The notes below the pieces were generated by a model. The model did not search any database. It saw only the letters and a program-made list of their open reading frames with translations, and was not told the origin of the DNA. Both the position numbers and the translations under genes were made by a program. A stretch of 38,470 bases of DNA from Acidimicrobiia bacterium (GTDB taxonomy: Bacteria; Actinomycetota; Acidimicrobiia; Spongiisociales; ZC4RG35). Below, one piece after another: positions 1-38,470 of this stretch. The first letter of the stretch is position 1; every line of letters begins with the position of its first letter. The stretch spans positions 1-38,470 of the forward strand of contig QIDW01000225.1 in NCBI GenBank assembly GCA_003230435.1, written 5' to 3'.

Positions 1-21
1 GGTTATCGATCTATAGGAGGA

Positions 22-87
22 ATGATGGCACTTCGCAACAAAGTATCCGACGGATGTTGTGGCGGCGGTGGCTGCTGCACCGGCTGA
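22..87 (+). CDS. Short Cys/Gly-rich ORF (MMALRNKVSDGCCGGGGCCTG-stop). It is either an SD-preceded micropeptide or the 3' end of a CDS cut by the window edge.
   Basis: AGGAGG at 15-20, ATG at 22 and 25, TGA at 85-87. The frame stays open back to nt 1. It is too short for the ORF track. Nt 1-50 are visibly AT-richer than neighbouring coding DNA. Confidence 0.3.
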   Translation: MMALRNKVSDGCCGGGGCCTG

Positions 88-94
88 GCGGAAC

Positions 95-111
95 TAAGTG
101 CTCCTCCAACG
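95..111. repeat. Intergenic motif copy S1 (TAAGTGCTCCTCCAACG)
   Basis: Shares CTAAGTGCTC and TCCAACG with the copies at 1005 and 26806, with one extra C. It lies between the short ORF stop (87) and the nuclease stop (130). Confidence 0.5.
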
Positions 112-129
112 TTAAAACGATGGGGGGCG

Positions 130-930
130 CTAAGGCTGGGGCGTTGCTCGAGAGAGCAGCGCCTCCGCTGCTCTCCCCTCGTCACAATCGCTCAAGATCG
201 GGCAGAAGCGACACCAGGGGCCGGCTCTTTTCTCGAGTCTCGACCCGTCACTCCATGAGGTACGGATCTCGTTGGCCAACTGAGCCACTTCTTCGGCTAC
301 TCGCGCGATGTCGCCAGTAGACGGAACTGTCCGATAGCGCTCCCCCGTCTGCACCGACACAGCCTCAACGTATGCCGGCACCTCGGCATGATCCAACGCC
401 CACATCAGTGCGTAGAACATGAGTTGATCTTCGGGCGCACCAAGCTCTCCGGTCTTCCAGTCGACAAGCCGGTGCCCACCGAGATCCTCCCGATAGACCG
501 CGTCGACCGTGCCCACCAGCTGAACACCCTCGTCTGTCTCGTGCATCAGATCCACCTCTGATCCCTCAAACCCGTCGGTGGGGAGTTTGGTGAAACGGTC
601 GTAAAGGCCGCGCACCTCTTCGATCACGCCTGCCAGCGCCGACGGTTTCATCTCGAGGCCGGTGAGTTTGTTGTTCAAGTTCGATCCACCTATTTCCTCG
701 CGACAGGCCTGAACAAACTCATCTGAGGCGATCAAACCTCCGGTGAGATGACGACTGAAGATGCGATGGGCGAGGCTCCCCAGGAACGCCGGGCGAGTGT
801 CGGGCCCATAGATCCCCTGAAGCCGCGCGTTCGCCGAATCCGGGCACTTTTTCCACGCCACGTACGTCGAAGCAGATAGACGTATCTCATCACCAGGAAT
901 CACATGTGGGATAACCACCAACATAGGCAA
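130..930 (-). CDS. PD-(D/E)XK nuclease, Cas4/RecB-like, with a four-cysteine (Fe-S type) signature
   Basis: 266-aa ORF. Contains GTVDAVY...LVDWKTG (D...DxK), a QLMFY (QxxxY) motif, an N-terminal Cys (WKKCPD) and a C-terminal CRFCPILSDC (CX2CX5C), as in Cas4/AddB-type nuclease domains. Confidence 0.8.
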   Translation of the reverse strand: MPMLVVIPHVIPGDEIRLSASTYVAWKKCPDSANARLQGIYGPDTRPAFLGSLAHRIFSRHLTGGLIASDEFVQACREEIGGSNLNNKLTGLEMKPSALAGVIEEVRGLYDRFTKLPTDGFEGSEVDLMHETDEGVQLVGTVDAVYREDLGGHRLVDWKTGELGAPEDQLMFYALMWALDHAEVPAYVEAVSVQTGERYRTVPSTGDIARVAEEVAQLANEIRTSWSDGSRLEKRAGPWCRFCPILSDCDEGRAAEALLSRATPQP

Positions 931-1004
931 CGAGGGTATACCCCTGCCTGGATATCCACGGTTCAGATATTGGCCTGGCCAGCGGTATCATGCCCGGTCC
1001 AGGG

Positions 1005-1028
1005 TTAGTGCTCTCCAACGGAGAGCAC
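1005..1028. repeat. Intergenic motif copy S2 (TTAGTGCTCTCCAACG), extended into a perfect palindrome GTGCTCTCC-AAC-GGAGAGCAC (1008-1028)
   Basis: The 14-mer AGTGCTCTCCAACG is identical to 26808-26821. The 9-bp arms are perfectly complementary. Located in the divergent region between the nuclease (start 930) and the VanW gene (start 1055). Confidence 0.6.
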
Positions 1029-1030
1029 CT

Positions 1031-1049
1031 AGGCCGAATGGGTCGGCCT
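1031..1049 (+). promoter_or_regulatory. Start-proximal hairpin in the VanW leader (AGGCCGA-ATGGG-TCGGCCT)
   Basis: Perfect 7-bp stem with a 5-nt loop, ending 5 nt before ATG 1055. It covers the position where an SD would be expected. Confidence 0.4.
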
Positions 1050-1054
1050 TTCAC

Positions 1055-2953
1055 ATGAACAAGCACCTTTCCTTCCGGATACATCCGTTACTGACTGCCG
1101 TGATCGTGGTAGCCGGGGTATTTGTGGTGTTGTTTGCGGCATACGGGCTGACCCGCAACGTCTCCCAGAACGAAGTGATGGGTCGCGTTGAGGTGGTTGG
1201 AACACCCATCGGTGGCCTAAGTCAGGAAGAAGCGGTCAGCGCGATCCTCGCCGTGGAGGATGAGTATCGGGCAAGGACGGCCGCCTTCACTATCGATGGC
1301 AAGGGGGTGCTGTTGAACCCTGCGGAGGCCGGCTTCGATGTCGACGAAGAGGCGGTCGTCGACGAGGCGATGCGTGTCGGACGAGAAGGCAACGCGGCCT
1401 ATCAGTTCCTCTGGTGGCTTCGCAACTTGTTCACGACCACCGGGCTAGGTCTTAGCGGCTCCACGGAAACCGCCGCGATGAACCAGATATTCGACGATTG
1501 GGACTCGGAGGTCATCTCGATACCAGTCAGCCTCGGCGCCATAGAGATGACAGACGGCGTTCCCCAGCCCGTCTACCCGGAGACGGGCGTCGGCGTTGAT
1601 CGGGAGGAGAGCACCGAGATCATCGAGATGAGCCTTCTTGCCGAGGCGCCAAAGGATGAGTCTCTGCCCACGGAGACGATTATCCCGAAACTGAGCGACT
1701 CGGACATCGATGATGCGTTGGCAGAAGCCAATCGTCTTCTTTCAGGCTCGATCCGCATGGTCCACCACGACAGCGATCTGGTGTTCACGCCCGCCCAGTT
1801 GGCCGAGGCCTACCGGTCAGAGACAGTCACATCGTCCCCTCCTCAGATTGTGCATTTGTTCGACCCAGAGACCATCAACGGTTTCCTGGAGCCGGTCAGG
1901 TCCGAATACGAGGCCCCGCCGGTCGACGCCCGATTCGCGATCTCGGGCGACTCGATCAGTATCGTCCCTGGCATCCGGGGGACCAGGATCGAGGAAGTCG
2001 AGACGGCGCAGAGGCTTCTTCAGGCTGGATTTACCAGTGGAAGAGTGGGACAACTTCCGCTGGTCGAAGACGCCGACCCCAACGTCACCACCGAGTCTCT
2101 CGAGAACCTGGGCATCAAACAACTCGTCTCATCCTTCACGACCTACTACTCGTGCTGCCAGGACAGGGTCAACAACATCCAGCTGATGGCGGACACCGTG
2201 GACATGGCCATCGTCCGATCCGGGTCGGAGTTCGACCTCAATGCATACGTCGGACAGAGGACGGAGGAGAAGGGATACCTGCCGGCGGGGACCATCATCG
2301 GCGGGCAACTCAAGGACACCGTCGGTGGTGGTGTCAGTCAGTTCGCCACGACCTTCTACAACGCAGTCTTCTGGGGTGGATACGAGGACATAACCCACCA
2401 GCCTCACTCGGTTTACTTCTCTCGTTATCCCGAAGGGATCGAGGCCACGATCAATTGGACAACACCCAACCTCATCTTTCGCAACAACACTGCCAAGGCG
2501 ATCATGATCGACACCAAGTACACCGACACCTCGATCACTGTTCGCTTTTTTGGCGACAACGAGGGGCGGACCGTCAAGGGCGAGCAGAGTGGCGGTGATA
2601 CCAAGATCTGGGTTCCCTCAAGAGGCGGTCCCGACGCGATTCACATAGAAGGAACCGTGTCAGGGCGGTTTGCCCAAACTGAACCGGGCCCGCCGAAGTA
2701 CATCGGGAACCCGGCGTTTGACCTTGATCGGGTCGACCAGATCCAGAGAGAGCGTGACGGATGGAGCGTGAAGGTCACCCGCAGGAAACTGAGGGGAGGG
2801 ACCGAGCTCATCGCCGAAGAAGAGTGGATTGTCAAGTACCGGCCTCAGTTCGCGGTCTTGGAGGTGCACCCCTGCAAGGTCCCCGGTCAGGAAGAGACTT
2901 GCCCGACAACCACTACCACGATCCCGTTGGAAACGACCAGCACCACAAGTTAG
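1055..2953 (+). CDS. VanW family protein (YoaR-like, N-terminal membrane anchor)
   Basis: 632-aa ORF with an N-terminal TM helix (LLTAVIVVAGVFVVLFAAYGL). The C-terminal VanW-like core is YYSCCQDRVNNIQL...GGGVSQFATTFYNAVFWGGYEDITHQPHSVYFSRYPEGIEATI. Confidence 0.85.
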   Translation: MNKHLSFRIHPLLTAVIVVAGVFVVLFAAYGLTRNVSQNEVMGRVEVVGTPIGGLSQEEAVSAILAVEDEYRARTAAFTIDGKGVLLNPAEAGFDVDEEAVVDEAMRVGREGNAAYQFLWWLRNLFTTTGLGLSGSTETAAMNQIFDDWDSEVISIPVSLGAIEMTDGVPQPVYPETGVGVDREESTEIIEMSLLAEAPKDESLPTETIIPKLSDSDIDDALAEANRLLSGSIRMVHHDSDLVFTPAQLAEAYRSETVTSSPPQIVHLFDPETINGFLEPVRSEYEAPPVDARFAISGDSISIVPGIRGTRIEEVETAQRLLQAGFTSGRVGQLPLVEDADPNVTTESLENLGIKQLVSSFTTYYSCCQDRVNNIQLMADTVDMAIVRSGSEFDLNAYVGQRTEEKGYLPAGTIIGGQLKDTVGGGVSQFATTFYNAVFWGGYEDITHQPHSVYFSRYPEGIEATINWTTPNLIFRNNTAKAIMIDTKYTDTSITVRFFGDNEGRTVKGEQSGGDTKIWVPSRGGPDAIHIEGTVSGRFAQTEPGPPKYIGNPAFDLDRVDQIQRERDGWSVKVTRRKLRGGTELIAEEEWIVKYRPQFAVLEVHPCKVPGQEETCPTTTTTIPLETTSTTS

Positions 2954-2985
2954 GCGCCTTCCAACGTGAGTGAGGTCGCATGTTT
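2950..2985. repeat. Intergenic motif copy S4 (TTAGGCGCCTTCCAACG-N7-GGTCGCATGTTT)
   Basis: Degenerate copy of the 17-nt motif, followed by a 12-mer identical to 26829-26840 at the same 7-nt offset. It overlaps the VanW stop codon and lies in a convergent gap. Confidence 0.5.
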
Positions 2986-3001
2986 AGCGCCCGGACCGGG
3001 A

Positions 3002-3298
3002 TCATTCCTCTTCGTCGTAGAACCTGAGGAACAAATGTGTTACGTCAGACACGGCGCCTGCCGAATCCTCATCCCAACCACCTGGCCGGCGAACGGTGAC
3101 CGCGTTCTGGAGAACAAAAACGTGATCTATTCCCAGGTCGAGGGCAAACAGCCGATCGGCAAGCACCCCCGGAACACCTTTTCCCTCAGATTCGGGGGTG
3201 ATCGTCTGACCATCCTGGCCGGTGAAACTTCTGTCGGTATCGACGATGAGGATCTCCCCCATCGCGACGGTATCTTTGATCTCTACGTTCTGACCCAT
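3002..3298 (-). CDS. Small Nfu/NifU N-terminal-domain-like protein (hypothetical)
   Basis: Uses the internal ATG at 3298 of the 149-aa ORF, because the upstream part overlaps pyk. LADRLFALDLGIDHVFVLQNAVTVRRPGGWDED resembles the Nfu_N fold pattern. Assignment is from memory only. Confidence 0.45.
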   Translation of the reverse strand: MGQNVEIKDTVAMGEILIVDTDRSFTGQDGQTITPESEGKGVPGVLADRLFALDLGIDHVFVLQNAVTVRRPGGWDEDSAGAVSDVTHLFLRFYDEEE

Positions 3299-3333
3299 TG
3301 ACGGGATCGTAACTAGCGGTGCGGCACTAGTGG

Positions 3334-4767
3334 CTAACCGCCAAGCCCACCGGAGAGCTCGCCGATTCTGTGAACTTTGACCAGGTTCGTCGAGGCCTTG
3401 AGATGTGGTGGCACTCCAGCGACCATCACAACGGTCTCGTCGTGGACGCACACGCCCTCGGACCGGAGCATCGACGCCGCAAGGGCGATCTCATCATCGG
3501 TGTAGTCGCGACGCTCGAAGTGGTGGGGAATCACACCCCAATAGAGAGACATGCGTCTTCGAGTGACATGGTTGGGAGTGAAAGCGACGACACGCTGTTC
3601 GGGGCGGTACTTGGAGATCAAACGCGCTGTGTTCCCGGTCTCGGTGAATGCGACGATGGTGGAAGCCCCGACATTCCCGGCAATGTGGGTGGCGGCCTGT
3701 GCGACGGCCGAAGCGATGTTGTTCTCGTCTCCAACGAAGGACACTGGATGCTCGCCACGATCAGGGAGAGTCCCCTCCTCGACCGTTTGGCAGATCCGAG
3801 CCATTGCACTTACCACCTGGGTCGGGTAGGCACCGATGGCTGTCTCACCCGAGAGCATCACGGCGTCGGTGCCCTCCATGACGGCGTTGGCCACATCGGT
3901 AACCTCGGCCCGCGTCGGCCGGGGGTTTGTGATCATCGATTCGAGCATCTCGGTGGCTGTGACCGAGATGCTCCCGGCCGCATTCGCCCTTTCCAGGATG
4001 TCGGCCTGGATCAGAGGCAAACGCTCCAACGGCACCTGAACCCCCAGATCACCCCTGGCGACCATCACTCCAAAAGACGCTGCGAGGATCTCGTCGAGAT
4101 TGTCCAAAGCCTGAGCCAGCTCGATCTTTGCGATCACCGGGACGTCCCCACAGAGTGACGCAACGATGTCGACATCTGCGGCCGTACGCACAAACGAAGC
4201 CGCCACGTAATCGACTCCCAATTCCTTGCCAAACGCCAGATCGACCTCATCCTTGTCGGTGATGCTCACTGCCGACAGACTGCTGTCGGGAAAAGCGACA
4301 CCCTGGTGATCGGAGAGCGAACCGTCCTCGAGAACACGAGCGCGCAGCGCGCCGTCCCCTCTCCCTGTTACCTCCAGCGACACCATGCCGTCACCGAGGA
4401 TCACCCGGTGTCCCGGAAGGACATCGTCCAGCAGATTTTCGTAGCCCACTTGAATAGTGTCAGCTCCCACTTCTCCGGGTGCTGGTGCCAGGGCTATCTC
4501 GGCATCCTTGTGAAGCTCGATTTCACCGCCAGGAAACGTCCCAACCCGCAGTTTCGGCCCCTGAATATCTTGCATGACCGCAACGCTCCGACCAGCGTCA
4601 TCCGCGGTCGATCGAACCCATTCGAGCATCTGGCGATGGAAGGCGTGATCACCATGGGAAAAATTGAGGCGGGCCACATCCATCCCAGCGTCGATCAGAT
4701 CCCGTATGCCCTGCTCGCTGGCGACCGAGGGCCCGAGGGTGGCGATGATCTTCGTCTGACGCTGCAT
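3334..4767 (-). CDS. pyk: Pyruvate kinase
   Basis: 477-aa ORF: MQRQTKIIATLGPS...ARLNFSHG...MVARGDLGV...TATEMLESM are hallmark pyruvate kinase segments. Confidence 0.95.
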   Translation of the reverse strand: MQRQTKIIATLGPSVASEQGIRDLIDAGMDVARLNFSHGDHAFHRQMLEWVRSTADDAGRSVAVMQDIQGPKLRVGTFPGGEIELHKDAEIALAPAPGEVGADTIQVGYENLLDDVLPGHRVILGDGMVSLEVTGRGDGALRARVLEDGSLSDHQGVAFPDSSLSAVSITDKDEVDLAFGKELGVDYVAASFVRTAADVDIVASLCGDVPVIAKIELAQALDNLDEILAASFGVMVARGDLGVQVPLERLPLIQADILERANAAGSISVTATEMLESMITNPRPTRAEVTDVANAVMEGTDAVMLSGETAIGAYPTQVVSAMARICQTVEEGTLPDRGEHPVSFVGDENNIASAVAQAATHIAGNVGASTIVAFTETGNTARLISKYRPEQRVVAFTPNHVTRRRMSLYWGVIPHHFERRDYTDDEIALAASMLRSEGVCVHDETVVMVAGVPPHLKASTNLVKVHRIGELSGGLGG

Positions 4768-4829
4768 ATCAGCCTGACGCTAACCGGCCAGGGGCCAGTC
4801 CCCTTTGATCCCGGAGAAGGTGTTCTTGG

Positions 4830-6278
4830 TTAGGAGGAGAGCTTCTGCCGCAAAAGCTGATTGGCCAGCTTGGGGTCCGCCTTGCCCTGACTTGCCTTCA
4901 TTACCTGGCCAACCAGAAAGCCGACGACTTTCTGCTCGCCGGCCGCATAACTGTCGACAGCCTCAGGATTGTCGGCGAGCACCACGGCAACGATCTTCTC
5001 CAAAGCCGAAGTGTCTGAGATCTGAACCAGATCACGTGCTTTCGCCACTGCCCGCGGTGAGCCCTCGCCAAGGAGAACCCCCTCGAGCACTTCCTTGGCG
5101 GCCGATGACGAGACGAGTCCTTCTCCCACGATTCTCACCAGTTCGGCAAGCTGGGGGCCGTCAAGAGAAAGCTTCGTCGGGTGGGTCTCGGTCCTTCGCA
5201 ACCACGCCGTCACCTCTCCGGTCAGCCAGTTGGCGGCGCGGCGGCGATCCGCCCCCTCGGCTGTGGCCACTTCGTAGATGTCTCGAATCTCGGCAGGCGA
5301 GCCGGAAAGCACTCCGGCGAGGTCGGAGTCGAGGCCCTCGTTCGAATACCGGGCCTTTCGCTCTGCCGGCAACTCGGGAAGGCCGACCTTGACCTCATCG
5401 ACCCAAGAGGCAGACATCGCCATTGGAGCCAGATCGGGCTCCGTGAAGTACCGATAATCGGAAGACCCTTCCTTGGTTCTCATCGAGTGGGTGACCCCGG
5501 CCTCCTCATCCCAGTGGCGGGTCTCCTGAGTCAGTTCGCCTCCCGCCTCGACAACTGAGATCTGTCGCTCGATCTCGTACTCGACAGCCCTTTCCAGCGA
5601 GCGGAACGAGTTCATGTTCTTGACCTCGACTTTGGTACCGAGGGTTTCGGCACCCTCTGGCCTGATCGACACGTTGGCGTCGAAACGAATGGAGCCTTCT
5701 TCGAGACGCGCATCAGAGACGCCCAACTCGGCGACTACTGCCCGCAGATCCTGCGCATACGCCCGTGCCTCGGCGGCGCTTCTTATGTCTGGCCGGGAGA
5801 CGACCTCGACAAGCGGGACACCAGACCGGTTGAAGTCGAGCAGAGTCGATTCCGCGGTGTGGATCCGTCCGCCATCGCCGACGTGAGTCGATTTTCCCGT
5901 GTCCTCCTCCATGTGCGCGCGCTCGATGCCGATCCGCCTCGTCTCACCGTCGACCGTGACATCGAGGTAGCCGTCATGACATACCGGGATGTCGAACTGG
6001 GAAATCTGATAGCCCTTTGGAAGGTCTGCGTAGAAATAGTTCTTGCGGTGGAAAACCGAACGCTCCGACACCTCACAATTGAAAGCAAGGCCAATCGCCA
6101 TGATCCACTCGATGGCCTTCCGATTTGGGACCGGGAGAGCCCCCGGCAAACCAAGACAGACCGGGCATATGTTGGTGTTGGGTCGCGCACCAAACTCCAC
6201 GGCGCAGCCACAGAACATCTTCGACTTGGTGGAGAGTTCGACATGCACCTCGATCCCGACCACGGTCTCCCAGGTCAT
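4830..6278 (-). CDS. gatB: Asp/Glu-tRNA amidotransferase subunit B
   Basis: 482-aa ORF: WETVVGIEVHVELSTKSKMFCGC...NYFYADLPKGYQISQ. The 4-nt overlap with gatA fits a gatCAB operon. Confidence 0.95.
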   Translation of the reverse strand: MTWETVVGIEVHVELSTKSKMFCGCAVEFGARPNTNICPVCLGLPGALPVPNRKAIEWIMAIGLAFNCEVSERSVFHRKNYFYADLPKGYQISQFDIPVCHDGYLDVTVDGETRRIGIERAHMEEDTGKSTHVGDGGRIHTAESTLLDFNRSGVPLVEVVSRPDIRSAAEARAYAQDLRAVVAELGVSDARLEEGSIRFDANVSIRPEGAETLGTKVEVKNMNSFRSLERAVEYEIERQISVVEAGGELTQETRHWDEEAGVTHSMRTKEGSSDYRYFTEPDLAPMAMSASWVDEVKVGLPELPAERKARYSNEGLDSDLAGVLSGSPAEIRDIYEVATAEGADRRRAANWLTGEVTAWLRRTETHPTKLSLDGPQLAELVRIVGEGLVSSSAAKEVLEGVLLGEGSPRAVAKARDLVQISDTSALEKIVAVVLADNPEAVDSYAAGEQKVVGFLVGQVMKASQGKADPKLANQLLRQKLSS

Positions 6279-7744
6279 GAGGCCAACTCCTCGAGGATCG
6301 GTCGGTCGGCAAAACCCGCAAGACTCTCAACGGCGGCAGCCACCTGAAACATGACGGTCTCGCCGAGAGCTGGGGCCATCACCTGGAACCCGATAGGGAG
6401 GTTCTGGTGGTCGAGGCCAATCGGGATCGAGATCGCCGGATGGCCGGCAAGGTTGGATGGGATCGTGCAGATATCAGACAGGTACATCGCGAGCGGGTCG
6501 TCTACCCGGGCACCCGCCTCGAATGCGACCGTAGGGCTGGTCGGCGACACCAGGACGTCGACGATTCCGTAGGCACGGGCAAAGTCTTCCTGAATGGCGG
6601 ACCGAACCTTCTGGGCCTGTCCATAAAAGGCGTCGTAGTAGCCGGCGGACAGCGCATATGTGCCGAGCAAAACCCGTCGGGTGACTTCAGGGCCGAATCC
6701 CTCGGCTCTGGTCCGCGCCATCAGCGACTCCGTCGTTGTCCCTTCACCCCGATGGCCGTACCGAACGCCATCGAAGCGGGCCAGGTTTGCCGATGCCTCG
6801 GCCGGCGCAATCAGGTAATACGCAGAGAGGGCGATGTCAAAGGTGGGTAGCGAAACCTCCACCACTGCGGCACCGGCATCGGACAACTTGTCGACCATGA
6901 CCGAGACGGCGGATTCGACTGCCGGTTCGTATCCCTCACCAGCCAGCTCCCTGACCACCCCCACCTTCAGGCCGGAAACGCCACTGTTCAGAGCTGCCGA
7001 GAGGTTGGGATACTCACCCGCATACGACGTGGCGTCCATTGGGTCATGGCCCCAGATGGCCTCGAGCGTGAACGCGGCGTCCTCGACGCTTCTCGAGAGA
7101 GGGCCTATTTGGTCGAGCGATGAAGCAAAAGCGATCAGCCCGTACCGACTCACCGTCCCATATGTCGGCTTCAGCCCAACCACGCCCGTAAGCGATGCGG
7201 GCTGACGAATGGATCCTCCCGTATCGGATCCAAGCGCGGCAAAGGCAGAGCCGACGGCCACGGCGGCTGCAGACCCCCCTGATGACCCTCCGGGGATACG
7301 GCTGATGTCCCAAGGGTTGTAGGAGGCCCCATAGGCCGAATTCTCCGTCGACGAACCCATCGCGAATTCGTCGAGGTTGGTCTTTCCGACAATTACTGCA
7401 CCGGCTTCTTTCAGCTTCCGGGTAACCGTGGCGTCATAGGGAGGGATGTAGCCGGCGAGGATCTGAGACGAAGCAGTTGTCTCGACACCCCTGGTGCACA
7501 TGTTGTCCTTGAGCGCCACCGGAATACCATGCAGTGGTCCGCGATCGAGCCCGTCCTCAAGTTCAGCATCGGCCTGACGGGCCGCCCCTCTTGCCCTTTC
7601 CCTATCGATGGTCAAGTAGGCGTGAAGCTGCGCCTCCGTCCGGGAGGCCCGATCCAGGGTTGCCTCGAGAAGGTCAGACGAGGACACCTCACCGGCGCGC
7701 AACCGCCCGCCGGCTTCCGCAATGGTCATCTCGTGGAGAGTCAC
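6275..7744 (-). CDS. gatA: Asp/Glu-tRNA amidotransferase subunit A
   Basis: 489-aa ORF with the amidase signature GGSSGGSAAAVA...GSDTGGSIRQPA. Confidence 0.95.
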   Translation of the reverse strand: MTLHEMTIAEAGGRLRAGEVSSSDLLEATLDRASRTEAQLHAYLTIDRERARGAARQADAELEDGLDRGPLHGIPVALKDNMCTRGVETTASSQILAGYIPPYDATVTRKLKEAGAVIVGKTNLDEFAMGSSTENSAYGASYNPWDISRIPGGSSGGSAAAVAVGSAFAALGSDTGGSIRQPASLTGVVGLKPTYGTVSRYGLIAFASSLDQIGPLSRSVEDAAFTLEAIWGHDPMDATSYAGEYPNLSAALNSGVSGLKVGVVRELAGEGYEPAVESAVSVMVDKLSDAGAAVVEVSLPTFDIALSAYYLIAPAEASANLARFDGVRYGHRGEGTTTESLMARTRAEGFGPEVTRRVLLGTYALSAGYYDAFYGQAQKVRSAIQEDFARAYGIVDVLVSPTSPTVAFEAGARVDDPLAMYLSDICTIPSNLAGHPAISIPIGLDHQNLPIGFQVMAPALGETVMFQVAAAVESLAGFADRPILEELAS

Positions 7745-8031
7745 TCTGCCTCCATTGCTGGAGGCACAACGAAGTAGCCGTTCTCCGTTTCGGGAGCCTG
7801 GGAGAGAACCTCATCTCGATCGAGCGATGGTCTGCGCTCGTCTTGGCGGAATGCATTGACAATACCAAGCGGGTGGGCTGACTCCTCGCGGGGACCACCC
7901 TCGAGTGACTGCACTTGAGCCGCGTGGTCGAGGATCACGCCGAGCTGGGCCTTGTAGCCCTCGAGTTCTTCAGCAGTCAGGTCGAGGCGAGCAAGGCGCG
8001 CCACATGGGCAATATCAATATCGATCGGCAT
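7741..8031 (-). CDS. gatC: Asp/Glu-tRNA amidotransferase subunit C
   Basis: Starts at ATG 8031 (MPIDIDIAHVARLARLDLTAEELE...), giving the typical ~96-aa GatC. The longer 130-aa ORF adds a non-protein-like N-terminus running through the inverted repeat. Confidence 0.85.
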   Translation of the reverse strand: MPIDIDIAHVARLARLDLTAEELEGYKAQLGVILDHAAQVQSLEGGPREESAHPLGIVNAFRQDERRPSLDRDEVLSQAPETENGYFVVPPAMEAE

Positions 8032-8082
8032 GGCCGCCGGAGTGTAAGCCAGCCCCACCTGTGTCGAAATCTGATAGATCCC

Positions 8083-8143
8083 CTGTAAGCGTGTGCACAG
8101 ACCGGGGGCGGTCCCCACGCCCACCCTGTGCACACGCTTACAG
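8083..8143. repeat. Perfect 18-bp inverted repeat CTGTAAGCGTGTGCACAG-N25-CTGTGCACACGCTTACAG
   Basis: The arms at 8083-8100 and 8126-8143 are exact reverse complements. Each arm contains the 8-bp palindrome TGTGCACA, with centres 35 bp apart. It lies between divergent gatC and a small membrane-protein gene. Confidence 0.85.
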
Positions 8144-8198
8144 TGCCGTCGTGGCCAACCCGAGTCCCCTACGTGGCACTGCCCTTGCTCTTGGAACG

Positions 8199-8483
8199 AT
8201 GGGGGCGATCGCCGCGGTAGTCGGGATGCTGATCGTCTTCACCGGGACCGACGATCTCAACTCGCCGACTGCGGGTGTGCTGATCCGCGTGGGCGCGATC
8301 CTCCTCGCTGTTTCACTCGTCCTGCCGGCGGTGAAGAAACCGTCAGCCACAATGACGGTTGTCGTCGGCTTCGGTCTTCTGGTCATCCTCGTGCGACCCG
8401 GATTGATTTGGGCCGGCCTGATCGCGTGGGTCTTGTGGCTGGCTCTCGGTCGTCAGCGGAGCACGGACGACAATGCCTCGTAG
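8199..8483 (+). CDS. Small integral membrane protein (hypothetical, about 3 TM helices)
   Basis: MGAIAAVVGMLIVF...ILLAVSLVLPAV...VVVGFGLLVILV...LIAWVLWLAL. The start is uncertain (ATG 8199 or GTG 8151). The 3' end overlaps dapE by 31 nt (convergent). Confidence 0.4.
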   Translation: MGAIAAVVGMLIVFTGTDDLNSPTAGVLIRVGAILLAVSLVLPAVKKPSATMTVVVGFGLLVILVRPGLIWAGLIAWVLWLALGRQRSTDDNAS

Positions 8484-9484
8484 GCCCAGTCGAGGTCACT
8501 GAGCCGAACCGACTCCCCCGGCTTGTGTGCCAGGGCTGTCTCCCCCGGTCCAAAGTTGACCGCGGGGACCCCACGTTGTGCCAGTTGAGCCACGTCCGTC
8601 CAGCCCTGCTTGTGCGAGATCGATGCGTTTGCAGCTTTGGCGAGGTCAGCAAAGAACGGATGGCTGATGTCAGGATAGGCAGCAGGCGCCGAGTCGAACA
8701 CCTCGAACCCGTCCGCGGAGTCGCAGAGATCCCGAAGCCGGGTTATAGCCTCTTCGAGAGACCGGTCTGGCGAAAATCGGTAGTTGACATTCATCTCGAA
8801 TCGCGAAGGAATGATGTTGTTTGCTACCCCACCTGAAGCCCTGGTCACCGAGATCACCTCCTTGAACTCGAGACCCTCGATCGGGTGGATTTCGGGCCGA
8901 AGCCCGTCCATCATTGTCAGAAATGTCCCAGCCCTGGTGACAGCATTGGTGCCAAGCCAGGGGCGGGCCGAGTGTGCAGCTTCTCCTTCGAACCAGACGG
9001 CGGCGTTGACCGACCCCTGACAACCGGCGTGTAACTCCAGGTTGGTTGGCTCCATCACAATTCCAACTTCGGCGTTCTCCAGTGCAGGAAACGCGTCGAG
9101 CACAGCACCAAGCTGGTTGCCTTTGATCGGTCCCTCCTCACCGGCATAGAACACCCCTACCACGTTGGCCGTGCCGAGATCCTCGAGAAGGTGGATCATT
9201 ACAGCCAGCCCTGACTTCATATCTGTCGCACCGAGTCCGTAGAGCCGGTCGGCTTCGATCCGTGCTCCGACATGGCCCTGAAGAGGCACCGTGTCGGTGT
9301 GTCCCGCGAGAACGACCTTTCCCGTCGCGGGCTCACCCACGACCAGCGAGTCTTCGACTCTGGTCTGTGGCTGACCGCCGAAACGCTGGGCAATGGCGTT
9401 TCGGATGGTGGCCTCGATGCCGGTCTCCGACGGTATGTCAACCAGCCAGGCCAGAGTCTCGGTGAGGTTTGACATCGAAGGCAA
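8453..9484 (-). CDS. dapE: Succinyl-diaminopimelate desuccinylase (M20 peptidase)
   Basis: 343-aa ORF with LAGHTDTVP and YAGEEG metal-ligand segments. It is divergent from dapD, as in many Actinomycetota. Confidence 0.85.
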   Translation of the reverse strand: MPSMSNLTETLAWLVDIPSETGIEATIRNAIAQRFGGQPQTRVEDSLVVGEPATGKVVLAGHTDTVPLQGHVGARIEADRLYGLGATDMKSGLAVMIHLLEDLGTANVVGVFYAGEEGPIKGNQLGAVLDAFPALENAEVGIVMEPTNLELHAGCQGSVNAAVWFEGEAAHSARPWLGTNAVTRAGTFLTMMDGLRPEIHPIEGLEFKEVISVTRASGGVANNIIPSRFEMNVNYRFSPDRSLEEAITRLRDLCDSADGFEVFDSAPAAYPDISHPFFADLAKAANASISHKQGWTDVAQLAQRGVPAVNFGPGETALAHKPGESVRLSDLDWAYEALSSVLR

Positions 9485-9530
9485 CGTAACAGCTGAGCAC
9501 TACCCTCTCGCTCACGTTGGAAAGCACTTA

Positions 9531-10436
9531 GTGACAGACGCAGCCAGAGCCGTTGGAATCGCCACATACTCGGGTGAGAAGATCCTGGATGTCTGGTTTC
9601 CCGACCCCCTGTCGACAAACCACGCTGCGGTGGCGGGCCTCGAGGGATCAGATGCTGAGCGACGGATCGAGCGTCGCGTCGTGGAAACAGTTGTGGACGA
9701 CCTCTCCACCTCACCGATAGGGCCGGCGGACGCATACCTGCGTCTTCATCTTCTTTCACACCGTGTTTTCAAGCCACACGAGATCAATGTCGATGGGATC
9801 TTTGCTGCGCTCAACAACGTCGTTTGGACCAGTGAAGGGCCATGTGACGTCGACGGGTTCACCGCGACACGGGCAAGGCTGATCGCCAGCGGAAGGAGGC
9901 CCGCAGTGACCTCGGTGGACAAGTTTCCGCGGATGACCGACTACGTCATCCCGTCAGGCGTCCGAGTGGCCGACGCCGACCGGGTCCGTCTCGGCGCCTA
10001 CCTAGGTGAAGGTACGACCATCATGCACGAGGGTTTCGTCAACTTCAACGCCGGAACTCTTGGAACATCAATGGTGGAGGGCCGTATCAGCTCAGGCGTC
10101 GTCGTGGGGCATGGCACCGACGTGGGAGGCAGCGCGTCGATCATGGGCACGCTCTCCGGGGGCGGGAGCGAAGTCATCTCCATCGGCGAGAACTGCTTGC
10201 TCGGGGCGAATTCGGGGATCGGCATCTCGCTTGGAAACGACTGTGTGGTCGAGGCCGGTCTCTATGTCACGGCTGGAACTGTCATAACGCTTCCGGGCGG
10301 CGAGACAGCCAAGGGCCGTGAGTTGTCGGGCATCGACAACATGGGATTCCGAAGGAACTCGGTGACGGGAACTGTTGAGGCCATTCCTCGGTCGGGTTCC
10401 TGGGGCGGTCTCAACGACGCACTCCACCGGAACTAG
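9531..10436 (+). CDS. dapD: Tetrahydrodipicolinate N-succinyltransferase (actinobacterial type)
   Basis: AYLRLHLLSHR...DKFPRMTDYVIPSGVRVADADRVRLGAYLGEGTTIMHEGFVNFNAGTLGTSMVEGRISSGVVVG matches my recollection of mycobacterial DapD closely. GTG 9531 gives the expected N-terminus (VTDAARAVGIATYSGEKILDVWFP) and avoids overlap with dapE. The track start (9393) is probably too long. Confidence 0.85.
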   Translation: MTDAARAVGIATYSGEKILDVWFPDPLSTNHAAVAGLEGSDAERRIERRVVETVVDDLSTSPIGPADAYLRLHLLSHRVFKPHEINVDGIFAALNNVVWTSEGPCDVDGFTATRARLIASGRRPAVTSVDKFPRMTDYVIPSGVRVADADRVRLGAYLGEGTTIMHEGFVNFNAGTLGTSMVEGRISSGVVVGHGTDVGGSASIMGTLSGGGSEVISIGENCLLGANSGIGISLGNDCVVEAGLYVTAGTVITLPGGETAKGRELSGIDNMGFRRNSVTGTVEAIPRSGSWGGLNDALHRN

Positions 10437-10486
10437 GGGACCTCCTCTAACTGGACAAGGCCGGGCCACCGCTACGGTGCCCAGGA

Positions 10487-10876
10487 ATGCCCTATCGTCT
10501 GATCTACATCGGTCTTGGTCTGATCGGAATCGCTGCAATCGCACTCGGAATCGCCTTCTCGACGGAAGGTGCTGCGATCGATCTCCCCGAACCGCTGGAA
10601 TCTGTGTCACCCGAACCCGGTGACCTGGTGCCACCCCAGACCACCCTCGAGATCGACCTCGAATTCGGCTACGACGCTGAGATCTACGTTGATGGCTGGC
10701 CGATCCCCGATGCGACTTTCGTTGTTGGCACCGGTGTCTACCGATGGGCTCCGAGTGCATCCAGCGCGACGATCCAAGAGTGGACACCGGGTGAACACAC
10801 CGTGCGGATCGTGTGGGACACCTATTCCGGGTTGCCCGATCCTGGCTCGTTCGAGTGGTCCTTCCGGATCGGCTAG
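10487..10876 (+). CDS. Membrane-anchored hypothetical protein (one N-terminal TM helix plus a ~95-aa beta-rich ectodomain)
   Basis: 129-aa ORF: LIYIGLGLIGIAAIALGIAF, then a domain ending TPGEHTVRIVWDTYSGLPDPGSFEWSFRIG, which looks like a CopC/Ig-like sandwich by pattern only. Confidence 0.5.
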   Translation: MPYRLIYIGLGLIGIAAIALGIAFSTEGAAIDLPEPLESVSPEPGDLVPPQTTLEIDLEFGYDAEIYVDGWPIPDATFVVGTGVYRWAPSASSATIQEWTPGEHTVRIVWDTYSGLPDPGSFEWSFRIG

Positions 10877-10886
10877 CAGCGACTCC

Positions 10887-12941
<2,055 letters not shown>

Positions 12942-13980
12942 TCACAGGTTCGTGCTGGTGATCAGCGCCCCGCCAAGCACCCTCTCACCGTTATAAAAGG
13001 CAACAGTCTGACCGGGGGCTATCGCCTCCTGAGGCTCCTCGAACATCAAGGATGTGCCCACGAGTGAGGCCACGACAGGATCACCATGAGCACGATATTG
13101 CACCATCACGTCACCGGTCCCGCCGACACCGTCGGTCCAGGTGACTTGGGAGAGCTCCACACCGGAGATGAGAAGATCATCACGGTTCCCCAGAACCACT
13201 GTCGAAGACTCCGGATCGATCCGAACCACGAACCGCGGCGACGCCGAGGCCACGTCGTTGTCCGACAGTGAAACCAACGATTCCGCTGTGTCGGCCCATC
13301 TCGTTGCCGGCGGTGTCGACGAGCGGCCCAGAAGTGAATACCTCGGGCGCTATCTCCTCGAGAAACACCCTGTAATCACCGTCTCCAACAAAACAGATGT
13401 CCATGGACTCCGGCTTGTAGGCGCTGCGCATTCCCATGCCCGCCGCGATTCGGCGGACATTCCTCTTGGTGAGCTCACCGACAGGAAAACGAGTCCGGGA
13501 GAGCTCAATCTGGGTCAGCATCGATAGGACATAAGACTGATCTTTCGCTTGGTCGGTGCCGCGCAAAAGATGCCAAACACCGTCCGTCTCCCTGGTTCGA
13601 GCGTGGTGTCCCGTCACCAGAACGTCGCAATCGAAGTCGTCGAGCCGATTGAGAAGTCGGTCGAATTTCACTGTTCGGTTGCACTCGATACAAGGGTTCG
13701 GTGTTAGACCCGACGCGTAGTCATGGACAAAACGGTCGACGACTCCATCCCTGAAATCATCGACGTGATCGAGCACGTAATACGGAATCTTCAGTTCGGC
13801 CGCGACACGACGAGCATCTTCCGCGTCCGAGACCGTGCAGCACCCGGCGGTGGGGGCTTCCCCACCGGGACCGGACCAGAGTTTCAGTGTCACCCCGATC
13901 ACGTCGTGGCCTTCGTCCTTCATGAGGGCTGCAGCCACCGACGAGTCCACTCCACCAGACATGGCCACCAGAACCTTCAT
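12942..13980 (-). pseudogene. mnmA: tRNA 2-thiouridylase MnmA, interrupted by one frameshift
   Basis: The N-terminal fragment is ORF 13180..13980 (PP-loop AMSGGVDSS...GIVGFTVGQRRGLGV). The C-terminal fragment is ORF 12942..13277 (SPRFVVRIDPESSTVVLGNRDDLL...). The frames change at about 13235-13245. Confidence 0.85.
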
Positions 13981-15110
13981 CGAAGCTTCCCCACTAGCTC
14001 CACGACGATGTGGGCCGCCTCGGTGGCCTCATCCATCGTCGACGTCCATCCAAATGAGAAACGAACACTTTCTCGTGCCTGGTCGGGGGTCAAACCCATT
14101 GCCTCGAGGACGTGTGACACGGTCGCCGCTCCCGACTGGCATGCCGACCCGGCGGAGGCTGCCACACCGCGCTGATCGAGCCTCATGAGCAGAGTCTCAT
14201 TCCTGACGCCGGGGATCCTTATGTTGAGATGATGCGAAGATCGCCCGACATGGGGCGTGTTGAGGCTTGCGCCGTCGATTCCGTCGAGGATCCTCTTCTC
14301 GAAGTCGTCCCGGATCTGGCCGATCTGTAACCGGAACCTTTCGCGACCCGCCACGGTCAATTCCATCGCCCGGGCCATACCCACCACACCAGCGACATCG
14401 TGGGTGCCGGATCTGCGCCCGAGTTCCTGACCTCCACCGTGGAGAACGGGCTCGAGCACGGTTCCCTCACGAACGTAGAGAAGGCCGGTGCCCTTGGGCC
14501 CCCCAAACTTGTGGGCTGTGATCGTCATCATGTCGACGTTGAGTGCACTGACGTCGATCTCCTCGGATGCGAACCCCTGAACCGCATCGGTGTGGACGTA
14601 TACATCGGGATCCGATTGTTTGATGGCCTCCGCGATGGCCCCAACATCTTGGATCAACCCGGTCTCGTTGTTGACCAGCATCACCGAGACCACGGCTGTG
14701 TTGGGGGCAACAGCACCAACTATTGCGTCGGAGTCAACGAATCCCTCGCCGTCAACTTCCACGATGACCGTCGGGTCACCGAACCGACGGAGAAGGTCGA
14801 CAGTCTCGAGAATCGCCTCGTGCTCCGTGGCCGCAGCGATCACGCCTGAACGGTCCCTAGGGCTCCAGGCCGCCCCCTTGAGAGCGAGGTTGTCCGACTC
14901 GGTGCCACCCGATGTGAAGACAATCTCCATCGGTCTCGCACCCAGCATCTCCGCGATGTGCTCCCGAGCCTCTTCGAGGGCGTTCTTGGCCTGACGCGAG
15001 ACCTCATGCACACCCGAAGAGTTGCCGAAGACGTTGGACGCATATGGCGTCATGGACTCCCAGACTTCGGGACGCATCGGCGTCGTGGCTGCGTGATCGA
15101 GATAGATCAT
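13977..15110 (-). CDS. iscS: Cysteine desulfurase (class V aminotransferase)
   Basis: 377-aa ORF with a PLP-lysine segment TITAHKFGGPKG and catalytic-Cys segment SAGSACQSG. It has a 4-nt overlap with mnmA, the same pairing as iscS-trmU in mycobacteria. Confidence 0.9.
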   Translation of the reverse strand: MIYLDHAATTPMRPEVWESMTPYASNVFGNSSGVHEVSRQAKNALEEAREHIAEMLGARPMEIVFTSGGTESDNLALKGAAWSPRDRSGVIAAATEHEAILETVDLLRRFGDPTVIVEVDGEGFVDSDAIVGAVAPNTAVVSVMLVNNETGLIQDVGAIAEAIKQSDPDVYVHTDAVQGFASEEIDVSALNVDMMTITAHKFGGPKGTGLLYVREGTVLEPVLHGGGQELGRRSGTHDVAGVVGMARAMELTVAGRERFRLQIGQIRDDFEKRILDGIDGASLNTPHVGRSSHHLNIRIPGVRNETLLMRLDQRGVAASAGSACQSGAATVSHVLEAMGLTPDQARESVRFSFGWTSTMDEATEAAHIVVELVGKLR

Positions 15111-15185
15111 TTGAGCCTTTCATTGTCGCACGATGCGCCGTCAGAGCGAGTCCGGAATCTGCTCGAACAAGGGATGACCGCCGGC

Positions 15186-15971
15186 TCAGCTACCTTTGAA
15201 GTGAGCCTCGCGCTTTTCGATGAAGGCGTTGACACCTTCGACAGCATCATCGGTTGCGAACGAAATTTCGAAGGCCGTCTGCTCGACCGCCAATGCCTCT
15301 TCAAGGGGCAAGCTGCGGCCATCGGCCAACGCTCGTTTGGCGGCGGCCAACGCAACGGTCGGCCCGGTTGCCCAATCAGCGGCATCAGAAAGGGCCAGGT
15401 CAAGCAACTCGTCCGATAGCGCCACCTTGTCCGCGTAGCCGATGGCCAATCCCTCCTCGGCCCCCACCTGACGACCCGTGAAGATGAGTTCCTTGGCCTT
15501 CTGAAACCCGATGACGCGTTGCAATCGTTGGGTCCCACCTGCACCGGGGATGATGCCGAGCAGGATCTCGGGTTGACCGATCTTGGCGTCGTCGGCCATG
15601 TACCTGAAGTCGCATCCCAGCGACAACTCACAACCTCCGCCTAACGCGAATCCGTGGACGGCTGCGATCGTCGGTTTTGCCAGGGTCTCGAGAATCCGAA
15701 TGGCTTCCAGGAGCGTCGACGCCGTCCTCTCCTCGCCACCCGACTCGAGAGTCTTCATGAAACCCTTGATGTCGGCGCCGGCGGCAAAATGGGGTTGACC
15801 CGTGACAACCACCGCGCGAATTGAAGCGTCTTCACACTGTTGAAAGGCCCTCTTAAGTTCCTGACCCATTTCGTCTGAGAGGGCGTTGACGGGTGGACGA
15901 TCGAGCCGGACGAGGGCGACCGCGCCATCCACGGTTACGTCTACATATTCCATGGCCGCGACCTTAGACAT
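15186..15971 (-). CDS. Enoyl-CoA hydratase/isomerase family protein (crotonase fold)
   Basis: 261-aa ORF: LDRPPVNAL...FAAGADIKGF...HGFALGGGCELSLGCDFR. Confidence 0.85.
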   Translation of the reverse strand: MSKVAAMEYVDVTVDGAVALVRLDRPPVNALSDEMGQELKRAFQQCEDASIRAVVVTGQPHFAAGADIKGFMKTLESGGEERTASTLLEAIRILETLAKPTIAAVHGFALGGGCELSLGCDFRYMADDAKIGQPEILLGIIPGAGGTQRLQRVIGFQKAKELIFTGRQVGAEEGLAIGYADKVALSDELLDLALSDAADWATGPTVALAAAKRALADGRSLPLEEALAVEQTAFEISFATDDAVEGVNAFIEKREAHFKGS

Positions 15972-16015
15972 GAGGTGCCAGCAGGTGCGACCGGCTGCGG
16001 CTACGGTTCGACGCC

Positions 16016-17607
16016 GTGAAATGGCGTGCCCTCATCGTGCTCAGCGCGGCCCAATTCCTGATGGTTCTCGATCAGGCCGTGATGAACGTTTCGATCAGTC
16101 AACTGGTCGAGGACTTCGAGACCACGGTGACTGTTATCCAAGGCGTGATCACCTTCTACGCGCTGACAATGGCAGCCCTGATGATCACGGGTGGCAAGCT
16201 CGGTGATCGTTGGGGCCGCAGACGGGCCTTCTCGATTGGTCTTCTGATCTATGCCGCGGGCTCGGCGTTGACAGCGGCATCGTGGAATATCCCGTCGCTC
16301 CTGGTGGGCTGGTCGATTTTCGAAGGGATAGGTGCCGCTCTGGTATTACCGGCCCTGGTGGCGCTCATTGCAGGCAGCTACACGGGCACCGACAGAGCGA
16401 TTGCCTACGGTGTGATCGGAGGGGTCGCCGGAGCCGGCATCGCAGTGGGGCCCATCCTGGGCGGTTGGGTAACTACCAACTTCACCTGGCGATATGTCTT
16501 TGTGGGCGAGGTCATCCTGGCTGTGCTCATCGTCGTCGCTGTTGGGTGGATTGCGGAGAGTGCCCGCCCCAAGCACGTTCCGAAGATCGATTGGGTCGGC
16601 TCCGGGCTTTCGGCTCTTGGACTCAGCCTTTTCGTATACGGAATCCTCCAGGCAAGTGAATGGGGCTGGATCGCCAACGCCAACTCACCCATCACACCCC
16701 TTGGGTTGTCCCTCACGCCATTCGTCGTCGCAGCGGGGCTGCTCGTTCTCGTTTCGTTCACCCGGTGGACCGAAAGACGGGTGCGTTTGGGTCTCGATCC
16801 GCTGATTCACATGAAGTTGTTCGAGATCAGACCACTCAAGTCCGGTCTCGAGATGTTTCTTGCGCAGAACCTCATCCTCATGGGCGTCTTCTTCTCGATA
16901 CCGCTTTACCTCCAAGTCGTGCAAGGACTCGATGCACTGGATACCGGGCTTCGGATGCTTCCGATTTCGGTGACGATGTTCATCATGTCCTTCGTCGGCG
17001 CTCGGATGAGCCAAAGCTCGACACCACGACGGATTGTGCGCATGGGATTGTGGATTCTGCTCATTTCTATCGTGATCCTGACCGGAACAATCGAGCCTGA
17101 GCTCGAGGGTGGGGCCTTCACCCTGGCCATGGCATTGCTTGGTGTTGGGATGGGACTTCTCGCATCACAACTCGGGAACGTGATCCAATCCGCTGTTGGC
17201 CCGACGGACCGGAGCGAAGCAGGCGGACTCCAGTACACCTCTCAGCAACTCGGATCTGCGATGGGGACGTGATCAGCGCTCTGGGTGCGGTATTTATCAA
17301 CCAAGTATCCAATGATCCAAGGATCTCCGACGAAGTGAGTAGCGAGATCAGTGTCGCCTTGCACGGCTCCATCCAATTCGTGAACAGCGACGTGCTGTCG
17401 GCTGCCCTCGCTGAAACCTCGCTGGAGCCCACCGAGGCTGACGCAATCGTTGATGCCTACCGGGAGGGTCAGCTGACCGCCCTACGTATGGGTCTGTTGG
17501 TTGTGGTCGCCATTGTGGTTGGCGCGCTGTTCCTTGCACGAAAGATCCCGGACATGTCATTTGAGGAGATGGCAGCGGAACACGACCACGAGCCGGCGCC
17601 TACCTAG
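16016..17607 (+). pseudogene. MFS transporter (DHA2/EmrB-QacA-like, 14-TM type), interrupted by one frameshift
   Basis: ORF 16016..17272 (418 aa) ends ...QQLGSAMGT-stop in the middle of predicted TM13. ORF 17269..17607 continues with (V)ISALGAVFI... and TM14 (LLVVVAIVVGALFLA). The frame changes at about 17262-17272. Confidence 0.8.
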
Positions 17608-17714
17608 AGGAAACGAAGAGCCGACCAACAGGGGTACACTGCAAACAACGGGGTTGATCCAGAGTGGAGAATATCCATCGCGCTGAGAGGAAGGGCTTAC
17701 CCCGCGTTTTCGTG

Positions 17715-17776
17715 GGGCCCGGGTTCGGTTCCTCTCCCCTCCCCCACCCACCGGCCCGGGTCCCGCGACCTTTTTC
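17715..17776 (+). other. Long imperfect hairpin with a 20-nt C-rich loop, followed by T5
   Basis: GGGGCCCGGG (17715-24) pairs with CCCGGGTCCC (17756-65) with one G-U. An inner stem is CGGT/ACCG. The loop is TCCTCTCCCCTCCCCCACCC. TTTTT sits at 17772-76. Located in the convergent gap between the MFS gene and the tRNA. Confidence 0.3.
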
Positions 17777-17779
17777 GGA

Positions 17780-17806
17780 AAACCCGCAGCAACTCTGCGG
17801 GTTTTC
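17780..17806. terminator. Bidirectional intrinsic terminator hairpin
   Basis: AAAACCCGCAG-CAACT-CTGCGGGTTTT gives an A/T-flanked GC stem on both strands. It lies 4 nt beyond the tRNA-Leu 3' end. Confidence 0.6.
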
Positions 17807-17810
17807 TCGT

Positions 17811-17897
17811 GCCCGGGGTGGGTTTCGAACCCACACGAGCCGTGTTCGGCTCAAGGGGGTTTAAGCCCCTCGCGTCTACCGTTCCGCCACCCGGGCG
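17811..17897 (-). tRNA. tRNA-Leu (anticodon UAA), type II with a long variable arm; CCA is not encoded
   Basis: Folded by hand: acceptor GCCCGGG/CCCGGGC; anticodon stem AGGGG/CCCCT with loop CTTAAAC; variable arm GAGCCG-AACA-CGGCTC; T arm GTGGG-TTCGAAA-CCCAC; discriminator A. Confidence 0.9.
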
Positions 17898-17915
17898 ATG
17901 TAGGTCAGGTTTGTA

Positions 17916-18775
17916 TCAGGGTAAAGCCAGTAGGTAGCCGGCCGCACCGTCGAGTGTGTCACGTTCGGAAATCACGACCTCTGGCATATCCAGCGCATCC
18001 ATCACGCTGCCGGCGAGAACGGTGCCCGCCAGGATCACCGGCGCCCGCTTCGGATCGAGGCTGGGTATGGCGGCTGTCTCGTCCGTCGACATCGGGGTAA
18101 GCATTGAAGTCACCTGGCTCAATCGGTTGCGGCTGAGGGCCTGTCATATTCAGGTAGCTCCTGGGCGATCGCCGCGATACTCGTCCACGTGCCGGCCACG
18201 CCGACGAGGGTGCCTACGGCTCCTACCTCCACCTCTCTGAACATTTCGTCGACCAGACTCCTGGCCCTATCGATCTCGCCAGGCGACGCTGGTCGTTTGG
18301 GCAGGATCCTTTCCGTGAGCCGTACGGATCCGATATCAAAAGAAACCTCGTCGGCGGCCGACACGAATTCAGAGCTCCCGCCGCCAATGTCCGAAACTAC
18401 CACCGGTGGTGCCAGTTCTTGATTCGCGGTGGCGCCCCGATAGGCAAACCTTGCTTCTTCGTGACCGCTGATAAGGGTGGGCCTCATGCCAAGAACCTTC
18501 TCGGCCTGATCGAAGAACGCCTCCCTGTTGCTGGCATCGCGAGAGGCCGATGTGGCCATCGCCATTCGTCTCTCGACTTCCATTTCCTCCATCAGGTCGC
18601 CGAAACGACGAAACACCGCCAGCGTTCGTCCGATTGCCTCTTCGGAGAGGCTGCCTGACGCATCAACACCTTGTCCAAGCCCGGTCACCTGAACCCACTT
18701 CCCGAACTCGGTGATCCCGTCAGTGACTAGGAGTCGCATCGAGTTGGTGCCGATGTCGACGACGCCCACCCTCAT
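17916..18775 (-). pseudogene. Ppx/GppA family phosphatase, interrupted by one frameshift
   Basis: The N-terminal fragment starts MRVGVVDIGTNSMRLLV (ATG 18775, ATGA overlap with the DUF501 stop) and ends ...ELPEYDRPSAATD-stop at 18119. The C-terminal fragment is ORF 17916..18122 (...KRAPVILAGTVLAGSVMDAL...). The frames change within 18122-18143. Confidence 0.8.
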
Positions 18776-19290
18776 GGGCGACTTGTCCAGTTCGGGTTCG
18801 TCTCTCCACCAACAACACACTCCTCGGAGCAGTCCAAAGGCTCAATCCACTCTTGGACCAGCCGGCCAACCGGGTTGTCGCCACCCCCCCGAGTGTGGGC
18901 GTAGTGGGCGTGCAGACACTTGATACCAACCGAGGACCCTCCCACCCCACCTGACGGAGTCGGGTGGGCACCAACAGCCAGCAAGACATCCCGCTCCGTC
19001 TCATACGAACGGTGGGCAGCCTCCAGATCCTCTCGAAACTGCGGATCGGTTTCGGACTTGGTCTCCATACGTCTCACACCGCCGGAACTCTCCAGACGGG
19101 CGATGCGAGCCGTAGCCAGAGGGCAAGTCAACCAGTAGAGCGTCGGAAACGGTGTCCCATCGTCAAGCAGGGGTGGGACGCGAACCACGACCGGCAGCCC
19201 GAGATGACATCGTGAGACGACTTCCGAATCGGCACGCTGCGGACGTCCTATCTGCGCTTCGATGACCGCTCGGTCATCTATGTCGGTCAT
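18772..19290 (-). CDS. DUF501 domain protein
   Basis: VVSRCHLGLPVVVRVPPLLDDGTPFPTLYWLTCP...GIKCLHAHYAH is typical DUF501. Its position between an FtsB-like gene and ppx matches mycobacterial synteny. ATG 19290 is preferred over the TTG at 19311. Confidence 0.8.
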   Translation of the reverse strand: MTDIDDRAVIEAQIGRPQRADSEVVSRCHLGLPVVVRVPPLLDDGTPFPTLYWLTCPLATARIARLESSGGVRRMETKSETDPQFREDLEAAHRSYETERDVLLAVGAHPTPSGGVGGSSVGIKCLHAHYAHTRGGGDNPVGRLVQEWIEPLDCSEECVVGGETNPNWTSRP

Positions 19291-19311
19291 GTCTAGCTGT
19301 GTGTCGCACAA

Positions 19312-21008
<1,697 letters not shown>

Positions 21009-21036
21009 CTACCACCGCTCCGGTTCTGTACCTCGC

Positions 21037-22449
21037 CTATGCGTGTTTGGCTTGCTCCCACCTGACGTTCAAAGCGTCGAGGTCGAGACCGTCAAGTGTT
21101 CCCTTCGCCTCCATACGGCGAAAACGCTCCTCAAAACGATCGGTTGCCCCCCGAAGGGCCACTTCCGCGTCCAGGTCGAGATGCCGGGCCAGATTGACCA
21201 CCGAGAACAGCACATCTCCAAGCTCTGCCTCGATATCACCGTCGCCCGACATGGCGGCCCTCAGTTCGCCAAACTCCTCATTGATCTTCGGCAGTACTGC
21301 AGCGGCCTCGTCCCAGTCGAAACCAACCTTGGCGACCCTATTCTGGATCTTTGCCGCCCGATGCAACCCTGGCATTCCCGGCGGAACCCCGTCGAGCGCC
21401 GACTCGTCACCGGTCTCTCCCCTCTCCTCCGTCTTGATGCGATCCCAATTGGCTTTGACCTCTGCGGCAGATGACACCTCGATGTCGCCAAAGACATGAG
21501 GATGTCGTCGCACCAGTTTCTGACGCATCCCCTCGGCCACGTCATCGATGTCGAACACGCCGTTCTCGCGGGCGATGACGGAGTGGAAGAGCACCTGAAG
21601 AAGCACGTCTCCAAGCTCGTCCTCGACCTCTGCGTAGGCCATCAATTCAGGATCAATTTCGTCGAGACGCTGGATCGCGTCGATGAGCTCGTAGGACTCC
21701 TCGACCAGGTTCTTGATCAGACTGCGATGAGTCTGGTCTTTGTCCCAAGGGCACTCGGTGCGGAGTCGTCTCATGGTGCGCACCGCACCGACAAGTCCTG
21801 CCGGTTCCGCGTCGATGTACAGCGATGTCCGAAACCCGGCCAGAGACGAGTCCACGTTTTCAGGCAAGGACTCAGTGACCACGGCATCCGAAGCACCCAG
21901 ACCCACCAGCACCGTCACCATCGTCTCCTCGAGAGTCACACGGTCCACAGAGGCGCAAACATCCGCAAGGATCTCGGGTCGATCGAGATGGCCGATGATC
22001 GTCGGTTTGTCCAAGACCAGAGGATCTGCCAAGTCGTGGCCATTGAGGATTTGAAGACCTCGCTCGAGTGGGTCGCAACCGACTTCTGCGAGGATCGCAT
22101 CGACAAAGGACTCGCCGGGGATCACTTCGAGATCAAGGTCTCTGTCGAGGAGCTTGCGGACTGCGAACTCGCCCACCAACGGGCTCCCGGGTACGGCGTA
22201 CACGACGTCACCCGACTTCGAGGCTTCGATCACCCTGTTGGCGATGGCCTCATAAACGTCGTCGAAGGTGTCTCCCGACTGATAGAGATCATCGCAGAAG
22301 AGGACATCTCTCAGATCGGCCAGTTGGCGTGCTGACGGATGGTGTTCGCTGCGGACTACCACCGTCAACGTCGGATCGAGAAGAAGTGACTTCACCGCCT
22401 CCGGGACCCGGTCGAAATCGCCGGGGCCGAGACCGATGATCGTGATCAT
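21037..22449 (-). CDS. mazG: MazG NTP pyrophosphohydrolase fused to an N-terminal tetrapyrrole-methylase-like domain (YabN-type)
   Basis: 470-aa ORF. The N-terminus is MITIIGLGPGD...VYAVPGSPLVGE (TP-methylase fold). It is followed by two MazG repeats (EESYELIDAI...ELGDVLLQVLFH and EEFGELRAAM...ELGDVLFSVVNLARHL). Confidence 0.85.
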   Translation of the reverse strand: MITIIGLGPGDFDRVPEAVKSLLLDPTLTVVVRSEHHPSARQLADLRDVLFCDDLYQSGDTFDDVYEAIANRVIEASKSGDVVYAVPGSPLVGEFAVRKLLDRDLDLEVIPGESFVDAILAEVGCDPLERGLQILNGHDLADPLVLDKPTIIGHLDRPEILADVCASVDRVTLEETMVTVLVGLGASDAVVTESLPENVDSSLAGFRTSLYIDAEPAGLVGAVRTMRRLRTECPWDKDQTHRSLIKNLVEESYELIDAIQRLDEIDPELMAYAEVEDELGDVLLQVLFHSVIARENGVFDIDDVAEGMRQKLVRRHPHVFGDIEVSSAAEVKANWDRIKTEERGETGDESALDGVPPGMPGLHRAAKIQNRVAKVGFDWDEAAAVLPKINEEFGELRAAMSGDGDIEAELGDVLFSVVNLARHLDLDAEVALRGATDRFEERFRRMEAKGTLDGLDLDALNVRWEQAKHA

Positions 22450-23355
22450 TCGGTGGGGGCGATCACTCCGGGCTGCGGCGTCGTCTGCCAGATCCCATAC
22501 TCCTCAACAACTGTCACATCCGCAGATGTCATCTGCACGAGGAACCAGGTCTCGAGCTCGGCAGCCACGGCTGTCGCCTCCAGCGTGTCGGCGATCTCGT
22601 CTTCGGTGGGAAGATCACCTTCTGCCGGCTCGACCCGGTCGGTCACCAGCATCACGTGAAAACCGAACTGAGTCCCGACGAGGGTCTCGTAAACGTCACC
22701 AACCGGTGCGACCAAGGATGCGTCGCGGAACTCCGGGACGTATTGGCCGGCCGACCCACAAGGCAGGATTCCGTCGTTGGCTGCACTGCCCGGATCCTGG
22801 GATAGCTCTGTGGCGACCGCACCAAACTCTTCGCCGGCGTTAACGCGATCCATGGCATCCTGGGCCTCGGCTTCCGTATTCAACAGGATGTGAGACACGC
22901 AAACCTGAGTCAACGAGGCAACGGCTGTTTCCATCTCAGCATCAATATCTTCCTGTGAGGGGGCTGAGATATCTCCACTCAGCGCCTCGCGGACAGCACC
23001 ATCGAGCAGTCCCTGGCGTGCAATGTTGATAAGAAACTCCTCAGTGACCCCCCGGCTTGCGAGAAACTCCTCACGGGGCTCGTCGGCGTTGGCGGTTTCG
23101 TAGATGCGATCGGCCTCGGCGGCGACCTCTTCATCGGTGAACCCGATGCCGAATTGCTCGCTGGCGGCCACGTTGATGACCTCCCACTGAACTTCGAAGC
23201 CGAGGAACTGAGGATTCCTCCGGATCGATCAGACTTTCGACGTCGCCGACGGTGATGTCTGTTCCGTTGACGGTCGCGGCCACGGTGGATGAACCACCAC
23301 CACAGGCGCCGAGGCCGAGCGCGAGCAAAACGAGAATTGGGACGAGTTTTTTCAA
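22446..23355 (-). pseudogene. Lipoprotein peptidyl-prolyl isomerase (PpiC/parvulin type), interrupted by one frameshift
   Basis: ORF 23131..23355 carries the signal peptide and lipobox (MKKLVPILVLLALGLGAC) up to ...VESLIDPEE. ORF 22446..23171 carries the rest, including the rotamase domain (VCVSHILL...FGFHVMLV). Its frame is readable upstream as PQFLGFEVQWEVINVAASEQ. The frames change at about 23208-23220. Confidence 0.75.
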
Positions 23356-23454
23356 GAGAGATCCTTTGCAGGAGGAAGTTTGGCAGATGCTAGGTATTGG
23401 ACGTTCTTAAGGCGAAGACGGGTTCCCGGACGCTGTGGGACAAAACCTCGTTTG

Positions 23455-26400
23455 TCAGCTCTTCCACATCTCACCGACAAAACCCACCAGGTTCTCCATG
23501 AGCGGTTCGGTCGCCGGGATGAAAAGAGCTCCTTCAGCGGCCTGAAGAACGCTTGAGTCGCACCTCCTGGGAGGGCTTGAGGTCAACCGGCGAAATTCGT
23601 ATCTCATGACGAAGCTTGACGATCTCGACGACACCGACCCGGATTGCCTCGACACGCAGTTGGGCGAGTTCGATCAGCGCAACCGCTGCGGTGGGAAGTG
23701 GCCCAAATCGGTCAACCCACTCGGTCGCGACATCGCTCACATCGCTTTCGGTGATCGCGGCGGCAAGGCGGCGGTACGCCTCCAGTCGCAGCTCCTGGTC
23801 AGCTATGTACGACTCGGGGAGATGAGCGTCCACGGGAAGATCGATCCGGATCTCCGGCGGACCGGTGGCCTCGATCGGCTTGCCCTCCATTTCCTTCACC
23901 GCCTCGGCCACGAGTTCTGCGTAGAGATCGAATCCGACGGCTGCGATATGCCCGCTTTGGACCTCGCCCAGGATCGACCCCGCCCCACGAATCTCCAGGT
24001 CTCGCAGAGCCAGTTGGAATCCGGAACCCAGATCGGTCGACTCTCCGATCGCTTCGAGACGTCGGTGAGCGTCTTCGGTGAGTGATTGGTCCTGCGGATG
24101 GAAGAGGTAGGCGTAGGCCCTCTGACTCGACCGTCCCACACGGCCACGTAGCTGATACAACTGGGCAAGACCGAGGAGATCGGCGCGCTCGACGACCAAT
24201 GTGTTGACCTTGGGGAGATCGAGCCCCGACTCGATGATGGTCGTGGCCACCAGGACGTCATGCTCTCCGTTCCAGAAGTCGATCATCACCTGCTCGAGTT
24301 GCCCTTCGGACATCTGCCCGTGGGCAACCGCGAAACTGGCATCCGGCACCAACTCTTTCAAGCGTGCGACGGCGCGTTCGATCGACTGAACACGATTGTG
24401 AACGTAGAAGACCTGGCCCTCTCTGAGCAGTTCCCGCCTGATCGCTGCCGACACGGCCTGTTCATCGAAGGGGCCCACGTAGGTGAGGATGGGATGACGA
24501 TCCTCGGGCGGTGTGCGAATGTGAGACACATCCCGAATCCCGGTATCGGGGTGGCCGTGAGTGTGAGGACATCCACTCCAACCTTGAGCCGCTTCATAGC
24601 GTCCTTGGCGTTCACCCCGAATCGCTGCTCCTCATCTATGACCAGCAGCCCGAGGCTTTTGAACCGGATGTCCTCCGATAGAAGTCGGTGGGTGCCGATG
24701 ACGAGATCCACCTCACCCGTAGCCAAACCCTCAACTACCTGCTTCTGCTGCTTGGTGGTGAGAAACCTCGACAAAACCTCGACCCGAACCGGATAGGGGG
24801 CAAACCGCTGGGAGAACACCTGGTGATGCTGTTGGGCGAGAAGGGTCGTGGGACAGAGGATGGCGACCTGGCGGCCATCCTGAACCGCTTTGAAGGCTGC
24901 CCTGATGGCCACTTCAGTTTTTCCGAACCCGACATCCCCGAAGATGAGACGGTCCATGGGCGTGTTGGCTTCCATGTCGGTCTTGACATCTCCGATCGCC
25001 TTGAGTTGGTCCAGAGTCTCTTCAAACGGGAACGATGCCTCCAACTCGTGTTGCCATGGAGTGTCGCGTTCATAGGCGTGACCGGTGGCGAGGGCTCTTT
25101 GACGATGGAGTTCAACCACCTGAGCCGCCACGGCAGCCACAGCCTTGCGAACCCGGCTCTTCTGCTCCGACCAGTCTTTGCCGCCCATACGCGAAACCCG
25201 CGGCGCCTCACCGCCGGTATATCGCTTGACAGCGGCGAGTTGGTCAACAGGTACGTAGAGCTTGTCCCCTCTCGCGTATGCGACGATCAGGTAATCGCGC
25301 TCGATCCCGACCATCGTCCGAGAGACCAATCCCTCAAATCGGCCAATGCCATGCTGGAAATGGACGACATAGTCGCCTTCGGTGAGATCCTGGTATTGCT
25401 GCCGCGGAGGCGAGGAGATGCGACCCGTTCTGCGATGAGCCCGGCGTCTTCCCGCGATCTCCTGCTCGCCGAGAACCGCTACACCAAGGTCCGACGCGAC
25501 GAATCCCTTGTGTATCCCGACGGATACGACGGCGGACCTGGGATCGGCAAGGGCGTCGAGTCGATCGATGGCCAAACCCTGATCAGCGAGAACCCCGGTC
25601 ACGCGGTCGGCGGCGGATTCGCCGTCCATGGCGACAACGACGGTCATCTCCTTCTCGAGCAGCCGGTTCAGCCCAGCCGCCACCGATTCGGGGTCACCAG
25701 ATGTGGCGTCAAGAGAGGTGATCTTGAGCACGGGGTCAGCTGGACCCGTCGGCGTCGACAAAATGCGGAGATGAGCTCGACCCCGAATAGCGCTATCGAG
25801 ATCAAGAAACAAAGCCGGATGATTCCCTGCCTCCGGGGCTGCCTCGCCCCAGGTTGGAGCCAGTGCCGCAGCCAACTCGGCCTCCTCCTTGATCAGATCG
25901 CGGCAGCGATCCAAACTGCGTGTCGGATCTACCAGGGCAAGGTGGCCTGACGGAGCCAGCTCATCGATCATGCATCGCTCGTCGGCGAGCCATGGAAGCC
26001 ATGACTCGATGCCGGGGAACAACTGACCCTCGACGATGCGGTCCCACGTCGAGGCGGCCCAAGCTTCCGCCGTCACCAAGCCCGCCGCACGTTTCCGAAT
26101 AGCTGAGTCCGGTCTCACCTCCCGAGCCGGGTAGGCGACGAATCGCTCGACTGGATCGAGTGACCTCTGGGTCGCGACGGAGAACTGCCGAATCTCGTCC
26201 AACCGGTCCCCCCAGAAGTCAAGACGAATCGGCTGATCGGCCTGACCGGGGAAAACGTCAACGATCCCTCCTCGAACCGCGAACTCACCTCGTGCCTCCA
26301 CACGGTCCGTGCGGTGGTACCCGGCTTTTGCAAGATCCCGTGTGAGGCCATCCATCTCGATCTCCTCACCGGCATTCAGAGACAGAGGGGCCACATCTGA

Positions 26401-26766
26401 ATCACTGAGTCGTTGGATCGCACTTCTGACGCTGGCAACGATGATCGTCGGCGAGCCCACTGCCAACCGATGGCGTGCTTCAGCACGCTGTGTCATGGTC
26501 GCGGTGTTGGGTGAGACGTGTTCGAATGGAAGGGTCTCCCAGGCCGGAGCGAACACAACATCGCTGGTGAAGAGCTTGAGGTCGTCGACGAGCTCTTCGG
26601 CGTCACTCTCCCCCGGCAGAATCACCAGCAATGTACGGCTCAGGCTCTCGAACAGCCCTGCCAGTGCGAATGCCCTGCCCCCGGGCGCGACCGCCCAGAC
26701 CGAGTCGAGATCGGGCAACGGCGCGGAACGCCACCCCGAAAGAAGAGGTGCCAATGGAGCAGCCAT
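23455..26766 (-). pseudogene. mfd: Transcription-repair coupling factor Mfd, disrupted twice
   Basis: Starts at ATG 26766 (MAAPLAPLL). It has Walker A FGDVGFGKTEVA and the DEEQRFG box. At about 24540 the sequence goes LTLTATPIP | GIRDVSHIRTPPEDR with a frame change, and the conserved RTLxMxxx segment is absent. A second frameshift at about 23537-23552 separates ...EVRLKR from the tail LQAAEGALFIPATEPLMENLVGFVGEMWKS-stop (23455). Confidence 0.85.
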
Positions 26767-26805
26767 GAGGACCGGCGATGTTACAAGTAAACGCTCTCTT
26801 CCTTC

Positions 26806-26840
26806 TAAGTGCTCTCCAACGCAGGTGCGGTCGCATGTTT
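26806..26840. repeat. Intergenic motif copy S3 (TAAGTGCTCTCCAACG-N7-GGTCGCATGTTT)
   Basis: Located in the 162-nt gap between the BASS gene stop (26929) and the mfd start (26766). It shares a 14-mer with 1007-1020 and a 12-mer with 2974-2985 at the same offset. Confidence 0.55.
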
Positions 26841-26928
26841 CGGCGAGACAGGGGCGTCGCATCGCCAGGACGCAGGACAAAGGCGCACCCGTAGCGGTGC
26901 GTCGAGGACGAGGACACCGCGAGCGGCG

Positions 26929-27807
26929 TCATCTGTCCGTTGAAACATCAGTGCATTTGCGTTGGGGGGCACTAGCCCGCCGACCAAGCTCGGCGGCGAG
27001 CGGCAGCAGAACCAGCAACATCACCACCGACGCCAACATGACCATGACGAAGACCCCTCCGTCACCGGCGAAACTCGTCGTGGCGATGAGAAGAGCTGCC
27101 GAAAGGTTCCGCTGGGCCGTGCCCAGGACTGTTACGACCCTGGTGGAACGGTCCTTCCCTCCGAGCAAATACCCGGCAGCCAGCGTTGCTACGACAAAGA
27201 GGATCAAGGCGATGTACGCGCCCGTACCGAAGGATTCGATCAGTGTCGGCATGACGACCACGATCGCGAGGACCGCACCGAGTATCAGAGCCATCGCCGA
27301 GATCTGATTCAAGCCCGGCACTATGTTCTTGGTTTCGTCATATCTGGCCCGCACCACCAGGGCCAGGCCGAGCGGCAACAGCAACCCCAGAAGCAGCGGC
27401 TTTGCTATCTCCCAGGCACTCACCTCAACGGACTCGATCAGAGAGCCCAAGACCAGAGGGATGAAAGCAACTGTCACCACCATGAGGAGGGTCATCAGGC
27501 CCACCGCGTAGGCGACATCTCCCTTCGCCATCTGAGCAAGCTTGGGGAGCATGGGAGTACCTGCAGCACTTCCTACAACGATCAGTCCCAACGCCGTGGA
27601 GTCACTCAGCCCCACCAACTCTGCGATACCCCAGGCGGCAAGTGGTGCCAGGACGAAGTTCGCTAACAGGGCCTGAGCAACGAGCCCCAGGTTCTTGAGA
27701 GGCTCGAGGATCTGAGTCACGGTGAGGGAGAGCCCCATCGACACCATGCTGGTGAGGACGAACGTCAGGATGGCCAGATTGGCCATCATGGCGAGCGGCT
27801 CTGTCAT
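26929..27807 (-). CDS. Bile acid:sodium symporter (BASS/SBF) family transporter
   Basis: 292-aa polytopic ORF: FVLTSMVSMGLSLT...LANFVLAPLAAWGIA...VVGSAAGTPM is an SBF-like pattern. Confidence 0.8.
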   Translation of the reverse strand: MTEPLAMMANLAILTFVLTSMVSMGLSLTVTQILEPLKNLGLVAQALLANFVLAPLAAWGIAELVGLSDSTALGLIVVGSAAGTPMLPKLAQMAKGDVAYAVGLMTLLMVVTVAFIPLVLGSLIESVEVSAWEIAKPLLLGLLLPLGLALVVRARYDETKNIVPGLNQISAMALILGAVLAIVVVMPTLIESFGTGAYIALILFVVATLAAGYLLGGKDRSTRVVTVLGTAQRNLSAALLIATTSFAGDGGVFVMVMLASVVMLLVLLPLAAELGRRASAPQRKCTDVSTDR

Positions 27808-27813
27808 CCCCGT

Positions 27814-29739
27814 CTATTCCTTCGCAGCCGTTCCAGGCATCATCTCAAAGAGAAGATCGAAGTCGATGAGTGCGCCGAAGAGGGCATGTAACCCGCTCGC
27901 GTCGCCATCGATGGACCCCTTCCCTGCCTCGATCAGTCCGTCGAACGTCGAGTTCCCCACGATCACGTCTTCGAAATCGGCGCGGTCGATAGCCACCGAG
28001 AACGTGGGGTCGGACGCGGCGAAGCCGACCTGAGTGGTCAGAGTGCCGTTGGAAAGCTCCAGGACAAGCTTCTCACCGGTGTCAGGATGTTCGACGTTTG
28101 CCACGAACTCGACATCGGAGACCTGTGAACTATCCAACCGAATCGCCAGATAATCGAAGAACATCTCGGTTGTGAGCGCGCTGAGAAGATCGGGACTCGA
28201 AGTCAATGGGGGTGTTCCCGCAGGGATCCCCGACCGCAACTCGAACGCGGCGCTGAGGAAACTATTCCTTACGCTTGGACTCTCCTGCTGATACCCGATC
28301 TGCTCGAAGATGTCGGCAAGGAGACCTTTAGCCTCGACGTTGTCGGGTTCGGCGTAGACGAGTTTGTTGACGATCTCCTGTGCCTCGCGATATCGGCCCT
28401 CGTCGTAAAGCTCTTTTCCTTTGGCCAGGATGGGTTCCGATCCGCCCATCATATCGACGTACAGAGGCGCCGATGCGTGCGGCGAGAGAGGTATCAGAGT
28501 CGTCGGGTTTCCATCCCAGTAGCCCAAATAACGGTTGATGACTGCCCGACTGTTGTGCTCGACGGATCCGTGGTAACTCCTTGCGATCCACTGTTTTCGC
28601 AGAGAGAGCGGTGGCTCGTAGACGTTGTGGATCTCATTGACGGTCACACCCTGATTGGCCAGGTGCAGCACACCGTTGTTGAGATGTGCGTAGGCATCTC
28701 GCTGACCTCGCAAGACCTCTTGAATCCGCTCATTTCCCCATCGCGGCCAATTGTGCGAAGCGAACATCACTTCTGCCTCCTGGCCGAAGAGATACAACGC
28801 CTCGCCGATCTTCTTCGACCACAGCAAAGCGTCCCGAATGAGGGCTCCTCGCAGCGTGTAGATGTTGTGAATCGTGGCGGTCACATTCTCGGCGGCCCAG
28901 AACGCCTTGAGGTCCGGGAAGTAGGTATTCATCTCTGCCGGGGCTTCGGTACCGGGCGTGCTGTGAAAGATCATGCGCACCCCGTCGATGACGTGTTCTT
29001 CGATTTCATCGGTGATGACCAGAGTCGGGGCGATGAGACTCATCACCCCGGCGGCCACACTCTTGCCGATGGCCTGGTCGACATGACCGTGGGAGTTGGC
29101 GGGAGTTAGAGCTCCGTATTGAAAGAAAGCACGGCGTCTCATCGCATTGCCGGCATACACAGCCTCAGCGACGGCATGTTCCATGAAACCCTCAGGAACG
29201 ATGATCGGGACCTTCCCCGAGCGAACGTCAGCATTGTCCACAACGCCGCGAACGCCACCAAAATGGTCGACGTGAGAGTGGGAGTGCACAACCGCGCTGA
29301 CGGGTCGTTCTCCTAACTGCTCATTGACGAAGGCCAGGGCGGCTCGGGCGGTCTCGACAGCCGTGGCAGTGTCGAAAATGATCCAACCGGTTTCACCTTG
29401 AATGAACGTCACATTGGAGAGGTCGAAGCCCCGCACCTGCCAGATCCCCGGCAACACCTCGTAGAGGCCGTAGCCCATGTTGAGCATTGCTTGACGCTGT
29501 AGAGAAGGGTGGATGCTGTCAAAGTCCTCGCCCTGCAAAAGGAAGTCGTACCGCCCCATATCCCAGGCGACGTTGCCGGCATCGGCCATGATCTGGGTGT
29601 AGTCGGGCGCAGCCACGAACCCACGACGATGCTCTTCAAAATCACGCTCATCATCGAAGGGCAAGGCCTCGCGCTGGTTGGCTTGGAACTCTTTAGTGAA
29701 TGACGACGGCTCTTTGCCGTCGGGGTGAAAATGGGACAC
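27814..29739 (-). CDS. Alkyl/aryl-sulfatase, metallo-beta-lactamase fold (SdsA1/YjcS type)
   Basis: 641-aa ORF with the HSHSHVDHFGG (HxHxDH) motif, followed by dimerisation and SCP2-like C-terminal regions, laid out as in type III sulfatases. Confidence 0.85.
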   Translation of the reverse strand: MSHFHPDGKEPSSFTKEFQANQREALPFDDERDFEEHRRGFVAAPDYTQIMADAGNVAWDMGRYDFLLQGEDFDSIHPSLQRQAMLNMGYGLYEVLPGIWQVRGFDLSNVTFIQGETGWIIFDTATAVETARAALAFVNEQLGERPVSAVVHSHSHVDHFGGVRGVVDNADVRSGKVPIIVPEGFMEHAVAEAVYAGNAMRRRAFFQYGALTPANSHGHVDQAIGKSVAAGVMSLIAPTLVITDEIEEHVIDGVRMIFHSTPGTEAPAEMNTYFPDLKAFWAAENVTATIHNIYTLRGALIRDALLWSKKIGEALYLFGQEAEVMFASHNWPRWGNERIQEVLRGQRDAYAHLNNGVLHLANQGVTVNEIHNVYEPPLSLRKQWIARSYHGSVEHNSRAVINRYLGYWDGNPTTLIPLSPHASAPLYVDMMGGSEPILAKGKELYDEGRYREAQEIVNKLVYAEPDNVEAKGLLADIFEQIGYQQESPSVRNSFLSAAFELRSGIPAGTPPLTSSPDLLSALTTEMFFDYLAIRLDSSQVSDVEFVANVEHPDTGEKLVLELSNGTLTTQVGFAASDPTFSVAIDRADFEDVIVGNSTFDGLIEAGKGSIDGDASGLHALFGALIDFDLLFEMMPGTAAKE

Positions 29740-29776
29740 TGCTTACCTTTACTGACCGGGATTGGACCTCGGGACT

Positions 29777-30754
29777 TTAGACTCGGTGGAGGAGTCCCTC
29801 ATCCGCGAACCATTCGAGGGTGCGGCGGATCGTTTCCCTCACCGGGGTGTAACGAAGACCGAGTTCCCTCGTTGCACGACTGCCGTCGTAGCGATGACCG
29901 TGGTTGATAACCCTTACTGCCTCTCGACAGATCGGTGGTTGCCGACGGATCACTCCGAAGACGAGCTCCACCACCACCGAGATGGCGTAGATGACACTGG
30001 TCGGGAGAAAACGAGGAGAAACATGGTGATCTGTCATCTCAGACAACAGAGCGACCGCTTCTCGCATCGTCAGAGTCGCGCCACTCAAGAGATATCGCTC
30101 ACCGGCGACTCCGCGCTCAGCCGCAAGAAGGTGGCCTCGGGCACAGTCGTCGATATCGACCAGGGAGACCGTCGTGTCAATCAGGAAGGGCAGCCTCCCC
30201 CTCGTGGCATTGAGAAGGATTCGGCCAGTTCCGGTCGCCCGTCCGGGGCCCTGAACCGACGACGGGTTGACCGCCACGACATCCAGGCCGCGCGCCTCGG
30301 AGAAGAGAAGTCGCTCCGCTTCGGTCTTGGTCCGCTCGTACTCCGATAGGTAGAACCCCCGGTGAGTGGCGAACTCGGTGGCGACCTCACCTTTCTGGCT
30401 GCCGAGGGTTACCACCGATGAAGTGTGGATCATCCTCGAAACTCGGGCGTCCCGACATGCACTCATCATGATTCGGGTCCCTTCGACGTTGACCCGCCAC
30501 ATGTGGTTTGGGTCCCTGGTGCACATCTGGTTCACCCCGGCAATGTGAAACACCCACTCGCAGCCGTCGACCAGCGAGCGAATGCTGTCGTGGTCGAGGA
30601 CATCTCCGGGGATTGGTGTGGCACCGAGAGATGCAAGTTTGGCCCCGGATTCTGTCGAGTGGGCAAGGGCTTTCACCTCATGCCCGGACTCAACGAGATG
30701 GCTGGTCACCGCGGTCCCGACCACACCTGAGCCGCCAGTGACGGCGACCCTCAC
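29777..30754 (-). CDS. NAD-dependent epimerase/dehydratase family SDR
   Basis: GTG 30754 (GTGA overlap with the pgsA stop) gives VRVAVTGGSGVVGTAV (Rossmann GxxGxxG). A catalytic YERTK (YxxxK) is present. Confidence 0.8.
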   Translation of the reverse strand: MRVAVTGGSGVVGTAVTSHLVESGHEVKALAHSTESGAKLASLGATPIPGDVLDHDSIRSLVDGCEWVFHIAGVNQMCTRDPNHMWRVNVEGTRIMMSACRDARVSRMIHTSSVVTLGSQKGEVATEFATHRGFYLSEYERTKTEAERLLFSEARGLDVVAVNPSSVQGPGRATGTGRILLNATRGRLPFLIDTTVSLVDIDDCARGHLLAAERGVAGERYLLSGATLTMREAVALLSEMTDHHVSPRFLPTSVIYAISVVVELVFGVIRRQPPICREAVRVINHGHRYDGSRATRELGLRYTPVRETIRRTLEWFADEGLLHRV

Positions 30755-31332
30755 GTCTTGACTTCGGTTGGCTCCGTACGGACTGTGTGCCAGAACGCGG
30801 CCATGTACCCCCACGCCGACCCGACTGTTGCGATCACTGCGAAAAGCATCGCCCACTGGTCCAGATACCAGGGTCCCCACGGCTCCGAGAGACGGATAAA
30901 TGCCAGGAAAATAGCCAAGAACTGGGCCACCGTCTTGATCTTCCCCCAGGTCGAGGGTCTTATCAGCCCGCCTCGCTGGGCAACAACACCTCGCAACGCC
31001 ATCACCAAGAACTCCCTGAAGATGAGGATCGCCGCCGGCCAGATGGAGACTCTGTCCACAGAAACGAGGGCCAAAAGGGTCCCGGTCACGAGGATCTTGT
31101 CGGCTGTAGTGTCGAGGAAACCCCCAAGAACGGTTTCATCCGAATAGCGTCTCGCCAGATAGCCATCGAGATAATCGGTGAAGGCCGCCACGGCAAAGAG
31201 CCCCGCTGCGATGAGAAGGTGGGTGCCAATCTGGTCGGCTCGCGTGAAAGCCATGATCGGTACGACCATTGCGATCCGAATAAGGGCGAGCGCATTCGGA
31301 ACGGAGATAACACCTCCTCGACTAAGGCTCAC
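30751..31332 (-). CDS. pgsA: CDP-alcohol phosphatidyltransferase (phosphatidylglycerophosphate synthase-like)
   Basis: 193-aa membrane ORF with DYLDGYLARR...GGFLDTTADK, i.e. the D-G-x2-A-R-x8-G-x3-D-x3-D motif. Confidence 0.8.
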   Translation of the reverse strand: MSLSRGGVISVPNALALIRIAMVVPIMAFTRADQIGTHLLIAAGLFAVAAFTDYLDGYLARRYSDETVLGGFLDTTADKILVTGTLLALVSVDRVSIWPAAILIFREFLVMALRGVVAQRGGLIRPSTWGKIKTVAQFLAIFLAFIRLSEPWGPWYLDQWAMLFAVIATVGSAWGYMAAFWHTVRTEPTEVKT

Positions 31333-31383
31333 CGATCATAAGCCGCCGGTGGTCGGTGCGGTGGCTCGTGGTGCGTCACACCA

Positions 31384-32874
31384 CTAGACCCAGTCGAGAG
31401 AACGATCGATCGCCTGACGCCATCGACCCTGGAGCCGGGACCGCTCATCAGACGTCATGTCGGGCACCCATCGCTTGGCTTCGACCCAGAGCGAGGTGAT
31501 CTCCTCTAGTCCCGACCAGAATCCGACAGCAAGACCGGCGGCGTAGGCCGCGCCTGATGCCGTCGTCTCGGCAACGATTGGCCGAACCACATCCACTCCA
31601 AGCAAATCGGCCTGGAATTGCATGAGAAGCGAATTGTGTGTCATCCCCCCGTCGACCTTCAGCTCGCTTAGATCCACCCCGGAATCTGCCGTCATGGCAT
31701 CGAGGACGTCCTTTGTCTGATAGGCCGTTGACTCGAGGGCCGCCCGGGCGATATGACCCCTGTTGGCGAATCGGGTCAGGCCGGTGATCACACCTCTCGC
31801 GTCAGGGCGCCAGTGAGGTGCAAAAAGACCGGAGAACGCCGGGACGAAGTAGACGTCTCCGTTGTCCTCGACCGACAGAGCCAGATCTTCGACGTCGGAT
31901 GCATCCACAATGAGCCCGAGATTGTCCCGGAGCCACTGCACCAGTGACCCGGTGACGGCAACCGATCCTTCGAGGGCATAAACGGTGTCCTCGCCGTCAA
32001 TCCGGAATGCCACTGTGCTGAGAAGACCGGCCTCGGACGGAACCGGACTGGTGCCGGTATTCATCAACATGAAGTTCCCGGTGCCGTACGTGTTCTTGGC
32101 ATCCCCGGGCGTGAAACAGACCTGCCCGAACAGGGCCGCCTGCTGATCACCGAGAATCGCTGTAAGTGGAACACCGGAGAGAGGGCTGACACACGATCCG
32201 ATATGCCCGACGGAGGCCACGATCTCTGGAAGCATGTGAGTGGGCACGCCGATCTCCATCAACAGATCGGAATCCCAGGTCGTCGTGACCAGATCCATCA
32301 GCATGGTTCTGGACGCGTTGGTCACATCGGTGACATGGCGGCCACCCTCGATACCACCGGTCAGGTTCCACGCCACCCAGGAGTCGATCGTGCCAAAGGC
32401 AAGGTCACCCCTCGCCGCCCGCTCTCCTAGATCGTGTTCGTCGAGAAGCCAGCGCACCTTCGGGCCGGCAAAATAGGTTGCCAGAGGAAGGCCGGTCCTC
32501 TCCCGAAACCGGTCGGGCCCCTCGTCGCCCTCGAGTGACTTACAGAGACCGGCCGTTCGAGTGTCCTGCCAGACGACTGCATTGGCAATCGGTGCGCCCG
32601 AGGAGCGATCCCAGACAACCGTGGTTTCCCGCTGATTCGTGATTCCGACGGCCGCCAGGTCGCCAGGCACGAGACCGGCCCCGGAAAGGGCTCCCTCAAT
32701 GACTGATACGGTGTTTGCCCAGATCTCGCCTGGGTCGTGTTCTACCCAACCCGGCTTCGGAAAAATCTGCTGGTGCTCCCGCTGATCAAGTGAAACCACG
32801 GTCCCCGCTCGGTCGAAAACCATGAATCGGGTCGAGGTCGTGCCCTGGTCAAGCGCTCCGATGTACTCAGCCAT
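31384..32874 (-). CDS. glpK: Glycerol kinase
   Basis: 496-aa ORF: [18 protein letters not shown]...[13 protein letters not shown]...[12 protein letters not shown]...[19 protein letters not shown]. Confidence 0.95.
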
Positions 32875-33445
32875 CTCGACCCCGGTGAGCAGCCTGTTCC
32901 TGGGCGCGCTCGGGGTCGCTGAGCCACTGCTCTACGACGTCCGCCGCATCCTCCAGCATCACATCGACCTCAGAACGCTCGCTCTTCGAAAAAGGGCGCA
33001 GGACAAAGTCGGCAGGATCCATCGAGCCGGGAGGTCGGCCGACCCCAATTTTGAGTCTCGAGAACTCCTTGACACCGAGGGACTTCTCGACAGAGCGAAT
33101 CCCGTTGTGGCCCCCACTGCCACCGGCAACTTGAATGCGGAGACGACCAAAGGCCAGGTCGATGTCGTCGTGGATCACCAACAGATCGCCAGGATCGACC
33201 TTGTAGTAGGCCAGCGCAGCCTGGACCGCTGCGCCCGACTCGTTCATGTAGGTGTTGGGAACGAAGTAGAGCGTTCTGTCTTCGCCGACACCTGTCTGAG
33301 CCACCATCCCTCGCACTCGCGATGGTGCTTTGCCGAAGGACTGGTCGGCCCGATCGACGAGACGTGCCAGCACAGCGAACCCAGCATTATGTCGTGTACG
33401 GTCGTAGTCGGCACCAGGATTGCGGAGCCCGACGACTACCCGCAC
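32867..33445 (-). CDS. pth: Peptidyl-tRNA hydrolase
   Basis: GTG 33445 gives [23 protein letters not shown]...GGHNGIRS. The longer track ORF would overlap rplY. There is an 8-nt overlap with the glpK start. Confidence 0.9.
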
Positions 33446-33449
33446 CGGT

Positions 33450-34133
33450 CTACTCGGTTGTTTCGGCCTCTTCTTCGTCTTCGGCCTCAGCGCCCTCTTC
33501 AGCTTCACCCTCGGCAAGCTCCTCGCCCTCTAGCAACTCTGCTTCTTCGTCCACCTCTGGCTCTTCGACGATCTCGGCAGCGGGAACAGTGACGGACATG
33601 ATGACGGCATCAGAATCCTCGAGGTAGATGATGTCCTCGAGCTCGGGAAGATCTTCCACACGAAGCGAACCACCAACCTCGACCTCGGACACGTCGAGTT
33701 CAATGTACGAAGGGATTTCTGTGGGTAGAACCTCGATCTGCACGGACGTTCTCCGAGGGCTGAAAACACCACCCTCGGTCACGCCCACAGGAGTGCCTTC
33801 GAACTGAATCGTCACTTCGGCAGTCACCTTCTGACTGAGGTCGACTGTGACGAAATCAACGTGTCTGTACTCGTCTCGAAAAGGATGCCGCTCGATGACC
33901 CTGGCCATAGTGGTCAGTGAGTCACCGCCCTCGATCTCGAGACTGATGATGGCGTTGGAGCCGGCCTCGGTGTGAAGGGCCAACTGAAGGGCATGGGCAT
34001 CAACCGAAAGCGGCACGGAATCAACACCTTTGCCATAGACGACGGCAGGAACCAGGCCCTCGCGACGAATTCGGCGGGACTCGCGCGATCCGGGCGACCG
34101 ACCCGGAAGGGCGCGCAGGCTGACTTCAGACAT
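33450..34133 (-). CDS. rplY: 50S ribosomal protein L25 / general stress protein Ctc, with an acidic C-terminal tail
   Basis: ATG 34133 gives MSEVSLRALPGRSPGSRESRRIRREGLVPAVVYGKG.... The C-terminus is EEPEVDEEAELLEGEELAEGEAEEGAEAEDEEEAETTE. Confidence 0.9.
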   Translation of the reverse strand: MSEVSLRALPGRSPGSRESRRIRREGLVPAVVYGKGVDSVPLSVDAHALQLALHTEAGSNAIISLEIEGGDSLTTMARVIERHPFRDEYRHVDFVTVDLSQKVTAEVTIQFEGTPVGVTEGGVFSPRRTSVQIEVLPTEIPSYIELDVSEVEVGGSLRVEDLPELEDIIYLEDSDAVIMSVTVPAAEIVEEPEVDEEAELLEGEELAEGEAEEGAEAEDEEEAETTE

Positions 34134-34171
34134 CAAAAGACTCCTTGGAGAAATGAAGGGGCGGATCCCAA

Positions 34172-34834
34172 TTATGGCTTCTGCCGGTTGCTTCTGCCAG
34201 ACGAGATCCTCCCGATCCATCCTGAGGTCCGATCGACGAGCCGTTCGACCGTCGACTCATGCGTCCAGCCGCCGCCTTTTGGGGAGTGCCCTGCGCCATC
34301 GAGAAGCTCCACCTCCGCGTTCGGGAGCGGACGGATGTGCTCGTCGAAGAGGGGCATCCGAGACAATGCGTCCCTCGATCCCTGAAAGAAAAGCAGTGGC
34401 ACCGTGACATCCGGGAAGTGGTCGATGCGGAGCTTTTCCGGCTTGCCTGCCGGATGCAGCGGGTAGGCATAGAGGACTACTCCAGCGGCCTCGTCCCCTT
34501 CGGCCACCAGCAGGGTCGCAATTCGGCCGCCCATCGATCTCCCAGCCAGAAAGAGGGATTCCACCTGCGGTCGCAGGAATTCCGCGACTCCGCGATGGCA
34601 CTCGATCAGCTTCTCGGCGCGATCAGGGCTTCTCGAGCCTCGCTCCGTGTAGGGGTAGTTGAAGGTCATCACGGTGTGGCCGGCATCGGCAAGGCCATCG
34701 CGGAGCAAGATGATGAACGGGTGGTCCTGATCTACCCCTGCACCATGCGCGAGGAGGATTCCATTCGGTCCATCACCTGTCAGACGTCCGGACACCTCTC
34801 CGCGAGTCCATGCAATGGTGACTGAGTCGACCAT
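34172..34834 (-). CDS. Alpha/beta hydrolase (dienelactone-hydrolase/KANL3-like family)
   Basis: ATG 34834 gives MVDSVTIAW.... It has a nucleophile elbow GRSMGG, then LLFFQGSRD and GAGHS segments. Confidence 0.7.
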   Translation of the reverse strand: MVDSVTIAWTRGEVSGRLTGDGPNGILLAHGAGVDQDHPFIILLRDGLADAGHTVMTFNYPYTERGSRSPDRAEKLIECHRGVAEFLRPQVESLFLAGRSMGGRIATLLVAEGDEAAGVVLYAYPLHPAGKPEKLRIDHFPDVTVPLLFFQGSRDALSRMPLFDEHIRPLPNAEVELLDGAGHSPKGGGWTHESTVERLVDRTSGWIGRISSGRSNRQKP

Positions 34835-34870
34835 GAGGCAAATGTAGGGCAGACAGGTACCGTCCGTGGG

Positions 34871-35528
34871 ATGGAGTTGGTGATTCACGAGACACCAGAA
34901 GCGACGGCAACTGCCGTGGCACAACGCGTCGCGAGCGAGATTCGAGTCGCGAAAGACGGTTTCACACTTGGACTCGCCGGCGGCTCGACTCCTGGGGCAA
35001 CCTATGAAGCCCTTCGTCGTCACACCGTCGATTGGAGTCGAGTTGATGCCTGGCTATCGGATGAGCGCTGGGTTCAGCCAGATCACCTGAGGTGTAACGG
35101 GCGGATGGCGGCCGAAACGTTGATGGATCACGTCGATGCCAGGTTTCACCGACCAGGCTGGAGCGAGTTGATCGAGCCCGACGACTCCGCTGTCCTCTAT
35201 GAATCCGCGATCAGGGCGGTGCTCCACGATGGCAGACCGGATCTCATACTCCTCGGATTGGGTGACGACGGTCATACCGCGTCTTTGTTCCCCGGAACCG
35301 CTGCTCTCGACGAGGAGAGCCGCTGGATTGTTGCCAACCATGTTCCCCAAGTTCAGGAAACGCGGCTCACTTCTACCTATCCGATGCTGTGGAGGGCCCG
35401 TCTTCTGATGGTCCTGGTAGGCGGCGCTCGAGGACTCCCTGGCGGGAAATACACCAGCGGGCAGGCTTGACGAAGGTGAGGCAAAGGTCGAATGGCACGT
35501 AGACACGGCCGCAGCCTCGCTGCTCTAG
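34871..35528 (+). pseudogene. pgl: 6-phosphogluconolactonase, with its 3' end shifted out of frame
   Basis: GLAGGSTP and LLGLGDDGHTASLFPG are in ORF 34871..35470. After ...LLMVLVGG the family-typical end AALEDSLAGNTPAGRLDEGEAKVEWHVDTAAASLL-stop (35526-35528) is in the +1 frame. The frames change within about 35420-35427. Confidence 0.75.
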
Positions 35529-36430
35529 TAGCGGCCGTCGTCGTCCTCGCGGCGTGCTCGCCCGCGAGCGGGGAAACCGCCACAACAACCGAAGTGCCGG
35601 CCATGTCTTCCACCTCTACGTCGACCACCGCCACATCATCGACGACCACGACCATCACAACCACTACAACCACGCTGCCTCCCACGACGACAACCCTCCC
35701 GCCCACGACAACCACAACGACTCGCCCGGAACTTCCTGACATCGGAGTCGAGGTGAAAGTGCCGGACGGAGAAGGACCGTTCCCGGCGGTCGTGTTGGTC
35801 CACGGAGGCGGCTGGCTGACAGGAGACCCCTCGATCATGCGGCCAATGGCGACATTCCTGACCGACGAGGGGTTTCTAACGGTCAACACTCCCTACAAAC
35901 TCTCCAACGAGAGCCCCGGTTTCCCCCAGGCGGTTGACGACGTGGCATGTGCAGTCAGATACGCCGCCGCCCATCCCAACTCGGACGGGACCGTGGTTTT
36001 GATCGGGCACTCCGCCGGAGCCCAAATATCGGCGATCGTGGCCCTAGCCGGCGATCGGTACGCCGCCGACTGCCCGATTCCCGGCACTGGCCTTCCCGAC
36101 AGATTGGTCGGCTTGGCCGGGCCGTACGATGTCAGCCGACTCGGCATCATCATGCTTCCGTTCTTCGGCGCCGGACCCATCGCGAACCCCGACGCCTGGC
36201 TGGCCGGCAATCCACAACGACTCACCGACGAGAACACCGACCTCGTCAGTCTGATCATGTACGGAGGAAGTGACGGGATCGTCGACAGCCAATTCGCCAT
36301 CGACTTCCAACGGGCATTGTCCGACTCGGGATCAGAGTCTCTCCTGGAGGAGGTTGAGGGTGCTCTCCACAGCCAGATGAGGGATCCGGACTGGGTGGGT
36401 GACCTCATCGTCACCTGGCTGGAGAGATAG
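35492..36430 (+). CDS. Lipoprotein alpha/beta-hydrolase (esterase/lipase, HGGG type) with a Thr/Pro-rich linker
   Basis: Signal peptide plus lipobox (VVVLAAC); Ser/Thr/Pro linker at 35606-35719; oxyanion-hole segment LVHGGGW; nucleophile elbow GHSAGA. Confidence 0.75.
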   Translation: MARRHGRSLAALVAAVVVLAACSPASGETATTTEVPAMSSTSTSTTATSSTTTTITTTTTTLPPTTTTLPPTTTTTTRPELPDIGVEVKVPDGEGPFPAVVLVHGGGWLTGDPSIMRPMATFLTDEGFLTVNTPYKLSNESPGFPQAVDDVACAVRYAAAHPNSDGTVVLIGHSAGAQISAIVALAGDRYAADCPIPGTGLPDRLVGLAGPYDVSRLGIIMLPFFGAGPIANPDAWLAGNPQRLTDENTDLVSLIMYGGSDGIVDSQFAIDFQRALSDSGSESLLEEVEGALHSQMRDPDWVGDLIVTWLER

Positions 36431-36446
36431 TCTCGAACCAGATCGT

Positions 36447-36491
36447 GCGTGTGCACAAGTTGGGCCATGGGCCTGCAGGTCATGCACACGC
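36447..36491. terminator. Hairpin in a convergent gap (GCGTGTGCA-N27-TGCACACGC), related in sequence to the 8083-8143 repeat
   Basis: Perfect 9-bp arms at 36447-55 and 36483-91. Located between the esterase stop (36430) and the glycosylase stop (36513). There is no clear U-tract. Confidence 0.35.
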
Positions 36492-36512
36492 TGTGTACAG
36501 GTTGGCCCGTGG

Positions 36513-37388
36513 TCACATTCCGGTGATGTTCCGGGGACTCATCCTGGGACCGAACTTTGGCTCATGACCCAGGTAGTGGAGCAGCCTGATCACACGACCC
36601 CGATTTGGCCGGAACGGCTCGAGTAGATCCAACATCTCCTTGTCCGTCCCTCTATCCCGACCCGTCAGATGGTGAACAACCATGTGCTTGAAATGGAAGT
36701 CACCCACGGCCACCTGATCGGGGTCGCCATGAGAAACCTCGAGTGTCTTGGCCACACTCCACTCCCCGACACCGTCGAAGGATCCAAGCAACCTGGCAGC
36801 CTCGGCCGGACCTACCCAGGCCAGAGCATCAATCTTCTCCCGGTTCGCCGCCAGCCGACGGAGGACATCAGCGCGGCGCTTCTCCAGATGTAGCTCGTGG
36901 AACACCCAGTAGGGAGCGTCGGCTATCCGCTCGTGGTCAGGAGGCAGCTCCAAGCTCTCATTGGGGCCGGGAGCCGGGTCAGAGAACGTCCGATACAACC
37001 CGCGCATCGCCGAAGCTGCCTCACTCCCGGTCACTTTTTGGCCGCAGACGGCAACAACTAGAGAATCAAGAACCAGATCGGTCCGGCCGAATCGCTCTCC
37101 GGGATGACGACGATGAAGCTCGGACACGATCGGGTCGTCCGTCTCGAACCCGGATGGGTCGTCATTGAGCCCCGAGACTGCACCGAGTCTGTCGAGCAAC
37201 CAAAGAGACCCTTCTCCCCACGCCTCCCCAATCACCTCCTCGCGTGTGCGGCGAATTCGCAGCGATCCAGGCCCCCGAGGTGTGCGGGCAGTCAGCCACC
37301 AACCGTCGTCGGCAAACCTCCCATGGAGGGGCTGCAGAGTTCGCCTCAGATCGAGGACACCCTCAATCGGGATCGACCTGGTCTCCAT
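36513..37388 (-). CDS. HhH-GPD base-excision DNA glycosylase (AlkA-like)
   Basis: ATG 37388 gives METRSIPIEG.... It has the VAVCGQKVTG helix, the HhH hairpin FDGVGEWSVAKTL and a downstream Asp (VAVGDFHF). Confidence 0.8.
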   Translation of the reverse strand: METRSIPIEGVLDLRRTLQPLHGRFADDGWWLTARTPRGPGSLRIRRTREEVIGEAWGEGSLWLLDRLGAVSGLNDDPSGFETDDPIVSELHRRHPGERFGRTDLVLDSLVVAVCGQKVTGSEAASAMRGLYRTFSDPAPGPNESLELPPDHERIADAPYWVFHELHLEKRRADVLRRLAANREKIDALAWVGPAEAARLLGSFDGVGEWSVAKTLEVSHGDPDQVAVGDFHFKHMVVHHLTGRDRGTDKEMLDLLEPFRPNRGRVIRLLHYLGHEPKFGPRMSPRNITGM

Positions 37389-37516
37389 CCTCCCATCCTT
37401 GTCGATACCGGCGGATTGCAACCCACCAAGAACTAAAACACGTACCTAATGCACCACGCGTCGCATGCGATCTTTTGTGCGAAGAGAAGGGCAACCAAGG
37501 GTCAAACCCGTCGTTA

Positions 37517-37804
37517 CTACCCCACCGCGCGGAGTTCGCCGTCGACGATCAACTCGTCAACTACTCCAACGACGACCGCTCGCACGGCACCCCAATCGAG
37601 ACCAAGAATCTGGCGGGCGGAAGTGCCCTCGTCCAAGATCAGCACTGTCTCGCCCACACCGGCATCGACCACATCGATGGCAATCGTGTAGCCGGATGGC
37701 TCCCCGGAGATGTCCTGAACGTCGCAGACCAGCAAACGATGGCCGTCGAGCACGGGGGCGTTGATCGTGGAGACAACCGTTCCGACTACTTTGCCGACCT
37801 TCAC
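37517..37804 (-). CDS. BMC vertex (pentamer) protein, EutN/CcmL family, paralogue 2
   Basis: 95 aa: MKVGKVVGTVVSTINAPVLDGHRLLVCDV...IAIDVVDAGVGETVLILDEGTSARQ...VVGVVDEL matches the EutN/CcmL pattern. It has a GTGA overlap with the upstream paralogue. Confidence 0.85.
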   Translation of the reverse strand: MKVGKVVGTVVSTINAPVLDGHRLLVCDVQDISGEPSGYTIAIDVVDAGVGETVLILDEGTSARQILGLDWGAVRAVVVGVVDELIVDGELRAVG

Positions 37805-38079
37805 GCGTTCGCTCCTAGGTGGACCTGATCGACGATCCCGACTATGGCGTGATCTACGGGCGCGAATCGCTCGGGAAGCGCCTCGGCGGCCTCCCTCGAG
37901 CTGACGAAGTAGACAAGCTCTCCCGGTCCGGCCATTTGAACCGCATCGGCGGCCACCACCGTGCTACCGGCCGGTTTTTGATGTTTGTCGAGAGGTTGGA
38001 TCACGAGAAAGCGGACACCCTCGAGGCCATCTGCCTTCTCCGTCGCAACAACACTTCCAAGGACGCGCGCCAACTGCAT
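37801..38079 (-). CDS. BMC vertex (pentamer) protein, EutN/CcmL family, paralogue 1
   Basis: 92 aa: MQLARVLGSVVATEKADGLEGVRFLVIQPLD...VAADAVQMAGPGELVYFVSSREAA...IVGIVDQV. Confidence 0.85.
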   Translation of the reverse strand: MQLARVLGSVVATEKADGLEGVRFLVIQPLDKHQKPAGSTVVAADAVQMAGPGELVYFVSSREAAEALPERFAPVDHAIVGIVDQVHLGANA

Positions 38080-38080
38080 G

Positions 38081-38470
38081 TCAGCTCTCGATTCGTTTCA
38101 AGAATCGAAGCTGGCTCCCCAGGTTCTCGATCATCTCTTGATGCAACTGGGCGATCACATCGGACCGAACCAATGTGCCATGAGGCTCGACACGACTCAC
38201 CGCTGCATCAACGGCGGCTGGAGAGCGTCCCGGAGAAGAAGACATACCCCTTGCCACCAATGCCGTCAGCCAGACGGACTGCCCCTAAGACAACCTGGGC
38301 TGCTTTGACCCCGGCGTCCGCACCGTCGATCACGGAGGCCACTGAGGACGTCTCGACGATCCCCAGGGCCTCTTCGCCGAACGTCGCATTCTTGGCGCCC
38401 CCAACAATCGCTGATGTCACATCCGGGTGTATGTCGGGGAGGAACACCGAGTCGGTGACGTTGTCCCCAC
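38081..38470 (-). pseudogene. BMC-domain shell protein. It is partial (runs off the window), probably tandem-domain, and carries one frameshift.
   Basis: EEALGIVETSSVASVIDGADAGVKAAQVVLGAVRLADGIGGKGYVFFSG is a canonical BMC (Pfam00936-like) core. After FFSG the expected continuation RSPAAVDAAVSRVEPHGTLVRSDVIAQLHQEMIENL...RIES-stop (38081-83) is in another frame, with the shift at about 38226-38231. The frame is open to nt 38470. The first visible residues, SVFLPDIHPDVTSAIVGG, look like the end of a preceding BMC domain. Confidence 0.8.

Follow-up and report, generated by a model that had tools for sequence, protein, structure and literature searches.

Three microcompartment shell genes at the end of an Acidimicrobiia sequence: the probable tail of an SPU-type operon, with SPU3 as the best-fitting subtype

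Introduction

When a stretch of DNA ends within a set of microcompartment shell genes, before any cargo gene has been reached, to what kind of microcompartment do those genes belong? The question is posed by 38,470 nucleotides of an Acidimicrobiia bacterium (the whole of this stretch is called the window below), at whose right-hand end three consecutive minus-strand genes encode components of a bacterial microcompartment (BMC) shell. An initial sequence-only reading took them for the end of a BMC operon whose cargo lies beyond the window. It also suggested that they might represent an uncharacterised multi-gene system, and considered the presence of two pentamer paralogues in one locus to be out of the ordinary.

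The comparisons described here lead to a less exotic answer. With a probability of about 0.88, they close a nine-gene sugar phosphate utilisation (SPU) microcompartment operon as its last three genes, and among the SPU subtypes SPU3 is the best fit. This is a known, catalogued kind of operon, and the locus is an ordinary SPU member rather than a new system. The SPU type was defined in 2014 (Axen 2014), and by 2021 over 280 loci from 26 phyla had been counted in it (Sutter et al. 2021, PMC8217296). All of its members carry a triplet of BMC-P genes, of which those called 'grey' and 'orange' are always adjacent (Sutter et al. 2021, PMC8217296). In all SPU RPIs the catalytic Cys is replaced by Asp, and DERA activity has been demonstrated for an SPU6 enzyme only (PMC11585597).

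The shell genes at the window end

The two genes that lie wholly inside the window, BMC-P2 and BMC-P3 (Table 1), each consist of a single EutN_CcmL domain (PF03319) of about 90-100 amino acids that is covered end to end. The Pfam match of P2 has an E value of 7.7e-26 and a score of 90.9 bits, extending over profile positions 1-83 of 83, and that of P3 has an E value of 1.1e-18 and a score of 68 bits over the whole domain, against a cut-off of 25 bits. Both proteins can be aligned over their full length with solved BMC pentamers, namely 5v74 BMC-P, 4i7a GrpN, 2hd3 EutN and 2qw7 CcmL. The best PDB match is 5v74, a BMC-P from Haliangium, for P2 (E 1.6e-12) and the CcmL structure 4jw0 for P3 (E 2.2e-12). 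The two share just 36% identity and are therefore distinct paralogues; from their homology, both would be expected to assemble as pentamers at the vertices of the shell. The genes are tightly packed, with the GTG start of P3 overlapping the TGA stop of P2 in the sequence GTGA (37801-37804) and the ATG of P2 lying one base past the stop of the preceding gene. On the coding strand no terminator was found 3' of the last BMC-P gene, and the gap that follows folds no better than shuffled sequences (z 0.39).

Table 1. Positions of the window features discussed in the text, with the two contigs that share the P2 protein
Feature	Position or length	Strand	Remarks
BMC-Ts, 3' part (about residues 68-196)	38081-38470	minus	PduT-like tandem BMC protein; runs off the window edge, frame broken
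BMC-Ts, frame A	38208-38470	minus	open at the window edge
BMC-Ts, frame B	38081-38215	minus	last 44 codons 38084-38215, stop 38081-38083
8-bp deletion junction	38219/38220	minus	AATGTGGA missing; from alignment with L001 and L002
BMC-P2	37801-38079	minus	92 aa; EutN/CcmL pentamer paralogue; second of the locus triplet
BMC-P3	37517-37804	minus	95 aa; EutN/CcmL pentamer paralogue; third of the triplet, last operon gene
AlkA-like gene	36513-37421, or 36513-37388 from ATG	minus	128 nt after the last BMC-P gene with the ATG start at 37388
L001	2805 nt		Logan assembly of SRR5560801
L002	719 nt		GCA_900175085.1

The third gene, BMC-Ts, is cut by the window edge. Its edge-open frame (38208-38468) matches the BMC domain PF00936 with an E value of 3.2e-10 (Pfam), and the end of another BMC domain comes before it. 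The intact gene on contig L001 encodes a protein of 196 amino acids, residues 4-183 of which align with residues 3-180 of PduT (3pac/3n79) at an E value of 2e-34. Two fused PF00936 domains are seen in that protein, whereas the window holds only the part from about residue 68 onward, with the second domain interrupted. The initial description of the three genes, as an edge-open tandem BMC-domain protein followed by two different EutN/CcmL pentamer paralogues joined by a GTGA overlap, was thus borne out. What it missed is that the window copy of BMC-Ts is broken, a point taken up below.

The first gene beyond the window edge

Two further public contigs, L001 and L002, code for exactly the same 92-residue P2 protein. 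L001, which we treat as coming from the same strain, shows no mismatch with the window over 2552 nt and a single gap of 8 bp; L002 is 96% identical to the window. L001 extends 60 nt beyond the start of the BMC-Ts gene, and its first 68 nt encode TRPRHFSRVRRISVVGALRIV followed by a stop codon (21 residues). The aldehyde dehydrogenase (AldDh) encoded on L003, a contig from a relative in which the whole operon is present, ends in exactly these residues, and there too its gene overlaps the BMC-Ts gene by 8 nt. In this strain, therefore, an AldDh gene is located just past position 38470. An exact 31-mer scan of metagenome contigs for one that would extend the locus further gave 0 matches. We infer that the remaining upstream genes of this genome are the same as in the relatives, whose shell protein is at most 89% identical.

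The operon in related genomes

On L003 the operon reads, in order, an RpiB-like gene (PF02502), a gene for the DeoC/DERA aldolase (PF01791), a CsoS1D_N+BMC gene (BMC-Tdp), BMC-H, EutN, AldDh (PF00171), a BMC-T gene of 196 codons for the protein, EutN and EutN, and the gene orders of L004 and L005 agree with this. In relatives of this kind the shell protein is 85-89% identical, with the complete locus seen on contigs whose BMC-T is 86% identical, and the L003 orthologues of P2 and P3 are 90% and 87% identical to the window proteins, respectively. A protein search with the 196-residue BMC-T found 3356 homologues; those with a named source among the 120 matches listed carry the label of Acidimicrobiia or Actinomycetota MAGs. 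The Actinomycetota-like character noted at the outset can accordingly be narrowed, by the labels of these related MAGs, to the class Acidimicrobiia.

A wider survey took one genome per GTDB species and yielded 80 loci, with few exceptions labelled Acidimicrobiia or Actinomycetota, against which the L003 proteins were run by tblastn. The colinear series RpiB-DeoC-Tdp-H-P1-AldDh-Ts was found in 60 of the 62 loci with at least 4.3 kb of upstream sequence, and both downstream BMC-P genes (P2 and P3) were present in 74 of 75 related loci. The third BMC-P gene of the relatives lies upstream of AldDh, and the members of the triplet have pairwise identities of 34-40%. Key positions of the enzymes are equally constant. 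The RpiB-like protein has Asp at the position of the catalytic Cys in every locus compared (60/60). The stretch 'GIMIDGAG' aligns to 'GIVICGTG' of 3ph3. DERA, which matches the PDB DERA 8qps at an E value of 1e-79, keeps its Schiff-base Lys (63/63); and AldDh keeps its catalytic Cys (77/77). The AldDh of L003 is closest to a BMC acylating AldDh, 5jfl (E 1e-129). DERA and the RpiB-like protein have conserved N-terminal extensions of about 52 and 39 residues relative to solved homologues, AldDh has one of about 20-55 residues with a conserved motif, and amphipathic-looking motifs occur in all three. No PTAC, alcohol dehydrogenase or PduS gene was found near the operon, and there was no PduS or PTAC Pfam match within 10 kb on L003-L005.

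Two further observations concern the relatives. A gene of 282 codons diverges from the RpiB-like first gene on L003 (4903-5751, minus strand) and recurs there in 51 of 62 related loci; its sole Pfam match is a weak, below-cut-off one to HTH_17 (E 6e-4), and it is a candidate regulator specific to the Acidimicrobiia SPU operon. Several GTDB representative contigs that carry the operon bear the titles Acidobacteria, Acidobacteriota or Boseongicola (L018, SMXW01000006.1; L008, CAXMMT010000050.1; L049, L069-L071 and L078). Their operons are of the Acidimicrobiia type; probably the bins were given wrong labels or the contigs were put in the wrong bins.

Assignment to the SPU type and to SPU3

The features that mark an SPU locus can be recognized in the relatives, partly in the window itself. 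The pfam01791 aldolase, the pfam02502 protein with Asp and the CoA-acylating AldDh (pfam00171) are all found in the relatives and all fall outside the window, while the adjacent BMC-P pair is inside it. Since SPU members carry such an adjacent pair, the two pentamer genes of the window are the expected pair, and the impression that two pentamer paralogues are unusual does not hold for SPU loci, in which the pair is standard. The proposal of a possibly uncharacterised system likewise finds no support, as both the cargo and the shell of the relatives are of the SPU type. The cargo does lie to the right of position 38470 as had been predicted, to judge from the AldDh C-terminus on L001 and from the DeoC, RpiB-like and AldDh genes of the relatives, and the window side is indeed the enzyme-free 3' end of the operon.

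Within the SPU type, the choice of SPU3 comes from setting the features seen here against the published description, rather than from the BMC Caller HMMs or the colour clades. The enzymes agree, being AldDh, pfam01791 and pfam02502 only, with no PTAC, AlcDh or PduS. The shell also agrees, with one BMC-H, a BMC-P triplet of which two are adjacent, one BMC-Tdp, and one BMC-Ts that has neither a PduS partner nor a pore cysteine. Both AldDh and DERA are extended at the N-terminus, as in SPU3, and Actinobacteria are among the phyla in which SPU3 has been recorded (PMC8217296, Supplementary Data 2). The relatives have RpiB and DERA as separate genes, which is the arrangement of most but not all SPU3 loci. 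There are also points of difference. The window holds only the last 2.6 genes, and its BMC-Ts is frameshifted, so that a normal shell may not be formed from this copy. In addition, the Tdp of the relatives matches the Pfam family CsoS1D_N, whereas the published supplement places the SPU3 BMC-Tdp in the CcmP-like clade and the main text lists SPU3 in both clades (PMC8217296). No Acidimicrobiia name turned up in the Sutter 2021 supplementary trees that were examined, and a literature search on BMCs in Acidimicrobiia returned nothing specific.

The other SPU subtypes considered fit less well: SPU2 with its extra BMC-P and pore Cys, SPU5 with pfam02502 missing, SPU6 as a Chloroflexi-only type with a C-terminal EP, and SPU7 with PTAC and PduS/T. 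SPU6 nevertheless resembles the present operon in having an N-extended DERA and an RpiB-like protein with Asp for the catalytic Cys, and the same chemistry has been proposed for it (PMC11585597). It differs in being confined to Chloroflexi, in an AldDh that has a C-terminal encapsulation peptide and belongs to another AldDh branch, and in having no BMC-Ts among its shell proteins (Supplementary Data 2, PMC8217296). The ACI type was dropped, as its name refers to Acidobacteria and it carries a class II aldolase (PMC8217296).

Among other microcompartments, the shell of Haliangium ochraceum (HO) also combines a BMC-P triplet with a BMC-Tdp; one of its BMC-P proteins is the best PDB match of P2, and its AldDh is related to the SPU AldDhs. 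The main HO loci differ in that they are myxobacterial and have neither DERA nor RpiB. PduT, the BMC-Ts of the propanediol microcompartment (3pac, 3n79), is like the BMC-Ts found here a tandem BMC-domain protein of about 190 amino acids; its pore Cys binds a 4Fe-4S cluster, however, whereas the relatives have His or Gln at that position and no PduS gene.

Alternative readings of the locus

An SPU3-like operon is not the only arrangement that could leave three shell genes at the end of the window. They might be of a different or uncharacterised BMC type, for example an RMM/aminoacetone locus or one with a novel actinobacterial cargo, and go with a cargo unlike that of the relatives. The window contains no cargo gene that would speak to this directly, and swapping of signature enzymes is known for BMC loci. 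The RMM1/AAUM aminoacetone type occurs in Actinobacteria and has BMC-Tdp. Against a cargo of another kind stand the AldDh C-terminus directly upstream in the same-strain contig, an operon that is invariant in 60 of the 62 related loci, and flanking synteny that agrees with L003, and we regard such a cargo as highly improbable. RMM itself could be rejected from its shell composition and from the DERA/RpiB/AldDh cargo of the relatives: it has one BMC-P, one BMC-H, two BMC-Tdp, no PduT-like BMC-Ts and an aminoacetone-pathway cargo, as opposed to two adjacent BMC-P genes and a PduT-like BMC-Ts in the window. The sequence-only reading had allowed that a well-known locus type would remove the novelty, and a well-known type is what emerged, SPU rather than the RMM/aminoacetone type that it named.

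The three genes could also form a satellite shell locus that stands apart from the cargo, instead of being the end of the main operon. Satellite loci with two BMC-P genes are indeed known in the HO and SPU7 types. The overlap of AldDh with the start of BMC-Ts in the same-strain contig, together with the contiguity of these genes with the cargo in all related loci, makes a separate locus scarcely credible here.

Flanking genes

Between position 38470 and about 26980, gene order in the window follows that of L003, except for one gene that is missing and one that is inserted; nucleotide identity over this colinear flank is about 81% across about 10 kb. The genes that follow the operon in both the window and its relatives are the AlkA-like gene, a BD-FAE hydrolase gene and a gene for a Glucosamine_iso family protein. 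The AlkA-like gene had been described as an HhH-GPD DNA glycosylase gene after a gap of 128 nt. The gap is correct if the gene begins at its ATG, but the HhH-GPD match is weak, at 20.3 bits below the cut-off of 26.2 bits, and the protein has weak similarity to the archaeal AlkA 2jhn (E 0.003). The gene lies within 2.5 kb downstream of the operon in 11 of 59 related loci and is a neighbour in the closest relatives only; with this distribution and a domain match under the Pfam cut-off, it was rejected as a member of the locus.

The interval between the last BMC-P gene and the AlkA-like gene is variable. On L003 (11152-11700), L004, L007, L008 and others it contains a Pyr_redox_2-like gene of 182 codons on the opposite strand, while the window (37389-37516) and L001 are without this gene and have the 128-nt gap only. 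Farther along, some 1.9 kb of the window have no counterpart on L003, which is otherwise colinear, and contain a gene for an alkyl sulfatase of 641 amino acids (27814-29739, minus strand) with metallo-beta-lactamase, Alkyl_sulf_dimr and Alkyl_sulf_C domains; its absence from L003 points to insertion or differential loss. A tRNA gene (17810-17896, minus strand) is the only Rfam match at the gathering threshold in the window. Searching the window by tblastn with all nine operon proteins turned up no further BMC genes, and the neighbours are housekeeping genes, including those for Mfd, peptidyl-tRNA hydrolase, ribosomal protein L25 and an FGGY kinase.

The interrupted BMC-Ts gene

The 8 bp that the window lacks, AATGTGGA, are retained in both L001 and L002. 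Their absence shifts the frame of BMC-Ts within the second BMC domain and brings in a premature stop codon (38210-38208), and the deleted codons fall in a conserved stretch that includes the residues V150 and A153, invariant in 16 homologues. Some 250 nt separate the junction from the window end. The deletion is due either to an error in the assembly or to variation between strains.

If it is real, the operon might be decaying in this strain, with the SPU locus partly inactivated, either leaving a shell without BMC-Ts or marking an organelle that is being lost. The loss of conserved residues and the resulting premature stop would fit such a decay, and the intact gene in two further assemblies, which come from this population or one close to it, argues that the state seen in the window is the derived one. 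No second lesion accompanies it, however: P2 and P3 are intact, and L001 matches the window at every other position of the 2552-nt overlap. Throughout the class the operon is otherwise strictly conserved, and if the nearby end of the window is also the end of the contig, it is a place where assembly errors are common. On balance we consider decay of the operon a serious contender but a doubtful one.

A second feature of BMC-Ts is found in the intact homologues. The pore position (residue 39; nucleotides 175-177 of L001), which aligns with Cys38 of PduT, is His in 76 of 80 loci, Gln in 4 and Cys in none. A His instead of a Cys at this position is consistent with the lack of a PduS partner. One may speculate that the three His residues around the axis of the trimer could form a metal site. 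It is unlikely, though worth stating, that two things hold together: that the deletion is genuine in the population, so that some cells are without a functional BMC-Ts, and that the near-invariant pore His forms a site for metal binding or gating that differs from the iron-sulfur site of PduT.

A model for the working of the SPU operon

How the nine proteins might work together can be outlined from the published SPU model, on which both the substrate and the encapsulation proposed here are based. [quoted passage not shown] The encapsulated AldDh would then convert the toxic and volatile acetaldehyde into acetyl-CoA. The enzymes may be brought into the compartment by their N-terminal helices.

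The products would leave through pores in the shell. Because no PTAC is encoded, the gated pore of BMC-Tdp becomes a candidate exit for acetyl-CoA. P2 and P3, the adjacent pair of the triplet, may cap the shell vertices or serve a second role. BMC-Ts would be a facet trimer with His at the pore position, in place of the cysteine that holds the 4Fe-4S cluster in PduT.

Conclusions

For the genome at hand the outcome matters little beyond correct annotation: the three genes should be labelled as the BMC-Ts/BMC-P/BMC-P tail of an SPU-type (deoxyribose-phosphate) metabolosome operon, and the frameshift in BMC-Ts should be flagged. If the deletion proves genuine, it would provide a natural test of whether the BMC-Ts facet protein is dispensable, and if the pore His is a metal or gating site, the Acidimicrobiia operon would be a functional variant of SPU3. 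The nine-gene operon is strikingly invariant over dozens of Acidimicrobiia species, which fits the idea that these widespread bacteria live in part by scavenging the deoxyribose of DNA debris and would make a cultured Acidimicrobiia species a reasonable host in which to test the SPU3 model.
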